DNA from: a candidate division WOR-3 bacterium
GTDB taxonomy: Bacteria > Hydrothermota > Hydrothermia > JBDRYB01
Assembly: GCA_039803205.1 (NCBI GenBank)
Contig: JBDRYB010000001.1
Location: 1-64,000 of the forward strand
DNA length: 64,000 bases
Reading direction: 5' to 3'
In this document: positions 1 to 64,000 of the stretch, piece by piece
Layout: each line of letters begins with the position of its first letter
How positions within the stretch are numbered: the first letter of the stretch is position 1
Program-made: the position numbers and the translations under genes
Notes under the pieces: generated by a model
Databases searched by the model: none
What the model was told of the DNA's origin: nothing
The model's input: only the letters and a program-made list of their open reading frames with translations

Positions 1-253
1 TGGCATATGGAAGTTTCCCGATCAGAACTGCGCCCTCTAGGTTCACATTCCTATAAAGGTTCCACAAGAAGTTTCTGAGATCGCTAGGCTGGCCCTGAGA
101 AGGCCATAGGAAAACCATAACCCTGTATCCTTCGTTTTCAAGATCCCTGATGTAAAGCGTCTCAAGCGAATCGCGAATATAAGGATATATACTGTCGTTA
201 ACGATGAGAGCTATGTTTTCAGCACACAAAAGCCAAATAAGGGTGTTTGACAT
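1..253 (-). CDS. 5' part of a probable secreted C25 (gingipain-like) peptidase-family protein, runs off the window edge
   Basis: Hand translation MSNTLIWLLCAENIALIVNDSIYPYIRDSLETLYIRDLENEGYRV...LEGAVLIGKLPYA; SD-like AAGGAAGGTG upstream; the GAVLIGxLP motif resembles C25-like N-terminal domains. Confidence 0.55.
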   Translation of the reverse strand, partial: MSNTLIWLLCAENIALIVNDSIYPYIRDSLETLYIRDLENEGYRVMVFLWPSQGQPSDLRNFLWNLYRNVNLEGAVLIGKLPYA

Positions 254-273
254 ATCACACCTTCCTTTTTAAG

Positions 274-495
274 TTCTAGCCGGCATGGTGGTGCTACTCC
301 CATACCTTATCCACCCCCGCCCGTGGTTATGACCTCAACACACTGGCATGGGCAATTAGTGATACAGATACCTAGGCACTTGGTTGGGCAGATATCCCAA
401 CACGACTCAGCGTGTTCCTCGGTTGGCTTCCATATGTATCTCATAGTTCACCTCCTTGTTGTTATAGCTCCGGACACCAACCATGCCGGCTAGAA
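274..495. repeat. 16-bp perfect inverted repeat (274-289 / 480-495) enclosing the Cys-rich peptide gene
   Basis: TTCTAGCCGGCATGGT at 274-289; reverse complement ACCATGCCGGCTAGAA at 480-495. Confidence 0.9.
307..444 (-). CDS. 45-aa Cys-rich (CxxxC repeat) peptide, candidate RiPP precursor
   Basis: MRYIWKPTEEHAESCWDICPTKCLGICITNCPCQCVEVITTGGGG*; strong SD AAGGAGGTG upstream of ATG. Confidence 0.85.
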   Translation of the reverse strand: MRYIWKPTEEHAESCWDICPTKCLGICITNCPCQCVEVITTGGGG

Positions 496-625
496 TAACT
501 CATGGCCAGATGCTTTTGCAACTCCTCGCGTCCGCCCCCAAAAAATCTAACCCAAACGGGCTCGTTTGCTCCTTGATTTTTGAGCGATGTTGAATCCGGC
601 CCTCGTGGTGGTTTAAGCTTTACAT

Positions 626-1138
626 ATGAGCAAGGAAAGCTCAGCGTGGGCTCTTACCTATGAAAAGGTCAAGGGATACCTGCACGACCTTTTCGGAGAC
701 AAGGGGTTCTTCCCCATTGAGGATAACGGGTTCTGGCTCAGATATGGCACCACCATTGTGCATGTTTTTGTTCATCCCTTTTCAAAGGAGGACCCGAAGC
801 ACTCCGTTGTTAACATATGGTCCCGCGTCACTGTTGGAACGCCGCTGACGGGCGAACTCGCTATATTTCTGATAAAGGCCAACGCGGGGTTCAGGTTTGG
901 GGCCTTTGGCTATTACGAGGCCGAACAGCTGGAATCCTCAAGCATAATCTTTGAATACAATCTACTCGGAGAGGGACTGACTAAGGAACAGCTCTATGAC
1001 GGAGTCATGGCAGTTGCGAGCACATCTGACCATTACGATACCATCATAACCAAGCAATTCGGTGGCAAAACCATGGCAGAGATAATAGAGGAAATAACGG
1101 GGGAGGAAACCGAAGAAAGGGACGAGGAATGGGAATGA
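626..1138 (+). CDS. YbjN / T3SS-chaperone-like fold protein
   Basis: Pattern L..NA.FRFGAF...IIFEYNLLG..L..EQL...V..VA..SD.YD..I...FGG; acidic tail; stop overlaps next ATG. Confidence 0.65.
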   Translation: MSKESSAWALTYEKVKGYLHDLFGDKGFFPIEDNGFWLRYGTTIVHVFVHPFSKEDPKHSVVNIWSRVTVGTPLTGELAIFLIKANAGFRFGAFGYYEAEQLESSSIIFEYNLLGEGLTKEQLYDGVMAVASTSDHYDTIITKQFGGKTMAEIIEEITGEETEERDEEWE

Positions 1139-3333
1139 CAGGCGAGGATATACTCTCACACTTTTCTCCCGATCTCAGCGAGCTATACCGAAAGGCTAAG
1201 GCCCTGGCCAAGAGGGCTGGTGGGGTTCTTTCCCCGCAACACATGGTCATCGCGCTCATTGATGCCTACGGCATTGATACGCCAAATTCGGGAGCATACA
1301 AGGATGATCTCACAAGGTATATCGGTCAGCGCTACGGCACCAACGCTGTCGAGACCGTAAAGGTGCCGAAAGAGACCCAGGAGCTGTTCGCGGCCACGGT
1401 TGAGCATGCCAAGGAGCGTGGCTCGGATTACGCCAGCGTGCTTCATTTTCTTGAGACGCTGGCAAAACGAGGGCTCCCTCCACTAGACAAGGGCGCGGTA
1501 GATGAGATAAAAGAGGGTTTTCTTGCGGCACTGTCAAAAAAGCCCGCGATAACGGTCGTCATCCCTGAAAGCCTCTTGGCCTACGGCCGCAACCTGAGCG
1601 AGGAAGCGCTTTCCCCAAACGCTATGCCCGTAATCGGCCGAGAGAGGGAGGTCAACGCCATAATAGAGACCCTATGCAGGCGCATAAAGAACAACCCGCT
1701 TCTCATCGGCAAGGCTGGTGTCGGGAAGACAGCTGTGGTAAGGGCTGTCGCGGCAAGGATGGGAAGGGGTGAGGTTCCAGATAGGCTCAAGGGGAAGATA
1801 ATCTTTGAGATACTTAGGAGCAACCTGGTCTCAGGCGCGGCATACTATGGGGAGATAGAGAAGAGGGTCAAAGAGATAGTCTCTGCCGTTAAGGAGAACC
1901 CGCAGATAATAATATTCATAGACGAAATACACACCATAGTCGCGGCAGGAGGAAAGGAGGGGCTTGGTGATGTGGCAAACCTAATGAAGGCAGCTCTCGG
2001 GACAGGGGAGATAACCGTGATAGGCGCCACAACCACAGAGGAGTATTACAGGTATTTTGTCCAGGATGAGGCGCTTGCCCGGAGGTTCAACCCTATACTC
2101 ATAGACGAGCCAACCCCTGAGGATACATTGAAGATACTCCTGGGCCTAAAGCCGGACTTTGAAAAGTTCCACGGGGTCGCTATTCCGGACGCTGTTCTTG
2201 AGAACATAGTGAGGCTTTCTCACCTGTTTTTGCCGCAGAGGTCATTCCCTGACAAGGCAATAGACCTTTTGGACCGGGCATCCGCTAAGGCCGCTCTCCT
2301 CAGCCAGGAGGCGCTGGATGACGATCTGGTCTCATCAACGGTCTCGGAGATGAGCGGCATACCGGTCAACATAGTCAACCAGGACCCGAGGGTCTTCTAC
2401 GATGGCCTCACCAGATACCTGCGCGAGAGGGTTGTTGGCCAGGATGAGGCCGCATCAAGAATATCCCACATAATAAAGATAACCAAGCTGAGGCTTGACA
2501 CGAGGCCGCAGAGGCCCGACGGGGTCATAGCGTTCGTTGGTCCCCACGGGGTCGGCAAGAAGGAGATGGCGCTCGCGATAGCCGAATATGTCTACGGATC
2601 AAGGGAAAAGCTCATTGAGTTTGACATGAGCCAGTATAGCGAGGAGCACCATATCGCGAAGCTCATAGGCTCCCCCCCTGGATATGTGGGATTCGGCCAG
2701 CGCGGGGAGCTCGCGAAGGCCGCGCAGGATAACCCTCACTCGGTCCTCTATTTCAGGAACATAGACCTTGCCGATCCTGTGGTAACGAGGTTCCTAGCTG
2801 AGTGCTTCATGGAGGGCCAGTTCACCGACGCGGCGGGGAGGCTCATCAGCCTATCAAACAATACTGTCATACTAACGCTTTCCGGCGAGGGCTACGAGAT
2901 CACAAAAAAGAAGGCAATAGGGTTTGCGAGGTCCCCTGACGAGACCGAAGGGCTTTCGGTCACTTTAGCGCCCATACTTGAGGAGATAAGCCCTGCCCTT
3001 GATGACATACTCCTCTTCAACCCCCTTTCGGTTGAACAACTTGAGGAGATAACCAGACGAAAGGTCTCCGAACAGATAGAAGAGATAAAGAAAAAGTGGC
3101 ACACTGATGTGGAGATTGACCCAGAGATAATCAGAGAAATAGCCCAAATCGCCTATGATTCAGGAACATTCGGGGAACAGATCCCATCGCTCATACAAGA
3201 GAAGATAATGGACCCCTTGGTTGACGCCATCCTCGGGGGCGAGGGCGGCGGAAGGTGCGTTCTCTCCATAGAAAACGGGGCGGTCTCCTGCAGGCTGGAA
3301 CCAAAGCACCACGAGGGCAAGAAAGCGGAATAG
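1135..3333 (+). CDS. ClpA/ClpC-like AAA+ ATPase with degenerate second nucleotide-binding domain
   Basis: NBD1 GKAGVGKT, IIFIDEIH, PDKAIDLLD; NBD2 GPHGVGKK, LIGSPPGYVG, IGF loop; ATGA overlap suggests start 1135 (track gives 1129). Confidence 0.9.
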   Translation: MTGEDILSHFSPDLSELYRKAKALAKRAGGVLSPQHMVIALIDAYGIDTPNSGAYKDDLTRYIGQRYGTNAVETVKVPKETQELFAATVEHAKERGSDYASVLHFLETLAKRGLPPLDKGAVDEIKEGFLAALSKKPAITVVIPESLLAYGRNLSEEALSPNAMPVIGREREVNAIIETLCRRIKNNPLLIGKAGVGKTAVVRAVAARMGRGEVPDRLKGKIIFEILRSNLVSGAAYYGEIEKRVKEIVSAVKENPQIIIFIDEIHTIVAAGGKEGLGDVANLMKAALGTGEITVIGATTTEEYYRYFVQDEALARRFNPILIDEPTPEDTLKILLGLKPDFEKFHGVAIPDAVLENIVRLSHLFLPQRSFPDKAIDLLDRASAKAALLSQEALDDDLVSSTVSEMSGIPVNIVNQDPRVFYDGLTRYLRERVVGQDEAASRISHIIKITKLRLDTRPQRPDGVIAFVGPHGVGKKEMALAIAEYVYGSREKLIEFDMSQYSEEHHIAKLIGSPPGYVGFGQRGELAKAAQDNPHSVLYFRNIDLADPVVTRFLAECFMEGQFTDAAGRLISLSNNTVILTLSGEGYEITKKKAIGFARSPDETEGLSVTLAPILEEISPALDDILLFNPLSVEQLEEITRRKVSEQIEEIKKKWHTDVEIDPEIIREIAQIAYDSGTFGEQIPSLIQEKIMDPLVDAILGGEGGGRCVLSIENGAVSCRLEPKHHEGKKAE

Positions 3334-3341
3334 GAGGCTCA

Positions 3342-4727
3342 ATCACGAAAAGGCTCCTCCCCCTCATGATTTTGATCCTCTCAGCTTGTAGTGGCTCCCC
3401 AGCTCCAGCGGGCAGGGTATTTTATGTGTCTCCGGAAGGGGATAACTCCAATCCAGGAACCCGAGAACAACCCTGGGCAACGCCTGGCTACGGCTCAAGG
3501 CAACTAGCGCCGGGGGACACCCTCGTGATCCTTGGGGGAACATATCACCTATCGGTCTATGATGAGGACATCATAACGCCGCCCTCAGGGACCCAAAATG
3601 CCTGGATAACCATAAGGGGCGAGCGAGGGAAAAGGCCCGTTCTGGCTGGAAGCGAGAACCTATTGGCCGCGGTTGACCTATCGGGAAAGAGCTACATAAG
3701 GCTCGAGAACCTTGAGATAACATCGGACCGAGGCGCTTGGTTCCGCGAGGGGATAAACGCGACGGGCGGCCCTCTGGCTCACGCTGTTTTCAAGGACCTT
3801 TACATACATCACATTGACGAATTTGGGATAGACATTGGGGATGCGAATGATCTGCAGATCATCAACTGCCGGATAACCCACTGCGGCTTCGGCTCAATAG
3901 GGGGCCCGGCCGGAGAGCAGGGTGGATGGAGGGATGTCCTAATAAAGGATTGCGAGCTCTCCTGGTCCGGCCACTATTATCAGGGAGGAGATGGGCCTGG
4001 CCCGTATGACAGGCCTGACGGCTTCGGGATAGAGGCCTCCGATGGGCCAGTTGAGATAGCAAACACAAAAGCAGAGCACAACTATGGCGATGGCATAGAC
4101 TCAAAGGCTCTCAACACATACATCCACGAGTGCATAGTCGCCAACAACTCATGCGACGGGATAAAGCTCTGGGGAGGGGGATCACGAGCAATAAACTGCC
4201 TTATATATGGCAGGGGAGACGGGAACCACTCCCCTACTCCGTGGTCGCCGATAGTCATAAGCGCTGAGGGAGGAGGAAGCTTCCAGCTGATAAACATCAC
4301 GGTTGACGATTCCATAGGCGAAAACTACATAATGCATGTTCAGTATGATTACCCGGATGTGCCGGTAAATTTGACGATCAGGAACGCTATATTCTCAAGC
4401 AGAGGACAGAACGCGCCGATATTCGTAGCGGGGTCAACGAACCTGAGCCTGGAATACTGTTTGTTTTACATGCCACAGAGCGAGCATGTCCTTGATTGGG
4501 GGAACCAGAGCTATGATTCCTCACAGGTTGGAGGGATAGGCCCAGGAAACAGATACGGGGACCCCAGGTTCATCTCAACGGGCTTTGGAGCTGATGGAAA
4601 CTATCACCTGCTATCTGGCTCTCCGGCAATAGACGCCGGGACACCCCGGGACGCGCCAGGGGTTGACCTTGACGGTAGGCCCAGGCCTCAAGGCAGTGGG
4701 TTTGACATGGGTTCTTATGAAAGGTAG
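3342..4727 (+). CDS. Lipoprotein with right-handed beta-helix (pectin-lyase-like) repeats
   Basis: Lipobox LSAC, FYVSPEGDNSNPGT..PW motif, C-terminal YHLLSGSPAIDAG...DLDGRPRPQG..DMGSYE; start uncertain (ATC 3342 proposed). Confidence 0.75.
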   Translation: MTKRLLPLMILILSACSGSPAPAGRVFYVSPEGDNSNPGTREQPWATPGYGSRQLAPGDTLVILGGTYHLSVYDEDIITPPSGTQNAWITIRGERGKRPVLAGSENLLAAVDLSGKSYIRLENLEITSDRGAWFREGINATGGPLAHAVFKDLYIHHIDEFGIDIGDANDLQIINCRITHCGFGSIGGPAGEQGGWRDVLIKDCELSWSGHYYQGGDGPGPYDRPDGFGIEASDGPVEIANTKAEHNYGDGIDSKALNTYIHECIVANNSCDGIKLWGGGSRAINCLIYGRGDGNHSPTPWSPIVISAEGGGSFQLINITVDDSIGENYIMHVQYDYPDVPVNLTIRNAIFSSRGQNAPIFVAGSTNLSLEYCLFYMPQSEHVLDWGNQSYDSSQVGGIGPGNRYGDPRFISTGFGADGNYHLLSGSPAIDAGTPRDAPGVDLDGRPRPQGSGFDMGSYER

Positions 4728-4769
4728 TCCCAACGGAATAAACATCAGAGCAGGTGCAAGGCCTTTTCG

Positions 4770-5717
4770 CTACAACCATTTTTTCTTTTTCATATATATA
4801 AATATAATTGCTCCAACAAGGATCATGAGGCCTATTGCGGCTGGATACCCCCACCACTGACCCAGCTCCGGCATGTATCTGAAGTTCATCCCATATATGC
4901 TCGCTATGAGGAGGGCTGGTAGTGTTATGGTAGCGACAACCGTGAGCACCTTCATTATCTCGTTTGATTGGTAGTCCTTGGAATCAACGAAGAGCTGGTA
5001 AAGGGTCTCGCCCCTCTGCTGAAGGTAATCGGTCTCAGAGAGTATCCTGTGATGCCTATCAGCCAGGTCAAGAATGTATGGCATGTCCTCTCGCGAAACA
5101 AAATCCCTCGCCTCATCGGTTAGCTCCTCAAAGATCCTCTGGTGGAACATCATGCTCTTTCTTATCCTGCCGATGACAGCATTTGTCGCGGTTATTCTCA
5201 TCAGAACCGATTGGTTCAGGTTCCAGGCAGCTAGCTGATCCTCTATCGCGTCCATCCGGTCGTCCATGTCTTCCATGAGCTCCCAAAGGTTCTGGAAAAA
5301 GGTCTGATCTAATATCCACCTGAGAAGCCTGGCTGGGGAGGAAATGCGTTTGGATATGTTATCGCGATTCATGAGGAGGTTTGAAAAACCAGGTATTTTC
5401 TGCCTGATATATGTGACCAGAAAATCCTTGCCAAGAAATACATCCATCTCATAAACCTCTATCCTGTCCCCAATGCACATCGGCATGTGCAGTTCGGCAA
5501 AAAGGTATGAACCGAAGTCCTCAACCTTCGGGACAGGGGTTTCTCGCTCGCATTCCTCTATGGCTATGGAATGAAAACCACAGGTTTCTGCCAGGAAAGA
5601 AAGATCGACGGGATCAGCGTGAAGCCAAATGGGCCTCGTGGTCCCCCAGAGCTCCGAGGCGACCTCAAGGCTATCAGAACTAGCTAGCCCCCCATCAGAA
5701 AGGTAAAAAAACCTCAT
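4770..5717 (-). CDS. corA: CorA-family Mg/Co transporter
   Basis: YGMNF and MPEL motifs with two C-terminal TM helices. Confidence 0.92.
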   Translation of the reverse strand: MRFFYLSDGGLASSDSLEVASELWGTTRPIWLHADPVDLSFLAETCGFHSIAIEECERETPVPKVEDFGSYLFAELHMPMCIGDRIEVYEMDVFLGKDFLVTYIRQKIPGFSNLLMNRDNISKRISSPARLLRWILDQTFFQNLWELMEDMDDRMDAIEDQLAAWNLNQSVLMRITATNAVIGRIRKSMMFHQRIFEELTDEARDFVSREDMPYILDLADRHHRILSETDYLQQRGETLYQLFVDSKDYQSNEIMKVLTVVATITLPALLIASIYGMNFRYMPELGQWWGYPAAIGLMILVGAIIFIYMKKKKWL

Positions 5718-5719
5718 AT

Positions 5720-7174
<1,455 letters not shown>

Positions 7175-7302
7175 TTATAAAGCTCAGTCTTGAAGCCGAT
7201 CACCAACAGCAGGGTCATTGGTATCCAGACTTATCCACAAAGAGCAAAATACAACCTAAGCTAATCCTCCTTCAGAATAGGGGAAACAAAGCAAAAATCA
7301 AA

Positions 7303-8214
7303 TTAACGGAACTGGACCTCCACGCGCTCGTATCTGGGCCCTGTTCCTGAGAAGAACCCCGGGGAAACGGTCATCTTCTCTGGGTCAAGGGGCGCGTTCT
7401 CAAGGAAGAACTTCTTTATGGCATCGCCTCTTGCCTCAGCCAGGAACTGAGGGTGTGAATAGACCTTCACCTCAAGGATGTTCTGACCTTTGTAATACTG
7501 TTTCACCACATTCAGAACCTCGGTGAGGCGCTCCTCGGCTCCATCTGTGAATTCCTCCCTACCGGATTGGAATATGAGGTCGCAAGAGACTATTATCCCA
7601 TAGACCCCGTTGTCCTCATACCAATATCCCTTCACCCCAAAGGGCTCAGAGAGGTTCTTTCTGGTGGCTCCGGATGTCCTTGCAAGAGTTATCCTGTAAT
7701 GATAGAGCTCTCCAGGGGTAAGAGCTGGTTTGCCGTTGTCATCCTTGCCATCCCAGAGCACCTTGTCCGGCGGGTTGCCCTTGCCCTCGTATGTCCTCAC
7801 CAGCTTGCCAGAGGAGTTGTAGACCTCCAGCTTCCACATGTCAACCTTCTTTCTCGGCTTTTGCACCTCAAGGTTGATCTCCTTGACGACCTCTTGGGGG
7901 TAAACGGGCTGGCGCAGGAACTTGTTGTGGAGCTTCACGACCTCCACGAGCTGTTTCTCAACTGAGGAGGGAAGGCGCTTCTCAAGAGCCCGCTCCCGGA
8001 TGGCTATGAGGGAATCCACTGGCTCAAAGGGCTTGAGGGTGACATCCAGGATGGGTTTTTTGGCGTCGTCTATGGTGTAAGCGGCCTGACCCGTGACCTC
8101 TTCCTCAAGGGAACCGCCGGATTCAAACTCCTCTCCGCCTCCCTCCTGGGCAATCAGGAAGGAAGGCGAAACGGCCACCAGCACGCCCCAAAGCAGGTAT
8201 CTAAGGTATCTCAT
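7303..8214 (-). CDS. Exported protein with FlgD-like Ig domain and degenerate OmpA-like C-terminus
   Basis: Signal peptide; GKLVRTYEG...WDGKDDNG motif; C-terminal LAEARGDAIKKFF...RVEVQFR. Confidence 0.6.
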   Translation of the reverse strand: MRYLRYLLWGVLVAVSPSFLIAQEGGGEEFESGGSLEEEVTGQAAYTIDDAKKPILDVTLKPFEPVDSLIAIRERALEKRLPSSVEKQLVEVVKLHNKFLRQPVYPQEVVKEINLEVQKPRKKVDMWKLEVYNSSGKLVRTYEGKGNPPDKVLWDGKDDNGKPALTPGELYHYRITLARTSGATRKNLSEPFGVKGYWYEDNGVYGIIVSCDLIFQSGREEFTDGAEERLTEVLNVVKQYYKGQNILEVKVYSHPQFLAEARGDAIKKFFLENAPLDPEKMTVSPGFFSGTGPRYERVEVQFR

Positions 8215-8251
8215 TCTTAAACCTCCTTATCCTTCAATTGTAAAATATACT

Positions 8252-8280
8252 CCCTTTTCCGGACTGGGGTCCGGAAGGGG
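8252..8280. terminator. Hairpin just downstream of tonB
   Basis: TTCCGGAC-TGGG-GTCCGGAA stem (8257-8276); no clear U tract on the minus strand. Confidence 0.35.
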
Positions 8281-8294
8281 ATGGTTTCACGAGC

Positions 8295-9410
8295 TCACAT
8301 CAGAGTGAACCGGACAGTTAGCTGGCCCCATTCGTCTACGGTGACATCCTTGGCCGCGAACCTCCACTGGCTGAGAGCGGATTTGGCGGAGTTATCAAGC
8401 TCTGGGTATCCGGATGAGCGAACCAGCTGGATGTTTTTCACGGCTCCATCAGGCGTGACCCAAAACTTCAGAACAACCACGCCTTCCCAACCCTCTTTTC
8501 TGGCCTTCTCCGGATAGGTAGGCTTGACCTTGTTCAGTATCTTTCTGTTCGCGACCTCTCCTGTCAGCTCCATGGGAGCGGCCTTTGGCCCAGCAGAAGC
8601 CGCACCGAGCTGCTGCTCAACGGCCTTGAATGTCTCAGAGCCAGAGGATATTTTTATGTCCGTAGAGGGAGCGAGACCGGGGCCGGATTCGGCAAGGTTG
8701 ATGGCGCCCTTTCCTCCACCAAAACCGAGGCCGCCGCCTCCGCCTTCCGCACCAAACCCCAATCCGCCGCCGAGAGCACCCTCAATCCCTGGACCACCGA
8801 GAGAAACGGCTGGAACCGCTTCCATGGCAAGGATCTGGGATGTAGAAGCGCCGGTGCCGGATACGGCTATAACCATGTCTGCCGCTCCGAGATCCATGCT
8901 CGGCTCAAGGTTTTCTATGTCTATCGCCGCATCTATCTCTTGAAGGGCTTGGACCTGGCTTATATCTATCTTCTCAACTGTCAATTGCTCAGGAAGAACC
9001 TGGGTCTGGGCTATCTGTATCTTGAGGTCCTGAGGCATTTCCATGTTGAGCTTTGGACCACCGATCTTTATGTTGGGGTTGGGGAGAGTTGTGGAGAGCT
9101 TCGGCGCGAGGTCCATCTTTCCGGCTGGCTTGTTGTCGCCCTCTTTCTTCTCTTCTTTCTTTTCCTCCTTCTTCTTCTCCTCCTCCAGCTTCTTCTGGGC
9201 CTTGGGGCTCACATTCTTCTTCTGGGCCAGCTTCTCCTCCATGAGCTCTATCTCCCTGAGACGGGCCTCTGACAAGGCGCTCATCAGCTGTCCCCTGAAC
9301 AGAAAGAGAATGCCCGCGTGAAGGAGAAGGGATATAGCAAAGATCACGAAGATCTTCCACTTCTTCTCCTTCTTCTCCTCAGGGAGAACCACCTCGTATC
9401 TTACTGCCAT
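8295..9410 (-). CDS. tonB: TonB-family energy transducer
   Basis: TM helix SLLLHAG (S-H motif), long linker, C-terminal YPEKAR...EGVVVLKF...SSGYPELD. Confidence 0.88.
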   Translation of the reverse strand: MAVRYEVVLPEEKKEKKWKIFVIFAISLLLHAGILFLFRGQLMSALSEARLREIELMEEKLAQKKNVSPKAQKKLEEEKKKEEKKEEKKEGDNKPAGKMDLAPKLSTTLPNPNIKIGGPKLNMEMPQDLKIQIAQTQVLPEQLTVEKIDISQVQALQEIDAAIDIENLEPSMDLGAADMVIAVSGTGASTSQILAMEAVPAVSLGGPGIEGALGGGLGFGAEGGGGGLGFGGGKGAINLAESGPGLAPSTDIKISSGSETFKAVEQQLGAASAGPKAAPMELTGEVANRKILNKVKPTYPEKARKEGWEGVVVLKFWVTPDGAVKNIQLVRSSGYPELDNSAKSALSQWRFAAKDVTVDEWGQLTVRFTLM

Positions 9411-9414
9411 GCTA

Positions 9415-9861
9415 TCACCCTCTTTTCTTTATCACTGCAAGCACAACGCGCTTGCATTTTGCCCTTTTGACAGCGTCTATAGCCTCCAAGACGCTGCCCC
9501 ATTGTATAGATTTATCCCCGCGGATGACGACCATTTGGAATCCCTCAAGCTCAGGGTCTCCGGCCTCCTCCGCGTATTTCTTCTGGTCAGCCGCAACCTT
9601 TGGGGTCAGTTCCTTCACATCATTCAGCTTCTCGTCCTTGTAGTAGTAAACCCCGTTTCTGTCTATGGATATAGGGATCATCTGCTCCAAGTCAGCCTCA
9701 ATAACATTCGCCTTCGGTATCTCCAATTGCACAGAGGTGTTGGTGAAAAGAGCCTGTGCGTTTCCGATTATGGTCGCGAGAACCAGGATCATGACACCAG
9801 CAAGCGGAAACAGAACAGCACTTATGTCTGGTCCCTCAACCTTCTCTTCCTTCATCGGCAT
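9415..9861 (-). CDS. exbD: ExbD/TolR-family protein
   Basis: N-terminal TM; VIRGDKSIQWGSVLEAIDAVK motif; conserved TM Asp replaced (PLAGV). Confidence 0.8.
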   Translation of the reverse strand: MPMKEEKVEGPDISAVLFPLAGVMILVLATIIGNAQALFTNTSVQLEIPKANVIEADLEQMIPISIDRNGVYYYKDEKLNDVKELTPKVAADQKKYAEEAGDPELEGFQMVVIRGDKSIQWGSVLEAIDAVKRAKCKRVVLAVIKKRG

Positions 9862-9873
9862 CCTCTCACCTCC

Positions 9874-10335
9874 TTACTCCGGCGCCTCAGGCGTCTCGGC
9901 CGCTGTCGCGGCTTTCCTCTTCATTATGAGCACATCCGAAGCGCCGTTTGCCTTCAACATGTCTATGTAGTCTATGACGCTCTCATAGACGACCTCAGCA
10001 TCAGCCGTGAGTATGGCCTTCTTCTCTATGGAACGAGCGAGCAAACGGGGTATCAGGTCCGGCAACTGCGCGGGGTCAACAGGCTCCTTGTTCAGTATAA
10101 CAGTTCCATCAGCGCGAAGATACAGGTTAACCTTTATATCTGACTTCTTGGCCTGTTGCATCATCTGCGGGGTCTTCGCGGCCAGGGACCTCGTTATGAA
10201 GATCCCTGACTCAACCAAAAAGGGTATTGAAAGCATGAACATGACGACCAGGGAGGTGGTGACATCCGAGAAGGGTCCCAGGTTCACGGGAACCTTCTGG
10301 GCTTCCTCTATGGTTATGCTAGGCCTCCTGGCCAT
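9874..10335 (-). CDS. exbD: ExbD/TolR-family protein
   Basis: NLGPFSDV TM motif; LTADAEVVYESVIDYIDMLK. Confidence 0.88.
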   Translation of the reverse strand: MARRPSITIEEAQKVPVNLGPFSDVTTSLVVMFMLSIPFLVESGIFITRSLAAKTPQMMQQAKKSDIKVNLYLRADGTVILNKEPVDPAQLPDLIPRLLARSIEKKAILTADAEVVYESVIDYIDMLKANGASDVLIMKRKAATAAETPEAPE

Positions 10336-10341
10336 CTCTTA

Positions 10342-10998
10342 TCACCCCCTTACTGCTGAGAGAATAACCAGGTATTCCCTCATGGCGGCTTCAACCTTGG
10401 ACACTATGTCCGATGTCTTCTTGGTGAAGTAGTTGAAGAAGCCCACCGCGAGCATGGCTATGATCAGTCCAACCCATGTAGTAATAAGGGCTGTTGATAT
10501 ACCCTTACCAACCACCTCAGGTCCGCCCGTTCCCGTAACCGCTATCTGGTGGAACGCGTCAATGAGTCCATCAACGGTTCCGAACAGGCCCAAAAGAGGT
10601 CCAATCGCGCCCACCGAGGACAGGCCTGACAGGAACCTGGTCATCCTGTCTCGCTCAAATAGGACCTTGGATTCCATGAGGTCAAGGATGCGGTCCTCGG
10701 GGAGCTCTATGTTCTCTATGCCGACCTTGATCACATTGTGCAGGGGGGTATCCTTGGATTCACAATAGGAAAGCGCCCCATCAACATCGCCGGCCTTGAG
10801 ATACTCGGCCAGCTCCCTGATGAATTTGCTCTGGTCAAAGCGCCTCCTCAGGAAGAAAACCATCCTTTCTATGATCAGGGTCAGGTCCGCTATACTGCAT
10901 ATGAGCAGGGCGAACATCGTGAGGTTGTCAAAGAAGGTGCCCGCGGTGATAACGCCATCAAAAATGGCGTATAGTTTGAAGATGTTCAAGATGTTCAT
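10342..10998 (-). CDS. exbB: ExbB/TolQ/MotA proton channel
   Basis: PLLGLFGTV.G and GISTALITTWVGL motifs. Confidence 0.93.
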   Translation of the reverse strand: MNILNIFKLYAIFDGVITAGTFFDNLTMFALLICSIADLTLIIERMVFFLRRRFDQSKFIRELAEYLKAGDVDGALSYCESKDTPLHNVIKVGIENIELPEDRILDLMESKVLFERDRMTRFLSGLSSVGAIGPLLGLFGTVDGLIDAFHQIAVTGTGGPEVVGKGISTALITTWVGLIIAMLAVGFFNYFTKKTSDIVSKVEAAMREYLVILSAVRG

Positions 10999-11122
10999 CT
11001 TTGTTCCTCCTTACATCTCTCACACAGCTTTATATTATAAGGGGTTTTCTTGGTTTTTTCAAGGCCCAAGTTTACCCTAGTGTCCCACAATGAGCGAACA
11101 GCGAGGAATGAGAAACCGATCA

Positions 11123-13666
11123 TCAGTGGGGTAGGGTTTTTATGTATTCGTTCAGCTGGGTTGCCTCCTCAAACCTGCCGGCCGCGTTGTAGACATCTAC
11201 GGCCTGCTGGAAAACCTTCACGGCCTTGGCGGTTTGGCCCATCTGAACATAGGCCATTCCCATGAACTTCAGAGCGTCGCCTCTGAACTCGGTATCGGGG
11301 AATTTGTTCAGCTCCTCCTCAAAGGTGGCCACAGATTCCTGATACTTGCCGAGCCCAAAATATGCCATGGCGAGCCAGTGGGTGACCTCCTTTATCTGCT
11401 TGCCGTTAGGGTAGAAGTCCTTGTATTTCTTGAAAGCAACCGAGGCCTCGGAGAACTTCTTCAGCTTGTAGAAGAGGGTTCCGGAGTAGTAGAGGGCATC
11501 AGAGGTACGTTCTGATTTGGGGAACTCGTTCGCCACTCTGAAAAATATCTCGGCCGCTAATGAGTCGTTCTTCTCCTCATAGGCCTTAGCGGCCTGCTCG
11601 TAGAGGGCCGCGGCAGCCAGCTCGGACTCGGGGAATGCCTTTATGAAGTCCTCTACCACCTCTGGATTATCCCTGGTCAAGAGGTAGTATATCTGCTGCA
11701 TGCGCTCCTTAACCTGTCTGTCAAGCTCAGGGTCCCTTCCCTGGTATAGGGTCAGATACTTCTCGTATTCTTTGAGGGCGTCCTGATAGTTCTTGGTTAG
11801 GGTCTTGCTCTCCGCGAGCATGTATTGTGCTCTCGGAGCGCGGTAATAGTTGGGGTAGTGCTCCAGAAGCCAAGCCAGGAGGTTGCCAGCCTTCTGATAC
11901 TCGCCACCCTTCATGTATATGTCAGCGGCCTTGAAAGCGCTTTCAGCCGAGCGGGGAGCCTCCGGATACTTTGTCAGGCACTCCTCGTAGAGCTTTATGG
12001 CATCTCCCCAGTATCTGAGAGCCTGGGCCGAATAACCCTTGTAGTAAATGAGATCCGGCATCTCCTGATGGCGCTCCGGGAAAGCGTTTGCGGTTGCCGC
12101 GAACTCCCGGAAGGCATCCTCGTATTTGCCCTTGTTGAAGTAGCAGACACCCATTCCCATGTGTATGGCCACTATCACAGAGGTATCCGTAGCCGCGGCC
12201 TCTATGGACTTGAACTGAGCGAGCGCGTCGTCATAACGTCCCTGGTGGAGGAAGACCCAACCCAGACCCAGACGGGACAGGAGGATGAGGTCTCGGTGTA
12301 TCGTTCTCTGTATGTTCCAGTTATAACGCAATTCAGCGTCACCAAGCGCGTTAGCATAGTAGGAGCCCTCCGCGAGACCAAAGATGAACCAGCCATCCCA
12401 GAGGTCATAGGTGGTATCAGCGTTTATCTCTGGCCAATAGAGGTTCCCCTTCAGAACGGCCTGGTCAAAACTCTGGCCCCTGACCAGGGAGAGAAGGGTC
12501 ATAGCCATGGCCGGACGACGGAAGTATGATTGCGGATAGTTCTCTATTACGGTCTGGAAGGAGAGGACCGCGGCCGCGTATTTGTCCAGGGAGTAGCTTA
12601 TGGCGCCGCGGATGTATTCGCCTATGCCACCCTCCTCAGGGGCAAGAGGAAACGAGAGGAGCTGATCCGCCATGAGGTAAGCCTGCGCGCTGTCTCCCTT
12701 GTAGAAATAGGACTCGGCCATCCGGAGGAACGCGATGGTTGAGACCACATTATCTCCCGCAAGGGACCTGGCTGTCTGGAAGTACTTTATGGCGTCATCA
12801 TACTTCTTGAAGCGCATCTGGCAGTTCCCAGCGTAGTATGCGGCGAGGCCCTGGAACTCAAACTCCTTCTTTTTTGCCAGGAAGCTCATCTTCTCAAGAC
12901 ACTGATCGTAGTAATCAAGCCTGTAAAGTGAGACCCCCCAGTAATACTGAACATAGTCAGAAAGGGGGTGGCCGTGGTAGCGCTTGATGAACTCCTGAGC
13001 CAGGGTAGCGGTTCCCTTGTAGTCGCCGTAGAGGAAGTTTGCCTCTATTATCCCATACTGTATGAGTCCCTCTAGCGGCGTGCCGGAGTATTCTGAAAGG
13101 AGCTTCTTGTATATCTCTATGGCATCAAGAGGGCGTTTGGTGAGCGCAAGGGTCCTGGCGTAGAAGAACTTGGCCTCAGGGAGGTCAGCCTGCGCGAGCT
13201 TGAGAACAGCCTCATCAAACTTGCCCTCCCGGTAATCTATTATGCCCAGGAGGAACTTGGTCCTTGGGGAGTTCTTGTAGTATGGGTAGGCCTGAAGTGA
13301 TTGAACGAGCTGTTTGGCATACTGGATATCACCCCGGATGGTGTAGGCCACTGCAAGGGCATAGGCAACCTCCTGCTCCAGGTATGTGCCCTTTATGTGG
13401 CCGTCCTTTGACATCTTGTCAAATTCCTTGACCGCGGTATTGAAATCGCCCTTGTTGAAGTAGCACTCAAGGATGCGGTATCTGATCTCGTAGCCGAAAT
13501 CAAAAGCAAAGGCATCCTTCTCTATCTTCTTGTAGATGTTCAAGGCCTTGTCATACTCGCCGCGCTGAAAATACATCTCCGCTTGCTGGTAGGCCTTGTA
13601 GAAGTTGTCATATGTCATGGCTCCCAAGGTCACCAGCAAGAGCGTCTTTGCGGTTAAGATACCCAT
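11123..13666 (-). CDS. Large exported TPR-repeat protein
   Basis: 847 aa of tandem TPR-like helical repeats with N-terminal hydrophobic stretch. Confidence 0.88.
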   Translation of the reverse strand: MGILTAKTLLLVTLGAMTYDNFYKAYQQAEMYFQRGEYDKALNIYKKIEKDAFAFDFGYEIRYRILECYFNKGDFNTAVKEFDKMSKDGHIKGTYLEQEVAYALAVAYTIRGDIQYAKQLVQSLQAYPYYKNSPRTKFLLGIIDYREGKFDEAVLKLAQADLPEAKFFYARTLALTKRPLDAIEIYKKLLSEYSGTPLEGLIQYGIIEANFLYGDYKGTATLAQEFIKRYHGHPLSDYVQYYWGVSLYRLDYYDQCLEKMSFLAKKKEFEFQGLAAYYAGNCQMRFKKYDDAIKYFQTARSLAGDNVVSTIAFLRMAESYFYKGDSAQAYLMADQLLSFPLAPEEGGIGEYIRGAISYSLDKYAAAVLSFQTVIENYPQSYFRRPAMAMTLLSLVRGQSFDQAVLKGNLYWPEINADTTYDLWDGWFIFGLAEGSYYANALGDAELRYNWNIQRTIHRDLILLSRLGLGWVFLHQGRYDDALAQFKSIEAAATDTSVIVAIHMGMGVCYFNKGKYEDAFREFAATANAFPERHQEMPDLIYYKGYSAQALRYWGDAIKLYEECLTKYPEAPRSAESAFKAADIYMKGGEYQKAGNLLAWLLEHYPNYYRAPRAQYMLAESKTLTKNYQDALKEYEKYLTLYQGRDPELDRQVKERMQQIYYLLTRDNPEVVEDFIKAFPESELAAAALYEQAAKAYEEKNDSLAAEIFFRVANEFPKSERTSDALYYSGTLFYKLKKFSEASVAFKKYKDFYPNGKQIKEVTHWLAMAYFGLGKYQESVATFEEELNKFPDTEFRGDALKFMGMAYVQMGQTAKAVKVFQQAVDVYNAAGRFEEATQLNEYIKTLPH

Positions 13667-13667
13667 T

Positions 13668-14924
13668 TTACCAAACCTCCGCTTTCTTTACGGTTAAAAG
13701 ATAACCAGACCTCTCAAAACGCTCGCCACCCATGTCTATAACCTCAAAGTGGTAGTTGTAGTTGCCGGGGGGAACGAGCCTACCGGAGTCATCCCTTCCA
13801 TCCCATTCTATCCTCACCGGAGGGTCACCCTCACCCCTGAAGACGCGAACAACCTCTCCGGTCTGCTTCTTTATGAGAACCGTCCATTCATCAGCCATCT
13901 GCCTCGGGAAGGAATGGAGGTAGACATAGGAGTAGTTGTTGATGTCCCCTTCGGTTGCGGAAATGAGCTTGGGGTCTGCGTTTGCCCATACCCGGTAGCC
14001 GGAGAACTGAATCGTGCCGGATATCTGCTGGGTCTCCTCGTATATGGTGCGGGAGGAGTGGTTATAGGAATATGTGTAATCAACCCGGCCTATCACATCC
14101 CTTATCGTCACCTCAAATCCGCCGCCGCCGGAGATGTCCTCCTGGTTTGCTCCTCCCCTTATATATAGGAAGGAGAGGGGTCTGGCTTCTGCCCCCCCAA
14201 AGAAGTGGAAGTTCTGATAGTGCGAGCTGTGGGAGGCATCCAGGGTTACCGTGAACCACTCAAGGGGCCTCCAGCCTATGCCGAGGCGCCATACCTGGGG
14301 ATACCTCTCGGTCTCGGTCTTGTGTTTTACCGTCATCGGGAGGAAGTTTATGGCCGCCACGCCTATTGACCAGCTGTCGTTGGGCTTGAAGAGCATGCCC
14401 AGGTCCACGCCAACAGCCCCGGTGGTAAAGGTATAGACCCTCTCATACTGAACCTTGAGGTTACCGCCTATTGCGAGGCTGTGGGTCAGGGACTTGCTGT
14501 AAGCGAAAAGCCCAGCGTTCTGAACCGCGCCCGTCCACAGGATCTCATCCCTCGTGTCACCGAATGTGTCCCCGTGAAGAATGAGATCAGGAGCATCCAC
14601 GGATAACAGCGTAATACCAAAGGAACCGTAAGTAGCGGTTGGGAAAGACAAGGCCGCGAAGTAGTAATCAACCCCGCCGGTCTCTCCTATCACATTCGGC
14701 ATCCAGTAGGTGCCGGCCATGACATTCTTGCGCTGGAGAAAGGCCAGGCCCCCGGGGTTGAAATAGATGGTCTCTATGTCGTCCGCGAGCCCAGTGAAGG
14801 CCTTGCCCAGCGCAAACGGCCTGGCGCCAACGCAGTAATCATAGAGCTCTCCTGGCATCCCGCCGTCGGCCATGGCGCCCAAGAGGGTGTTAGCTATGAT
14901 CCCGGCTACTTCAAGCGATATCAT
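13668..14924 (-). CDS. PorV/FadL-like outer-membrane barrel fused to C-terminal FlgD-like Ig domain
   Basis: GARPFALGKAFTGLADD...YFNPGGL hatch motif, amphipathic beta strands, C-terminal WDGRDDSGRLVPPGNY. Confidence 0.8.
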   Translation of the reverse strand: MISLEVAGIIANTLLGAMADGGMPGELYDYCVGARPFALGKAFTGLADDIETIYFNPGGLAFLQRKNVMAGTYWMPNVIGETGGVDYYFAALSFPTATYGSFGITLLSVDAPDLILHGDTFGDTRDEILWTGAVQNAGLFAYSKSLTHSLAIGGNLKVQYERVYTFTTGAVGVDLGMLFKPNDSWSIGVAAINFLPMTVKHKTETERYPQVWRLGIGWRPLEWFTVTLDASHSSHYQNFHFFGGAEARPLSFLYIRGGANQEDISGGGGFEVTIRDVIGRVDYTYSYNHSSRTIYEETQQISGTIQFSGYRVWANADPKLISATEGDINNYSYVYLHSFPRQMADEWTVLIKKQTGEVVRVFRGEGDPPVRIEWDGRDDSGRLVPPGNYNYHFEVIDMGGERFERSGYLLTVKKAEVW

Positions 14925-14934
14925 CTTTACCTCC

Positions 14935-15294
14935 TTACCATGTTACGCCTATCCACTCACGCTGTTGATAGCCCGCGAACCCCTCAGGGCTTATCATGGT
15001 CATTATGAGCATGTATTGTCCGGATTGAACCTTCCTGCGGCCGTTGGTAACTCCATACCACTTGGCCACTCCGGTGTTGTCTATGTATCCACTGCTATCC
15101 CAAACGAGCTTTCCGTAGATGTCATATATCTCAAACCTGAACTTCAAACCAGGAGCCGCGTGTATCCATATTGGAACAAATCCCGTATCCGAGTTGCGGA
15201 GCCAGCTGGGTGCGACCTTGAAGGGCGCATCCTGGCCGCGAATAGCCGATACGGCCAAGAGCAAACCAGCAGATATGGTTAAGAGCCTTTTCAT
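14935..15294 (-). CDS. Small exported protein made of a single FlgD/CTD-like Ig domain
   Basis: Signal peptide then IYDIYGKLVW...WYGVTNGRRKVQSGQY. Confidence 0.65.
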   Translation of the reverse strand: MKRLLTISAGLLLAVSAIRGQDAPFKVAPSWLRNSDTGFVPIWIHAAPGLKFRFEIYDIYGKLVWDSSGYIDNTGVAKWYGVTNGRRKVQSGQYMLIMTMISPEGFAGYQQREWIGVTW

Positions 15295-15427
15295 CTCTCA
15301 AAACTCCTTGTCTCTGTTTCTGTCTTTAGGGTAAGGCCCCCTGAAAAAGGCGCTGATACCAGCCGGAAAGGCGGTATCTGTGTCCACCAGGGGTTCCGGC
15401 CCACAAAAACTTCTCCGTAGGGTAATC

Positions 15428-15952
15428 TTACCACCATGATTCAAGCCCGGGCTGTTGCTCTGTTAAAGAGCCCGACTCGCCCACTTTGGTTTCCAAAAGA
15501 TGAGCTATCTTGTAGATATCAGAGTAATACCGGGTGTCCATCTTGAGGGGGCGCTCCTGGTAATCATCCCCGTAGGGCCGAGGCCCCCTAAACCTTATAA
15601 CACCCTGCATCTTAACGGAGTTTCTATCGTCAGGAGCCGTGCCCACATAACAGGTCAGCTTTATGCTCGGATCACGAACCCCGAGCCCCAGAAAGGCCCA
15701 CCCCTTCATGCAACACGAGTAGCTGTATGGTTTGTAGTCAGTAACCAATATTCCTTCATCGCGAGCATAGGTTGAAACAGGGTAACCGGTCTCGTAAAGG
15801 GCCTCAGTGAGGGCATCAAATATCTTCTCCTTGTCAGCCTTGAATCTGAGCTCAAGGACATCAGGGGTCCTGGCGTCAGAATTTGCATTTGGAGGAAGTG
15901 TAGCGCATCCAACCGCGGCGAGGATCCCTGCCAAAAACAGCAAATTTCGCAT
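15428..15952 (-). CDS. Hypothetical lipoprotein
   Basis: MRNLLFLAGILAAVGC lipobox; start moved from 16021 to ATG 15952. Confidence 0.7.
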   Translation of the reverse strand: MRNLLFLAGILAAVGCATLPPNANSDARTPDVLELRFKADKEKIFDALTEALYETGYPVSTYARDEGILVTDYKPYSYSCCMKGWAFLGLGVRDPSIKLTCYVGTAPDDRNSVKMQGVIRFRGPRPYGDDYQERPLKMDTRYYSDIYKIAHLLETKVGESGSLTEQQPGLESWW

Positions 15953-16017
15953 GCTCGGCCCAAAATATAAAACAACCCAGCTAGCCGGCGCAAGCTGATC
16001 GATTCCTCTTTTCAGCA

Positions 16018-17556
16018 TCACTTATCCTCCTTTGGCTTGGAAATGATTATCTCAACCCTCCTGTTTGCGGAGCGCCCCTCCTCGGAGTCATTGGATGCCA
16101 CGGGCTTTGACTCCCCATATCCCTTGTAAGTAAAAAGATTGCCCGGTAAGCCCTCAACGAGAACAAAGTAGTCCCTTACAGCCTTTGCCCTGGCCTCCGA
16201 GAGCGCCTGGTTGTCGGGATACTTGGCCTTAAGCCTCTCGGATATCGGCACATTGTCCGTATGTCCCTCTATGCTCACGGGATACTTGGGATATGAGGCC
16301 AGAAACCTGGAGACCTTCTTCAGGACAATTATACCCTCAACGGGGAGGTCGGCCGAACCCGACGCGAACCGGATGGCCTTTTCCCCCGCGGTTATCTTGA
16401 TGAATTCCTTCTGCTCTTCTATCTTGAGGCCCTCTATCTTCTGAAGCGCCTCAAGGGCTTCCTGGCGCATCTTCTCTACATTCTGGCGTTCTTTCTCAAG
16501 CCTTGCTCTCTCCTCTTCTAGCCGGGCCCTCTCAGCGGCTATTTCATCCCTGAGCCTTGCTATCTCATCCATCAGGGAGTCAACCCGCCTCTCCCTTGCC
16601 AAAAGAAGGGCTTCCTGCTCCGCGGCGAGGGCTTTAGCTTTGTCCTTCGCATAGGCATCGCCAGGCCAGACCCTGAGCCCAAGCCAATGGCTGGGGGTTG
16701 ATCTATCTCCGAGGTCATACGGAAAGATCAAAGCATAGTCTATCTCCCAATCCGTAGATTCCATGTTAAGGGTCCTGAAGCCCGTGCCGAAGGAGAACTC
16801 CATGGACTTTCCGCCCGCTATCCTTGAGCCACCCCTCAGACCCCACCTGTTCCAAAGCCATGTCTCAGCTCCAACGGCGAGGCCAAGATCCCCATCCCTG
16901 TAGCCCATGTTCCAGGAAACGAGGGGAGTAAAAATTCGCCCTTGTTCGCCCGTGAGTAGAAAAACCCCTCCTGACCAAAAATAAGACGGAGCGCCCTCAG
17001 CGCCGATATCGGAAACTCCAAAGCCAAGCCTGAGCCCAGAAAGGCCCGGCCATACGGTCGCGGAGAGACCAGCCGATGCCCTCTCGGGGAATCTGGCGAC
17101 AGCAAGGGGCGCAACGGAATCTCCGGAGCCAGTCTTGCCAAGAGCCTTAACTGAAACCCCGATGACCATCCGCGGGAAGGCATAAGAGAAGGCTCCGGCC
17201 AAACAGTCCTCGCCAAAACTGCCTGAGGTGTCCTTTATGAACCTGTGTTGGAAGGAAAGACCGCCATAGACCCTCTCAAGAAGGGAAGTGCCATAGGCAA
17301 GCCCAAAATAGCCGGAGCGATCCGGACTTGACCAGGGGAGCCCATACTGGAAACCGATCTCGCGCCTTCGTAGGTCAAAAAGCCTTGAGGGAACACCATC
17401 CAGGCCTCCCACGCCCGAGAAAAGAAGTCCTGTATTAGCCATGCCCATTGACCTCGCGTCCAGTGAGAAATCCTCATAGTGCGCACCAGCACCAGAAAAG
17501 CAAATAAAAAACCAAATCGCAAATCCTTTAAGCAACCCCTTCATCTCTCGGCGCAA
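16018..17556 (-). CDS. PorV-like barrel + coiled coil + OmpA/MotB peptidoglycan-binding domain fusion
   Basis: DARSMGM hatch motif, beta strands, E/R-rich coiled coil, IEGHTDN...LSEARA...NRRVEI. Confidence 0.82.
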   Translation of the reverse strand: MRREMKGLLKGFAIWFFICFSGAGAHYEDFSLDARSMGMANTGLLFSGVGGLDGVPSRLFDLRRREIGFQYGLPWSSPDRSGYFGLAYGTSLLERVYGGLSFQHRFIKDTSGSFGEDCLAGAFSYAFPRMVIGVSVKALGKTGSGDSVAPLAVARFPERASAGLSATVWPGLSGLRLGFGVSDIGAEGAPSYFWSGGVFLLTGEQGRIFTPLVSWNMGYRDGDLGLAVGAETWLWNRWGLRGGSRIAGGKSMEFSFGTGFRTLNMESTDWEIDYALIFPYDLGDRSTPSHWLGLRVWPGDAYAKDKAKALAAEQEALLLARERRVDSLMDEIARLRDEIAAERARLEEERARLEKERQNVEKMRQEALEALQKIEGLKIEEQKEFIKITAGEKAIRFASGSADLPVEGIIVLKKVSRFLASYPKYPVSIEGHTDNVPISERLKAKYPDNQALSEARAKAVRDYFVLVEGLPGNLFTYKGYGESKPVASNDSEEGRSANRRVEIIISKPKEDK

Positions 17557-17586
17557 ATTTTAAAGTATTTGCCAAGGCAAGTCAAG

Positions 17587-18417
17587 TTATACATCCTCCC
17601 GCGAGGTTCCTGAAACCCTATGCAAATCAAGGAGCTCGCTGAGAAATCCCTCAAGCTCAGAAAGCCGAAACTGGGTTGCGGGGTCCGAGAGCGCGTCCTG
17701 GGGAGATGGATGGACCTCCATAAAAATCCCATCAACGCCGAAGGCGACCGCGGCCCTGGCAAGGGGCCTTATGGATTCCCTGTGGCCGCCGGAAGCGTTC
17801 CCGAGGCCGCCAGGACTCTGAACAGAATGGGTTGCGTCAAAGATGACCGGATAACCCAGCTCGCGCATTATCCCGAGGCTTCTCATGTCAACAACGAGGT
17901 CGTGGTATCCAAAGAAGGTGCCGCGCTCCGTGAGGAGAACCTGGTTGTTTCCGGTTGACTCTATCTTCCTCGCCGGATGGAGCATGTCCCCAGGAGCCAT
18001 GAACTGAGACTTCTTGAGGTTTACGGGCAATCCCGTTTTCCCAGCGGCCAAAAGGAGGTCTGTCTGGCGCACGAGAAAGGCCGGGATCTGCAGGGCATCA
18101 ACAACGCGGGCCGATGGCTCAGCCTCTTGGGGAAGGTGGATGTCAGTGAGCACAGGGAGACCGGACTCCTCCTTTACCCTGGCGAGGATCTCAAGGCCCT
18201 TGGAAAGCCCTGGGCCCCTGAACGAGTTAATGGATGTCCTGTTCGCCTTGTCATATGAAGCCTTGAAAACAGCGCCGATTCCAAGTTTTTCGGTTATCTC
18301 CTTTATGGCCAGAGCGGTCTCAAGGGTCATGGCCTCACTTTCAATCACACAAGGCCCCAAGATGAAAGAGAGGCCCCCATCCCCGAAGAAGACACGACCA
18401 ATGCTAACTGGCCTCAT
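17587..18417 (-). CDS. kdsA: KDO-8-phosphate synthase
   Basis: GPCVIES, KASYDKANRTS, DATHSVQ motifs. Confidence 0.97.
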   Translation of the reverse strand: MRPVSIGRVFFGDGGLSFILGPCVIESEAMTLETALAIKEITEKLGIGAVFKASYDKANRTSINSFRGPGLSKGLEILARVKEESGLPVLTDIHLPQEAEPSARVVDALQIPAFLVRQTDLLLAAGKTGLPVNLKKSQFMAPGDMLHPARKIESTGNNQVLLTERGTFFGYHDLVVDMRSLGIMRELGYPVIFDATHSVQSPGGLGNASGGHRESIRPLARAAVAFGVDGIFMEVHPSPQDALSDPATQFRLSELEGFLSELLDLHRVSGTSREDV

Positions 18418-18809
18418 TTTACCCCCCTCTTTCCTGTGTCCGGGGGCGGCTCATTGCCATTCAGGGTGAATACTCTGACCGTGTCTGAGCGCCCCTCGTT
18501 ATCCCATCTGTCATATGCTATTGCAACGAGCCAGTGCTCCTGGTCATAGAGCTCGGCCGTTGGCCAAGGGATCTGATAAGGCGAGGTGCTATCCGGTCCA
18601 ACATCCTCACCGTCAGCTCTCAAGAGAACCCGTCTGACTCCAGAGGGATCAAACGCGTCCACTATCACCATTACGGTGTCAGAAACCGTGTCGCCGTTCA
18701 GAGGCGAAACTATCCTCACCACCGGCCCCGCCAGTTCGGGCTTACCGGGCGGGGAGCCGACCTTCGCACAAGCCACAAAAGCAAGGAAAAACGCCCAATT
18801 TCTCCGCAC
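18414..18809 (-). CDS. Lipoprotein with bacterial Ig-like domain
   Basis: FVAC lipobox, CAKVGSPPG, P.V.I.SP..G...AYD..DN pattern. Confidence 0.72.
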   Translation of the reverse strand: MRRNWAFFLAFVACAKVGSPPGKPELAGPVVRIVSPLNGDTVSDTVMVIVDAFDPSGVRRVLLRADGEDVGPDSTSPYQIPWPTAELYDQEHWLVAIAYDRWDNEGRSDTVRVFTLNGNEPPPDTGKRGVK

Positions 18810-18857
18810 GCGAGAAATTATAAGGCAGATCAGCGGTCTGAGGCCTACGATACAAAT

Positions 18858-20372
18858 TCAACGGACCGAAACCACTCCAGCTTGGTTTTGGGTAGCCCAG
18901 AGATAAACTCCGGCTTTCAGGTCTATGCGGTTGGAACCCTTCATCAGGTTTCCGGAATAAGCGAGCCTGCCATCAGGTCTGTAAATCTTTATCATCACAT
19001 CTCCGTGAGAAACGAACAGCAGGCCGCCCCTTATTGGCGAGCAGTCTATTGCGGGGATTAGCTCAGCATCCCTCTCTTCAACTCCCGATGGGCAAACATC
19101 AGTTACGACCAGCCCTGAGGGTATAACCGCTATGCTTGGTGAGGAGGTCTGAGGAGAACAAACCGCGCCCATGCTCGGGGACCATGTGGCCGGAGTAATG
19201 TTCACCTCAGCGGGCGAGCAATCCTCAACACAGCCAGGGTAATCACCGTTCTGATCCAGGCTGAGAACCACGAGGTCGCTCTCCCCAGCTCCAAAGCTGT
19301 TGGTATGCCCAGCAACAACAAACCCGCCATCTGAAGCCTGAATTAGGGAATAAGGATACTCAAGCCCCCCTGATCCAAAGGTCTTCGCCCAGGCTATGGA
19401 CCCATCCTTGTCCAGTTTGAGAATCAGGAAATCACTAGAGCCTGCTCCAAAGCTGTGGGTATATCCAGCCAGAATGTATCCTCCATCAGAAGCCTGGGTT
19501 ACGAAGTTGGCGTATTCGTAGTCTGCTCCTCCGAATGTCTTAGCCCACGCGAGGGAACCATTTGGGTTCATCTTGAGAACGAGGAAATCCCAAGAACCTG
19601 CTCCAAAGCTGTAGGTATATCCAGCCAGAATGTATCCTCCATCAGAAGCTTGGGTTAAGGACAAAGCACCGTCCGGACCTGTCCCCCCGAATGTTCTGGC
19701 CCAGGCTAAGGAGCCGTCTGAATTCAGCTTGAGGACAAGAACATCGCTACTGCCAGCTCCAAAGCTAGCGGTATATCCCGCAACAGCATAACCGCCATCC
19801 TGTGTCTGGATTACTGATTGAGCGTAGTCTCCCAAATTTCCCCCGAATGTCCTAGCCCAGGCTAGAGAGCCGTCTGGATTCAGCTTGAGGACGAGGATAT
19901 CCACATACTCAACGCCAAAACTTTGAGTGTATCCTACAAAGAGGTATCCCCCATCAGAGCTCTGAAGCATGGCGTAAGCCGCATCCTCGCTTGAACCACC
20001 AAATGTTTTTGCCCAGGTTATAGAGCCGTCAGGATTCAGCTTTAGAACGAGGATATCGCTACCGCCAGCTCCGAAACTTGAAGTGCGCCCAGTCACAGCG
20101 TATCCCCCCTCAAGGCTCTGAATTATTGAGTATGCGCACTCGTAATCTGACCCACCAAATGCCTTAGCCCAAGCTAGAGAACCATCGGGATTCAGCTTGA
20201 GAACGAGGATATCGCCTCCGGCACCATAGCTCTCAGTGTATCCCGCAACAACATAACCACCCGATAGGATCTGAGCTATTGAATAACCGTAATCAGCGGC
20301 CGTCCCTCCATAGGCCTTTGCAAAAAGGGGAAGGCCAACCAAGACTTGCAGTAGCATCATAGAAAGATGCAT
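18858..20372 (-). CDS. Secreted beta-propeller repeat protein with T9SS-like CTD
   Basis: About seven 52-aa repeats (WAKTFGG...DGGY..AGYT.SFGAG..D.LVLKL); C-terminal IY..DGRL...GVYLW; SD AGGAGG before ATG 20372. Confidence 0.85.
   Translation of the reverse strand: MHLSMMLLQVLVGLPLFAKAYGGTAADYGYSIAQILSGGYVVAGYTESYGAGGDILVLKLNPDGSLAWAKAFGGSDYECAYSIIQSLEGGYAVTGRTSSFGAGGSDILVLKLNPDGSITWAKTFGGSSEDAAYAMLQSSDGGYLFVGYTQSFGVEYVDILVLKLNPDGSLAWARTFGGNLGDYAQSVIQTQDGGYAVAGYTASFGAGSSDVLVLKLNSDGSLAWARTFGGTGPDGALSLTQASDGGYILAGYTYSFGAGSWDFLVLKMNPNGSLAWAKTFGGADYEYANFVTQASDGGYILAGYTHSFGAGSSDFLILKLDKDGSIAWAKTFGSGGLEYPYSLIQASDGGFVVAGHTNSFGAGESDLVVLSLDQNGDYPGCVEDCSPAEVNITPATWSPSMGAVCSPQTSSPSIAVIPSGLVVTDVCPSGVEERDAELIPAIDCSPIRGGLLFVSHGDVMIKIYRPDGRLAYSGNLMKGSNRIDLKAGVYLWATQNQAGVVSVR
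19441..19657. repeat. Intragenic near-identical 61-bp direct repeat (19441-19501 / 19597-19657)
   Basis: 59/61 identity at a 156-bp (52-codon) offset. Confidence 0.8.
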
Positions 20373-20478
20373 CGCAAAACCTCCTGTGCGGAAAATATTA
20401 TATAACAGAGAAAAGAGCCCATTCAAGCCCATGGGAGCTTGAAACAGCTATGCGTTCCCTCTTAGAATTTGCCCTTGA

Positions 20479-21297
20479 ATGGCCAACAAGTTTCAGACGG
20501 TCATTGGGTTCCTAAAATCCCTTAAAAACATGGGGATTTTGGACCCTCTTTACAGGTTCTCAGCCCTCACAACCCAGATACCCATATTCGGAGAGCTGTT
20601 CCATCCCTGGTTTAGGGACTACAACCTTCACATGACCGTGGTCCCAGTGAACGCCCGGCTACCGGTTCCAGCAAACACTCCCCTCCCAATGGCGCTTCTG
20701 GAATACCTGATAGCTGAGGCCAGCTTCCGGTTCATATTCCACAGGTGCCCCTGCAGGGAGATGTTTGAGTGCGAGAATTATCCCAGGGAAATAGGCTGTA
20801 TATTCCTGGGGAGGGACGCCCGAAGGATAGACAGGACATGGGGCCACCCCGCTAGTGCCGAAGAATGCCTCGCACACGCTGAGCGAGCGATTAGCCTGGG
20901 CCTCGTGCCCATGTTCGGAAAGTTCAAGATGGACAATATCGGCCTCGGCATCCCGGACCGCAAGCGCCTCATATCAGTCTGCTTCTGTTGCGAATGCTGT
21001 TGCCTTTTCAGATATACACCCCTCGTAGCCCCATCCATTCAGGAGAGGATAAAGCGGCTGGAGGGGGTCACGGTAAGGGTCAACGAGAACTGCAACGCTT
21101 GCGGCGAATGCCTCTCTGCATGTGCTATGGGGGCAATTTCCGTGAACGGTGTGGCCGAGATAGACCAGAGGCTCTGCAAGGGTTGCGGAAGGTGCGCGAT
21201 GGCATGCCCCGCAGGAGCCATAGATGTGATCGTAGAACGAGCAATTGCTACAGAGAACATTCTGGGTCAGCTCAGGAAAATTGCTGATATAAGGTGA
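20479..21297 (+). CDS. 4Fe-4S dicluster protein
   Basis: CPCR, CFCCECCC, CNACGEC..AC and CKGCGRC..ACP. Confidence 0.88.
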   Translation: MANKFQTVIGFLKSLKNMGILDPLYRFSALTTQIPIFGELFHPWFRDYNLHMTVVPVNARLPVPANTPLPMALLEYLIAEASFRFIFHRCPCREMFECENYPREIGCIFLGRDARRIDRTWGHPASAEECLAHAERAISLGLVPMFGKFKMDNIGLGIPDRKRLISVCFCCECCCLFRYTPLVAPSIQERIKRLEGVTVRVNENCNACGECLSACAMGAISVNGVAEIDQRLCKGCGRCAMACPAGAIDVIVERAIATENILGQLRKIADIR

Positions 21298-21300
21298 TGC

Positions 21301-22083
21301 TCAGCGAACAGCGAGAACCCCTGTGGTTCTTCCTGCCTTATACAGATATACCCCTTGTGGGAGGCAGATCCTAACCTGGCCCGAAAATTCCCGCGAGAAA
21401 ACGAGCCTTCCACTAGGCTCATATATCCTCAGGGAAACTGGGGCCTCTGAGCCCGAGAGGAAAACAACCTCACCCAGGGAGGGATTCGGAAAAACAGCGA
21501 GGAATTCGCGTTCTCTTTCGCCTTCATCCACATCTATGGACTCAAAGATCGCCCTCACCATGTAATCCCCCGGGGTTATGGTGTCTTGAACCCAAGCCGT
21601 GTCCGTGACGCTGAAGAGGTAGTTATAGCCGTCTGGGCCAGAGTCATACCAATTCTGATACCAGAGGAGGGGGTTCAGGGAGGTATCGGTCATCCAGCCA
21701 ACATAGACATACCCGGGGTCCACGATGATGGGAGGAACGCTCACATCAACGGCATACCAGCTGTCATAGTAGAGACTGCCCGCTGTCCCAAATCCAAGTG
21801 GAGTTCCAGGCAAACCCCCAGGACCGTCATCGTTGAAAACGAACCAGTGAAGTATCGGGGTCTCAAATCCCAGGAGCCTCCCAGGGTAGTAAAGGAGGGT
21901 CTTTATGCGGCCAAACCCTGGCACGGGAAGCCCGACCAGCTCAATATCCCCTGGAATGGGAAGGCCGGCAACGCCGGTTGGGATACCATCGTCAACTCTC
22001 AGGGTCTCTATTGCCTGTGGAGCGAAAAGCCCACCGGGCTCACCAAAATCCACAAAAGCTATGGCTAAAAATAAAACCTTCAT
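21301..22083 (-). CDS. Secreted protein with T9SS-like CTD
   Basis: Short hydrophobic N-terminus; VFPNPS...IYEPSGRLV...GVYLY. Confidence 0.75.
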   Translation of the reverse strand: MKVLFLAIAFVDFGEPGGLFAPQAIETLRVDDGIPTGVAGLPIPGDIELVGLPVPGFGRIKTLLYYPGRLLGFETPILHWFVFNDDGPGGLPGTPLGFGTAGSLYYDSWYAVDVSVPPIIVDPGYVYVGWMTDTSLNPLLWYQNWYDSGPDGYNYLFSVTDTAWVQDTITPGDYMVRAIFESIDVDEGEREREFLAVFPNPSLGEVVFLSGSEAPVSLRIYEPSGRLVFSREFSGQVRICLPQGVYLYKAGRTTGVLAVR

Positions 22084-22181
22084 GCTGAGATTATCCACCA
22101 AGGCTTAACGAGGATCAAGCTGCGGTAGAACGAGCAGCCTGTATCGCATTCATCATCAGATGAGGTAACCCGCGCACGCCT

Positions 22182-23192
22182 TTAAGCCAACCGCTCCAAT
22201 ACTCCACCGGAAGCAAGAACTGCCCTCGCGGCCTCGTAGCCGCGCTCAGCGGCCTCCTCAGCCCTGTGAAACTCCATGTAGCCAATGTCATCCAGTGGGA
22301 CATCTATCACCAGATCGGGCGCGCCTTCTCCGGTTAGGCTATCCTCTATCATTGCGGCCTCCATGGCCAGGACCGCCTTCTCAGTTAAGCGGAATATGTT
22401 GAACTCCCTGAGTTGCTCTATCTCATGGACTATCTCAACGAGGAGCTTTCTCCTCTCGGGGCCCAGAGGCCTCTTGAGAGCGACCCTCTTGAGATCGCGT
22501 TTCCTGCGGGACATGACATTCACGGCAAGCACCCTCTCCGCTCCCAGCTCGCGCGCGACCCCCACCGGCACAGGGTCCAAAAGTCCACCATCAACGAGTA
22601 TCATCCTTCCCCTCCTCAGTGGAGAGAACACCCCGGGTATGGATATTGATGCCCTTATTGCAGGTGCAACGAGGCCGGAATCAAAAAGGACCTCCTGGCC
22701 ATCAGAGATGTCCACCGCAACGCAGGCAAACGGAACAGAGAGCTCCTCTATCCTGCGCTCGCCAAAGAAATTGATCAGAAATTCCTCTATCTTCGTCGCG
22801 TCAAAGAGGGCGGACGCGGAGGGTTTGACCGGGATGAACTCAGATGCCTTCTTCTTCGTCCCGGAGACCATCCTGGTTATGCCGAGCATGATGTGGGACT
22901 TGACTCCCTCAGCGTAGAAAGCTCCGACCAGAGCCCCCATTGAACATCCAACCACGAGATCTGGCCTGAATCCGAACTCATCAAGGGCCCGGACTACCCC
23001 AACATGCGCGAAACCCCTTGCGGAACCGCCGCCAAGGACCAGGGCATTTCTGTATCTGCTGGCCAAGGGAAGATTATGGAGCAAGAATAAATGAGGGTTC
23101 AATTCTCGTCCCCGGACGAGCTCAATGAGAAATTGAGGGTGCGCAAAAAGAAGGTTTATACTCTCCCGAGTAAAATATGAAGAGGATGCCAC
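22182..23192 (-). CDS. Patatin-like phospholipase
   Basis: GGGSARG, GCSMG, DGG motifs; start uncertain. Confidence 0.9.
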   Translation of the reverse strand: MASSSYFTRESINLLFAHPQFLIELVRGRELNPHLFLLHNLPLASRYRNALVLGGGSARGFAHVGVVRALDEFGFRPDLVVGCSMGALVGAFYAEGVKSHIMLGITRMVSGTKKKASEFIPVKPSASALFDATKIEEFLINFFGERRIEELSVPFACVAVDISDGQEVLFDSGLVAPAIRASISIPGVFSPLRRGRMILVDGGLLDPVPVGVARELGAERVLAVNVMSRRKRDLKRVALKRPLGPERRKLLVEIVHEIEQLREFNIFRLTEKAVLAMEAAMIEDSLTGEGAPDLVIDVPLDDIGYMEFHRAEEAAERGYEAARAVLASGGVLERLA

Positions 23193-23220
23193 CCTGAACT
23201 CTCGCGAAGGCTTTTAGCGT

Positions 23221-24126
23221 ATGAATCAATCCCTTTTCTTTCTATTGAACCTCTCATGGCATCTCCATCTATCGTTGGGTATCCCATTCGGGGTGAACTA
23301 CGGGGGAATAGAACCCTCCCTGAAAGAGTGGAAGAAAAATGCCCCGCCTCCTCTGGATACAACAAGCACCCTCAGCACAGCCTCCGACATGGACTTTGCG
23401 GGTTCCATAGGGATGGAGCTTTCGGCGTATGGCTTCTGGTTGAGCGGCCTATACGCTGGGGGCCAAACCAACACGCTGATTATGGACACCGCTAAGGACG
23501 AGCATGTGGGGAATATATTCGGCTCATTCGGGCTTGCTTCGTTATCACTGGGCCTGGAGGCCGGAAACCTTTATTACGGCCTGGGGCCATTTATCTCTTA
23601 TGCTTCCTCAGAAATAGGCTATGATTTTCTCTATGGTAATAAAGATAGCGTTGTAGTGGGAATAAGACCAAGCTACAAAGCGGCAGGGGTAAGGTTTCGG
23701 ACCCCTTTGTTCATGGTTCAATACGCGCATCCCATTGAAACTGAAGGAACATCTGATCTCCTCGTTTCACTGGGGTATGGCTCATCCGGTAAGGATGAGA
23801 AATACCCTGGCGCAGAAAAAGGCCCCTCGTCCCAGGAGGAACAGGAAACAGAGGACTATTCGCCCGAAAGAACCTACATGGGGCTTTATTACCGGCGGCT
23901 CTGGCGAGGCGAGAATGTCGGCCAAAGCGCGGGATGCCTCTTGGGTGCAGGGTGGAGCTCGTGTCTGGGACCCTTATCGTTTTATACTGGCTGTATAAAG
24001 GATGTGTGGTCTAGTTGCATAGTGCCCATATGGCCGTGGGCCAAAGAAAGAAATAAGGGGCAGAGCACGGGCAGAAAGGGCAGGATCCTGACCACCCACC
24101 AGCGCCTAGCCAAGGGAGCAAAATAG
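23221..24126 (+). CDS. Hypothetical protein, possibly outer-membrane beta-strand rich
   Basis: 301-aa ORF filling the gap; alternating aromatic/Gly strands. Confidence 0.5.
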   Translation: MNQSLFFLLNLSWHLHLSLGIPFGVNYGGIEPSLKEWKKNAPPPLDTTSTLSTASDMDFAGSIGMELSAYGFWLSGLYAGGQTNTLIMDTAKDEHVGNIFGSFGLASLSLGLEAGNLYYGLGPFISYASSEIGYDFLYGNKDSVVVGIRPSYKAAGVRFRTPLFMVQYAHPIETEGTSDLLVSLGYGSSGKDEKYPGAEKGPSSQEEQETEDYSPERTYMGLYYRRLWRGENVGQSAGCLLGAGWSSCLGPLSFYTGCIKDVWSSCIVPIWPWAKERNKGQSTGRKGRILTTHQRLAKGAK

Positions 24127-24137
24127 CGAATCCGGAA

Positions 24138-26435
24138 TCAGCCCCGGCCCTTCCAAACATACCCCTTCTTTCTCAGCCCTGTCATGTCCGCATCGGGGCC
24201 AAAGCACTCCTCAAAAAGCTCGTGGAAGCTCCCCGAACCTATCTCGTGGACCAACCTTCTGCCCTCAACCGAAAGCCCCCGAACCTCGCTCAGGGGTTCC
24301 AATCCCTCAGGGAGCTCATAGATTATCCCCACTATCTCGCCCCAGGCTGGCCTTCTGCCCTCCTCGCACGAGACCAGGCCAAACCCCTCAGGCAGGTAAT
24401 CTTCAAGCCTCTCCGAAAGCCCCTCATCCTCGCCTTCAATCTCAATGTAAAACATCTCCGCGTCCGAGGCCACCCCAAGAGGTGCTGGTGGGCCAGAGCT
24501 CAGGCTCGGCCTCATCACATAGCCCTTCGTGTAGCACATGAAAAAGCCAGCCCTTGATATGGCTCTCGTGAGGACCCTCATGGTGTCGTTGCCGGACAAA
24601 AACCTCGCGGGGCCGTGCTTTGACAAATTTATTACGAAGCCCTTTTTCGGTCTCTCGCTCCCCGTCCCCCGTTTCCCGGTGGTGGATAAAACTGTGTTCG
24701 GCTCCGGAAGCCCAAAGCAATACCTCCATCCCTGAGCTAGATATGGCCCGCAGTTGGCGCAAGAACCGCCCCGGCACGATGGGGTTACCTCAGCGCCTAT
24801 GGCTTTTGCTCTCTCCGAGAGGAGGAAATCCTCTTTTATGCCAGACTCAATTATATTATAAGGAAGAAATGAACCGGGCTCCTTCGGCTTCATGTAATCT
24901 TCAATCACCCTTCCAAATGATTCAAAGGCTCTGAGCCAGGCGCCAGGCCTCATTCCCTCGGTCCAATCATCAAAAAGCGCGCCCTCCCGATATGCCCCGA
25001 GGATCACCTCGCTCAGCTCCTCCCCTCCCCTGGCCAAAACACCTTCCAAAAGCGAGCCAAAGGGGTCCTTCATGGTGAGGCTCAGGTTCCTGGCCCTTGC
25101 TTCTGATTTAACTATACGGAAACGGGCTCTTGCCTCATCCGGGCCTATTTGGGGTTCCCACTGGAATGGGGTAAATGGCCTTGGGACGAATGTCGCGAAC
25201 GAGGCCTTTATGTTGAGGGAAGGAAAAGCTCTCGCTATCTTGCGAAGGAAACGGCCTGTCTCCCTGAGATCCTCCTCGGTCTCTGTGGGGAGGCCTATCA
25301 TGAAATAGAGCTTGACATGCTTAACCCTGAAGCGGCTCGCGGCCTCAAGGCTCCTCAGGACCGACTCAGGGGGCACGGACTTGTTTATTACTCTAGCCAG
25401 CCTTTCGGATGCGGTCTCGGGCGCCAGGGTAAATGATGATGTTCTTGAGCCACCTATCAAGGGGAGGATCCTCTCAAGCGCGTCAGCGGGAAGGGATGGG
25501 AGTGAGATCCTAACCCAGGGGAGATCCTCCCTTATCCGAGAAATAACCTCTTCAAGCCAGGGATACTCAGAGAGGGAAAAACCCGAAAGCCCTATCTCAT
25601 CCCAACCTGTTGACATGAGTCCCTCTTTGGCCAGGGATGTCGCATCCTCCGGGTCCCTCAGCCTCAGGGGCCTTGAACAAAAACCCCCTTGACAGAATCT
25701 GCATCCAGCTAGACAGCCGCGTGTCAGCTCAATCGTCAGCCTGTCGTGGGTTATGGCGATGTTGGGGACAACTGGCCTCCTAGGGAACCGGGGGAGCTCA
25801 GCGAACCTCCTGGCCGTTCCCCGATTGTATCCCGGAACATAAACCCCCCTGATCTTTGCGAGCTCCTTGAGAACCGCATCCCTATCCATATCCCTTCTGG
25901 CCCAAGCCAACAGGGGGCCCTCCATTTCCAGGATCACATCCTCCCCGTCGCCTATAACGAGAGCATCAAAAAACCGAGAGAGCGGGAGGGGATTCGCGGT
26001 GCAAGGGCCGCCGGCTATAACCAGAGGATGCTGGTTTCCCCTATGTTCTGATAAAATGGGTATCCCAGAGAGCTCAAGAACCTTGAGGGCGTTTGTGTAT
26101 GTGAGCTCTGTCTGAAGGGTTATGCCCACGACATCAAAATCCAAAACCGGGCTCTTGGTCTCCAGGCTGAAGAGGGGAATCCGCTCAGCCTCCATCAATC
26201 CAATGGCATCAACCCACGGAAGAAAAGCCCTCTCAGCGCACACCCCTGGCCTCGCGTTCAGCGCCTCGTAAAGGATGGCAAGGCCGAGATTGCTCATGCC
26301 TATCTCATATGTGTCCGGATAAACGAGGCACCACCGGAGAAACGCTCCCTCTTTTATGGTTGAGTTGAACTCGCCGCCAGTGTAGCGGCCGGGCTTTTCT
26401 AGACGGAGGAGATGGGGATAAAGGGGGTGGATCAA
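24138..26435 (-). CDS. B12-binding-type radical SAM protein fused to radical-SAM-linked (DUF2344-like) domain
   Basis: EKPGRYTGGE, YPDTYEIGMSNLG, RGCLAGCRFC; C-terminal K.G.ARFLS...Y.KGY..RP. Confidence 0.88.
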   Translation of the reverse strand: MIHPLYPHLLRLEKPGRYTGGEFNSTIKEGAFLRWCLVYPDTYEIGMSNLGLAILYEALNARPGVCAERAFLPWVDAIGLMEAERIPLFSLETKSPVLDFDVVGITLQTELTYTNALKVLELSGIPILSEHRGNQHPLVIAGGPCTANPLPLSRFFDALVIGDGEDVILEMEGPLLAWARRDMDRDAVLKELAKIRGVYVPGYNRGTARRFAELPRFPRRPVVPNIAITHDRLTIELTRGCLAGCRFCQGGFCSRPLRLRDPEDATSLAKEGLMSTGWDEIGLSGFSLSEYPWLEEVISRIREDLPWVRISLPSLPADALERILPLIGGSRTSSFTLAPETASERLARVINKSVPPESVLRSLEAASRFRVKHVKLYFMIGLPTETEEDLRETGRFLRKIARAFPSLNIKASFATFVPRPFTPFQWEPQIGPDEARARFRIVKSEARARNLSLTMKDPFGSLLEGVLARGGEELSEVILGAYREGALFDDWTEGMRPGAWLRAFESFGRVIEDYMKPKEPGSFLPYNIIESGIKEDFLLSERAKAIGAEVTPSCRGGSCANCGPYLAQGWRYCFGLPEPNTVLSTTGKRGTGSERPKKGFVINLSKHGPARFLSGNDTMRVLTRAISRAGFFMCYTKGYVMRPSLSSGPPAPLGVASDAEMFYIEIEGEDEGLSERLEDYLPEGFGLVSCEEGRRPAWGEIVGIIYELPEGLEPLSEVRGLSVEGRRLVHEIGSGSFHELFEECFGPDADMTGLRKKGYVWKGRG

Positions 26436-26548
26436 GTTAGAGAATAAAAAAGAACCTCTCTGTAGACAAGGGCAACACCTTTTGTCTCAAAAAGAAAAAT
26501 GCACGCAAAATCTGGATTCGCGGGCCAGGTTTTTCAACCCAAGAGCAA

Positions 26549-26920
26549 TCATTTCTTCCCTTCCCCAAACTCAACCAGAGATAGAACCGCCATCTCAGCG
26601 CAGTCCCCGCGCCTGGGGCCCAGTTTGACTATCCGGGTGTAGCCTCCTGGCCTATCCCTGTAGAGAGGGGCTATATCAGTGAAGAGCTTGTTGGTCAAGA
26701 CCCTGTCCACCAGAAAACGCCTTACCTCCCTCCTGTTGTGAACTGTGTCCTCTTTTGCCGTAGTTATCAAGCGCTCAGCGATCCGCCCGGCCGCCCGGGC
26801 CCTTGTCAGGGTTGTCTCCACCCTACCGCTCAGGAAAAGCCCCCTAACTATATTTCTCAGAATGGCCTTCCGGTGCTCCGGCTCCCTGTTGAGCTTAATA
26901 ACACGCTTGCGGTGCCTCAA
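26549..26920 (-). CDS. rplQ: 50S ribosomal protein L17
   Basis: MRHRK...R.GGYTRIVKLG.R.GD.A. Confidence 0.98.
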   Translation of the reverse strand: MRHRKRVIKLNREPEHRKAILRNIVRGLFLSGRVETTLTRARAAGRIAERLITTAKEDTVHNRREVRRFLVDRVLTNKLFTDIAPLYRDRPGGYTRIVKLGPRRGDCAEMAVLSLVEFGEGKK

Positions 26921-27936
26921 AGCTCCTCCTCCTTCATAACCTCTGAGAGGTCCATGCCGAAATCGAGTCCAAACTTCTCAAGGACCTCCCTTATCTCCTT
27001 GAGGGACTTCTCGCCAAAGTTTTTCACCTTTAGCATCTCCTTAGCGGTTTTGGCAACAAGGTCCCCTATGGTGACGAAGCCCGCTTCCTTTAGGCAGGTA
27101 AGGGTTCTCTTCTGGAGCTCCAGGGATTCAATCGGCTCCGAGATGATGGCCCTGATGCGTTGGCGCTGTTCAAACCTGAGCCTCCGTTCCTCATATGAGG
27201 GCAGAGGCGGAGCCTCCAGTCTTATCTGTAATTTCTCGGCCAATTTTCCAAATATCTCCAAGGCCTCAGCGAGGACATCGTCCGGACGCCTCGTCCCATC
27301 AGTCCATATCTCCAGGTTCAGCTTCTCTTTGTCCATCGCGGCCTTCACCCGAACATTCTCCACGGAGTAATTAACCCTCTTTACGGGATTGAAAAGCCCG
27401 TCAAGGAACAAGGTGCCGGCCGGGAAGCTCTCCCTGAGGGAGTCAGGATAGCCTTCAACGGGGACAAAACCGAGACCACGAATAGCCGTTAGCTCAGCGT
27501 ATATCTCTTCATCCTTTAGCTGGCCCGTAATGGAAAAAAGGTATTCCTCTGGGTTGACTATCTTCACGCCCGGAGGAAGTTCTATGGCCTCTGCCCTGAC
27601 CTCGCCCTTGCCCTTTGCTCTCAGATACAATTCCTGTCTATCATCCGCCTTGGGATCGAAAGCGAGCCGAACGCGCTTGAGGTTGAGAAGGATGATTGGA
27701 ATCTCCTCCAAAACGCCTGGGATGGTTGAAAACTCGTGAAATACATCCTTTATCCGGACGGCAACTATAGCGGCTCCACTAATAGAGGAAAGAAGGATGC
27801 GTCTCAGCGAATTGCCGACCGTATATCCATACCCCCTTTCTAGTGGGGATATGACAAACCTACCGTAACGGTCCTCAACCCTCTCCGCGTGAAAACCAAC
27901 GGGCAGGACCAGCTCAAACATCTCTGTTTTTTTCAT
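26917..27936 (-). CDS. rpoA: RNA polymerase alpha subunit
   Basis: PLERGYGYTVGNSLRRILLSS; CTD KNFGEKSL.EI. Confidence 0.98.
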   Translation of the reverse strand: MKKTEMFELVLPVGFHAERVEDRYGRFVISPLERGYGYTVGNSLRRILLSSISGAAIVAVRIKDVFHEFSTIPGVLEEIPIILLNLKRVRLAFDPKADDRQELYLRAKGKGEVRAEAIELPPGVKIVNPEEYLFSITGQLKDEEIYAELTAIRGLGFVPVEGYPDSLRESFPAGTLFLDGLFNPVKRVNYSVENVRVKAAMDKEKLNLEIWTDGTRRPDDVLAEALEIFGKLAEKLQIRLEAPPLPSYEERRLRFEQRQRIRAIISEPIESLELQKRTLTCLKEAGFVTIGDLVAKTAKEMLKVKNFGEKSLKEIREVLEKFGLDFGMDLSEVMKEEEL

Positions 27937-28562
27937 CGCGAGTAAAACTCCACTATGTGCCTTTCCGTTATTGGATGGGTAATATCTATCCTGGTGGGCA
28001 GATCTACGAGCGTTCCCGTAAAGGGCTCGGGTTTGCTGAGCCAGGAGGGCAAGGCTGATGATGATACCGAACTCACAGCTGATGCGACCTCCGGATTGGA
28101 AATGAAATCCTCATCAACCGAGACCCTATCCCCTTTCTTTAGGATTAAGGAGGGAATGTTAACCTTTCTGCCATTAACCCGTATGTGGCCGTGAGAAACG
28201 AATTGCCTGGCCTGGACTCTTGACTTTGCAAAACCCAGACGGAAGACCACATTATCCAGACGCCTTTCAAGGAGAGAAAGAAAATTCTCGCCAGTGTTGC
28301 CTGGCAACCGGGAAGCAACAAGGTAATAGCGCCGGAATTGACGCTCTCCGACCCCATATATTCTCTTTACCTTCTGCTTTTCGCGCAGTTGGATTCCGTA
28401 GATGGACATCTTGCGGCCCTTTCTTCGGAAGCCATGCATTCCCGGTGGATAAGGCCTTTTTTCATACGGACACTTTCCGCCAATGCATTTTTCTCCTTTC
28501 AGAAAGAGCTTCTCTCCCTCTCGTCTGCACAACCTGCATTTTGGTCCAGTATAGCGTGCCAT
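27933..28562 (-). CDS. rpsD: 30S ribosomal protein S4 (Zn-binding type)
   Basis: MARYTGPKCRLCRREG, LERRLDNVV. Confidence 0.98.
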   Translation of the reverse strand: MARYTGPKCRLCRREGEKLFLKGEKCIGGKCPYEKRPYPPGMHGFRRKGRKMSIYGIQLREKQKVKRIYGVGERQFRRYYLVASRLPGNTGENFLSLLERRLDNVVFRLGFAKSRVQARQFVSHGHIRVNGRKVNIPSLILKKGDRVSVDEDFISNPEVASAVSSVSSSALPSWLSKPEPFTGTLVDLPTRIDITHPITERHIVEFYSR

Positions 28563-28563
28563 C

Positions 28564-28965
28564 TTACATGCGTCTCCTCTTTGGGGGCCTACAACCGTTG
28601 TGGGGGATAGGTGTTACATCTTTTATGGCAAAAACAGTGAGTCCAGCGGCTCCCACAGCTCTCACTGCGGCTTCCCTTCCAGGCCCAGGGCCCTTAACCC
28701 TTATCTCTACTTTTTCTATGCCGAGGTTTTTTGCTTCTCGGGCCGCTGATTCCGCGGCCCTGGAAGCGGCAAATGGGGTTCCCTTTCGGGTTCCGGTGAA
28801 TCCAAGGGTTCCGGCCGATGACCAAGTTATGACATTTCCGTGGTTGTCGGTGACTGTGACTATGGTGTTGTTGAAGGTTGAGTGTATGTGGACAATACCA
28901 ACATTGTCAGCCCTTTTGGCCTTCCTCCTGTGCGCCGCAGAACGTGCTCTGTCTCTCCTTGCCAC
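28564..28965 (-). CDS. rpsK: 30S ribosomal protein S11
   Basis: [25 protein letters not shown]. Confidence 0.98.
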
Positions 28966-28967
28966 GG

Positions 28968-29339
28968 TTACCTCTTTTTGGTTTTCTTGAATATGTTACC
29001 ATGGGGGCCCTTGCGCGTCCGCGCGTTGGACCTCGTTCTCTGACCGCGAACGGGCAAGCCCTGCTTGTGCCTGAGGCCCCTGTAGCACTCAATGTCCGTC
29101 AAACGCTTGATGTTCTGACTGATCTCCGTTCGCAGAGCGCCCTCTATTTTATAAGCTTCTATGGCTCTTCTGAGCGCCTGAACTTCGTCATCCGTGAGGT
29201 CTTTCACCCTCTTGGCTGGGTCTATTCCTTCCCTTGCCAATAACATAAGGGCTCGGGAGCGACCTATTCCAAAGATGTGGGTCAAACCCACATCAACTCT
29301 TTTGTTCTTCGGCAAATCAACGCCGCCTATCCTCGCCAT
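28968..29339 (-). CDS. rpsM: 30S ribosomal protein S13
   Basis: [28 protein letters not shown]. Confidence 0.98.
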
Positions 29340-29342
29340 AAG

Positions 29343-29456
29343 CTAACCCTGTCTTTGCTTGTGCTTGGGGTTATTGCAGATAACCCTAACCCTTCCCCGG
29401 CGCCTTATTATTCTGCACCGAGGACACATCTTCTTTACCGAAGCCCTTACCTTCAT
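29343..29456 (-). CDS. rpmJ: 50S ribosomal protein L36 (not in ORF track)
   Basis: Hand translation [44 protein letters not shown]. Confidence 0.97.
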
Positions 29457-29490
29457 AAAATACTCCTATACCCTTTAACTGGGGCCGAAG

Positions 29491-29520
29491 ATTATAAGGC
29501 AAACCCCAGGGAGGGATCAA
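29491..29520 (-). promoter_or_regulatory. Sigma70-like promoter of the rpmJ-rplQ operon
   Basis: TTGATC (29520-29515), 18 nt, TATAAT (29496-29491). Confidence 0.6.
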
Positions 29521-29625
29521 GTTTTACAGCGCAATCCGTTCACGAGGTCTGGTTGCCCGGAGAAATAAATGGTTGGCCAGAATTGGTTGCCCCAGTTTGT
29601 CCTCCGGCCTTATCCTTTGTTACGC

Positions 29626-30195
29626 ATGAAAAGGATCGTCGTGATGGGTTCTGGAAATGGTAGCAATTTCCAAGCCATAGCGGAGTATATCAGGGATAAA
29701 GGCCTCCCCATAGAAATATCCGCGATGATAACCGATAACCCCAAGGCATTCATAATAGAGAGGGCCAAAAACCTGGGGATTCAAGCGAAAGTGCTTGACT
29801 ACAAGTCCATAGGTGACAAGGCTCTCTACAACAGAATGCTCCTTGACCTCCTCCTGGAGCTTACGCCTGATCTCGTGGTCTTGGCTGGCTACATGCGTAT
29901 CCTTCCACCTGAGATAGTAAAGGCTTTCAGGGGCAAGATCATCAACATACACCCCGCACTCTTGCCGTCTTTCCCTGGGCTTCACGCTATAGAACAGGCC
30001 TGGTCTCACGGGGTAAAGGTAACCGGCGTCACGGTCCACTATGTAGATGAGGGCGTTGACACGGGCCCAATAATAGACCAGGTTCCTGTCAGAATAGAGC
30101 CGGGAGATACCCTTGAGAGCCTTGAAGCAAAGATACACGAGGCAGAACATGAGCTATACCCAAAGGTCATCCAGAGAATCCTCCTGGGCGATTAG
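29626..30195 (+). CDS. purN: Phosphoribosylglycinamide formyltransferase
   Basis: SGNGSNFQA, LAGYMRIL, NIHPALLPSF, DTGPII. Confidence 0.97.
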   Translation: MKRIVVMGSGNGSNFQAIAEYIRDKGLPIEISAMITDNPKAFIIERAKNLGIQAKVLDYKSIGDKALYNRMLLDLLLELTPDLVVLAGYMRILPPEIVKAFRGKIINIHPALLPSFPGLHAIEQAWSHGVKVTGVTVHYVDEGVDTGPIIDQVPVRIEPGDTLESLEAKIHEAEHELYPKVIQRILLGD

Positions 30196-30673
30196 GGTCA
30201 TATCAAGCTCCCCGGACAGAACCCGTGAAATAGGGGGATTGTTGACGGGTTTTGTGGTTCCAGGAACCTTTATTGCGCTCTTTGGCGCCCTGGGCACCGG
30301 CAAGACGGAGCTCGTTAGGGGTTTTGTGGAGAGCTTGGGCCTTGCGGGAGTAAAAAGCCCTAGTTTCACCATCGCGAACATCTACGAAAAGAACGGGCTG
30401 AAGGTCTATCACTTTGACCTCTACAGGCTTCATGGCCCGGTTGACGCTGAGGAAACAGGGCTTCTGGACGCCCTGGCCCAGAAGGATGGCTTTATCTTCA
30501 TGGAGTGGGCGGATAACGCTGATTGGCTCCCGCCTGAGCGGCTTGATGTTGCTCTAACCCACATGAGGGAACGGGAAAGGGCAATAGAGTTGATCAGCTA
30601 CCTGGATTGGTTTGATGGGGAGGGCTTTACGGCCGCGCTGAACGAGCGCGGCTTCAGGTATGAGATTTATTGA
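30191..30673 (+). CDS. tsaE: t6A biosynthesis ATPase TsaE
   Basis: GALGTGKT, V.SPSF, YHFDLYRL, EWA; start uncertain (ATT 30191 or ATG 30149). Confidence 0.92.
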   Translation: MRVISSSPDRTREIGGLLTGFVVPGTFIALFGALGTGKTELVRGFVESLGLAGVKSPSFTIANIYEKNGLKVYHFDLYRLHGPVDAEETGLLDALAQKDGFIFMEWADNADWLPPERLDVALTHMRERERAIELISYLDWFDGEGFTAALNERGFRYEIY

Positions 30674-32408
30674 TCTGGGCCTCACGATCGTCCTGGGCCT
30701 CACGGGTTGCTTTCTGTCCGGCTCCCCCTCCTTTTCCTCAGCATTCCAGTCAGCTCTCTTCTTTCTTACGGTTCTCGCGGCGCTCAGCCTTGCAAGAAGC
30801 GCAATGAGGGTTCCCGGAAAGCCGAATCCCTTGGCATTGGCGCCCCTTCTGGTTTGGCCCCATCTTTTCGCGGCATCAGGGCATATGAACATCAGCTGGG
30901 CGGGGTTGCTCGCGATCGTGGGGTTTGGCCTAACGGTTTTCCTGGACAGCTCTCGTAGGGGATGGAAAAGGGCCTCCGCGGTTGCGGCTGTTTCATGCAT
31001 CATGCCAGCCATTGGTTGGTTCATCTATCACGCGATCCCCCCGGCTGGCCCTAACCTCCTTTCCGACACGGCCGTATTCAGACTAGGGGCGATGGCCGCA
31101 GCGGCAACCATTCTGCTTTTGGTTCAAAAGGACCAAACCGCGTCCTTGTTTGATCCCAGGGGAATATCCCTCGCTGGGGCTGTGGTTCTCGGTTTCTCTT
31201 TGGGGTTCAGGTTCCTCTCCGGCATATACATATCTGTAAACTCGCTGGATTACCTCGCGCTCCTCGTTCCGCTCCTAGCCGCGATCTTCGCTGGGGTATT
31301 CGCGAGGACGAGAAACCCTGCTCACCTCGCGCTTTCACTTGCTTGGGTTGGAATCATGGGCCCTCTTGGGTTCGCTCTGATGGCAGGGCCGGGCCTCGCT
31401 TTGATGCTCCTGGGAAGGGATAAAAGCGCTCCGGCGGCATTCGCCCTTGGAAGTGGGGCCCTCGTCTACCTGGGAGCGCTTCCTTGGGCAAAGGACGGGG
31501 TTATTGGATTCGTGCCCCCAGGCCTCGCGATCGGCCTCGCCACCTTGTTTTTCGCGGTGGCTTTCGCTAGGGCCCTGGATAACCGCTGGGCAAGAGCGAT
31601 CACGAGCGCTCTCGGATACCTGATCCTCGCGGCCTTCATCCGGAGCCTACCCGCATTTACGCTCTCAGCGATCTTTGGGACCTCGGGCTTTCTCGTCGCG
31701 CTTCTCAGGCCCAGGTATATGTGGTGGCTTTTGGGTCTATTCACGCTACTACTCTCCGGACTAAGTTTCGTCTCGCCCTGGAGCCTCAGAGAGAGGCCGG
31801 AGGGCTTAGAAACAGCGCTCAGGGGCCGGGAGCTCTTCAGGGTCCGGGATTATTCGGGGGCGCTTGATGCGCTCTCGCGCTCCGCAATAGGGCCAACAGA
31901 CTGTTTAATGGCCGCAAAAGCCGCTTCTCTGTGCGGACATGACCCATCATTCCTTTATGAAAGCGGCATATCGCGCTTTCCACGGGATAAGGGTCTTTAC
32001 CTCTCATACCTGAGGCATCTCTATGCCAAGGGCCACGAGGCAAGGCTGATCCTCTGGGCGAGAAAGGCGCTCACGACGGGAATAGTTGATCCCTTTGTTC
32101 TCAGGGCCCTGGGCAAAGGGCTCCTCATATCAGGGCAATACACCGAGGGAGCGCAGGCGTTCTTCAGTCAGTTCCTCCTGGGCGACCCGGACGGCCTGCT
32201 ATATCTCGCTGACATATACCAGAAACCTGAGCTCTTCAAAGAAGCGGAGCTCCGGGGCGCTAACTTCGCTGAGGTCTACCGAGACCTGGTCCAGATACAC
32301 CTTATGAGGGGAGACGAGAATAGGGCTGTTTATTACCTGGATGCTTTGTTGGCCTCGTATCCGGAGGACACGGGGCTCAGATCCCTCAGAGAGAGGCTGA
32401 AGCGTTGA
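30660..32408 (+). CDS. Polytopic membrane protein with C-terminal TPR-like region
   Basis: About 12 hydrophobic segments followed by helical repeats. Confidence 0.65.
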   Translation: MRFIDLGLTIVLGLTGCFLSGSPSFSSAFQSALFFLTVLAALSLARSAMRVPGKPNPLALAPLLVWPHLFAASGHMNISWAGLLAIVGFGLTVFLDSSRRGWKRASAVAAVSCIMPAIGWFIYHAIPPAGPNLLSDTAVFRLGAMAAAATILLLVQKDQTASLFDPRGISLAGAVVLGFSLGFRFLSGIYISVNSLDYLALLVPLLAAIFAGVFARTRNPAHLALSLAWVGIMGPLGFALMAGPGLALMLLGRDKSAPAAFALGSGALVYLGALPWAKDGVIGFVPPGLAIGLATLFFAVAFARALDNRWARAITSALGYLILAAFIRSLPAFTLSAIFGTSGFLVALLRPRYMWWLLGLFTLLLSGLSFVSPWSLRERPEGLETALRGRELFRVRDYSGALDALSRSAIGPTDCLMAAKAASLCGHDPSFLYESGISRFPRDKGLYLSYLRHLYAKGHEARLILWARKALTTGIVDPFVLRALGKGLLISGQYTEGAQAFFSQFLLGDPDGLLYLADIYQKPELFKEAELRGANFAEVYRDLVQIHLMRGDENRAVYYLDALLASYPEDTGLRSLRERLKR

Positions 32409-32480
32409 TCTGCCCGGAGAAGTTGTGGCGGCCTCTGACCAACCTGGAAAGCCTGTCCTGGGTTGCTTTATAATCTAGAT

Positions 32481-34280
32481 ATGAGAGCCCTCCTGTTGAT
32501 CCCTTGGGGTTGTGGGCTTATCCTTGCCCAGGAGAAGATCCTGATCCCCATGGATGCCTCTCAAACAGACCATCTCAGAGCATATGGTGTTGCCTACAGG
32601 ACACTGGCAAGGGGGGTTAATGTTGAGTGGCTTTTGAACTGGGAAGGGGGGAGCTTCATGTGCGATCACAACAAGGCTACAGCGGCCGAGTGCGATTCCC
32701 TCGGGGTTTTATATAGGGTAATATCCCCGTCCGAGGCCTCATCCATACACGCGCGGATAGAGGAGGCGAACGCGAACGCGGTTCTTCTTGAAAAGGCACC
32801 CAGGGTAGCGGTCTACATCCCGCCATACGAGGAACCATGGGACGATGCAGTTTCCCTTGCTCTTGAATACGCTGGAATACCCTATGACAGGATATGGGAC
32901 AGGGAGGTTCTCTCGGGCCAGCTCAGGAAATACGACTGGCTTCACCTTCATCACGAGGACTTCACGGGCCAGTATGGCAAGTTCTATGGTTCATACCGAA
33001 ACGCTCCGTGGTATCTTCAACAGGTTGAGATAAACGAGGCGATCGCGAAGGAGCTGGGATACCCCAATGTCCCTGAGGAAAAAAAGGCAGTCGCGAGGGC
33101 AATAAGGGAATATGTATCGGGGGGAGGGTTTCTGTTCGCGATGTGCTCGGGGCCCATTACCATGGACATAGCGCTTGCCGCGGAGGGCATTGACATCACC
33201 GAGGAGGTGTATGACGGGGATCCGCCTGACCCGGATTTCCAATCAAGGCTTGATTTCAGCAAGGCCATGGCTCTCAAGGACGCGCGGCTCATAACCAGCC
33301 CATACATATACGAGCACTCAGATGTTGATGTAACACGGGAGGCGAGTCTGAGGGGCGAAAATACATATTTCAGCCTCTTTGAGTTCTCAGCGAAATTTGA
33401 CCCCGTGCCCACCATGCTCACCCAGGACCACACTGGGGTTGTCAAGGAGTTCATGGGCCAGGATACGGGTTTCCGGAAGGACAAGCTTAAGCCAGAAGTG
33501 GTCGTAATGGGCCAGGTGGAGGGAACCGAGGAGGCAAAATACATATACGGGGCCTACGGAAAGGGCTTCTTCAGCTTTCTCGGAGGCCATGACCCTGAGG
33601 ACTACCAGCACATGGTAGGCGACCCCCCGACGGACCTCAGACTCCACAGAAACAGCCCAGGCTACAGGCTCATACTCAACAATGTGCTTTTCCCAGCGGC
33701 CAAAAGGGAAAAATTAAAGACATCGGCGCCCGGATGGGGTTTTGCTCTGGTTGGTGGGCCGAGATACACGACCGCGGCTGGGCATGAATCGCCGGGCCTG
33801 TCCTGGGAAATAAGCGCGCTTGGACTCATGGGAATCTCCGCGGGACTAACGAGCGGCCTTGGTTTCGGATTATCATGGTTTGATAGCAGGTCAGGGGATC
33901 TTCCGAATGGGGGCTGCGGCGAGGGTTACCTGGGGAAAGGTTTCAACGGAAGGCTCACTCTTATATGGGATCCCATGGCTGAAAGGATCTCGCAAACCAT
34001 CAGGCCACGGCTTACAGCAGAGGCTATCCTTTTCGGCATCCATTACCGCTATGAAGAAAGGGGTGCAGGTGGAACCCGTGTCTCTCCATGCACCTGGCGC
34101 GTTTTGCCTGTCATCCAGATGAGCGCTGGAGCGACCCTGGGGCCTCATCTGCAGATTGATCTTTCTGTTGCGACCGGGGCGGCCGCGCCAGGAGTCCATC
34201 CCGGTGAAACAATCGGTTATCCGGCATACCCGTGGTCCTTTGCCCTTACCAGCAGGCTCTGGTCCCAAAAACGCGCATGA
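32481..34280 (+). CDS. Exported conserved protein (class I glutamine-amidotransferase-like, often labelled 'asparagine synthetase B' in FCB genomes) with C-terminal extension
   Basis: LIPMD..QTDHLRAYG, DWLHLHHEDFTGQYGKFY, GGFLFAMCS, PGYRLILNNVLFPAA. Confidence 0.7.
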   Translation: MRALLLIPWGCGLILAQEKILIPMDASQTDHLRAYGVAYRTLARGVNVEWLLNWEGGSFMCDHNKATAAECDSLGVLYRVISPSEASSIHARIEEANANAVLLEKAPRVAVYIPPYEEPWDDAVSLALEYAGIPYDRIWDREVLSGQLRKYDWLHLHHEDFTGQYGKFYGSYRNAPWYLQQVEINEAIAKELGYPNVPEEKKAVARAIREYVSGGGFLFAMCSGPITMDIALAAEGIDITEEVYDGDPPDPDFQSRLDFSKAMALKDARLITSPYIYEHSDVDVTREASLRGENTYFSLFEFSAKFDPVPTMLTQDHTGVVKEFMGQDTGFRKDKLKPEVVVMGQVEGTEEAKYIYGAYGKGFFSFLGGHDPEDYQHMVGDPPTDLRLHRNSPGYRLILNNVLFPAAKREKLKTSAPGWGFALVGGPRYTTAAGHESPGLSWEISALGLMGISAGLTSGLGFGLSWFDSRSGDLPNGGCGEGYLGKGFNGRLTLIWDPMAERISQTIRPRLTAEAILFGIHYRYEERGAGGTRVSPCTWRVLPVIQMSAGATLGPHLQIDLSVATGAAAPGVHPGETIGYPAYPWSFALTSRLWSQKRA

Positions 34281-35623
34281 TAATCGCAGAACCCCAGCTG
34301 ATTGAACGCCTCGCTCTTTGGGCAATAAAGGAGCGAATTCCATTTCTGGGGCACTTTGGTCTCACGAGGCACTGCAACCTCATGTGCAGTTTCTGTCTGT
34401 GGGGGAAAAAACTGAAGCCTCGCGGTTTCATGTCACAGTTCCTTTTCAAAAAAGCCCTCTCGGAAATGAAGGAAATGGGCACCTTTGAGATAGAGCTGAC
34501 GGGGGGCGATCCTCTTCTTCATCCGCATCTGCCTGATTTCATAAGGATAGCAACCGATCTCAGATTCGTGATAGCGATAACAACCAACGGCCTCAGGTTA
34601 ACAGAAAGAAACCTGTCTGCGATAAAGGAGGGCCTGATCGCGCATGTTTCAGTGAGCATTCACGGAGCTAAGCCCGAAACCCACGACAGAATAGTGGGAA
34701 GACCAGGGGCCTGGAATATATCCCTCCGCAACATGGAGAAGCTTCTGGATAGTGGCGTAAGAACTATTGTTTGCTTCGTGATCACCAAGGAAAATCACCA
34801 GGAAGTCAAAAATGCCAAAGCCCTCTTTGAGAGCATGGGAGCCAGGTTTCAGATGGTCCTGAAGTTGTATAATCCCTTCTGTCTTGAAGAAGTTGAGGCC
34901 TTGAAGCTCAGGGGCCATGCCCTCGCGGATCTGATGGGCCTCTTCCCTGATCCGCCGGTGTGCCCTCATCCTTGCGGCGCTTTCATGAACGCGGTATATA
35001 TCAACCCCAACGGAGATGTTTGGCCCTGTATATCATTTCCCTTTAACCTGGGCAACATCGGTAAAACTAGCTTCAGGGAAATATGGGAAGGGATAAACAA
35101 GGAGACCAGGGCGCTCCGGAGAAACCTTGTCCGCGCGAGAGAGAAGGGAGTCTACCGCGGAGTAGAGTATTTTTGCCCATCAATAAGTCGTGGATATGAC
35201 GGTTCTCTGGGAGGCCTTGAACCCCATGTAAAGGAGATAATAGACGCCTGGTTGAATGAGAGAAACGAATCGGCCAAGAGCAATTTTTCCCTGGATGAAG
35301 TAGTGTCCCCGGACAGACAAATCGCTATAAAGCTCGGGGAAAATCATGGATTCGTTCCCGAGGACGATGTTGCCTTCAGGTTACTGAGGGGAAGGGAAGA
35401 GACCTACCTTGTTCTTTGGAAGAGATCCACGAGGAGATATGCGGCTCTGGAGGGTCCCTGGGCGGAAGCGGTGAGCTGTATCCTCTCTGGCCAAAGGATC
35501 AAGGATGCCCTAAAAATTTTGGAATCATCATTTAAGGGGTTCCGCATGAGCGAGGCCATAGTGGACATGGAAGCTCTTCTCAGCGAAATAGCCGGCATGG
35601 GTTTCATCAAACTTGCCATTTGA
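34277..35623 (+). CDS. Radical SAM enzyme with twitch/SPASM region and C-terminal PqqD/RRE-like domain
   Basis: CNLMCSFC, LTGGDP, CGA...YINPNGDVWPC; last ~90 aa form three strands + helices ending ...LLSEIAGMGFIK. Confidence 0.85.
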   Translation: MIIAEPQLIERLALWAIKERIPFLGHFGLTRHCNLMCSFCLWGKKLKPRGFMSQFLFKKALSEMKEMGTFEIELTGGDPLLHPHLPDFIRIATDLRFVIAITTNGLRLTERNLSAIKEGLIAHVSVSIHGAKPETHDRIVGRPGAWNISLRNMEKLLDSGVRTIVCFVITKENHQEVKNAKALFESMGARFQMVLKLYNPFCLEEVEALKLRGHALADLMGLFPDPPVCPHPCGAFMNAVYINPNGDVWPCISFPFNLGNIGKTSFREIWEGINKETRALRRNLVRAREKGVYRGVEYFCPSISRGYDGSLGGLEPHVKEIIDAWLNERNESAKSNFSLDEVVSPDRQIAIKLGENHGFVPEDDVAFRLLRGREETYLVLWKRSTRRYAALEGPWAEAVSCILSGQRIKDALKILESSFKGFRMSEAIVDMEALLSEIAGMGFIKLAI

Positions 35624-35661
35624 TCCGGATCACTTATCCGGATTCATGGCCCGGTTAAGCG

Positions 35662-35826
35662 CTATTCCTTTTTCGGAGGCGGCGGTGCTGCCTTAGCGAC
35701 CCCTGTGAGGCTCAGGACATCAGCATTCCTTTCCGTGGCCAATATCCTCGGTTTCTCGTAAGGCTTTACCACACGGTCCTTTATCCTCGGGACCCTTCTT
35801 CCCTTATCCTCAGAAGATTTTGCCAT
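35662..35826 (-). CDS. 54-aa peptide with YxxP leader motif, candidate RiPP precursor (not in ORF track)
   Basis: MAKSSEDKGRRVPRIKDRVVKPYEKPRILATERNADVLSLTGVAKAAPPPPKKE*; AAGGA upstream. Confidence 0.72.
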   Translation of the reverse strand: MAKSSEDKGRRVPRIKDRVVKPYEKPRILATERNADVLSLTGVAKAAPPPPKKE

Positions 35827-35840
35827 AATTATATCCTTCA

Positions 35841-36173
35841 TGGAGGCGGGGGGATTCGAACCCCCGTCCAGAGACCCAACCCGTAAAGCACCTACACGCT
35901 TAGCTCGCCCTATTAACGCTCTGGAGGCTGGGCGAGCGAGCCCTTCCAGAGGTTTGCCCCTCTGTTTAACCGGACCCGCGGGGCACGAGCCCGGCGACCC
36001 CGGATCTATGAGGCCCTTCTGGCGCGTCCGGGGAGCGCGGCCAGAGAACCTACGCCCTCAATTAGGCGTATGCGTATGCCTTTTCGGCAGTTATCTTTGC
36101 CGCTTTTTACGGGATGCGGCAACCCGACGTGCGCTTTATCGGGTCTATGGCCCTGTCAAGACCATTCGCCCCC
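35841..36173 (-). ncRNA. ssrA: tmRNA
   Basis: 5' GGGGGCG pairs with 3' CGCCTCC-A including G3:U; T arm GGGGGTTCGAATCCCCC; tag ORF after ATAACT: GCC GAA AAG GCA TAC GCA TAC GCC TAA (36088-36062). Confidence 0.95.
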
Positions 36174-36249
36174 AAAGCTAAGGCATATATAATAAAGGTT
36201 TTGCCGTGGAGGATCAAGTGCTTTTATGAGCGGGAATCTCTGGGACCCT

Positions 36250-36804
36250 CTAAATATCAATCAAAATCACCTTTATTGGCACGGCTGGAAAATGCCTCTT
36301 TAACCTCTCAATGTCCTCAATAAGCTGCTCTCCGTAGGAAACGCCGGATGACATTTCCTTGTGTAAGGCATAGGCAGGGACTATTTCTACGCCAGCATCA
36401 CAGTGGCCCTCGTTAAAGAAATACTGGAACTTAGCAAGATCGTAGAACATGAAAGCATACTTGCCCAGCTGAACTTCAACCAGAACCCTATCCTTCTGGA
36501 AATCTATCTGTTTAAACACCTTCACTGAATCAGAAACAAGTCTTTCGTCTTCGTATGGAAACCTCATATCATGATAGCTGCGGAGCTCCTTGAAGCCTCG
36601 CTTTGCAAACGCCCACCTGAACGCTCGGTTCATTTCCTTCGGATCGTAAAGGAGCTTACCTATCTTACCTTTCTCCTTGCTGATCTTGGTCTTCGTAGCT
36701 TGCACTTCTTCTATGATCTCGTCTATTTCGGACTCAATTACAGGGTATCTAACTCTCAATATCTCAAGCCCGCCCAAGTGCGAATACTCATAAACCTTTC
36801 TCAT
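36250..36804 (-). CDS. Type II restriction endonuclease, BglII/BstYI-like
   Basis: KQIDFQKDRVLVEVQLGKY..MFYDL.KF motif; coupled to an MTase. Confidence 0.85.
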   Translation of the reverse strand: MRKVYEYSHLGGLEILRVRYPVIESEIDEIIEEVQATKTKISKEKGKIGKLLYDPKEMNRAFRWAFAKRGFKELRSYHDMRFPYEDERLVSDSVKVFKQIDFQKDRVLVEVQLGKYAFMFYDLAKFQYFFNEGHCDAGVEIVPAYALHKEMSSGVSYGEQLIEDIERLKRHFPAVPIKVILIDI

Positions 36805-37763
36805 AAGAGACTATCCTCCCAGGGTTGTTTTTTACCCGGCGGCTCATATATGGGCGTCCCCATCTCCCGAAGTCTAAGCTTGCCGCAGGAGAACAAATTC
36901 AACCTTTCAAGCCCTATTTTGTAATATCTTTCATTTATCTCTGCTCCGACAAAGCGCCTTCTGTGCTTTATGGCCGCAATCGCGGATGAAGCCACGCCCA
37001 TGAATGGATCGAAGACCCACTCGTCCTCGTTTGTTAATGAGAGGACAAGTCTCTCTATCAGCTCAACCGGAAACTGAGCTGGGTGCTCGGTCTTCTCCGG
37101 GTGATTACACTTGACATTCGGTATATCCCAGACATCTGTAGGGTTCTTGCCTAGGGGATTACAGGAAGGCTTACCTTTATTCGGCCCTTTGTGGAACTTC
37201 TTGCCCGGATACCTCTGAGGAACCCGAACAGCATCAAGGTTAAAGACATAGGGCTCGCCCTTAGTGAACCACATTATAACCTCGTATCTACCAGAAAATC
37301 TCTTGGACGCGTGAAGCCCGTGCCTGAAGTGCCATACTATCCGGTTGCGCATTACGAGGCCGAGATCCCTGAAAATAGGATAAAGCAGATAATCTATTGG
37401 GATTATACTGCTGTTTTTAACCCAATTTCCGACCTGCCAGCATATAGAACCCCCGGTCTTTGTCACTCGTAAAGCCTCTTTTATTATCTCTCTGTGCCAC
37501 CTTACATATTCATCAAGATCCATCTTTTGCTCGTATTCCTTGCCTATGTTGTATGGAGGAGAGGTTACTGTGAGCTGGACGCTTTCATCCGGTATGAAAC
37601 GCACCAGATCAAAAGCTGAGCCCAGATAAAGGCAGGCCTGTGCAGAGCTATCATAGGTGTTCGTTATCCGTATTTCTCTCTGTTGGTGGGGAACATCCAA
37701 CAGAACCGAAGCCTTGCCATTCAGAAGATCAGAAAGAATCCCCAAAGAATCTCGCTCTGCCAT
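36801..37763 (-). CDS. N4-C/N6-A DNA methyltransferase (beta class)
   Basis: TSPPYN precedes HPAQFP and DPFMG. Confidence 0.93.
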   Translation of the reverse strand: MAERDSLGILSDLLNGKASVLLDVPHQQREIRITNTYDSSAQACLYLGSAFDLVRFIPDESVQLTVTSPPYNIGKEYEQKMDLDEYVRWHREIIKEALRVTKTGGSICWQVGNWVKNSSIIPIDYLLYPIFRDLGLVMRNRIVWHFRHGLHASKRFSGRYEVIMWFTKGEPYVFNLDAVRVPQRYPGKKFHKGPNKGKPSCNPLGKNPTDVWDIPNVKCNHPEKTEHPAQFPVELIERLVLSLTNEDEWVFDPFMGVASSAIAAIKHRRRFVGAEINERYYKIGLERLNLFSCGKLRLREMGTPIYEPPGKKQPWEDSLL

Positions 37764-37790
37764 GGAAACAAATTATAATCTTTTCGGCCC

Positions 37791-38831
37791 CTACGGTTCA
37801 AACACCCCAGGAACCCTCACTCCGCAATCCGGACACCTCCCCTCCTTTAACCTATTTTCAAGAAGGGAAAACCGCCACCTCCTTATGAGGGTTTTCCCGC
37901 AGGATGGGCAACGGGTATCCTCAAGCCCTCTCATTTCCCTGTTCCCGGGGTATACGAACAGTAAGCCCTCTTCACGGCCTATCTCCATGGCTTTCGTGAT
38001 GGAGGAGACAGAAGTCGGGGGGATGCTGTGGACCTTGTAGGCAGGGTAAAAACCGGAGATGTGCCACGGGGTCTCAGGGCCAAGCTCCTGAGCTACGAAC
38101 CTGGCCATTTCTCTGATCTCCCCCTCAGAATCGTTCACCCCTGGAACAAGGAGGGTGGTTACCTCAACCCACACCCCCATGCTCTTCATTATTTTCAACG
38201 CATTCATCACTGGCCTAGGCCTCCCGCCGGTCCATTTCTGCATGGAGGACTTGTTCACAAACTTGAAATCAACATTGGCCGCGTCCAACAATCCCTTCAA
38301 CTCACAAAGCGGTTTCGGGTTTATGAACCCATTCGTAACCCAATTGTTCTTTAGGCCTCGCTCCTTCGCCATTCTCATGGTGTCTAAAGCATATTCATAG
38401 TATATCGTGGGTTCGGTGTATGTGTAGCTTATTGAGGGAACTCCAGCGCTCAGCGCGGCCCTGACTATCTCATTTGGCGGAACCTGTTTTCTCGCAAGGG
38501 CATCCATGGTCCTGGGCTCAAGAACCGGCAGTTGGCTTATCTCCCAGTTTTGGCACCAGAGGCAGGATAGATTACAGCCGGGCGCGGCAACCGAGAGGCT
38601 CGCGGTTCCTGGCAGAAAGTGATAGAGCGGCTTTTTTTCAATGGGGTCTATGTGCGCGGCAATGAGAACGCCGTAATTCAGGCTGATGAGCTCATGGCCC
38701 CGTCTCTCCCTAACCCCGCAGGTGCCGCGCTCGCCTTCTCTGAGCCTACAAGAATGGGGGCACAGGTTGCAGATGATCTCCTGATCCTTCTGGGTGAAAA
38801 AAAGCGCCTTTCTGCTCATCAAAACCCCCAT
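37791..38831 (-). CDS. amrS: AmmeMemoRadiSam-system radical SAM enzyme
   Basis: CNLCPHSC, DPIEKKPLYHFLPG, CNLSCLWCQNWEISQ, C-terminal CPSC/CPDC. Confidence 0.9.
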   Translation of the reverse strand: MGVLMSRKALFFTQKDQEIICNLCPHSCRLREGERGTCGVRERRGHELISLNYGVLIAAHIDPIEKKPLYHFLPGTASLSVAAPGCNLSCLWCQNWEISQLPVLEPRTMDALARKQVPPNEIVRAALSAGVPSISYTYTEPTIYYEYALDTMRMAKERGLKNNWVTNGFINPKPLCELKGLLDAANVDFKFVNKSSMQKWTGGRPRPVMNALKIMKSMGVWVEVTTLLVPGVNDSEGEIREMARFVAQELGPETPWHISGFYPAYKVHSIPPTSVSSITKAMEIGREEGLLFVYPGNREMRGLEDTRCPSCGKTLIRRWRFSLLENRLKEGRCPDCGVRVPGVFEP

Positions 38832-38873
38832 AATAGCGGGAATATCACCTGGGCAACCATGGAGGGATTGCCC

Positions 38874-39995
38874 TTACTTCAGTTCAAAGATGTAATCAAC
38901 CTCAAAAACCTCATCCTTCTCCGTGTAATACCTCCAGGACTTCACATTGCTAACAGCCGCGTTGTCCAGGGTCTGACTCCCTGAGCTCACCACAACCTCA
39001 ACCCTATCAACCACGCCTTTCTTCTTGAGATATACCCTCAGAGTCGCTGTTCCGGCCTCCCAGTTTTCCTTCGCGGCTTTCGGATAGTCCAGGTTCGGCT
39101 TCTCCTTTATCTCAACCCCTGAGGGCTTCCTTATCTTCGTGGTGACCTGAGCAATGGCGGGGGTTTTTTTCGGTTTTCCGCTTATATCAAGCTCCGGAGT
39201 CGGGGTCTGGAGCCCTCCGGTGTATATTCCTCCAGCCGAGGGAAGCTGGGAACCTATCGTGAACTGGAACGAGATAAACCCCGTGTCAATAACCTCAGCC
39301 TTGGCAAAAACCCACCCCTTGGCGCACTCTATGGCCGCGTCGTCAAGGAGCTTTGAACCGGATGAGCTGTCAATCTTCGCTTGAGCAACAGTTCCTGACT
39401 TTGAAACCACAACCTGAACCCTCACGGTTCCCTGAACCGACTTATCAAGCGCCTCCTTTGGGTATTCCGTGGAAGGGCTCTTGATCTTCTTCCGGATCGC
39501 AACCGGGCCTTCTAGGGCTACTTTTACAAAGCCACTCTTCTTTACCCCTTCTGTTCCAAGAGAACCCGCGCCTATATCAATTACAGGGGACGGGGTCGTG
39601 CCAAGGCCGCCTACGCCCGTGGCGCCTATTTCCAGGAGGCCTGATCCCATGATAAACCTGAAAACAGCCACCCCGGTATCAGCCTTATCTCCCTTCGCGA
39701 AAACCCACCCTTTGACACAGTTCAGGGCAGCTGTGTCAAGGAGATTTGAGCCTGATGAGGAATCAACCCTTGACTTTGTCACCGTTCCAGCCTTTGAGAC
39801 GACAAACCATATCCTCACTGTCCCCTGAATGGAATCGTCTAGAGCCTCCTGCGGATACTGGGGAGATGGGTTCTTGACCTTCTCCCTGAGAGCCACCGAG
39901 CCCTCCAGGGTAATCTTTACCGTGCCAGCCTTCTGCGCCTCAAGCTCAACTGAGAGCTGAGACAAAATACCCAATATCAAGAAATAAGGCATCAT
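38874..39995 (-). CDS. Protein with three tandem TonB C-terminal domains
   Basis: Three YP..A....QG.V...SSG...LD.AA...W units. Confidence 0.85.
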   Translation of the reverse strand: MMPYFLILGILSQLSVELEAQKAGTVKITLEGSVALREKVKNPSPQYPQEALDDSIQGTVRIWFVVSKAGTVTKSRVDSSSGSNLLDTAALNCVKGWVFAKGDKADTGVAVFRFIMGSGLLEIGATGVGGLGTTPSPVIDIGAGSLGTEGVKKSGFVKVALEGPVAIRKKIKSPSTEYPKEALDKSVQGTVRVQVVVSKSGTVAQAKIDSSSGSKLLDDAAIECAKGWVFAKAEVIDTGFISFQFTIGSQLPSAGGIYTGGLQTPTPELDISGKPKKTPAIAQVTTKIRKPSGVEIKEKPNLDYPKAAKENWEAGTATLRVYLKKKGVVDRVEVVVSSGSQTLDNAAVSNVKSWRYYTEKDEVFEVDYIFELK

Positions 39996-40035
39996 GGCTT
40001 AATTATAAGGTCTAGCTGGGGTCTGAATTCAAGCT

Positions 40036-40944
40036 CTAGTACCCCACCATTTCCAGAAAGCAATAGCCCCTCTTGTTCCCTTTGGTTATCCGACAAGCGC
40101 CCTCCCATATGAGAGGCCCGCGCATCATCCTGAAGAACTGATCCCTCACAATAGCCTCTGTTGTTAATTCAATATCCGGATCCGGAACCGAGATGTGCCA
40201 GGAAAGGGGGCATCTTCCGGTGGAATCACCCGCGATCCAATAGTCTCCAAGGGGTTCGGCCTTGAATTTCTTTATTCGCGAGACCTCGCCATTTCTGTCA
40301 ATGTATGTGCCAAAACTGCGATCCTCATCGCGAAACTGCCAAAGCATCATCTCGGTGGTGTCCTCAAAACGGAACGAGAACCAGGCATACCTGCCCCCGG
40401 TTTCGCCCCACTGGTGATCCATCCAAGCGTCTCCCCGGAGAAAGAGGGTCTCGGCTCCCACGATCATCCTGCCGGAGGAGGCCATCCTAGTATAGGAGTA
40501 ATACCAAGAGGGTTCCTCTCCAATCAGAAACACAGAGCCCTCATTTCCGTGGCTCGCCGGGGGCTTGAGGGCCCGGACATCAAGGGATATGGAAAAACCT
40601 GTGTCCATGAGTCCAAACGAGAAGGCATCTTCTCCAATAGCCTTGAGATAACCCTCTTCTGTTTTTATGTCCAGTGCAAGAGAAGGGTTTTCCGGAACCA
40701 GCATGGGAAACGCTCTCGTTTTTCGGAAAACCGTCTCGCCTGTCCCCAGGTTCACCATGCTGAAAACATGAACTTCGGTCTGACTAGCCGGGAAATGAAA
40801 GATTATGAAGCAATACGAATATGAGTTTCCCTGGCTGTCCGTCAGGATCCCGCTGAAATACCACCATTCCTTGAGGACATCCTCATGGGGCGCGTGATCC
40901 TGGGGAAAGATGAAGCCCGCGGCCATAAGAAGGGTGACTAGCAT
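40036..40944 (-). CDS. AttH/CrtC-like lipocalin-fold protein
   Basis: FPQDHAPH...EWWYFSG, AWMDHQWG, WEG motifs. Confidence 0.85.
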   Translation of the reverse strand: MLVTLLMAAGFIFPQDHAPHEDVLKEWWYFSGILTDSQGNSYSYCFIIFHFPASQTEVHVFSMVNLGTGETVFRKTRAFPMLVPENPSLALDIKTEEGYLKAIGEDAFSFGLMDTGFSISLDVRALKPPASHGNEGSVFLIGEEPSWYYSYTRMASSGRMIVGAETLFLRGDAWMDHQWGETGGRYAWFSFRFEDTTEMMLWQFRDEDRSFGTYIDRNGEVSRIKKFKAEPLGDYWIAGDSTGRCPLSWHISVPDPDIELTTEAIVRDQFFRMMRGPLIWEGACRITKGNKRGYCFLEMVGY

Positions 40945-40947
40945 AGG

Positions 40948-42027
40948 CTATTTGCCAAGCTGACCCCACGACGAGACCACCTTCATCCGGAACCTGAGGC
41001 TGTCAGCCTTCGCCTCCTGACCCCTCTCCTCGTAGAGGTAGGCGGCGCGGCCCAATTCCTCACCCGCCTCAGCGTAGCGCTCGGTCTCCAGGTAAAGGAA
41101 AGCAATGAGCTCGTGGAGCCGAGGGTCATTCCTCATTTTCATGGCCTGCCTGTAGTGTTCCTCGGCCATCCCGAACAGGGTCTCGTCCCCCTTTTCCCTG
41201 GCCATGCTCCAAAGGAGGGATGCATATTCCTCGTGTGTTGTGGGGTTATAAGGGTCCTGTTGAAGGGAAAGTATGTAGCAGTTTTCAGCCTCCTTGTAGT
41301 TCCCCATAGCCCATGAACACCTCGCCATCTCCCTGAGCCCAGAGGGATCAAGCCTGTATGCCTCAAATGCCTGATCAAAGGAAACAGGGGCGTTATCTCG
41401 CGAACAAGCAATGAGCGCGCTTATTGGTTCTGGTTCAACCACATAAGCTACCCCGCTCCTTCCTGTGGCTGTTATCATTCCGACCACAACCCTCTGAGGA
41501 CCGTATATGGGATCGCTGATGAGGGGCGAGCCGCTGTATCCGGGAACAGGCCCAGCTGAGATAACGAGGTTTCTCACCCCATCGCTCCAGGTCTCTTCCC
41601 TCAGAAAATCCAAACGCAGGGGCCTGAGGACAAATGAGCCCTGATTCCTGGCTCCCCAGGGATATGGAACGACCACCCCTGAGAGCCTGGCCTGATTACT
41701 GGTCCCAATGGCAAGAAGGTTTCTCGTCGTATCCTTGACCGAGAGCAGACATATGTCGTTTTTTGGGTCCATTCCGAGAAGGCCCACTACTGGTATGCTA
41801 TTTCCATCCCTTTTAAGGATGCGGATCTGCTTGATCCTGTCTTTTGGGCTCTGCGGGAACACTACATGACAACAAGTTGCTACCACGCCCCTGTCCACGA
41901 AAAACCCGGTTCCGCGGCAGCTCCCGGATGCGAATTCTGCCTCTACGCCGACAACAGCCATGGTATCCACGCTTTCTAAATACCAAGGCACGCTCCCCAC
42001 TAAGAGGACGGCGAGAAGCATGCTCAT
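40948..42027 (-). CDS. Trypsin-like serine protease with C-terminal TPRs
   Basis: GTGFFV, TCCHV, DICLL, PGYSGSP triad motifs. Confidence 0.82.
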   Translation of the reverse strand: MSMLLAVLLVGSVPWYLESVDTMAVVGVEAEFASGSCRGTGFFVDRGVVATCCHVVFPQSPKDRIKQIRILKRDGNSIPVVGLLGMDPKNDICLLSVKDTTRNLLAIGTSNQARLSGVVVPYPWGARNQGSFVLRPLRLDFLREETWSDGVRNLVISAGPVPGYSGSPLISDPIYGPQRVVVGMITATGRSGVAYVVEPEPISALIACSRDNAPVSFDQAFEAYRLDPSGLREMARCSWAMGNYKEAENCYILSLQQDPYNPTTHEEYASLLWSMAREKGDETLFGMAEEHYRQAMKMRNDPRLHELIAFLYLETERYAEAGEELGRAAYLYEERGQEAKADSLRFRMKVVSSWGQLGK

Positions 42028-42093
42028 ATTCTAAGGGAAACACTGTCCGCGATCAAGTTGGAATCCCCCTGGGTTCCGGGTTATAATCTCAGC

Positions 42094-42615
42094 ATGCCAC
42101 TTATCCTGCCGTTCGAGGGAAAGTCTCCGAGGATCCGGGATGCCATATTCATAGCAGAGACAGCGGTTATCACCGGGGATGTTGAGCTCGGACCCGGAAC
42201 ATCCGTGTGGTATGGAGCGATCCTGAGGGGCGACACGAACAGCATAAGGATAGGGGAAAACACGAACATCCAGGACCTCTGCGTGCTCCACGGGGATGCT
42301 GATTGGCCTGTTAAGGTAGGCAAGAGGGTGACGATAGGCCATGGCGCGATAGTCCACGGTTGCGAAATAGGGGATGACTGCCTTATCGGCATGGCCTCAG
42401 TGATAATGAACGGCTGTGTTGTCGGCCCTGAAAGCATAATAGCGGGCGGGACGGTTCTCACCCCAGGGAGCCAGATACCTCCGAGGAGCCTGGTTGCTGG
42501 GGTTCCCGGTAAAGTAAAACGAGAGCTCAGCCAGGAGGAGATTGACGGGCTCATCCGTCACTCCTGGGAGGTGTATGTGGAGCTGGCACACAGGAACAGG
42601 AAGGGGAGTATTTGA
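42094..42615 (+). CDS. Gamma carbonic anhydrase family protein
   Basis: Hexapeptide repeats, LRGD, NIQD..VLH, IGHGAIVHG. Confidence 0.93.
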   Translation: MPLILPFEGKSPRIRDAIFIAETAVITGDVELGPGTSVWYGAILRGDTNSIRIGENTNIQDLCVLHGDADWPVKVGKRVTIGHGAIVHGCEIGDDCLIGMASVIMNGCVVGPESIIAGGTVLTPGSQIPPRSLVAGVPGKVKRELSQEEIDGLIRHSWEVYVELAHRNRKGSI

Positions 42616-43706
42616 GCGCTTTACTCGCTTTAGGGATCACAGCCGGGGGCGGAAGGATAACCCTCCCTCCTGTGATTGTCATGGTTCCATTATCAGGAGA
42701 GGTAGCCCCCTTAGGTGAGGAGTTCCTGAGGGGATGGAGAATGGCAGTGGGGGATGCCCTGAACTATGAGGTCGTTGACACATATGCATCCCCGGACTCC
42801 GTGCTCAAGATCCTCAACATTTTGGCTGGTAGCGATGGAGCATCGCTGATCGTGGGGCCGTTGCTCTCGGTGACATCCCTGCCGGCCGCTGATTTCGCCA
42901 TGCGCAACCGCATCCCCATACTCCTGCCCACGGCAACTGACCTCAGGTTGGGGACTTTCGGCAGTTATGTCTTTCCCTTCAATTACAATCTGTTCCTTGA
43001 AACCGCATACATAATGGAAGTGATGAGCGAACGCATGAGCAGGTCCGATTGGCTAATACTTTACACGGACATGGCCGAGGACAGGGCGATAACAGGATGG
43101 TTCATCTCCCAATCAACGGAGTTCGGCATAGGCATCATGGATACCCTCGTGTATTCGGAAACCGAGATGGTGTATGATGGGCTTTCAAAGGCAGTGGTTG
43201 GGAAGAATCCAAAGGTAGTCTTCGCCCCTAGGGGCTCAAGGGCCTCCGCCCTGTTATTTCTTTCCCTGAGGAAGCGCGGCCTAAAGTGCCCTGTTGTGGG
43301 CCTTGATGGATGGCTTTCTCCGGATGTGGCGGAGATAGTTTCTGGCGCTATGGGAGGGCTTTATGTGGTTGGGCCAGAAAGGGGGGATTTCATGGCCAGG
43401 GCCCTTGCCCAGGCGCACAGGGAGGACTTTGAGGAAAGATACAGGGCTGAGTCTGGTTCGCCTCCCTCAGAGGTTGCGGGGAGGGGCTACGATGCTGGCT
43501 GTATAGCAAAGGAGGTCTGCTTTGACAATCCGGACAGGGAAACCGTGAAAAGGAGGCTTTTGCTCATGGGAGTCTACAAGGGGGTCACGGGGGACATAAT
43601 GCTCTCAAAGGACCCCAGGCTCCTGGCTGTATATACCCTGAAAAAGGGTGGATTCAAAAAGGAAGAAAGCTATGGCAAAGAAGAAGAAAAAAAAGGAAAG
43701 CCTTGA
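42612..43706 (+). CDS. Type 1 periplasmic-binding fold protein (LivJ/LpoA-like)
   Basis: PLSG...G, IVGPLLS, GYDA, GVTG motifs. Confidence 0.75.
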   Translation: MSALLALGITAGGGRITLPPVIVMVPLSGEVAPLGEEFLRGWRMAVGDALNYEVVDTYASPDSVLKILNILAGSDGASLIVGPLLSVTSLPAADFAMRNRIPILLPTATDLRLGTFGSYVFPFNYNLFLETAYIMEVMSERMSRSDWLILYTDMAEDRAITGWFISQSTEFGIGIMDTLVYSETEMVYDGLSKAVVGKNPKVVFAPRGSRASALLFLSLRKRGLKCPVVGLDGWLSPDVAEIVSGAMGGLYVVGPERGDFMARALAQAHREDFEERYRAESGSPPSEVAGRGYDAGCIAKEVCFDNPDRETVKRRLLLMGVYKGVTGDIMLSKDPRLLAVYTLKKGGFKKEESYGKEEEKKGKP

Positions 43707-44094
43707 GGAGAGGCTGAGAAGGGCCGCGGCCAAGGAGAAGACCGAGGAACCAAAGCTAAAGGTGCCATCCAAGGTCGCTGAGGAAAGGGCCGCGATGGGC
43801 GGCGTGAAGCTCAGACGGCCAACGAGGTTATCCCAGGAACCCGTCGTGAAGACCGAGACGCCCTTTGGGCCCCTGAATTGGTGGCTCCTCGCCGGAGGCG
43901 TGATCCTGGCCGCTGTCGGGTTCGTGTTCCTGTATCTCGGTGATACCATAATCTCAACGACCCTGCTGGTCATGGGCTACTGCGTTGTTATACCCGTAGC
44001 GCTCTTAATCAGTCCCAATATACTCAAGAGGAAGCCGAAGGAAGAAGGCGAGACCGCCCAAGGGCCTGAGACACAAGAGGGGGACAAGGGCTAG
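43672..44094 (+). CDS. Small membrane protein (DUF3098-like)
   Basis: Basic N-terminus, PFG..NW, two TM helices. Confidence 0.55.
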   Translation: MAKKKKKKESLEERLRRAAAKEKTEEPKLKVPSKVAEERAAMGGVKLRRPTRLSQEPVVKTETPFGPLNWWLLAGGVILAAVGFVFLYLGDTIISTTLLVMGYCVVIPVALLISPNILKRKPKEEGETAQGPETQEGDKG

Positions 44095-44193
44095 CGCGAA
44101 CCGGACGAGGCTGTTTGGGGTTTCTGGGTATTAACTATGGCCTAATCAACTGATGGCCTGGCTCTTGAAAGAGTGGCCGCGGGACTCGTAAAG

Positions 44194-45003
44194 TCATTTC
44201 CTTATAAGCTTATTCAACAATTCTTCGCCTCTGGTAGTTCCAACCTCACGAAATACATCCAAAACAGCTTCGTAAGAACCTTCACCACCAATAAAATCCC
44301 AGAATTCTTTGCCAATTAATATCTCATTATTCAGATCAAATAAAGAGAGGGTAAATCCCCACTTATAATTCACCTTTTCTTCGCCCCAGGGATTATAGGG
44401 GAAGCAAAATTTATAAACTCCATTCGGACCAATACCTGCTATAAAATAAAGGAACTTTTCTTTAGTTTGTGAACAAACATCCTTATTTGGCTCCGGACTT
44501 TTTATCTCAAAAAAGTATTTTTTATCATTTTTATCCTCCAAATAAAGATCAGCTCTCAACAGAATCTCTTGACCTTCACTAGAAGAAGGCTCCAACCGAG
44601 GCAAGGGGGGTGGCGGATAGGGTCTCTCCTTCTTCCTTTTTACATTTTCTATAAAGGTAGCAATTGATTCCTTTATCCTATTATTTGTAGGAATTGCAAG
44701 GGTATAGTTTCGTTCCACCTTAACCCAAAAAGTATTATCGCTAGCTATAAGTTGTGCAATGTACTCAAATACCCCTTGCCCCAATGAAGTGTCAAACGAT
44801 CTGAAAAAGCTATGAAGTCTAAGAAAGTGGGGAGGAAGCAAAGCGGTGTGGAATGGCTTATATTTTCCTTTTTTAGGATCTAACCATACCTGTTTTATAA
44901 CAGCATTTTTCACAACATCCGGATCATACTTATTGACCAGACCTTGCAAAAATCCTTCTAGATATCCGATTATATTCTTTCGCGTAGTATCTTTTAGTTT
45001 CAT
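44194..45003 (-). CDS. Type II restriction endonuclease, TdeIII-like
   Basis: PFH.AL, RSFDTSLG..FE, ADL...EIKSP.PN, PYNP.G, IG.EFWDFIGG; AT-rich. Confidence 0.85.
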   Translation of the reverse strand: MKLKDTTRKNIIGYLEGFLQGLVNKYDPDVVKNAVIKQVWLDPKKGKYKPFHTALLPPHFLRLHSFFRSFDTSLGQGVFEYIAQLIASDNTFWVKVERNYTLAIPTNNRIKESIATFIENVKRKKERPYPPPPLPRLEPSSSEGQEILLRADLYLEDKNDKKYFFEIKSPEPNKDVCSQTKEKFLYFIAGIGPNGVYKFCFPYNPWGEEKVNYKWGFTLSLFDLNNEILIGKEFWDFIGGEGSYEAVLDVFREVGTTRGEELLNKLIRK

Positions 45004-46370
45004 TCTTTGTATCCTTTCTGTAGAAATAAAACATATTCATATCTAAGTTTCGCAAACCCCCCCAGAATTGGCCTTCTCATAGCATAGACATCAGAAAAGC
45101 CTATTTCTGGAGCCCAGCTCTCTATCTTTTGACAAAAGTCGGTTCTTTTCCCGTCCACCACTACATCTCCCAATACTATGGCGGCCCATGCTCCTGGTTT
45201 CAGAACCCGGTGCATCTCTTCAACGCTTTTTCTAATGTCCTCCTCGTAGAACAATAATTTTTTATCTTTACCCCCCCTTAGACCCACCATTTGCTCTCTT
45301 AGCGGCGAGGTATCTATGCCCAAATAAGTAAGCAAGTGAAAGTCATTCTTCACATAGTCCAGGGCAATACTGTAAGGTGGGGAGGTTATTATTCCCGTTA
45401 TGCTGTTGTCAGTGACCGGAAGGGCCATGGCCGAAGCAAGCTTTATCTCCGGTGCTTTAGGTTCCAGATTTAATTTCTTTAGAGTGAAATAGGTTCCCTT
45501 TATTGTCTGAAGGTATTCCGAAAGATTGATCAGGAAGAACTTTTCAAAAGACTTTTCTTTGGCTGTGCCCTTTAGATAAGTATAATCGGACAGGGCATGT
45601 AGATATGCTAACAGCAGGAAATTCCTTATCTCAAAAGGTAGTTCTTTGATTTGAGAAGAGGGAAAACGAAATTCCCAGACATAATCAAGAATTTCTTTGG
45701 CATCAACCGGTTCGCTTTCGGGTAAGAATTTCTTGGTTTCAAGCTTTGCCGTCTTAAAGTATTCAAATATTCGTAACGGGGAACCTATCTGGTTTATCGC
45801 GCTGTTCAGCTCATCATAGTTAATTCTCAGAGAATCTGTTTTTATTTGGGACACAATGCAAAGCGCAGGATTAATGTCTATCCCCAGTCCACCGGTTCTG
45901 AGGAGCGCTGTTTCCACAAGGGTGGTTCCTGATCCCAAAAACGGATCAAGGATGATATCCTCCTCGCCGGCGCCCATGAAGTTTATTATAGCCTTGATCA
46001 TCTGGCCGTGAAACTTGCCCTTGTAAGGGTAGAACCAGTGGGTCATGTATTGATTGCTATTTCCTATCTGACCCTTACCCCTTACTTTGGCTATTGAGGA
46101 GTGATAGCTGGGTTTCCCATCTACTATTTCAAAGTATGCTGACCTTTTCCGGAAGAGATCAAGGTCCTTCCCTAAGGTGGAGAACTCCATCCTTGCCAAT
46201 TGAAGCTCATAAATCTGGCCAGCATCATCAAAGAGTTTGAAGCCGTTTCCGGGAAGGATGCCGCCAGTAGCCCAGGAAACAGGATCTATGGATTCTCCAA
46301 GAACACTCCGTAGAGAGACGGCATTCTCTTCTGTTTTTACTGGAAACAAGGCCTTTGCCTTCACCTTCAT
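45000..46370 (-). CDS. Amino-DNA methyltransferase (motif I before SPPY)
   Basis: THWFYPYKGKF, DPFLGSGTT, TSPPY; start uncertain (46370 or 46409). Confidence 0.88.
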   Translation of the reverse strand: MKVKAKALFPVKTEENAVSLRSVLGESIDPVSWATGGILPGNGFKLFDDAGQIYELQLARMEFSTLGKDLDLFRKRSAYFEIVDGKPSYHSSIAKVRGKGQIGNSNQYMTHWFYPYKGKFHGQMIKAIINFMGAGEEDIILDPFLGSGTTLVETALLRTGGLGIDINPALCIVSQIKTDSLRINYDELNSAINQIGSPLRIFEYFKTAKLETKKFLPESEPVDAKEILDYVWEFRFPSSQIKELPFEIRNFLLLAYLHALSDYTYLKGTAKEKSFEKFFLINLSEYLQTIKGTYFTLKKLNLEPKAPEIKLASAMALPVTDNSITGIITSPPYSIALDYVKNDFHLLTYLGIDTSPLREQMVGLRGGKDKKLLFYEEDIRKSVEEMHRVLKPGAWAAIVLGDVVVDGKRTDFCQKIESWAPEIGFSDVYAMRRPILGGFAKLRYEYVLFLQKGYKE

Positions 46371-46386
46371 ATTATACACCTCCCCT

Positions 46387-46638
46387 TCATTCCCTCTCCT
46401 CCATCTCATACCAGAACCTCTCTATTACCGGATTGGTGAGGAGTCTGCGGGACACATCCTCTATCTGAGCGCGCGCTGAGGCCTCGTCCGGAGCCTCAAG
46501 CGAAAACCGAACTATCTTTCCAACGCGCCCCTCTGAGACCGAAAGCCCAAGCCGCCTCATCGCGGCCTCAACAGCCATGCCCTGTGGATCTCTGAGATCG
46601 TCGTGGGGCAGAATGAAGACATGAACCAGGTATCTCAT
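46387..46638 (-). CDS. purS: FGAM synthase subunit PurS
   Basis: DPQG, R.GK, LL.NPVIE. Confidence 0.95.
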   Translation of the reverse strand: MRYLVHVFILPHDDLRDPQGMAVEAAMRRLGLSVSEGRVGKIVRFSLEAPDEASARAQIEDVSRRLLTNPVIERFWYEMEERE

Positions 46639-47327
46639 TCCAATCTCCTAGCGACCTCTCTGTAGGTCTCAAGCACATCCCCCTTGTCCTCCCTGAAGAC
46701 ATCCTTGTCCAGGCTCTCACCATCAGGCGTCCATAAGCGCATGGTATCAGGGCTTATCTCATCAGCAAGATAAAGCTTTCCATCATCGCCCACACCGAAC
46801 TCAAACTTCATGTCCACGAGCTCAAGCCCTTTCTGAGCGAAAAGCCCCTTGAGGGCTATCCCTGCATCCAAGGCAATCTTCTGCATCTCCTGCACTTGCT
46901 CCTCGTCAGCGATGCCGAGAGCGAGAACGGTCATTGGGCATATCAGTGGGTCATGGAGGGAATCGTCCTTCAGGGTAAATTCCACGAGGGGGATCTCCAA
47001 GCGTCTCCCCCTTTCAATCCCATAACGCTTGCAGAGGGAGCCAGCGGCCCTGAAGCGAACCAGAACCTCAAGGGGTATTATCCTCACTCGGCGTGCCAGG
47101 AAGCTGGTGGCTGATAGTTGACCGAGGAAATGCGTCCTTATGCCCTTGCTCTCCAAGAACTGGAAGAGTTTGACGGATATTCCGCAATTCAAGGCTCCCT
47201 TTCCCTCAACGGTTGCCCTTTTCAGGGCGTCAAAAGCGGTTAAAGAATCCTTGAAATGGATTATAACCCTGCCTGGCTCATCAGCCTCGTATACCTGTTT
47301 TGCTTTGCCCTCGTGGAGGAGCTTCAT
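46635..47327 (-). CDS. purC: SAICAR synthase
   Basis: EGKAKQVY, D.KFEFG, LADEISPDT.RLW, LDKDVFR; start at ATG 47327. Confidence 0.97.
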   Translation of the reverse strand: MKLLHEGKAKQVYEADEPGRVIIHFKDSLTAFDALKRATVEGKGALNCGISVKLFQFLESKGIRTHFLGQLSATSFLARRVRIIPLEVLVRFRAAGSLCKRYGIERGRRLEIPLVEFTLKDDSLHDPLICPMTVLALGIADEEQVQEMQKIALDAGIALKGLFAQKGLELVDMKFEFGVGDDGKLYLADEISPDTMRLWTPDGESLDKDVFREDKGDVLETYREVARRLE

Positions 47328-47340
47328 GCTGAGATTATAA

Positions 47341-47372
47341 CGGTTGCCGGTTGCCGGTTGCCAGTTGCCGGT
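47341..47372. repeat. Heptamer tandem repeat (CGGTTGC) x4.5
   Basis: CGGTTGC CGGTTGC CGGTTGC CAGTTGC CGGT. Confidence 0.9.
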
Positions 47373-47483
47373 CAACTTGAAACAAGTAGGTATTGGCCGG
47401 CTCTTTAACTCAATCGGAGGTAAGGTTTTGGCGCGAAGGCGCGCGATTGATCCTTCTTTGACCCTTGCCTTATAATTTACGCA

Positions 47484-47819
47484 ATGCGTAAAAAAATCAG
47501 GCTCATCCACAGGTATTCAAACAGGAAGATGTATGACACGGCAGGGAAAGCCTTCATAACCCTGGGACAGGTCCTGAGGATGATCGCCCAGGGCATAAGG
47601 GTCAAGGTCATAGACAAGGTCTCGGGGATTGATGTGACCAACCTAATAAGGATAAGGGCAATAGCCAATGAGGCAGAGCGTATCGCCAGAAGGATGTCAT
47701 CGGCGGCCTCCAGGGACGCGATAAAGCTCCAGGAATTAGCCGTGGAGCTCGGAAACCTCATGAGAGAGATGGCGAGGCTCAGTAGAATAGTGAAAAAGGA
47801 GGCGCAGAATGGAAGTTAA
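47484..47819 (+). CDS. PhaR-type DNA-binding domain protein
   Basis: I.RY.NRK.YDT....ITL..V..MI..G..V.VID..SG.DVT. Confidence 0.82.
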   Translation: MRKKIRLIHRYSNRKMYDTAGKAFITLGQVLRMIAQGIRVKVIDKVSGIDVTNLIRIRAIANEAERIARRMSSAASRDAIKLQELAVELGNLMREMARLSRIVKKEAQNGS

Positions 47820-49287
47820 GGCACTATCCCCCAACATATCAAAGCTTCTCAAAGGCGCCAGCGGCCGAGAGATAATAACTAGGCTTTCGGCCCCTGCCTT
47901 CAAAAACAGGGCCGTGAGGAAGGGGCTTCTGCTATACATTAAGTCCCAGATAAACCGAGGGAACTACTCCGCGATCGTTGCGGGGAATAGGCCGCCCGGA
48001 GTCAAAAGGGATGTAGCGTGGGCCGCGTGGGCCTTGTTGAGATCACTAGATAGGGCCATAGAGGACAAAAGGCTCTCTCACAGGTTCGCGGGGAGGCTGG
48101 TTGAGGTTTTTCTGAACAACATGGTGGCAAGCTGGGCCGATAGGGGAGAAATAAGCGGGTTTTTCAAAAACAAGGGGGAGAAAGGCCCGCCCGGTTTCCT
48201 GGTCATCAGCCCCGCTAAGGCGTGCAACCTCAGGTGTCCGGATTGCTACGCGGCCTCAGGCGCAAACCCTGAGAAGCTCAGCGCGCGCGAGTTCCGGAGG
48301 ATAATCACGGAGGCAAAGGAGCTCTGGGGGGTCCGTTTCTTCGTGATCTCCGGCGGAGAACCTTTTCTATGGAGGGACGGGGATACCCGGTTCCTTGATG
48401 TGGTTGAGGAAAACCCCGATTGCTTTTTCATGGTTTATACGAACGGAACCCTGATAGAGGATGAGGTCGCTGACAGGCTCTCAGAGCTCGCTAATCTTAC
48501 CCCGGCAATATCCCTGGAGGGCTTTGAGGAGGAGACGGACAGCAGAAGGGGAAAGGGCACATACGAGAAGGTCCTCGGCGCAATGGCAAGGCTCAGAAAG
48601 AGGGGTATACCCTTCGGAATATCCCTCACTGCTACCAAGAGAAATTACAGGCTTCTGCTTTCTGATGGGTTCCTCAGCGAGTTCTTTGAGCGTCAGGGCG
48701 CGACATACGGTTGGATATTCCAGTATATGCCCATAGGCAGGGATCTGGATCTCTCGCTGATGCCAAGCCCGGAAGAAAGGCTATGGATGTGGAGGCGCGG
48801 GTGGGATGTGATAAGGAAGAAGGGTTATTTCCTGATGGACTTCTGGAACCAGGGAACGGTCTCAGCCGGGTGCATATCTGGCGGAAGGCACACGGGATAC
48901 CTTTACATAGACTGGAACGCTAATGTGTATCCGTGCGTCTTTGTTCCCTATGCCGGCGCGAACCTCAGGGAGATATACGCCAGGGGAGGGACGATAACCG
49001 AGGCTTACGATTCGCCGCTTTTCAGGGCAATAAGGCGATGGCACGACGCTTACGGGTATGGTAAAACAGAGCCCAATAAGCACAAGAACTGGCTCGCGCC
49101 GTGCCTCATAAGGGATCACTTCCGCGTGCTCAAGAGGCTTGTGGAAAGACACGGGGCAAGGCCGGCGGATACGGTGGCCGCTGAGCTCATAAAAAACCCC
49201 GAACACGGGGCATTCATGGAGGAATACGATAGGGTTTTCTCTGAGCTCACTCAACCGATATGGAAAAAGGAATATCTAGGGCCGTAG
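47809..49287 (+). CDS. Radical SAM protein with twitch/SPASM-like C-terminus
   Basis: CNLRCPDC, SGGEP, GCISGG...YPCVF, PCLIRD. Confidence 0.9.
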   Translation: MEVKALSPNISKLLKGASGREIITRLSAPAFKNRAVRKGLLLYIKSQINRGNYSAIVAGNRPPGVKRDVAWAAWALLRSLDRAIEDKRLSHRFAGRLVEVFLNNMVASWADRGEISGFFKNKGEKGPPGFLVISPAKACNLRCPDCYAASGANPEKLSAREFRRIITEAKELWGVRFFVISGGEPFLWRDGDTRFLDVVEENPDCFFMVYTNGTLIEDEVADRLSELANLTPAISLEGFEEETDSRRGKGTYEKVLGAMARLRKRGIPFGISLTATKRNYRLLLSDGFLSEFFERQGATYGWIFQYMPIGRDLDLSLMPSPEERLWMWRRGWDVIRKKGYFLMDFWNQGTVSAGCISGGRHTGYLYIDWNANVYPCVFVPYAGANLREIYARGGTITEAYDSPLFRAIRRWHDAYGYGKTEPNKHKNWLAPCLIRDHFRVLKRLVERHGARPADTVAAELIKNPEHGAFMEEYDRVFSELTQPIWKKEYLGP

Positions 49288-49931
49288 GCCTCGGGGTCTT
49301 CGCAGTAGCAATGGCATACCTTGAGTCCGCCGTAGTTATTTATCTGAGAAGGCTTTATTACCCTGAGGGCTTCTCCTTCCCAATGAAGCTGGCAGATCCG
49401 TTTGTTGCCGCGGTTGAGGTGGGTCGCGAGCTGGCTACCATAATCATGCTCGGGGCCCTTGGTTTTCTCTCAGAAAGAACTCACGCGAGGCGTTTTCTGG
49501 CGTTTCTCTTTGTTTTCGGAATATGGGATATGTTCTATTACCTATGGCTCAAGGTCTTTCTCGGTTGGCCATCTGGTTGGCTTGACTGGGATGTCCTCTT
49601 TCTCTTTCCGGTTCCATGGTTCGCTCCCTGGATAACACCGACCCTCGTTGCTCTCGTCCTCTCATTTGTATCTGGAACCCTGCTGTTGATGGCTCGGAAC
49701 GGCCGGGAAATAAGGATCGGCCTCCCTGAAATCGCCCTTGGGGTCCTCGGGTCCCTCGCATGCCTGTTCTCCTTCACATTTGACGGGTTCAGGCTCGCTC
49801 TCCGCGGCGTTGATGCGATCAGGGCCTTCGTGCCGGTCAGGTTCCTGTGGGAGGCCTATTTGCCGGGGCTCACGCTCATCACGGTAGCTGGTGGGATTGT
49901 CGTTGAGCGAAACCGGGGCTCTGGTGTATAA
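49260..49931 (+). CDS. Conserved hypothetical membrane protein
   Basis: FAVAMAYLESAVVIYLR, RELATIIML, WD.FYY; about 6 TM. Confidence 0.75.
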   Translation: MEKGISRAVGLGVFAVAMAYLESAVVIYLRRLYYPEGFSFPMKLADPFVAAVEVGRELATIIMLGALGFLSERTHARRFLAFLFVFGIWDMFYYLWLKVFLGWPSGWLDWDVLFLFPVPWFAPWITPTLVALVLSFVSGTLLLMARNGREIRIGLPEIALGVLGSLACLFSFTFDGFRLALRGVDAIRAFVPVRFLWEAYLPGLTLITVAGGIVVERNRGSGV

Positions 49932-49939
49932 TATGAGGT

Positions 49940-50473
49940 ATGGCCAAAATAAGACAAAATGTGCTTTCCGGAATAGGCAAGCTCTTTCTGAGAGCCGCGA
50001 AACGAGGCCTCATGCCAAAGAGGATCGCTTATACACTCGTCGGTCTCGCCACATCCCTTACAGGCGCGTCAAAAGGCCCCTGCGCTGTGATGTGCTATGA
50101 GGTTCCACCAACAGAACCGTGGATCTCTAGGGTTCTGATCACCAAGAATCCGCTGAGGGGCAAATTCAGGCTAACAGCCACCATAAAAAGCAACGAGAGG
50201 CCTGTGGGCGGTGCTGATGTCAATTTTTGGGTATGGAAGGATGGCCAGGCAGAGGTGTTTCGCGTTGTCCCCATGAACCCGGCTGATGGGGCGTTTGATT
50301 CTCTAACGGAGGAGGCATATGCCGATCTGGCCCTATGGGGATGGCCCCAAGGAACGAAGATGAACATTTCCGCTTACGACAAGGATGGGAATCACGGCAC
50401 CCCACTCAGGATTGGCGTTGAGGTGATGTTCGGGATCCTTTCATTTGAATGCGAGGAGATAGTGGGCTATTGA
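49940..50473 (+). CDS. Exported-type protein with CAVMCY motif, coupled to a radical SAM/SPASM gene
   Basis: Basic/hydrophobic leader, GPCAVMCYEVPP, beta-rich C-terminus; TTGA overlap. Confidence 0.7.
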   Translation: MAKIRQNVLSGIGKLFLRAAKRGLMPKRIAYTLVGLATSLTGASKGPCAVMCYEVPPTEPWISRVLITKNPLRGKFRLTATIKSNERPVGGADVNFWVWKDGQAEVFRVVPMNPADGAFDSLTEEAYADLALWGWPQGTKMNISAYDKDGNHGTPLRIGVEVMFGILSFECEEIVGY

Positions 50474-51495
50474 GCGACAAACCAGTTCTCGCGGCCGCTT
50501 TTGAGACAACTCCCAGGTGCAACGCCAACTGTTTGTATTGTTATAATGTCTGGAAGGCTCATCCGGACTATCCAAGGGGGGAACCGGACGCGGAGGGTCT
50601 CCTCCGGGTCCTTGATGCCATCCTTAAGAGCGAGCGGGTGACCATCGTGAGCCTAACCGGCGGAGAGCCACTGCTTCTGGGCGATCTCATCCTTGAGATG
50701 GGCGCTATGGCGAGGCTTTCAGGAAAATCCGTGAACCTCGTCACCAACGGTTCTCTTATCAGCAAAGGCTTTGCCAAGAACCTCAAGAGGCTCAGCATAA
50801 GGCCCGTAGAGATAACCCTCCTATCAGCAAGGGAGGAGTTGCACGATTCCTTGCAAAGAGCGAGGACATTCCGGAGCGCAGTTAGCGCCATAAGGACAGT
50901 GGCTGATGTCGGCGGGGAAGCAATAGTTGGCATAGTCGGAACGAAAGCAAACATTCCCTTTCTCTCCGAGACCCTTGAATTCGCAAAGACCCTCGGAGCC
51001 AAGGGCGCCATGTTCACCAGGTTCAACCCCGGCGGCCAGGGGCTTAGGCACTGGCGGGAGCTCGGGCCTTCCAAGGAGGAACTCAGGTCAGCCATAAAAA
51101 CCCTTATGAAATTTGCCGACGAAAACCCAAACCTGACTATAACCTGCGGCGTTCCTATTCCCCCATGCGTTCTAGGTTTCACTGACTACGGAAGGGTAAA
51201 GATGGGTTATTGCAACGCTGGGGGCGATCTCATAGCCATAGATTGGCTCGGAAACCTCCGTCCGTGCAACCATTCCTCCCTTATAGTGGGGAACATACTC
51301 AAGGTGCCCCTTGATGAGCTTCTGGAATCAAAGCGGTTAAAGGATTTCATGCTCCCTGTGCCTAAGATGTGCGTCGGTTGCCAGTTCTACGATCTATGCA
51401 AGGGGGGTTGCCGGGCCGCGGCATTTGAGATGGCTTGGTGGCTCAGGAAGGAAAGGTCTGCTGGGTCCATCCGGTTTTCCGGACACACCATCTAG
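50470..51495 (+). CDS. Radical SAM/SPASM peptide or protein maturase
   Basis: CNANCLYC, LTGGEP, CNAG...RPC, CVGC.....CKGGC. Confidence 0.9.
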   Translation: MSDKPVLAAAFETTPRCNANCLYCYNVWKAHPDYPRGEPDAEGLLRVLDAILKSERVTIVSLTGGEPLLLGDLILEMGAMARLSGKSVNLVTNGSLISKGFAKNLKRLSIRPVEITLLSAREELHDSLQRARTFRSAVSAIRTVADVGGEAIVGIVGTKANIPFLSETLEFAKTLGAKGAMFTRFNPGGQGLRHWRELGPSKEELRSAIKTLMKFADENPNLTITCGVPIPPCVLGFTDYGRVKMGYCNAGGDLIAIDWLGNLRPCNHSSLIVGNILKVPLDELLESKRLKDFMLPVPKMCVGCQFYDLCKGGCRAAAFEMAWWLRKERSAGSIRFSGHTI

Positions 51496-51572
51496 GGAAG
51501 CGTAAAGACCTCCGCTAACCACGAGAAAATGATTTCGGGGAGGGACCCATCTGAGTTATAATTTGGGGCTAA

Positions 51573-51654
51573 GCGAGGGTGGCGGAAAGGCAGACGCGCC
51601 AGATTTAGGATCTGGTGGGCTAATCCCGTGCGGGTTCAAGTCCCGCCCCTCGCA
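51573..51654 (+). tRNA. tRNA-Leu(TAG)
   Basis: Acceptor GCGAGGG/CCCTCGC-A, anticodon arm CCAGA-TTTAGGA-TCTGG, long variable arm, GGTTCAAGTCC; CCA not encoded. Confidence 0.96.
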
Positions 51655-51691
51655 TATCCATTCCAGTTCAGAGAAACATTTTGGAATAAAA

Positions 51692-52648
51692 ATGAAGGTT
51701 GCTGTTGTCGGAGCGGCTGGCCTGGTTGGAAGGACCATGCTTCGCGTCCTTGAGAAGAGGGGCTTTCCGGTCTCGGAGCTGGCGGCTTATGACAAGCTAT
51801 CGGGAGAAAGTCTGCTCTTCCGCGGCAATAAGCACCTGTGCATCAGGTTAACTCCAACATCCGTCAGGGGTTTTGACCTCGCGCTTTTTTCGGCAGGTGC
51901 GGATGTCTCCCTGAAATACGCGCCCCTGTTTGCCAAAAAGGGCGCGCTAGTGGTTGACAATTCCTCCGCCTGGCGCATGCATCCCAAGGTTCCACTTGTC
52001 GTCCCAGAGGTGAACCCAGAGGCGCTCATGGATATTCCAATGGGCATCGTGGCCAATCCAAATTGTTCAACGATCCAGATGGTCGTGGCTCTCAAGCCCC
52101 TGGTTCGCTTCGGCATAAAGGAGGTCTTCGTGGCGACATATCAGGCGGTCTCAGGGGCTGGAAAGGACGGGATTGACGCGCTCATATCGGAAGAGAAGGG
52201 CAAGAGGTCGTCAAATTCCCCTCACCTCGGCCCAATTCACAGGAATGTCTTGCCCGGAATAGGAAACTTTGAGGAGGGTTTCTACGAGGAGGAGACGAAG
52301 CTCATCCGTGAGACAAAGAAAATAATGGGCCTTGATGTTCCCGTTCATCCGACCGCGGTGAGGGTTCCTGTGATAGCTGGCCACTCCGAGGCCGTTGCGG
52401 TAAGGCTAAAGAAGAAGGTAAGCCTTGAGGAAATAAAAGCTTCTATGGGAGAGCAGGAGGGCCTCGTCCTCAGCGATGGTTTTGTCACCCCGAAGGAGGC
52501 CGAGGGCAAGGATGAGGTCTTTGTCTCCAGGCTCAGATTTTCGCCTGATGATCCGAGGGTTCTCCTGATGTGGGTTGTCTCAGATAACCTTCTGAAGGGA
52601 GCCGCTCTCAACGCGGTTCAAATAGCAGAGAGGGCCCTATTGCGGTGA
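51692..52648 (+). CDS. asd: Aspartate-semialdehyde dehydrogenase
   Basis: VVGAAGLVG, DNSSAWRM, ANPNCSTIQM, DNLLKGAALN. Confidence 0.97.
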   Translation: MKVAVVGAAGLVGRTMLRVLEKRGFPVSELAAYDKLSGESLLFRGNKHLCIRLTPTSVRGFDLALFSAGADVSLKYAPLFAKKGALVVDNSSAWRMHPKVPLVVPEVNPEALMDIPMGIVANPNCSTIQMVVALKPLVRFGIKEVFVATYQAVSGAGKDGIDALISEEKGKRSSNSPHLGPIHRNVLPGIGNFEEGFYEEETKLIRETKKIMGLDVPVHPTAVRVPVIAGHSEAVAVRLKKKVSLEEIKASMGEQEGLVLSDGFVTPKEAEGKDEVFVSRLRFSPDDPRVLLMWVVSDNLLKGAALNAVQIAERALLR

Positions 52649-54274
52649 AAGAGGAGCGTCCCCGAACAGCCTCTTCCTCAGCCTGTTATAGTATTGCCTG
52701 TATTCGTCAATGTGGCGGTCATAGGGGAATTCGGGAAGGAGCTCTCCTTTCGCCAGCTCGCGGGCCCGGGCGAGGAGTTCCTCTTTCTCGGCGGGATCCC
52801 GGGTCGCGTCAGCGAGCCTCATCAGGTTCTCAAGCTCGCCAAGGTCTGTCCAGACATCCTCAAGCTGGTAATAATCCCCCTTTTTGATGAGGAGATCAGG
52901 CCTACCTAAGTTCCGTCTGGCGACCACCATAGCTGTGTAGAGCAACTCCCTGGATCTTTCGTTGTATTTTCTTCTCGGCCATATCAGATAAAAAAGGTGA
53001 TCGTAGGGCAATCTGTGTTTTGGTGAAAGGAGCAGATAGACGAATGCTCTGGCTGATTTCTTGTTCCGCCACTCGCTCAAATGAACCTCTCTTCGGTCGA
53101 CAAATATCCTCATCTCACCGATCAAATGTGCCCTTATACCGGATTGTCTCCTCTGATCAACCCCATAGGTAAGAAGGGGATAAATTGCCTCAAGAAACGG
53201 GCCTAAAATGGGATCACGACTCATAGCCCGGTAAGAAGGGGCAAGGGGAACCAAGAATCTCATGGCCTCATGGAAGACCGTACCGCCGTGCTTCCATGCC
53301 AAAAACGCGGAGGAGAGACCTGTCACGAAAGCCTCTACTGGTTGATAAGCGTTAAGATAATCTCTGGCGGCCTTCAAAAGCTCATGAGGAAGGTCCGCTT
53401 TGTCCTCAGATAATAGGGCCTCTATCTCTCTTAGGGCCGCGAGCTCACCCAGTCCACCTTTTTTAGCAAAGTCCATGCACCTATCCACCATTTCCCTTGG
53501 AGGAGGCTCCAGACCAGCAAATCTAGCGATTTCAAGGGCTTTCGCACAAGGAAACGCTGAGTATGCTGAGCCTATTTCCAGATATCCCAGGGCTGACTTC
53601 GTGTATAACTTCACCGCTCCTCCTAGATCCCCTAGCATCCTGAGAGCAAAACCCTTGACCTCCAGCAAGGCAGAGAGATGGCGCTTATCCTTTTCCGTTT
53701 TGATCAAGGATCTGAGCATATCAAGAGCCCTTTCCGGCTTGCCAGTTATTATGCTCAGAAGGGCCAGCAGATACCTGGCTCTGGGACTCTTTGACGAGGT
53801 TAGCGTGGGAAGAACTCCTTTTATATCCATGTAAAGGGTGTCGTATTCGGCTCTGAAAAACTTCAGGGAAAGGAGGTTCACTTTGGCAAATGACCACAAC
53901 TCCCTATCCTCAGCGTGCTCAGCTATGTCCAGGGCCTTTAAATAACAGTTCTCAGCAACCTCCATCTCCCCTGTTTGTCTGTAAACTAGCCCAAGCATGC
54001 CATATATCCTTCCGGTCATCTCCGGTTCGCCGCGAACACGAGCGAGAAGCCTTCTCCCCTTTTTGATGGCTTCTGGAGCACGGGAACCCAGAACTGCGGC
54101 GCAGAAGTCCAAGAACGCAAAACCCAAAGGGTCCTCAGATTTCAGCTTTTCGACATAATTAGCAAAGGCTCCGGGGGAGCCTGTCTTCAGGATCTCTAGC
54201 CCTCTTTCAACCCTTTCTAAGAGCTTCACCCCGATATGATAAAATTCAGAATGGAGCAAATTCAAGTCGCGCAA
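52637..54274 (-). CDS. TPR + C-terminal winged-helix/BTAD-like (SARP-like) regulator, paralog A
   Basis: N-terminal TPRs; LIGEMRIFVD...W..K...F.YLLL......D.L...WP......LY.....RR.L...W.DL. Confidence 0.8.
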   Translation of the reverse strand: MRDLNLLHSEFYHIGVKLLERVERGLEILKTGSPGAFANYVEKLKSEDPLGFAFLDFCAAVLGSRAPEAIKKGRRLLARVRGEPEMTGRIYGMLGLVYRQTGEMEVAENCYLKALDIAEHAEDRELWSFAKVNLLSLKFFRAEYDTLYMDIKGVLPTLTSSKSPRARYLLALLSIITGKPERALDMLRSLIKTEKDKRHLSALLEVKGFALRMLGDLGGAVKLYTKSALGYLEIGSAYSAFPCAKALEIARFAGLEPPPREMVDRCMDFAKKGGLGELAALREIEALLSEDKADLPHELLKAARDYLNAYQPVEAFVTGLSSAFLAWKHGGTVFHEAMRFLVPLAPSYRAMSRDPILGPFLEAIYPLLTYGVDQRRQSGIRAHLIGEMRIFVDRREVHLSEWRNKKSARAFVYLLLSPKHRLPYDHLFYLIWPRRKYNERSRELLYTAMVVARRNLGRPDLLIKKGDYYQLEDVWTDLGELENLMRLADATRDPAEKEELLARARELAKGELLPEFPYDRHIDEYRQYYNRLRKRLFGDAPLSPQ

Positions 54275-54292
54275 GATGATAATATCATTTTG

Positions 54293-54324
54293 TTTCGGAA
54301 CTTTTTCGGAGGATCGCTTATAAT
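54293..54324 (+). promoter_or_regulatory. Direct-repeat operator plus -10 box
   Basis: TTTCGGA at 54293 and 54304 (period 11), 8 nt, TATAAT 54319-54324. Confidence 0.65.
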
Positions 54325-54352
54325 ATGGGCATGTTAAAAAGGAGTGAGCATC

Positions 54353-55879
54353 ATGACAGAAGCATACACGCTAATAGGCCTTTTGGTGTCCCAGGTCTCT
54401 TTTGCTAGATCCTATGGAGGGCCTGATACTGAGAGCGTTCGTGGAATAGTCCAAACAACCGATGGAGGCTTCATTGTTGCGGGAGAGACAAAGAGCTTTG
54501 GGGCAGGGAGCTATGATTTTATGGCCATGAGGCTTCTGAGCACGGGGGATCCCTTCTGGGTAAAGACTCTCGGAGGGACCGGTGACGACAGGGCCTTCTC
54601 AGTAGCTCTGGCTATTGACGGTGGATGCGTCATCGTAGGAGAAACAAAGAGCTATGGCGTAGGGGACTATGATGTTTTGGTTATGAAGCTTGGCCCTGCT
54701 GGGGGATTCCGGTGGGCAAAAACCTATGGAGGGTTATTGCGAGAAAGAGGCACCTGCATCAAGCCAACCAGCGATACGGGATACATCCTCGCGGGATGGA
54801 CGGTTAGCTCAGGCCAGGGGTCCGCGGATCTCCTCGTGATGAAAATGGATTCAGCGGGCAATCGCGTCTGGACCAGGACATTTGGAGGTGACACCTCTGA
54901 TTACGCGCATCAAGTGATACAGACCCAGGATGGAGGCTTCTTGGTTGCGGGAACGAGTAGGAGCTTTGGGGCAGGCGACTTTGATTTTCTCGTGCTCAAG
55001 CTCAACAGCTCTGGCACGCTGAGCTGGGCCAGAGCAATTGGTGGCCCGGGCATAGAAGACGCCAGGATCCTGAGCCAGACTACGGATAATGGCTACATAG
55101 TCGGTGGGTGGACGAACAGCTTTGGCAGTGGAGACTACGATGTTCTCCTTGTGAAGTTGAATTCATCCGGAGGTTTTCAGTGGGCAAAAACCTATGGGGG
55201 TGCCAGCCTTGATTGGGGGACATCCGGCATCCTCCTCCCGGACGGGGGTTTCCTCGTTGTAGGAGTCACTTTGACTTACGATCCCGAAGGCGATCTATTT
55301 CTTCTCAGGCTGGACCCGGCAGGGAATCCTGATTGGCTTAAGGTTCTCAAGGAGGAGGGAGATGGGGTAAGTGGCGCGACTACTGTGATACAAACTGGAG
55401 ATGGTGGTTTCGCGGTTGGAGGTTGGAAGGGTGACTCGTGGGATTTTCTGGTCATAAAGACCGACCAAGACGGAAACTATGACGAAGACTCCAATTGCAT
55501 GAAGCCCGACATCCTTACAAGCCTGACCATTATGCCCAATCTTGAAACTCTGACGCTCGGGGCAAGCTGGGTTCCTCTAGTATCCAACCCAAACCCATCC
55601 CAGAATACGCCCTCCTTGACGATGACAAACGTGACCTGTGAACCTGTTTATGAGGAAGTTGGGGAATCTCTGGTTGAGCCGAATGACATAGTCTGCTATC
55701 CGATTCCAAGGGCCATTGCGTTTATTTCTTCCTGTGCCGCGGAGATAAGTATCTACTCATCTGACGGGTGCGTGGCCTATTCGGGCACTCTAGAGAAGGG
55801 CAAAAATATGATACCCATTGACCGAGGCATTTACTTTTGGCAGGCAGGAGCTTATAAAGGAAAAGCCGTTGTGAGGTAA
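54353..55879 (+). CDS. Secreted beta-propeller repeat protein with T9SS-like CTD (paralog of 18858-20372)
   Basis: 52-aa W.KT.GG...DGG...G.T.S.G.G..D repeats; C-terminal GIYFW...KAVVR. Confidence 0.85.
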   Translation: MTEAYTLIGLLVSQVSFARSYGGPDTESVRGIVQTTDGGFIVAGETKSFGAGSYDFMAMRLLSTGDPFWVKTLGGTGDDRAFSVALAIDGGCVIVGETKSYGVGDYDVLVMKLGPAGGFRWAKTYGGLLRERGTCIKPTSDTGYILAGWTVSSGQGSADLLVMKMDSAGNRVWTRTFGGDTSDYAHQVIQTQDGGFLVAGTSRSFGAGDFDFLVLKLNSSGTLSWARAIGGPGIEDARILSQTTDNGYIVGGWTNSFGSGDYDVLLVKLNSSGGFQWAKTYGGASLDWGTSGILLPDGGFLVVGVTLTYDPEGDLFLLRLDPAGNPDWLKVLKEEGDGVSGATTVIQTGDGGFAVGGWKGDSWDFLVIKTDQDGNYDEDSNCMKPDILTSLTIMPNLETLTLGASWVPLVSNPNPSQNTPSLTMTNVTCEPVYEEVGESLVEPNDIVCYPIPRAIAFISSCAAEISIYSSDGCVAYSGTLEKGKNMIPIDRGIYFWQAGAYKGKAVVR

Positions 55880-55895
55880 CCCACTTGTAGTCACT

Positions 55896-55946
55896 AGCCC
55901 CGGCCGGTAAAATCATTGCACCTCCCGTCCCGGCCGGGGGTTTTTA
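55896..55946 (+). terminator. Large-loop terminator-like hairpin, copy 1
   Basis: CCCCGGCCGG / CCGGCCGGGG stem, 22-nt loop, followed by T tract. Confidence 0.75.
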
Positions 55947-55965
55947 TTTCCCAGATGAGAAGCCC

Positions 55966-57795
55966 TTATTGCCTATCCCAACCCAAACCCCACATTCCCC
56001 TGGTCCAAGCCCTGCCGTTCCTGCAGGGGGTTCCTGCTGGATAGTTGTCCTTGCCTGATAGGTCAAGGAATATGCCAACGCCTCCAGCGTCCCGGGCCCT
56101 GTTCGCATCGCCGAGGCCTATGTCCTCCCTGGCGGAATATGTGTCATCCCCATCAGAATCCACGAAGATCCCAACGGAATTCGTCAAACCTATACCGAGG
56201 CCGCCGGAGACCTGGTAGTTGTCGTTGCCGCGCTTGTCAATTAGCCAGCCAACAGCGAGGTCGTGGCCCTCGCCCTGGGATGGGCCGTATCTTGAATAAT
56301 AGTGATCCGAGCCGGAGTAATCCCCGAGAAGTCCGACCGAGAGGTGGATTCCGGAGCCCTGCGCGTATTGCACAGCGGAATAGAAGTCGTCGCCAGACAG
56401 ATCGAGGAGAATGCCTGCCGAATACCAGTATGAACAGCCCTGCGCGTATACCTCGCCCTGATACAGGTCGTTGCCCTCGCGGTCCAAAAGAACTGAGATC
56501 CCCCCAGAAGCGCGTGGTCTAATTCCGATTGAATAGCCTTGCGCGAACGCCCTGTAGTTGTGTTCAAGGAGGGGTTTGTGCAGGTATTCTCCTCCAGCGT
56601 AATAGACATCATCTCCCCCCACCTCGTCCAAGATAGCGCAGCCCTTGACCGATGAGAAGGCCTGAGCGCAAGAGAATGCCCTCATAACATCATCCCCTCC
56701 GCCCTCGTGCATGTAGGAGACCCCGAACATGGCCGCGGATTGTGCGAAAAAGCCGGAGTAATAGAGATCGTCTCCGGCCTTATCCGAGAGAAAACCCGCG
56801 CCGAAAAGCCCCATACCCATTGTGTAATGAGGGGCCCGATACAGGTCATCCCCTGAGAGGTCAACCAGGGCACCGTAGCCCATGAGGCCAGCGCCAAGGG
56901 AGACGAAATCTTCAGCCAGATAAGCGTCATTGCCGCAAAGATCAATCACGGCCGAGAGGGGCCTCCCCAGAAACCCAACCGATCCCCCAGGCCTCCCGTA
57001 GTAGGCGTCTGAGCCACCCTTGTCCAGTATAAGGTGATATAGGGCTGTGGTCTCGGCCGGATGAACATCATCCCCTTCTCCTTTGACCAAAACCCTCCAC
57101 TGGCCAGCGGAATAGCTGCCCTCAGGAATTCCCTGTGAGAACATCGTGATCTCCTCTACCCCCATTGAGAACGCTAGGGCTCCGAGGGCTAGCTCACGCC
57201 AATCAACCAGAGCCGCCAACTCCAGTATCCTTGAAGAGTCATCGCACCAGGCTGTGTCCACCGGAAACCCAAATTCCCTGAGCAGACAGCCCCGCAGAGT
57301 GTCCAGAAGGGTATCACCCTCGTCCGCCCAAAGGGAAAGGGAGTAGTAGAGGAGGGTATCAATCTGGGGCCTGCTCAGCCGCGAAAAGGCTTTTTGCCTG
57401 TGAGCATCAGCCTCGTCCCAGGAGGCTCTGAGGTATGCGAGGCCAGCTTCCCATCCCTTTTTGCCCGCCATGGCCTTTTCAAATCTCTTTCGCATCTCGT
57501 TCGTATCCTTGGGAGAGAGCCCGACATCGAGAAGGGAAAAGCCGAGGAACATGGTGGATGTCGGATTACCGGTTGATCTTGCTATTTCGGCCCTGCAGGA
57601 GTCAGCAAAATGAGGCACATCCATGGGCTTCGCCATCAATCTGTCAACCGTCTTGAGCCTGAATGAGTCGCGGTCGGCCCAGTCCTTGTTGTATGAGAGG
57701 TCCTCTGGGGCCAGATTAATGTAAGCTAGGGCCTGGATGATGGCACTTGTTTCGGCTGTATCAAGGAGAAACTGCGAGAGAAGCAAAAGCGTCAT
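55966..57795 (-). CDS. Hypothetical exported protein with Gly/Asp-rich D..G.D.Y repeats
   Basis: About 10 repeats of LxDxxGxDxY...Q G; short hydrophobic N-terminus. Confidence 0.75.
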   Translation of the reverse strand: MTLLLLSQFLLDTAETSAIIQALAYINLAPEDLSYNKDWADRDSFRLKTVDRLMAKPMDVPHFADSCRAEIARSTGNPTSTMFLGFSLLDVGLSPKDTNEMRKRFEKAMAGKKGWEAGLAYLRASWDEADAHRQKAFSRLSRPQIDTLLYYSLSLWADEGDTLLDTLRGCLLREFGFPVDTAWCDDSSRILELAALVDWRELALGALAFSMGVEEITMFSQGIPEGSYSAGQWRVLVKGEGDDVHPAETTALYHLILDKGGSDAYYGRPGGSVGFLGRPLSAVIDLCGNDAYLAEDFVSLGAGLMGYGALVDLSGDDLYRAPHYTMGMGLFGAGFLSDKAGDDLYYSGFFAQSAAMFGVSYMHEGGGDDVMRAFSCAQAFSSVKGCAILDEVGGDDVYYAGGEYLHKPLLEHNYRAFAQGYSIGIRPRASGGISVLLDREGNDLYQGEVYAQGCSYWYSAGILLDLSGDDFYSAVQYAQGSGIHLSVGLLGDYSGSDHYYSRYGPSQGEGHDLAVGWLIDKRGNDNYQVSGGLGIGLTNSVGIFVDSDGDDTYSAREDIGLGDANRARDAGGVGIFLDLSGKDNYPAGTPCRNGRAWTRGMWGLGWDRQ

Positions 57796-57840
57796 GTTCA
57801 AAGGTTAAACCAGAAGGAGGCTGGAAGGCAAGGACGGCTT

Positions 57841-59439
57841 TCAGGTCTGATTATCTCCGAACAGCCTCTTCCTCAGCCTGTTATAGTATTGCCTGTATTC
57901 GTCAATGTGGCTGTCATAGGGGAATTCGGGAAGGAGCTCGCCTTTCGCCAGCTCGCGGGCCCGGGCGAGGAGTTCCTCTTTCTCGGCGGGATCGCGGGTC
58001 GCGTCAGCGAGCCTCATGAGGTTCTCAATCTCTCCAAGGTCTGTCCAGACATCCTCAAGCTGGTAGAAGTCGCCTCGTTTGGTGAGCAATTGTGGTTTGC
58101 CCAGATTCCTGCGGATAGTGTAAATAGCAGTATAAAGCCACTTCCTCGTCCTGGCGTCGTATCTCCTCCTGGGCCACAGCAGATACGCAAGGTGATCCTG
58201 GGATATTCTGTGTTTAGGCGAGAGCAAGAGGTAGAGCAGAGCCATCAACGCCCTTGAGTTTCGCCACGCCCTAAGGGAAACCTCTTCCCCATCCACCTGG
58301 AGCATGAACTCACCAAGCAGGCTCGCCCTCACGCCCTGCACTGTCCTTTCGCCCTTCCCATATCTAAGCAGGGGTTCCACGCTGATCATGAATTCTCCTA
58401 GCAAAGGGTCGCGCCTGAACCCTGGGTGAAGAGGCAAGAGGGGCGCGAGTAACTTGAGGATCTTCGGGAAAACCGGGTGGTCGTCTTGCCATGCAAAAAG
58501 GGCTGCTGTGAGGCCTGTAAGGATGACCTCTATGTTCTGGTTGACCCTATAGTATCCGAGTGCGGCGTCAAAAAGGAGCTCGGTGGATCTTTTGGGGTCC
58601 TCACACAGGAGTGCTTCGATCTCCTGGGCCCCTGCCTTCTCTCCTGACGAACCCCTCCTGGCAAGTGCCAGACATCTCCTTACAAGCTTCTTGGGAGGAG
58701 GCTCCAGCCCAGCGAGTCGCGTGAGCTCAAGAGCCTTGGCACAAGGGAAGGTCGCGTAGGCAGAACCGAATTCAATGGCGATGTTCATGGACTCCACATA
58801 TAGATCCCTCGCCTCCTGTAGTTTCCCCATCATCCTGCTGGCCAATCCCTTCATCTCTGTAGCACCCAAAAGGACTATACTGCCGCCCTCGCTGATGATG
58901 GAATCCAAGAGTTTCAATGCCTTCTCTGGGTTTCCACGGATTATCTCAAGTGCGGCCACTAGGTACTTGGCACCCCCGGTGATCTCTGGACTCCTCACCC
59001 GCGCGAGGAATCCCCTTGCTTCGTTGTAAAGCGGTTCGTATTCAGCTCTAAAGAATCTGTTGGTCAGAAGTCTCAATCTTGCAATGGAGGCCAGGGTCAG
59101 GTCTCCCGCCTGTCCGGCCATATCCTCTGCTCTAACAAAGTATCCATCGGCTGCATCCAGTTCTCCTATTAGTTCGTAAGCGGTGCCAAGGCAGTTGAAA
59201 AGAAAACTCGCAAGCCTGGGCTTGCCCGAAACTCTTGAAATGAGCCTGGTTCCTTTCCTTATGGCGCTAGAATTGTGATTGTAGACCGCCAGGCGAACCT
59301 CCAGTAGTTCCGCGGCCAGAAGGTCTTCAAGCTTAAGGCAACGAATGTATCTCATTAAGTCATCCAACTGGCCTGACTTCATCATTGTTAGGCCGCGTTC
59401 AATCCTATCCAAAGTATCCACGTCTAGAGTATAAACCAA
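57841..59439 (-). CDS. TPR + C-terminal winged-helix/BTAD-like regulator, paralog B
   Basis: Same architecture as 52637-54274; shared FPCAKALE..R.AGLEPPP; near-identical C-terminus. Confidence 0.8.
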   Translation of the reverse strand: MVYTLDVDTLDRIERGLTMMKSGQLDDLMRYIRCLKLEDLLAAELLEVRLAVYNHNSSAIRKGTRLISRVSGKPRLASFLFNCLGTAYELIGELDAADGYFVRAEDMAGQAGDLTLASIARLRLLTNRFFRAEYEPLYNEARGFLARVRSPEITGGAKYLVAALEIIRGNPEKALKLLDSIISEGGSIVLLGATEMKGLASRMMGKLQEARDLYVESMNIAIEFGSAYATFPCAKALELTRLAGLEPPPKKLVRRCLALARRGSSGEKAGAQEIEALLCEDPKRSTELLFDAALGYYRVNQNIEVILTGLTAALFAWQDDHPVFPKILKLLAPLLPLHPGFRRDPLLGEFMISVEPLLRYGKGERTVQGVRASLLGEFMLQVDGEEVSLRAWRNSRALMALLYLLLSPKHRISQDHLAYLLWPRRRYDARTRKWLYTAIYTIRRNLGKPQLLTKRGDFYQLEDVWTDLGEIENLMRLADATRDPAEKEELLARARELAKGELLPEFPYDSHIDEYRQYYNRLRKRLFGDNQT

Positions 59440-59476
59440 TTGGGGAATCCACTGCTATATGCGCATTTGTCCTAAC

Positions 59477-59511
59477 TTGCTAGAGTTTTGCTAGAAAACC
59501 CTACTTATAAT
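59477..59511 (+). promoter_or_regulatory. Direct-repeat operator plus -10 box
   Basis: TTGCTAGA at 59477 and 59488 (period 11), 10 nt, TATAAT 59506-59511. Confidence 0.65.
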
Positions 59512-59547
59512 TTAGGGCCTTATGAAAAAGAGACACGGAGGTGTCAG

Positions 59548-61152
59548 ATGATAGGGATGATAGGAATCTTTATCGGTGCAACCACGGTCAACTGGCCCTG
59601 CTGGGGCGGAGACCCGGAGCGCCAGGGATTGCAGACCACTCCAGGAGCGTTCATAAGCGCTCCTTCAACAAAGTGGAAAGTCCAGACCTACCAACTCGTC
59701 AGGTGGGAATTCTCAGCGATAGCCGATGTTGACGGCGACGGCCAGATGGAGGTCCTCGTAGGATGCTACAACGGATACCCCGGCTTCTTTTGCATCAATG
59801 GCTCCACGGGCACAGTTGAGTGGTCGGTTAACACATACCTAAGCGGAGTGCTTGCGGGTCCGGCCGTAGCTGATGTGGACAACGATGGCCAGAATGAGGT
59901 GATCTTCGCTAGCAGTGGTTCTGGTGCGGGAGACGATACGGTCTATTGTTACAGCGGAATGGGCTCTCGGAAGTGGGCCTTTTGTAATCCTTCTTCTGGG
60001 AGATACTGGTCCTCGCCGGCCATCGTTGATCTAGATGGAGACGGCAATATGGAGGTGTTAATAGGCAATTCTGACGGGGGGACAGACACTCTGAGCAGAA
60101 GAAGCCTCTATTGCCTGAATGGCTCTAATGGCACCCAGAAGTGGTCATACATTTCAGGCAACTCGGTGGACTGTGCATCCCCATCTGCGGCTGATGTTGA
60201 TGGCGATGGCAAGCTAGAAGTGCTCTTCGTGAACTGGGCTAATAGGCTCTTCTGCATCAGCGATACCGTGGTGGCCGGCAACGACACATGCAGGGTGGAG
60301 TGGACATACCCATTCGGTGCTAGCGGTGGGATACAGTGCACCCCGGTTCTTCTCGATCTTGATGGCGACGGTAAGATGGAGATAGTTACTGCCAACGCGA
60401 ATTTTAACTCTAATAACCTCTACTGCTTGAACACAGCCACCATCTCAGGCAACGATACAGCGGTTGTCAAGTGGACCTTCTCTGCTGGAAGATATATATA
60501 CTCCTCTCTATCCGCCGCAGACGCTGACGGAAATGGTATCATAGATGTTTTCGTTGGTAGTTGGGACTCCCTATTATACTGCCTGGACGGAGCAACTGGC
60601 GCCAAGAAGTGGCAATTCGGAAAGGTGCCGGAGATACTCTATACACCTATATCAGTGATGGACGCGGACGGCGCTCATCCCAGCGGCGACCCTGGGCTTG
60701 AGGTTCTTCTTACAGCCAAGGACACCCTATACTGTGTGAACGCGGAGGATGGCTCTCTGCTTTGGAAAGCGAGGGTGGCGCCCCGTGTCAACACACCGTT
60801 CTCAGGGGACATAGACGGAGATGGGGCTTCTGAGATAATAGTCGGTGCAGACAGCGCGTTGTACGCGCTTGATACAGCAAGTCCGGTTTACGAGGGCATA
60901 GGTGACAATAACAACAACGGAGACCTCGTCCTGTTCCGGTTCACAAACAACCGCTTTTATCTTTATCTGCCAGAAGAGGATGGGATCTCAATCGCTCTTT
61001 ACGACGCTGGAGGGCGATTCGTTAAAAGTATCTTTGAAGGCCATCTGAGCTCTGGTAGCCACAACTTTGAGCTGAGTTCGGAGGCCAAGGGGGTCTACAT
61101 CGCTGTTCTCAGGCACAACGAGGGCATAAAGACCCTGAAGATAGCGAGGTAA
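59548..61152 (+). CDS. Secreted FG-GAP/PQQ-like beta-propeller protein with T9SS-like CTD
   Basis: Repeats SPA.AD.DGDG..E....LYCL.G..G..KW; LYDAGGR...GVY; SD GGAGGTG. Confidence 0.85.
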   Translation: MIGMIGIFIGATTVNWPCWGGDPERQGLQTTPGAFISAPSTKWKVQTYQLVRWEFSAIADVDGDGQMEVLVGCYNGYPGFFCINGSTGTVEWSVNTYLSGVLAGPAVADVDNDGQNEVIFASSGSGAGDDTVYCYSGMGSRKWAFCNPSSGRYWSSPAIVDLDGDGNMEVLIGNSDGGTDTLSRRSLYCLNGSNGTQKWSYISGNSVDCASPSAADVDGDGKLEVLFVNWANRLFCISDTVVAGNDTCRVEWTYPFGASGGIQCTPVLLDLDGDGKMEIVTANANFNSNNLYCLNTATISGNDTAVVKWTFSAGRYIYSSLSAADADGNGIIDVFVGSWDSLLYCLDGATGAKKWQFGKVPEILYTPISVMDADGAHPSGDPGLEVLLTAKDTLYCVNAEDGSLLWKARVAPRVNTPFSGDIDGDGASEIIVGADSALYALDTASPVYEGIGDNNNNGDLVLFRFTNNRFYLYLPEEDGISIALYDAGGRFVKSIFEGHLSSGSHNFELSSEAKGVYIAVLRHNEGIKTLKIAR

Positions 61153-61158
61153 AAACAT

Positions 61159-61214
61159 GACCGGCCGCGGAAACTTCGCACCCCCGGCACCTCCCGGATG
61201 GACCGCGGCCGGTC
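61159..61214 (+). other. Intergenic hairpin related to the two terminator hairpins
   Basis: GACCGGCCGCGG / CCGCGGCCGGTC 12-bp stem; loop contains GCACCTCCCG (61187-61196). Confidence 0.75.
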
Positions 61215-61241
61215 CGGTTTTGTGAAAACAAGGAGATTACA

Positions 61242-62750
61242 ATGTCTGACATGTATATCATAGGAATGCTGGCCTCCCAAATCCTTGGGACCTGGCCTAT
61301 GTGGGGCTATAACCCAGCACACTGGGCTGTCCAACCGGTGCCTGGCACTCATACAACTGCTCCGGTTATGAAGTGGAGTATCTCAACTGGTGATCAGGTT
61401 CAGTGGCTCTTTTCTGCCACAGGTGATGTTGATCGTGATGGCAGAAATGAGGTTCTGGCTGGCTCTTTTTCTGGAACTTTTTACTGCTTGGACGGAACCA
61501 CCGGGGCAACCAAATGGAGCTTTAACGTCGAATCCGAATCACCGATAGAAACCTGCCCGGCTCTTGCGGACATGGCTGGAAATGGTTCAGTAGAGGTAGT
61601 CTTCGCCACTTGGGGCGGAGAAGTCTATTGCCTTGATGGGACGGACGGGAGCGTAAAATGGCAATACGTAACCACCTACTACGATCAATACCACCACGGC
61701 CCGGTTGTCGTTGATTGCGATGCTGATGGTGATCTGGATGTTGTTATCGGAAACATATATGGAAGTCTATACTGCTTCGATGGTGAGACGGGAACGCTGA
61801 TCTGGAACGCTAACATGAGCTCCACAGAAAACTCTTCTCCTGCCGCCGGTGATATAGATGGAGATGGCAAGATAGAGATAGTTATAGGAGGCTCATCGGG
61901 GACCTATTCTTTGAACGGTTCAAACGGAGCCTTGGAGTGGTTGGCTTCAACGGGTATCTGTGCTAATTCATCTCCAGGAATAGCTGACTGCGATGGAGAT
62001 GGTCTCGCTGAGGTGATTATAGGTTCTGAGGATTATAATATCTACTGTCTTGATGGTCAAACCGGAGCCGAGAAGTGGCGTTATTCTACCGGAAACAGGG
62101 TTTGGTCTTCTCCTGTGATCCTTGATGCTGACGGAGACGGGCTTCTTGAGATAATAATAGGGAGCTTTGACGGCTACGCTTACTGTCTGAGCGGGGAATC
62201 CGGAACCCTCCAGTGGAGAACGCAGGTCGGCGACATCCGCGTGGGCATCCCTGCTGGGGATGTGGACGGCGATAACAGATATGAGGTGATCATAGGGAAT
62301 ACTAGTGGATACACATGCCTCAACGGTGAGGACGGCTCTGTTCTTTGGAGATCAGCACCATCTAGCGGCGGTAGGTCCGTTTACCTCGCGGATGTTGACA
62401 TGGACGGGTGTGTTGAAATTGTGGGTGGGTCAACCGGTTATGATATATATGTGCTTGATGATCCCGGAAACTCGTCGGGTTGTATGAGTATGGGAAAGGA
62501 TGAAGAGGGGTATGGCCCAGATTCTCCTGAATTCAAGCCCATGGGTAAAAGTTTATATCTTTTTCTCCCCGAGGATGAGCAGGTTTCTCTGAGCCTATAC
62601 GATGCCTCAGGTAAGCTCGTTCAAAAGGTATATGATGGGGTCCTGAGGCAGGGAAGTCACACCTTCAGCCCCAACATAAACGCTAAAGGTATCTACTTCG
62701 CGGTTATGAGGTATCAGAAAGGGATGAAAACCCTGAAGATTGTGCGATAA
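61242..62750 (+). CDS. Secreted FG-GAP/PQQ-like beta-propeller protein with T9SS-like CTD (tandem paralog)
   Basis: Same repeats; CTD LYDASGKLV...GIYFAV...KTLKIVR; SD AGGAG. Confidence 0.85.
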   Translation: MSDMYIIGMLASQILGTWPMWGYNPAHWAVQPVPGTHTTAPVMKWSISTGDQVQWLFSATGDVDRDGRNEVLAGSFSGTFYCLDGTTGATKWSFNVESESPIETCPALADMAGNGSVEVVFATWGGEVYCLDGTDGSVKWQYVTTYYDQYHHGPVVVDCDADGDLDVVIGNIYGSLYCFDGETGTLIWNANMSSTENSSPAAGDIDGDGKIEIVIGGSSGTYSLNGSNGALEWLASTGICANSSPGIADCDGDGLAEVIIGSEDYNIYCLDGQTGAEKWRYSTGNRVWSSPVILDADGDGLLEIIIGSFDGYAYCLSGESGTLQWRTQVGDIRVGIPAGDVDGDNRYEVIIGNTSGYTCLNGEDGSVLWRSAPSSGGRSVYLADVDMDGCVEIVGGSTGYDIYVLDDPGNSSGCMSMGKDEEGYGPDSPEFKPMGKSLYLFLPEDEQVSLSLYDASGKLVQKVYDGVLRQGSHTFSPNINAKGIYFAVMRYQKGMKTLKIVR

Positions 62751-62761
62751 TTCGCCAAATT

Positions 62762-62814
62762 AAAAAGCCCCGGCCGGTAAAATCATCGCACCTCCCGTTC
62801 CGGCCGGGGTTTTT
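62762..62814. terminator. Large-loop bidirectional terminator-like hairpin, copy 2
   Basis: AAAAAGCCCCGGCCGG...CCGGCCGGGGTTTTT; 42/44 identical to 55896-55939. Confidence 0.78.
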
Positions 62815-63769
62815 ACACCTCCTCAGCCCAGGCCTCCCAGCACCAACTGTTCTCCGCGAACCAGGAAACGGTCTCCGAGAGCGCCTGATCAAAACTGAGC
62901 AAGGGCTCCCAGCCGAGCGCCTTTATCTTCCCCGAATCCATAAAATACCGGACATCGTGCCCAGGCCTATCCTCTACATGCTGAATGAGAGCATGGCTTT
63001 TCCCTAGGAGATCAAGTATCCTCTCCGCAACCGAGATGTTTTCTTCCTCGTGACCAGAGCCTATGTTGTAGACCTCGCCAGGGGATCCCTTCTCAAGAAC
63101 AAGTAAAATAGCCCTCGCTATATCATCTGCCCAGAGCCACTCCCTCCGCTGTTTCCCCGTGCCGTAGACCGGCAGGGGTTTGTCCAGGATGGCCCTCAAG
63201 GTCATCCTCGGGATGAACTTCTCCGGATGCTGGAAGGGACCAAGGCCGTTGCACGGCCGGACGACTATTGCCTCGATGCCGTAAGTTTTCTGGTATGCCC
63301 TGACGAACGCCTCAGCCCCGACCTTGCTCGCTGAGTATGGCGAGGAGGGCAAAAGGGGCCAGTCCTCCCTTGCCGAGCCTTTCTCAACCGGGCCATAGAC
63401 CTCATCCGTTGAGATGTGAAGGAAAAGCCCCTTCTTTTCCCACGCGAGCCTTGCGGCCTCCAAGAGGGTCTGGGTTCCTAGGACATTCGTCCTTATAAAG
63501 CCTCCGGGCCTCGCTATTGACTTATCAACATGGGTCTCAGCGGCAAAGTGCACGATAGCATCGTGATCAACGAGGAGGCCAACGGCAAGGTTTTGGTCCA
63601 GGATGTCGCCGTGGACGAAGTGAAAATGGACACCCTTGAGCCTCCTCATATCCCCAGCGTATGTGAGCTTGTCCAAGACGGTTATCTCCCAACCAGGTCG
63701 CTCGCGCGCGGCAAGTCGCACGAAAGCTGAACCGAGAAAACCAGCGCCGCCAGTGACTATAACGCGCAC
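62813..63769 (-). CDS. rfbB: dTDP-glucose 4,6-dehydratase
   Basis: VTGGAGFLG, DKLTYAG, HFAAETHVD, STDEVYG, YSASK, DRPGHD.RY. Confidence 0.95.
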   Translation of the reverse strand: MRVIVTGGAGFLGSAFVRLAARERPGWEITVLDKLTYAGDMRRLKGVHFHFVHGDILDQNLAVGLLVDHDAIVHFAAETHVDKSIARPGGFIRTNVLGTQTLLEAARLAWEKKGLFLHISTDEVYGPVEKGSAREDWPLLPSSPYSASKVGAEAFVRAYQKTYGIEAIVVRPCNGLGPFQHPEKFIPRMTLRAILDKPLPVYGTGKQRREWLWADDIARAILLVLEKGSPGEVYNIGSGHEEENISVAERILDLLGKSHALIQHVEDRPGHDVRYFMDSGKIKALGWEPLLSFDQALSETVSWFAENSWCWEAWAEEV

Positions 63770-63814
63770 CCTGATATTATAATGTCTTCCGGATTATCAG
63801 TGCTGGTTTTGGAG

Positions 63815-64000
63815 CTATCTTTTTCTAGGGGGTAGCCTCCTTGAGGCTCGGAGCTGGTTCTTTATGATCCGGCCTACCAGGAGTCCAACCCCAACCGGAA
63901 AACCCCTCCACCGGATTATCACTTGGCCATCCGGCCAGGGGAAATCCCCCTCTATGTTCTGGCCGTAAAGAAAGCCCTTGGCCTCGTTCTCCTCCAGATC
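63815..64000 (-). CDS. 3' end of a gene with RsmF-type C-terminal PUA-like domain (partial)
   Basis: Hand translation DLEENEAKGFLYGQNI...GQVIIRWRGFPVGVG...IKNQLRASRRL. Confidence 0.65.
   Translation of the reverse strand, partial: DLEENEAKGFLYGQNIEGDFPWPDGQVIIRWRGFPVGVGLLVGRIIKNQLRASRRLPPRKR

Follow-up and report, generated by a model that had tools for sequence, protein, structure and literature searches.

Which substrate does a radical SAM enzyme serve when it appears to carry a RiPP recognition element (RRE) at its own C-terminus and faces, across a short gap, a small gene for a peptide with a YxxP motif? The question is raised by a locus in a 64,000-nucleotide stretch of DNA (the window, which denotes the whole stretch analysed) from a candidate division WOR-3 bacterium, whose genome is referred to here as G000. 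The first-pass annotation of this DNA proposed that the enzyme and the small peptide form a new RiPP pair. The features on which the argument depends are listed below, with the basis of each in brackets.

32463..34280, plus strand: upstream gene of 605 aa, signal-peptide-like N-terminus (ORF, Pfam, homologue search)
34277..35623, plus strand: radical SAM enzyme, 448 aa (Pfam, orthologue alignment)
34973..35119, plus strand: SPASM match inside a reduced, SPASM/twitch-like part (Pfam, residues 233-281, E 1.6e-9)
35330..35620, plus strand: predicted C-terminal RRE with a lasso-B1-like fold (residues 352-448, 97 aa; AF2 model, structure comparison)
35623..35643, no strand assigned: ATCCGGAT-N5-ATCCGGAT hairpin between the convergent genes (sequence, folding)
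35662..35826, minus strand: small conserved gene, 54 aa (ORF list, homologues, codon-position changes)
35743..35760, minus strand: YEKPRI, a YxxPx[I/L/V] motif (Y23, P26 and I28 of the peptide; alignment, and the motif as given in PMC13381572)
35838..36173, minus strand: tmRNA gene (ssrA), tag peptide AEKAYAYA (Rfam, 153 bits)
36189..36217, minus strand: sigma-70-like promoter match, 16 nt upstream of the tmRNA 5' end (consensus match only)

The radical SAM enzyme and its C-terminal domain

The features of the 448-aa protein are best explained, we propose, by a radical SAM enzyme that modifies peptides. The Pfam Radical_SAM profile (PF04055) covers residues 29-180 with an E-value of 3.2e-24, and the CxxxCxxC core keeps its three cysteines (Cys33, Cys37 and Cys40) without exception in 10 of 10 orthologues. 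Outside this core, the only invariant cysteines in the same ten sequences are Cys233 and Cys251, which lie within the SPASM match, and Cys300, which lies downstream of it (codon 35174-35176). A full SPASM motif comprises seven cysteines, and the SPASM subfamily has two auxiliary clusters. Membership of the full SPASM subfamily was rejected on the partial profile match, which spans positions 1-52 of 67, together with the presence of only three invariant cysteines beyond the core; because there are only these three, the enzyme can fairly be termed twitch-like, and its auxiliary part would be a reduced one. The earlier description of a rSAM/twitch enzyme is thus supported by both Pfam matches and by the three invariant auxiliary cysteines. 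The overall layout consists of the core, the reduced part from residue 233, a variable linker and the C-terminal RRE. All NCBIfam matches to the enzyme fell far below the family cut-offs, the best solved relative by sequence was SkfB (6efn, E 1.1e-13, core only), and the rSAM-RRE type is limited to one genus plus a few metagenome contigs.

The C-terminal domain, previously called PqqD-like, was examined by structural modelling. The AF2 model of residues 352-448 (pLDDT 93.5) shows the order of three strands and three helices expected of an RRE. The top four Foldseek rows were lasso B1 RRE-leader complexes (5v1v, 5v1u, 6jx3), with TM scores of 0.70-0.82, rmsd values of 2.0-2.3 Å and E-values of 2e-3 to 3e-2, short of the tool's 1e-3 mark. 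An independent structural aligner ranked TbiB1 (5v1u_A) at Z 11.8, with 84 of 84 residues aligned at an rmsd of 1.8, followed by TfuB1 (6jx3_B, Z 11.0), PqqD (5sxy, Z 8.4) and the RREs of SuiB (Z 5.4) and CteB (Z 5.0). Profile searches gave little: Pfam PqqD (PF05402) had no match on the enzyme at E<0.1, a genome-wide scan with this profile matched three other places and not the C-terminal domain, and hhalign against the local PqqD proteins aligned helix 3 only (probability 79%). On the evidence of the model, the domain has an RRE fold of the lasso-B1 type, and the presence of a PqqD-like or RRE domain is borne out by this fold, with TbiB1 and TfuB1 as the best structural matches.

RREs normally bind extended leader peptides. 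PMC13381572 describes [Y/W]xxPx[L/V/I/F/A] as the motif that discrete lasso RREs read and that an RRE from an unrelated RiPP family reads too, in agreement with the annotation's view of YxxPxL/I as an RRE-binding motif; variation from YxxP to LxxP is tolerated (PMC12710340). The likeness to lasso B1 proteins therefore extends to a shared three-strand, three-helix fold (rmsd 1.8-2.1 Å over the whole chain for TbiB1-TbiA 5v1u/5v1v and TfuB1 6jx3) and to a neighbouring peptide with YxxPxI, a form of the motif that B1 RREs read (PMC13381572). The RRE here differs from the B1 proteins in forming the C-terminal part of a radical SAM enzyme, and it is only 16-20% identical to them; nor does the peptide show the layout for ring formation, as we see no Thr-x cleavage site followed 7-9 positions later by an acidic residue. 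A lasso peptide system was rejected, since no convincing Asn-synthase-like cyclase or B2 transglutaminase-like protease was found in G000. Across the whole genome, PF00733 gave a single short match (E 5.6e-7, 64 of 354 positions) and PF13471 a single one that stays under its cut-off. Both lie away from the locus, which agrees with the earlier remark that no lasso cyclase is nearby.

A conserved small gene behind the tmRNA

The convergent ORF reported by the first-pass annotation encodes 54 aa, contains KPYEKPRI and ends in ...SLTGVAKAAPPPPKKE; an alternative ATG lies at 35841. It is matched by 7 protein clusters, and differences among orthologues are concentrated at third codon positions (e.g. 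4/3/16 and 5/5/19), a pattern that marks a real, conserved coding gene under purifying selection. The product combines a basic, conserved N-terminal 'leader' with a variable, Ser/Pro-rich tail ending in PPPPKKE, and the conserved N-terminus and variable tail recur throughout the family f1 peptides as a leader-plus-core layout. None of the nine aligned f1 peptides (9/9) departs from the Y, P and I of YEKP.I, and the peptides of the sister family f2 keep the motif as Y[EQ]KP.[IV] (11 of 11 read); judged by sequence, YEKPRI fits the RRE motif given in PMC13381572. In the f1 tails, Ser or Thr before Pro or Gly is kept in 9/9 sequences, and most retain a PPP(P) run close to the stop codon. After the motif, the window peptide has neither Cys nor an aromatic residue (no Cys, Trp, Tyr or Phe in the candidate core), as the annotation had observed. 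The enzyme has no second small ORF with a YxxPxI motif beside it, and the small ORFs of the genome yielded no Cys-type peptide of the kind that accompanies the rSAM relatives. No description of a small YxxPxI protein family common to two bacterial families was found in the literature searched.

A tmRNA gene lies beside the peptide gene and had been overlooked in the earlier annotation. In the window, the small gene's ATG is 14 nt past the tmRNA 3' end, and in 8 of 8 related loci 14-54 nt separate the tmRNA from the start of the small gene, which has an AAGGA-like ribosome-binding site. The match at 36189..36217 is the only sigma-70-like one on the minus strand within 34000-36400, and the same consensus gave none proper to the small gene in this interval. 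The rSAM and peptide genes are convergent, not co-directional, with a gap of 38 nt, and the peptide gene would probably be transcribed as a tmRNA 3' trailer, not together with the enzyme. No description of a protein-coding gene 14-54 nt behind a tmRNA was found in the full-text literature searched.

The palindrome noted earlier between the two genes is present at 35623-35643. It begins inside the rSAM stop codon and gives a hairpin of 8 bp on folding (z -2.2). The five other convergent loci examined do not share this sequence, and each of them has a different predicted hairpin. It is probably a terminator or 3'-end hairpin specific to the source genome, and no special role is visible for it.

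Alternatively, the product of the small gene could be a small basic protein of an ordinary kind, specific to the lineage, or an element linked to translation; it would be made from the tmRNA transcript, and its YxxP would be a coincidence. Its basic N-terminus would then bind a common cellular partner, its polyproline end may stall ribosomes, and the substrate of the rSAM-RRE enzyme would lie elsewhere. This explanation is favoured by the position behind the tmRNA, with the ribosome-binding site, in 8/8 loci, by the PPP(P) run kept in most f1 peptides, and by two observations detailed below, namely that the peptide gene stays with the tmRNA in the related genome G002 and that f2 has peptide homologues without the rSAM. 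By a rough estimate, YxxPx[ILV] may also arise by chance in about 2-3% of 54-aa ORFs. However, YxxPxI is the invariant centre of a peptide family across two bacterial families and not the chance property of one sequence, and neither tmRNA proximity nor a polyproline end defines the family, because the f2 homologues have neither. An enzyme-fused RRE must also have a peptide to bind, and the genome's small ORFs offered no other candidate. We consider an ordinary small protein an unlikely account of the gene.

Candidate substrates of the enzyme

Our preferred reading, held tentatively, is that the 50-54-aa product of the small gene is the most likely substrate of the radical SAM enzyme and that the two form a plausible rSAM-peptide pair. 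Similar peptides beside homologues of the enzyme, which the annotation had advised looking for, were found adjacent in 7 of 8 orthologous loci, and both genes are present in all three genomes of the genus (3/3). Since the family is confined to one genus, this shared synteny may be inherited and not selected. In G002, the rSAM adjoins an FtsK-like gene (named from reading the sequence), and the peptide gene lies on another contig, still behind the tmRNA. Shorter peptide homologues occur in 12/12 genomes of the sister family f2, in none of which a window-type rSAM was found (best match E 9e-19, core only). There, the peptide gene is directly upstream of a 349-390-aa ORF in 11 of the 12 loci read, a membrane acyltransferase confirmed by Pfam in 3/3 genomes tested; these homologues are not near a tmRNA gene and lack the polyproline end. 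A discrete PqqD is also encoded in f2, two genes from a decarboxylase that starts with MA[KR]RYEKPVI. The genetic link between enzyme and small gene is accordingly not firm, and it is not exclusive: the peptide follows the tmRNA in 8/8 loci, the rSAM is elsewhere in G002, and f2 does without the rSAM. The convergent orientation of the two genes also counts against the pair, as do other RREs in the genome that could read YxxPxI. What stands of the pair as first proposed is the RRE fold, the real peptide gene and the motif; the exclusive link does not, given the tmRNA tie, G002 and f2.

The absence of the rSAM from all 12 f2 genomes also favours a second alternative, in which the peptide, with its leader, is a substrate for other machinery and lies next to the rSAM through inherited gene order. 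A discrete RRE would read YxxPxI, and in G000 this could be the lasso-type PqqD on contig C21, where a kinase-like protein and an NTP_transf_5 protein would add phosphate or nucleotide to Ser/Thr of the tail, in the manner of paeninodin-type tailoring and linear polyphosphorylated peptides. On C21 the genes run in the order Wza-like exporter, PqqD, P-loop protein and NTP_transf_5. The best NCBIfam names, all below their cut-offs, are lasso PqqD chaperone, HPr-rel-A system PqqD and HprK-related kinase A; the HprK_rel_A-like protein reaches 55 bits where the cut-off is 200. In PMC13381572, the conserved gene set for linear polyphosphorylated peptides comprises an RRE, a kinase of the HprK-like type, an NTP transferase, a signal peptidase and an MsbA-like transporter; these clusters lie within polysaccharide loci, and YxxPxV is present in their precursors. 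The precursors of these and paeninodin-type systems have a YxxPx[V/L] leader, a conserved N-terminus and a variable C-terminus (PMC13381572), a layout comparable to that of the window peptide with its YxxPxI, and the source genome holds the corresponding parts (discrete PqqD, HprK-related-A-like and NTP_transf_5) in a polysaccharide-export context. The Ser or Thr before Pro/Gly in the nine f1 tails points the same way, as does a more distant rSAM relative, L039, which lies in one cassette with PqqD and NTP_transf_5. On the other hand, linear polyphosphorylated peptide systems, unlike the window locus, involve no radical SAM enzyme, and the C21 module and the peptide gene lie far apart, on different contigs, with no precursor gene found beside the module's PqqD, kinase-like and NTP_transf_5 genes. 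The f2 matches to the C21 kinase-like protein are weak (27-35% identity), and a neighbouring PqqD is missing from the three f2 loci inspected; the protein also occurs in 6 of 7 genomes of family f8, where no peptide homologue was found. Processing of the peptide by other machinery, which would leave the rSAM-fused RRE without a substrate, seems to us improbable, to about the same degree as an ordinary small protein.

The genes around the enzyme are the upstream 605-aa gene, labelled 'AsnB', and the tmRNA gene, together with a restriction-modification pair of BglII type and an AmmeMemoRadiSam rSAM; no exporter or leader protease was found among these neighbours at the window locus. Anaerobic sulfatase-maturing enzymes modify a neighbour-encoded protein before export, and the rSAM could in the same way mature the translationally coupled, secreted 605-aa protein. 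The stop of its gene overlaps the rSAM start as ATGA in the window, and this start/stop overlap was seen in 4 of 7 loci checked; the gene adjoins the rSAM in 8/8 loci, and its product contains PYEEPW, a YxxP-like stretch. The 605-aa protein has no Pfam domain and belongs to a very large family with the source label 'asparagine synthetase B': 8000 of 8000 scored candidates matched at E<=0.001, i.e. at least 8000 homologues, and the best 120 of the 8000 show 59-84% identity (99% in one case), measure about 390-450 aa for the most part and bear source labels from several phyla. Since this family numbers at least 8000 while the rSAM-RRE type is found in one genus and a few contigs, the family does not need the enzyme. 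The PYEEP stretch, judging by its context, probably lies inside a conserved folded part of the protein, and the preference of RREs for extended leaders counts against it as a substrate. We regard maturation of the 605-aa protein as very improbable.

Related cassettes and the proposed chemistry

Some support for pairing the enzyme with the 54-aa peptide comes from the enzyme's nearest relatives among rSAMs, L004 in genome G032 (26% identical to the window enzyme) and the metagenome locus L035 (31%); L004 and the f1 enzymes are reciprocal best matches among 272 genomes of the phylum. In their cassettes a small-peptide ORF comes first, followed by the rSAM, an RRE-like protein some 90 aa long, an ABC ATPase and an ABC-2 permease, the ABC genes being Pfam-confirmed in L035 and ABC-like by sequence in L004. 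The small RRE-like protein of L035 aligns with the window RRE by hhalign (E 1.4e-4) and shares with it an EG.WA...SSF pattern, and one of the cassettes' small peptides has LEKPIV near its N-terminus. There are also clear differences: in these cassettes the RRE is a separate gene, whereas in the window it is fused; the peptide ORF is upstream and co-directional, whereas the window gene is downstream and convergent; the predicted precursors end in a conserved Cys motif, PNNSCRC[WF]P, whereas the window peptide has no Cys; and an ABC exporter follows, with none at the window locus. The missing Cys core of the window peptide counts against the pair. The window enzyme appears to derive from such a cassette with separate neighbouring rSAM and RRE genes, the RRE having become fused C-terminally.

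In the mechanism we propose, the RRE would bind the invariant KPYEKPRIL stretch of the peptide, much as lasso B1 proteins bind YxxPxL leaders, and would thereby present the variable Ser/Pro-rich tail to the active site. The 5'-deoxyadenosyl radical would then abstract hydrogen from an aliphatic C-H of the tail, with epimerisation, or a C-C or C-O link made without Cys, as candidate chemistries. We infer the binding of peptide by RRE, the choice of the enzyme's RRE over others in the genome, the chemistry and the co-transcription with ssrA. The rSAM peptide epimerases PoyD and YydG modify aliphatic residues and need neither Cys nor an aromatic side chain to do so. This is a type of chemistry that the Cys-free window core would allow, and no sequence or context link to these enzymes was found. 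SkfB (6efn), CteB (5wgg), SuiB (5v1q) and PqqE (6c8v) with PqqD are built from the same parts as the window enzyme, namely an rSAM core, a C-terminal auxiliary-cluster part and an RRE. In these maturases the RRE is N-terminal or a separate protein. The window enzyme differs further from them in having only three invariant Cys beyond the core and a candidate core peptide devoid of Cys, Trp, Tyr and Phe.

If the pair is true, the locus would represent radical SAM chemistry on a peptide core that lacks the usual Cys or aromatic handles, with a B1-type RRE recruited by fusion to the rSAM C-terminus and a precursor gene riding on a tmRNA transcript, an arrangement of which no description was found in the full-text literature searched. 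The broader claim, rather unlikely in our judgement, is that of a new type of rSAM RiPP: a twitch rSAM with a C-terminal B1-like RRE, a Pro-rich core free of Cys and aromatic residues, a precursor made from a tmRNA 3' trailer, and the same YxxPxI leader serving the rSAM-RRE in one family and a membrane acyltransferase in its sister family.

The source names of the homologues point to uncultured hot-spring bacteria of the Hydrothermia/WOR-3 lineage.

The radical SAM enzyme and its C-terminal RRE

The locus at issue comprises the following features:

34277-35623, plus strand: radical SAM ORF of 448 aa (ORF reading)
35662-35826, minus strand: small gene of 54 aa (7 related protein clusters, codon pattern)
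35838/35841-36173, minus strand: tmRNA gene (ARAGORN and Rfam, 153 bits)

We place the start of the radical SAM gene at the ATG at 34277, as judged from the orthologue alignment, in which the orthologues begin at an aligned Met; this ATG overlaps, as ATGA, the stop codon of an upstream gene at 32463-34280 (plus strand) that encodes 605 aa. Two Pfam domains were detected, Radical_SAM over residues 29-180 (E 3.2e-24) and part of SPASM over residues 233-281 (E 1.6e-9); PqqD gave no match at E<0.1. NCBIfam models matched the core only and far under their cut-offs (the top one, heme b synthase, at 101 bits vs a cut-off of 500), and SkfB was the best solved relative by sequence, again over the core only (E 1.1e-13). 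The full-length orthologues form 10 protein clusters, 49-99% identical, and in an alignment of 10 full-length orthologues C33, C37 and C40 are invariant. Because C233, C251 and C300 are the only invariant cysteines beyond the core, the auxiliary part is probably reduced or twitch-like; the full-length model (mean pLDDT 63.3, below 50 in the twitch region) was too poor for use. Among 41 related genomes searched, an orthologue was present only in the three that make up the genus, and five metagenome loci carry a full-length orthologue.

The C-terminal domain had been described in the first-pass annotation as PqqD-like, which the predicted fold bears out, the likeness being specifically to lasso B1 proteins. 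Residues 352-448, modeled from an alignment of 7 orthologous pieces, gave a pLDDT of 93.5 and a pTM of 0.84, with a predicted topology of three strands followed by three helices. The top four Foldseek matches in the PDB were leader-bound lasso B1 chains (5v1v_A, 5v1u_A, 5v1u_B and 6jx3_B), at TM 0.70-0.82 and rmsd 2.0-2.3 A, with E-values of 2.2e-3 to 3.3e-2 that miss the tool's 1e-3 mark. A second aligner, independent of Foldseek, placed 5v1u_A at Z 11.8 (84/84 residues, rmsd 1.8 A) and 6jx3_B at Z 11.0, followed by an unrelated methyltransferase domain at Z 9.3 and PqqD at Z 8.4; the RREs of ThcOx, PbtF, TigE, LynD, SuiB, CteB and MibB stood further down its list. By sequence, a profile of the domain found its own family and one weak match among 1.84 billion representatives, hence no wider family, and nothing at E<=10 among PDB sequences, while hhalign to 10 local PqqD proteins aligned helix 3 only (probability 79%).

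The nearest relatives of the enzyme outside f1, the window's own family, occur in a cassette of one other genome of the phylum (L004 in G032, E 1e-33) and in a metagenome locus (L035, 31% identity). The L004 enzyme, used as a query at E<=1e-25 among 272 genomes, recovered itself and the three f1 enzymes only, and cassettes of this type were found in only 1 of 269 non-f1 genomes. Both follow the same order: a small ORF (MKKLEKPIVKIVNTASVSTGPGPLPNNSCRCFPNR or MEKSSEPKVVVTVIAVPISYPNNSCRCWPEK), a radical SAM/SPASM gene whose 326-328-aa product lacks a C-terminal domain, a ~90-aa protein, and ABC-type transporter ORFs, which Pfam confirmed in L035 as an ABC ATPase and an ABC-2 permease. The ~90-aa proteins have no PqqD Pfam match, and the one in L035 gave an hhalign match with the fused RRE at E 1.4e-4 (probability 53%), both having the pattern EG.WA...SSF. 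The f1 enzyme appears to have arisen by fusion of the radical SAM protein and RRE of such a cassette; an RRE at the C-terminus, an unusual place for it, would then be accounted for. The cassette peptides, of 31-35 aa, end in the Cys motif PNNSCRC[WF]P, which is absent from the f1 peptide, and among all 20-90-aa ORFs of the window's genome we found neither a Cys-type peptide nor another YEKP-type small ORF of note. One related-cassette peptide carries LEKPIV, an LxxPxV form of the motif; variation of this type is tolerated, according to PMC12710340. Separately, metagenome locus L039 holds NTP_transf_5, an unknown 274-aa protein, PqqD and radical SAM/SPASM in one row, which ties one of the enzyme's distant relatives to a nucleotidyltransferase-PqqD module.

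The small peptide gene and its tmRNA neighbor

The unannotated 54-aa ORF proposed as the peptide gene is a real gene. Its relatives form 7 protein clusters, 60-100% identical, and orthologue differences fall mostly at the third codon position (e.g. 4/3/16 and 5/5/19), a pattern that points to translation and purifying selection. The N-terminal part is conserved as RRVPRI.DR..KPYEKP.IL...RN in the f1 alignment, and the tail varies except for a Ser/Thr-Pro/Gly step and, close to its end, a PPP(P) run. The putative core is free of Cys and of aromatic residues, as first described: the peptide has no Cys and no aromatic residue beyond Tyr23. A lasso peptide was rejected, as the genome holds no convincing cyclase or B2 protease and the tail is unlike a lasso core. 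A scan of genome contigs with the peptide alignment returned 70 pattern matches, none of them confirmed. The clusters of two divergent f1-type peptides (P0081 and P0082) and two clusters of the upstream protein (P0091 and P0092) each include a single contig of matching length, 7169 or 3995 nt; no radical SAM cluster includes a contig of either length, although genes that are short or incomplete often go uncalled.

The ATG of the small gene lies 14 nt past the 3' end of the tmRNA, with AAGGA ahead of it. Between 34000 and 36400 the minus strand has a single sigma-70-like consensus match, 16 nt ahead of the 5' end of the tmRNA, and the small gene has no promoter match of its own; the peptide would then be made from the trailer of the tmRNA transcript. 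The tmRNA-to-peptide gap measures 14-54 nt in all eight peptide-bearing loci (the window, L002, L023 and L030-L034), which belong to one genus and show an AAGGA-like ribosome-binding site. A protein-coding trailer on a tmRNA precursor seems unusual, and our search of open-access full text found no prior description of such a gene or of the YxxPxI small-protein family. That the conservation reflects RNA structure of the trailer rather than coding was rejected on the codon-position pattern and on homologues in a second family, f2, that are distant from any tmRNA gene.

In two metatranscriptome libraries from one study, contigs cover the tmRNA nearly exactly, and low-depth contigs fall on the radical SAM gene at 34990-35225 and 35456-35654. 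The peptide ORF has no contig on it, nor does any bridge it to the tmRNA; such contigs can neither prove nor disprove transcription. Within the tmRNA, a 309-nt contig (run X5, depth ~100) joins 36145 back to 35867. The junction looks circular and was present in a single contig from a single run; an assembly artefact could account for it, as could a circularised or permuted RNA.

Gene order around the enzyme is well kept. The upstream 605-aa gene adjoins it in 8/8 loci, and the full order of upstream gene, enzyme, and convergent peptide plus tmRNA holds in 7/8, so that similar peptides do stand beside the enzyme's homologues. Since all loci belong to one genus, this order may be mere inheritance. 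In the exception, genome G002, the enzyme faces an FtsK-like gene (by sequence reading) and the peptide gene sits on a separate contig, 21 nt behind the tmRNA gene. Given this separation and the gap kept in 8/8 loci, the peptide gene is linked more closely to the tmRNA gene than to that of the enzyme. On the other side of the tmRNA gene, directly upstream, a BglII-type endonuclease and an N6/N4 DNA methylase occupy 36250-37763 (minus strand), followed by a radical SAM enzyme of the AmmeMemoRadiSam system at 37791-38831 (minus strand, E 1.1e-100).

Its constant position beside the enzyme would fit the upstream 605-aa protein as an alternative substrate. Its family has at least 8000 members, all scored candidates matching; the 120 listed show 59-84% identity (one 99%), are for the most part ~390-450 aa long, and come from several phyla under the source label 'asparagine synthetase B', with no Pfam domain. 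So large a family does not need an enzyme of such narrow spread, and the 605-aa protein is therefore an unlikely substrate. A protein atlas search with it gave no usable match. The six listed clusters closest to it (577-601 aa) carry a C-terminal extension of ~170 aa that is absent from most members.

The palindrome pair reported between the enzyme and the small gene is present; it overlaps the stop codon of the enzyme and folds into an 8-bp stem. As an operator or other functional site it was rejected, since the pair is not kept in orthologous loci, where unrelated hairpins are predicted in the 38-70-nt gap. The window holds 5 copies of its 8-mer vs 1.3 expected, a count reached in 2 of 100 shuffles. 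Its likely role is that of a terminator or 3'-end hairpin.

Peptides of the f2 family and other RREs of the lineage

A profile of the peptide matched 15 of the 272 genomes of the phylum, namely 3/3 of f1 and 12/12 of f2, and none elsewhere. The f2 peptides (loci L082-L093 and L112-L115; a motif search missed one of the 12) are 36-41 aa long and follow the pattern M..ERRVPR[IL]S.RKPY[EQ]KP...; they keep RRVPR[IL]..[RK]KPY[EQ]KP.[IV] and have different ends, typically GRTSSRGGSILITY. In 11/12 loci the gene lies directly upstream of a 349-390-aa ORF, identified by Pfam as Acyl_transf_3/HGSNAT in the 3 genomes tested, and in genus g18 a PmbA/TldD-type peptidase comes next. No tmRNA gene was found in the 4 f2 loci scanned (three genomes), and the f2-type acyltransferase has no match in the window's genome. 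One conserved 'leader' with different tails and neighbors in f1 and f2 fits a RiPP-like logic. The f2 genomes hold no orthologue of the radical SAM enzyme, their best match (E 9.4e-19) covering residues 10-273 only, and the peptide is therefore independent of the f1 enzyme.

YxxPxL/I had been cited as the RRE-binding motif of lasso leaders, and this is broadly right according to PMC13381572, in which discrete lasso RREs recognise [Y/W]xxPx[L/V/I/F/A] and the linear polyphosphorylated peptides, another RiPP family, rely on YxxPxV and an RRE of their own. A PqqD-profile scan of the window's genome pointed to three other places. One module lies on contig C21 of this genome:

C21 (L105), ~24734-27168: Wza-like polysaccharide exporter, PqqD, P-loop protein and NTP_transf_5

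The best NCBIfam names for its PqqD are the lasso PqqD chaperone and the HPr-rel-A system PqqD (the latter at 33.4 bits vs a cut-off of 35), and for its P-loop protein HprK-related kinase A (55 bits vs a cut-off of 200); no precursor gene adjoins it. This set resembles the RRE-kinase-NTP-transferase core of the polyphosphorylated peptides in polysaccharide loci, as described in PMC13381572. The kinase-like protein of the set occurs in 3/3 f1, 12/12 f2 (weak, and in other context in the three loci inspected) and 6/7 genomes of a further family, f8, and there is no clean co-distribution with the peptide. In two f2 loci (L097 in G083 and L099 in G030), an ATP-grasp gene stands between a discrete PqqD and, downstream, a PLP-dependent decarboxylase with the N-terminus MA[KR]RYEKPVIHRL, which sets YxxPxI at the start of a full-size enzyme. 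As far as the protein sequences indicate, YEKP.I is in general use among the RREs of this lineage; by itself it is therefore not enough to ascribe the peptide to the fused RRE.

Weighing the enzyme-peptide pair

We consider it possible, at slightly below an even chance, that the fused RRE-radical SAM enzyme modifies the peptide of the small gene. Weakening this pairing are the convergent orientation of the genes, the tie of the peptide to the tmRNA, the one natural separation in G002, the f2 peptides that exist without the enzyme, the other RREs in the genome, and the loss of the Cys core found in the peptides of the enzyme's relatives. Co-folding of the RRE domain with the peptide scored 0.44, 0.46 and 0.44 vs 0.40 for one control, and we counted these predictions neither way. 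In favor of the pairing, an RRE needs a peptide partner and this one is of the YxxP-reading type; the sole small conserved gene nearby centers on that motif in a leader-plus-tail layout; and the enzyme's relatives belong to cassettes that include small peptides and exporters. The sequence does not point to one particular chemistry; if the pair is real, it would extend RRE-dependent peptide modification by radical SAM enzymes to a new variant.

Follow-up and report, generated by a model that had tools for sequence, protein, structure and literature searches.

The genome (2.3 Mb) of a candidate division WOR-3 organism, an uncultured hot-spring bacterium, carries 20 full-length paralogs of a regulator of ca. 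525 aa, and 19 of them have a DNA box of their own, composed of two 11-nt direct repeats placed just ahead of a -10 hexamer. SARPs are familiar from Actinobacteria, where they activate antibiotic clusters and carry their DNA-binding module at the N-terminus. What we have found in this uncultured hot-spring phylum resembles the DNA-binding logic of SARPs, with the domain order inverted, the activation domain trimmed, the number of regulators multiplied about twentyfold, and a link to two large families of propellers with T9SS tails.

The family was recognized from a window of 64,000 nt (the whole stretch of DNA that was analysed), in which a regulator gene had been predicted to stand head-to-head with secreted propeller gene(s) twice. 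Both modules were confirmed (Table 1). In module 1 the repeated element is TTTCGGA, with TATAAT 8 nt downstream, and in module 2 it is TTGCTAGA, with TATAAT 10 nt downstream, the period being 11 in both. The two regulators, R1 and R3, are paralogs (51% identical), and the stretches originally singled out as differing between them, SRELLYTAMVVARR and TRKWLYTAIYTIRR, do lie within the predicted recognition helix (residues 439–456). The type A sorting tail (TIGR04183, cut-off 23 bits) scored above the cut-off in cargo 2a (26.2 bits, and 29.8 bits for the tail by itself) and cargo 2b (28.2 bits), and the genome has a SprA homolog, also above its cut-off (396.6 bits summed). In cargo 1 the same model was the sole match to the tail and fell below the cut-off (15.1 bits). 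The co-transcription of cargo 2a and 2b is uncertain because a terminator-like hairpin precedes 2b.

Table 1. Features of the two regulator-cargo modules in the window.
Feature	Position	Strand	Description
Regulator R1	52637..54229	-	ORF 52637-54274; GTG at 54229 the likely true start, by paralog alignment and promoter
R1 domains			Residues in the 545-aa long ORF, from the AF2 model: predicted TPR sensor ~16-370, flexible linker, wHTH 380-476, three BTAD-like helices 477-537
R1 own promoter	54236..54265	-	TTGAAT, 18 nt, TATCAT; 6 nt from -10 end to GTG
Box 1	54290..54311	+	TTGTTTCGGAA CTTTTTCGGAG, two 11-nt direct repeats; register by Gibbs alignment of 57 sites
Module 1 repeat	54293-54299 and 54304-54310		TTTCGGA
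Cargo-1 promoter -10	54319..54324	+	TATAAT, 7 nt past Box 1; top -35 match 3/6
Cargo 1	54353..55879	+	SBBP/delta-60-repeat beta-propeller (family B), divergent C-terminal sorting tail; Pfam DUF5122, NCBIfam delta_60_rpt / SBBP
Terminator-like hairpin	55922..55940	+	3' of cargo 1
Regulator R3	57841..59421	-	ORF 57841-59439; GTG at 59421 the likely start
R3 own promoter -10	59428..59433	-	TATACT, 6 nt from GTG start
Box 2	59477..59498	+	TTGCTAGAGTT TTGCTAGAAAA
Module 2 repeat	59477-59484 and 59488-59495		TTGCTAGA
Cargo-2 promoter -10	59506..59511	+	TATAAT, 7 nt past Box 2
Cargo 2a	59548..61152	+	FG-GAP/PQQ-like beta-propeller (family A), T9SS type A tail
Terminator-like hairpin	61199-61216		Between cargo 2a and 2b
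Cargo 2b	61242..62750	+	Second family-A propeller, T9SS tail

The clearest indication of what these regulators are comes from the predicted fold of their C-terminus. The AF2 model of R1 had a pLDDT of 91.8 and that of the C-terminal part 91.3, and the latter is modelled with a beta-sheet, three helices and a hairpin, i.e., an OmpR-type winged helix like the ODB of SARPs, after whose wing there are only three more helices. The top Foldseek matches of this part were AfsR (8k60/8hvr, E 3e-6 to 1e-5, 165–173 columns) and EmbR, and VIA-align gave Z values of 15.5 for EmbR and 15.2 for AfsR over 160–164 residues, against 8–10 over about 90 residues for the plain OmpR/PhoB/ToxR domains. A profile search of the PDB also ranked AfsR first (E 0.039). 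The full-length regulators had no Pfam Trans_reg_C or BTAD match, and the isolated C-termini matched Trans_reg_C in 12 of 20 cases and BTAD in a single one (R20), all weakly (best E 3.8e-5). By fold the C-terminus is thus predicted to be a SARP module, and since a TPR sensor precedes it at the N-terminus, the inverted SARP architecture put forward in the original prediction proved correct. The order from TPR to winged helix is the same in 20/20 paralogs, opposite to that of SARPs. The module is also shorter than the complete seven-helix BTA domain, the BTAD being cut to three helices in 19/20, and the alignment with AfsR stops near residue 205 while the AfsR domain extends to 270. C-terminal SARP modules with a full BTAD are found in longer proteins across the phylum. 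The N-terminus, by contrast with the OmpR/PhoB receivers, is all-helical TPR with no Response_reg match, and neither a Walker A motif (GxxxxGK[ST]) nor a match to an ATPase family was found in any of the 20 paralogs.

Alignment of 57 distinct sites gave the consensus yTGTTTnAGnT for each 11-nt repeat, in which A8 (94%) and G9 (85%) are nearly constant and a T..AG frame is common to all boxes. The top -10 hexamer begins 7 nt past the 22-nt box in 40 of the 57 sites, with six more tied between 7 and 9. This pattern exceeds chance. Exact repeats of at least 7 nt with a -10 hexamer 5–13 nt further on occurred 26 times in the genome at period 11 and 3–12 times at periods 7–10 and 12–16; with one mismatch permitted, 23 sites ahead of CTD genes were found at period 11 versus 0–4 at periods 8–10 and 12–14; and a strict box model returned 18 matches at period 11 and offset 7 versus 2–4 in seven shifted controls. 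The location of the box over the -35/spacer region could also suit a repressor. In 27/28 cargo promoters the top -35 match was at most 3/6, the TGn position was CG, CC or CT in the eight read hexamer by hexamer, and a sigma-70 scan of the window found neither of its two cargo promoters. The promoters of the regulators themselves have TTGAnn at an 18-nt spacer in 16/20 cases and, judging from their sequence, look leaderless, as does the R1 mRNA because its own -10 ends so close to the GTG.

The expanded family that had been postulated from the window is borne out by the genome-wide census, in which 17 of the 20 paralogs face a divergent cargo across a private period-11 repeat. The remaining three differ: the box of R19 is co-directional and lies behind its own stop codon, that of R7 is reversed, upstream of the regulator itself, with three further remote copies, and no box was found for R20. 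Seven regulators have extra copies of their box ahead of further CTD genes, and for some regulators between two and four boxes occur at remote places in the genome. Of the 74 propeller ORFs in families A and B (51 family-B ORFs in the genome), 46 belong to box-headed runs, versus 10 of 133 other CTD-class ORFs. The switches had been described as orthogonal as well. No two of the 19 boxes have identical cores (0/171 pairs); however, orthogonality is not assured because some cores differ at a single base, and R16 and R17, whose cores are one base apart, might therefore cross-talk. That about 46 of the 74 surface-propeller genes of this small-genome bacterium are individually addressed, each through a differently tuned TPR sensor, is possible, and we hold it only tentatively.

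The same design of regulator and box recurs in two sister genomes and at 36 of 43 metagenome loci. There was no upstream box at three of the 43 (L087, L095 and L116), the last two having one downstream. In 29 pairs of regulators that are 55–90% identical, the box core was 78% identical, compared with 39–41% for flanks and spacer. In addition, the bases at positions 3, 5 and 9 of the box covary with the amino acids found in the regulator at 403, 404 and 450. Over 45 pairs, Arg403 goes with G3 in 21/26 cases, Arg404 with G5 in 13/13, Asn or Ser at 404 with T5 in 28/31, and Asp450 with A9 in 5/5, although the z-scores attached to this covariation make it look more significant than it is, because the shuffles ignore relatedness. 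Residues 403–404 are at and beside the positions aligned with S46 and Q48 of AfsR, two residues that contact the repeat in its 5' part (PMC10936776). We have weighed these data against the idea that the repeats are not sites of the regulators at all, and are either promoter features that were carried over when the genes were duplicated, or targets of another factor, e.g., a common OmpR-type response regulator. The paralogous loci did arise by duplication, so that linked sequences can travel along, and the T..AG frame common to all boxes also speaks for this idea. However, the cores differ from one regulator to the next, they are kept among related regulators while the flanks diverge, bases of the box covary with residues of the DNA-binding domain including Arg-G pairings, and remote copies of a given box also stand ahead of CTD genes, all of which makes this explanation very improbable.

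We consider it probable that these proteins are SARP-style activators that act in place of -35 recognition, and that each has a private address. The regulator would be a one-component activator in which a Rap/MalT-like TPR sensor is followed by a C-terminal "mini-SARP", made of the OmpR-type winged helix and the first three BTAD helices. Two protomers would bind head-to-tail to the two repeats of the private 22-nt box, which would occupy the -35/spacer region of promoters with a good -10 and without a -35, and the bound pair would recruit or position RNA polymerase in the fashion of AfsR-type SARPs, switching on a single operon or several that encode beta-propeller proteins with T9SS tails. 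The variable box positions 3–7 and 10 would provide the specificity. The absence of part of the BTA domain counts against an activator: helices 4–7 of that domain form in AfsR a "chair" for sigma region 4, as described in PMC10936776, and they are missing in 19/20 paralogs. Where AfsR has the acidic E76/E77 loop that contacts sigma and beta-prime, the alignment shows a basic PRR(K)Y loop, and because of this replacement the contacts with RNA polymerase cannot equal those of AfsR. In a rival explanation the regulators would bind the same boxes as repressors, blocking RNA polymerase at the -35/spacer until a ligand frees them. The missing helices and the changed loop speak for it, and so does the box, which overlaps the core promoter immediately ahead of a near-consensus -10. 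On the other hand, promoters lacking both a usable -35 and a TGn should be weak when unaided, so that a repressor would have little to act on; SARP activators show the same fixed distance of 7 nt and the same head-to-tail phasing of 11 bp (PMC10936776); and all the characterised SARP-fold regulators that were matched (AfsR, EmbR) have been described as activators, or as regulators recruiting RNA polymerase. Repression seems to us unlikely.

In the activator model the TPR domain, which is the more divergent one, would presumably gate activity upon a paralog-specific ligand. A variant would have the TPR domains as RRNPP-like receptors of imported peptides, and the regulators as quorum or kin-signal switches instead of nutrient or stress sensors. 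The phage phi3T Rap with its pheromone (8rtc/8rsv) is among the top global superpositions of the N-terminal domain (TMt 0.64–0.65, rmsd 5.6–5.9), MalT domain III (1hz4) is also superposed (TMt 0.58), and relatives have weak AimR and RNPP_C Pfam matches. TPR_MalT matches R20 weakly (E 2.9e-4) and distant relatives above its cut-off. However, TPR folds are generic, LGN/Pins being as good by E-value. The gaps between regulator and cargo (70–130 nt) are too short for a pro-peptide gene and the DNA-binding domain is unlike that of RRNPP in type and position. We regard peptide reception as rather unlikely.

A literature search found no paper on regulators of WOR-3 bacteria, and the family provides a first handle on gene regulation in this group. 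Each paralog has its own box, kept in related regulators of other genomes, and there are therefore dozens of putative natural cognate pairs, material for how an OmpR-type domain picks its bases. If individual addresses are indeed read, base reading in these domains would extend beyond the recognition helix, and ready-made, re-targetable pairs of regulator and operator would be at hand. The family bears as well on the control of a large set of surface proteins from a small genome and, if the models are right, may bear on activation by a minimal SARP that lacks the sigma-binding "chair".

Among known systems, each of the polysaccharide utilisation loci of Bacteroidota has a regulator dedicated to it (hybrid two-component systems, SusR, ECF sigma/anti-sigma pairs). 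By analogy, both cases may be seen as a large set of paralogous sensor-regulators in which every member serves a separate cluster of surface or secreted proteins, although protein families and mechanisms are unrelated and a glycan action of the propellers is no part of the analogy. RRNPP regulators (Rap, PlcR, AimR) likewise fuse a TPR sensor directly to an output domain in a one-component protein, and the modelled WOR-3 TPR fold is Rap-like. They have an N-terminal HTH of the Xre type, whereas here an output domain of a different kind stands at the C-terminus, the putative sites are direct repeats instead of palindromes, and the regulator-cargo gaps contain no peptide gene. MalT and other LAL-type STAND proteins share the order of sensor first and DNA-binding domain last. 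The modelled TPR sensor resembles MalT domain III, and in more distant relatives within the phylum TPR_MalT precedes a C-terminal Trans_reg_C and BTAD. The STAND proteins differ in having a NOD ATPase with a Walker A motif and a LuxR-type HTH in place of the OmpR-type winged helix. The closest likeness is to SARPs (AfsR, ActII-ORF4, RedD and DnrI of Streptomyces, EmbR of Mycobacterium), which also have an OmpR-type winged helix packed on the first BTA helices and direct repeats 11 bp apart over the -35/spacer, separated from the -10 by a short and constant stretch, the sites being predicted ones in our case. The rule given in PMC10936776 and PMC10972967, according to which repeats are spaced by 11 (or 22) bp and the 3' one lies about 8 bp from the -10, agrees with the 57 sites of period 11, of which 40–46 have the -10 at 7 nt past the box. 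Unlike SARPs, the WOR-3 regulators have the module behind the sensor, a BTA cut after helix 3 in 19/20, a basic instead of acidic alpha2-alpha3 loop and no NOD ATPase, and as many as twenty paralogs occur in one genome of 2.3 Mb, outside the Actinobacteria, with secreted propellers as their putative targets in place of antibiotic clusters.

Both head-to-head modules of a regulator and secreted propeller genes were found exactly where the original prediction had placed them, each with a period-11 direct repeat at the expected spacing before TATAAT (see table). The two regulators, R1 and R3 (numbers R1–R20 denote the full-length paralogs of this genome), are 51% identical. Cargo 1 is a beta-propeller of the SBBP/delta-60 type (family B), and cargos 2a and 2b are beta-propellers of the FG-GAP/PQQ type (family A). 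The expectation that all of them would be CTD proteins (CTD, here the C-terminal sorting tail of the T9SS) was borne out for 2a and 2b, both at the curated cut-off of TIGR04183 (T9SS type A sorting domain), and only in part for cargo 1, the tail of which has TIGR04183 as its sole match, under the cut-off. Since one of the terminator-like hairpins lies between cargos 2a and 2b, the control of 2b is uncertain. The ORF of 611 aa between the modules is not counted as a module part; it has no Pfam or NCBIfam match and no paralog within the genome. The data sets listed for positions 52800–62700 comprised four of DNA and none of RNA; the DNA came from one study and was labelled "hot springs metagenome."

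Features of the two regulator–cargo modules and the region between them
Feature	Position	Strand	Remarks
Regulator R1	52637-54274	-	ORF, module 1
Own promoter of R1	54236-54265	-	
Box, module 1	54290-54311		fits the common register; 7 nt ahead of TATAAT
TTTCGGA repeat, module 1	54293-54299 and 54304-54310		period 11
TATAAT, module 1	54319-54324		8 nt past second TTTCGGA
Cargo 1	54353-55879	+	divergent from R1; Shine-Dalgarno sequence present
Terminator-like hairpin	55922-55940	+	GC-rich, T tail; after cargo 1
611-aa ORF	55966-57801	-	between modules; 39 nt downstream of R3, same strand; many G(D/N)DxY-type repeats
Regulator R3	57841-59439	-	module 2
-10 of R3's own promoter	59428-59433	-	
Box, module 2	59477-59498		fits the common register; 7 nt ahead of TATAAT
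TTGCTAGA repeat, module 2	59477-59484 and 59488-59495		period 11
TATAAT, module 2	59506-59511		10 nt past second TTGCTAGA
Cargo 2a	59548-61152	+	divergent from R3
Terminator-like hairpin	61199-61216	+	GC-rich, T tail; after cargo 2a
Cargo 2b	61242-62750	+	divergent from R3
Terminator-like hairpin	62793-62809	+	GC-rich, T tail; after cargo 2b

The AlphaFold2 model of the regulator (51 sequences, mean pLDDT 91.8; residue numbers follow the 545-aa long ORF of R1) consists of an all-helical TPR solenoid to residue ~368, a low-confidence linker, a segment of beta-sheet, three helices and hairpin (residues 380–476, with the recognition helix at 439–456) and three more helices (477–537). In Foldseek the whole model retrieved TPR proteins, the best global superpositions being pheromone-bound Rap of phage phi3T (TMt 0.64–0.65) and MalT domain III (TMt 0.58). 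TPR proteins also dominated the full-length PDB profile search, and full-length Pfam and NCBIfam scans of the regulators gave TPR matches only, with no match to Trans_reg_C or BTAD. Therefore, the C-terminal 176 residues were modelled (pLDDT 91.3) and searched alone. This model matched AfsR (8k60, 8hvr; E 3e-6 to 1e-5, 165–173 columns) and EmbR in Foldseek, with plain OmpR/PhoB domains ranking lower and spanning ~90 columns, and VIA-align gave Z 15.5 for EmbR and 15.2 for AfsR (160–164 residues), the next matches dropping to about 10. At the sequence level AfsR was the top match of the family profile against the PDB, a weak one (E 0.039), and the isolated C-termini gave weak evidence as well, with Trans_reg_C in 12 of the 20 paralogs and BTAD in R20 only. 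The TPR solenoid and the AfsR/EmbR-like C-terminus together indicate that, as modelled, the regulator has a TPR sensor in front of a mini-SARP, i.e., the OmpR-type winged helix (ODB) of the AfsR/EmbR-type regulators with three BTA helices packed on it. Fold comparison thus places the module behind the sensor, the inverted SARP architecture that had been proposed. BTA helices 4–7, which in AfsR are the seat for sigma region 4 according to PMC10936776, are absent from this mini-SARP, and all 20 paralogs lack a Walker A motif. Compared pairwise, the paralogs are on average 38% identical in the TPR part, 54% in the wHTH and 60% in the BTAD-like helices. In the window, the final ~200 nt of R1 (52637–52850) and R3 (57841–58050) are 88–98% identical in DNA, while the rest of the two genes is mostly at about 50–57% (up to 61%), which looks like a recent gene-conversion tract across the BTAD-like helices.

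A search of the whole genome (2.3 Mb, 50 contigs, with the window at the start of contig C1) gave the 20 paralogs of full length and, in addition, a single C-terminal fragment. The anticipated arrangement, in which each paralog faces a CTD gene across a distinct repeat, holds for 17 of them (R1–R6 and R8–R18), where reading the upstream regions one by one revealed a private period-11 repeat facing a divergent gene; R19 and R7 follow another layout and R20 has none. At R19, GATTGTAAGCT occurs twice and is followed by TATAAT at the regulator's own stop codon, before a co-directional CTD gene, a layout also present at the related metagenome regulator L095 (L116 is a near-identical copy of the latter). 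R7 lies in tandem behind R8 (contig C22, 25116–28406) without divergent cargo, and GTGTCAGA stands twice, reversed, abutting its own -35; three more copies of its box precede remote CTD genes (C2:125059, C1:149922 and C8:3972). The reversed repeat and the recurrence of this layout in one sister genome and four metagenome loci (loci named L058, L080, L084, L085 and L096) hint at autoregulation. The paralog that diverges most, R20 (29% identical), has no period-11 repeat in its upstream region. Extra box copies of seven regulators stand before other genes, and with few exceptions these genes are CTD-tailed. Among the 19 box cores none of the 171 pairs is identical, the nearest (R16/R17) being one base apart. 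On contig C3 what is left of a regulator C-terminus (49 residues) adjoins a second R16-type box heading a run of CTD genes (C3:70007 and C3:70314–70460), probably a decayed paralog with its operon taken over by R16. On contig C14 the R11 box is duplicated almost perfectly, together with its promoter and the start of the gene (C14:41237 and C14:46980; one mismatch in 55 nt). The copies are separated by 5.7 kb, and the second is near the end of the contig.

The genome encodes a SprA-type translocon, and two home-made HMMs detected a CTD-like tail in 207 of its 2290 ORFs of at least 150 aa, which is a very high proportion in a genome of 2.3 Mb; among these ORFs are two families of propellers, with 23 and 51 members. 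Counted roughly by ORFs, the co-directional runs headed by a box hold 18 of the 23 family A and 28 of the 51 family B propeller ORFs, against just 10 of 133 other CTD-class ORFs. Therefore, the regulators would act on the two propeller families rather than on T9SS cargo in general.

The period of 11 stands out from chance over the whole genome. Exact repeats of at least 7 nt with a -10-like hexamer 5–13 nt further on numbered 26 at period 11, and 3–12 at periods 7–10 and 12–16. With one mismatch allowed, 23 repeat sites at period 11 precede CTD-tailed ORFs, compared with 1, 1, 0, 4, 0 and 1 at periods 8, 9, 10, 12, 13 and 14. A strict box model (period 11, -10 offset 7) had 18 matches, and seven controls in which the period or the offset was changed had 2–4. 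When 57 distinct sites (28 of this genome and 29 of metagenome loci) were put through a Gibbs alignment, all of them fell into a single register, with an 11-nt unit yTGTTTnAGnT repeated to give a predicted 22-nt box. Position 8 is A in 94% and position 9 is G in 85%, and variation falls mostly at positions 3–7 and 10. In 40 of the 57 sites exactly 7 nt separate the box from the best -10 hexamer; in six more, 7 and 9 nt are tied, and in the others the distance is 5, 6, 8 or 9 nt. In these 57 cargo promoters (window 54312–54338 and 59499–59525 included) the 7-nt spacer is rich in T and C (roughly nnTTCCn), with a tendency to ATaGgCC past the -10; both could be contacts for the regulator or for the polymerase of this organism.

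Two kinds of promoter can be told apart. Upstream of the regulators themselves, TTGAnn with an 18-nt spacer was found in 16 of 20, and in 16 of 20 exactly 6 nt lie between the end of the -10 and the start codon, taken as the ATG or GTG aligned to the family MDT/VDT. Hence the regulators are probably made from leaderless mRNAs under complete promoters, and the long ORFs begun at TTG codons further upstream probably reach too far. The leaders of the cargo genes contain GGAG, and the cargo promoters have no -35; in 27 of 28 sites TTGACA was matched at no more than 3 of 6 positions with a 16–18-nt spacer. A sigma-70 pattern scan of the window found R1's own promoter (54265–54236) and neither cargo promoter. 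As far as sequence can tell, the absence of a -35 is the signature of activator-dependent promoters. The most likely reading is that two protomers would bind next to each other, one per repeat of the box, and replace -35 recognition, activating the cargo promoter, and that the divergent TPR domain would gate this activation on a paralog-specific signal. Repression of the cargo genes by the same regulators is less likely because these promoters are missing the -35. If the regulators activate as proposed, their contacts with RNA polymerase must differ from those of AfsR, since the alignment has a basic PRR(K)Y loop opposite the acidic E76/E77 loop of AfsR, and the BTAD lacks the part that binds sigma.

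Regulators and boxes covary. In 45 non-redundant regulator–box pairs (the mistranslated metagenome proteins L072 and L089 left out) none of 300 shuffles reached the values that follow, the z-scores of which overstate significance because the shuffles ignore relatedness: residue 404 with box position 5 (z 13.6; Arg-G 13/13, Asn/Ser-T 28/31), 403 with position 3 (z 10.3; Arg-G 21/26, His-C 4/5, Gly-T 7/7), 405 with position 4 (z 8.7), 447 with position 6 (z 7.2), 450 with position 9 (z 6.1; Asp-A 5/5) and 443 with position 7 (z 6.0). The Arg-G pairings recur among boxes of many different cores. By profile alignment, AfsR S46 and Q48, described in PMC10936776 as touching the 5' part of the repeat, correspond to residues 401 and 404, so that residues 403–405 lie at and beside that spot, in agreement with their pairing with box positions 3–5. 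Residue 434, in the PRR(K)Y loop, covaries with position 7, suggesting that this loop touches DNA in these regulators.

Close relatives are few. Among 201 genomes of the phylum, matches at E <1e-50 occurred only in the window's own genus (this genome and its sisters G032 and G154), and 1.84 billion representative proteins contained only 45 at E 1e-30, some of them fragments. The protein collection gives its homologs the name "candidate division WOR-3," and for two of 60 the annotation reads "AfsR/SARP family transcriptional regulator." Remoter relatives within the phylum (587–1136 aa; domain layout from open-frame analysis) also have the module at the C-terminus, together with TPR_MalT, Trans_reg_C and a full BTAD, and R20 is of the same type. 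The inverted order is therefore older than the paralog expansion, and the expanded subfamily would have lost the distal BTAD later. The ESM Atlas has clusters annotated BTAD+TPR in several phyla, without domain order. The box design recurs in the sister genomes, e.g., CCGTCCAA twice and TCCGGAGGT twice. Of 43 metagenome loci, 31 had a box by an automatic rule and five more by eye; the rest were three R7-like repeats without a -10, one duplicate and three without an upstream box. With groups set by protein identity alone, 29 regulator pairs at 55–90% identity had box cores 78% and -10 hexamers 72% identical, while identity was 39–41% in the 7-nt spacer and in the 12-nt stretches upstream and downstream; in more distant pairs the core drops to 51%, the family baseline.

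Literature searches of limited scope returned no TPR-first SARP, nothing joining SARP/BTAD regulators to T9SS cargo or WOR-3, and no regulators described in WOR-3. The proteins are not STAND regulators, since they have no ATPase, nor response regulators, as they have no receiver domain, and they are probably not RRNPP members, their output domain being of another type and position. With the SARPs they share the ODB domain and the promoter geometry (PMC10936776 and PMC10972967), and they differ from them in that the module is not N-terminal and the BTAD is not complete. The system would thus work like a SARP, and what is notable against that background is that the family has expanded twentyfold, with private boxes, and that the N-terminus of alpha-1 apparently reads bases.
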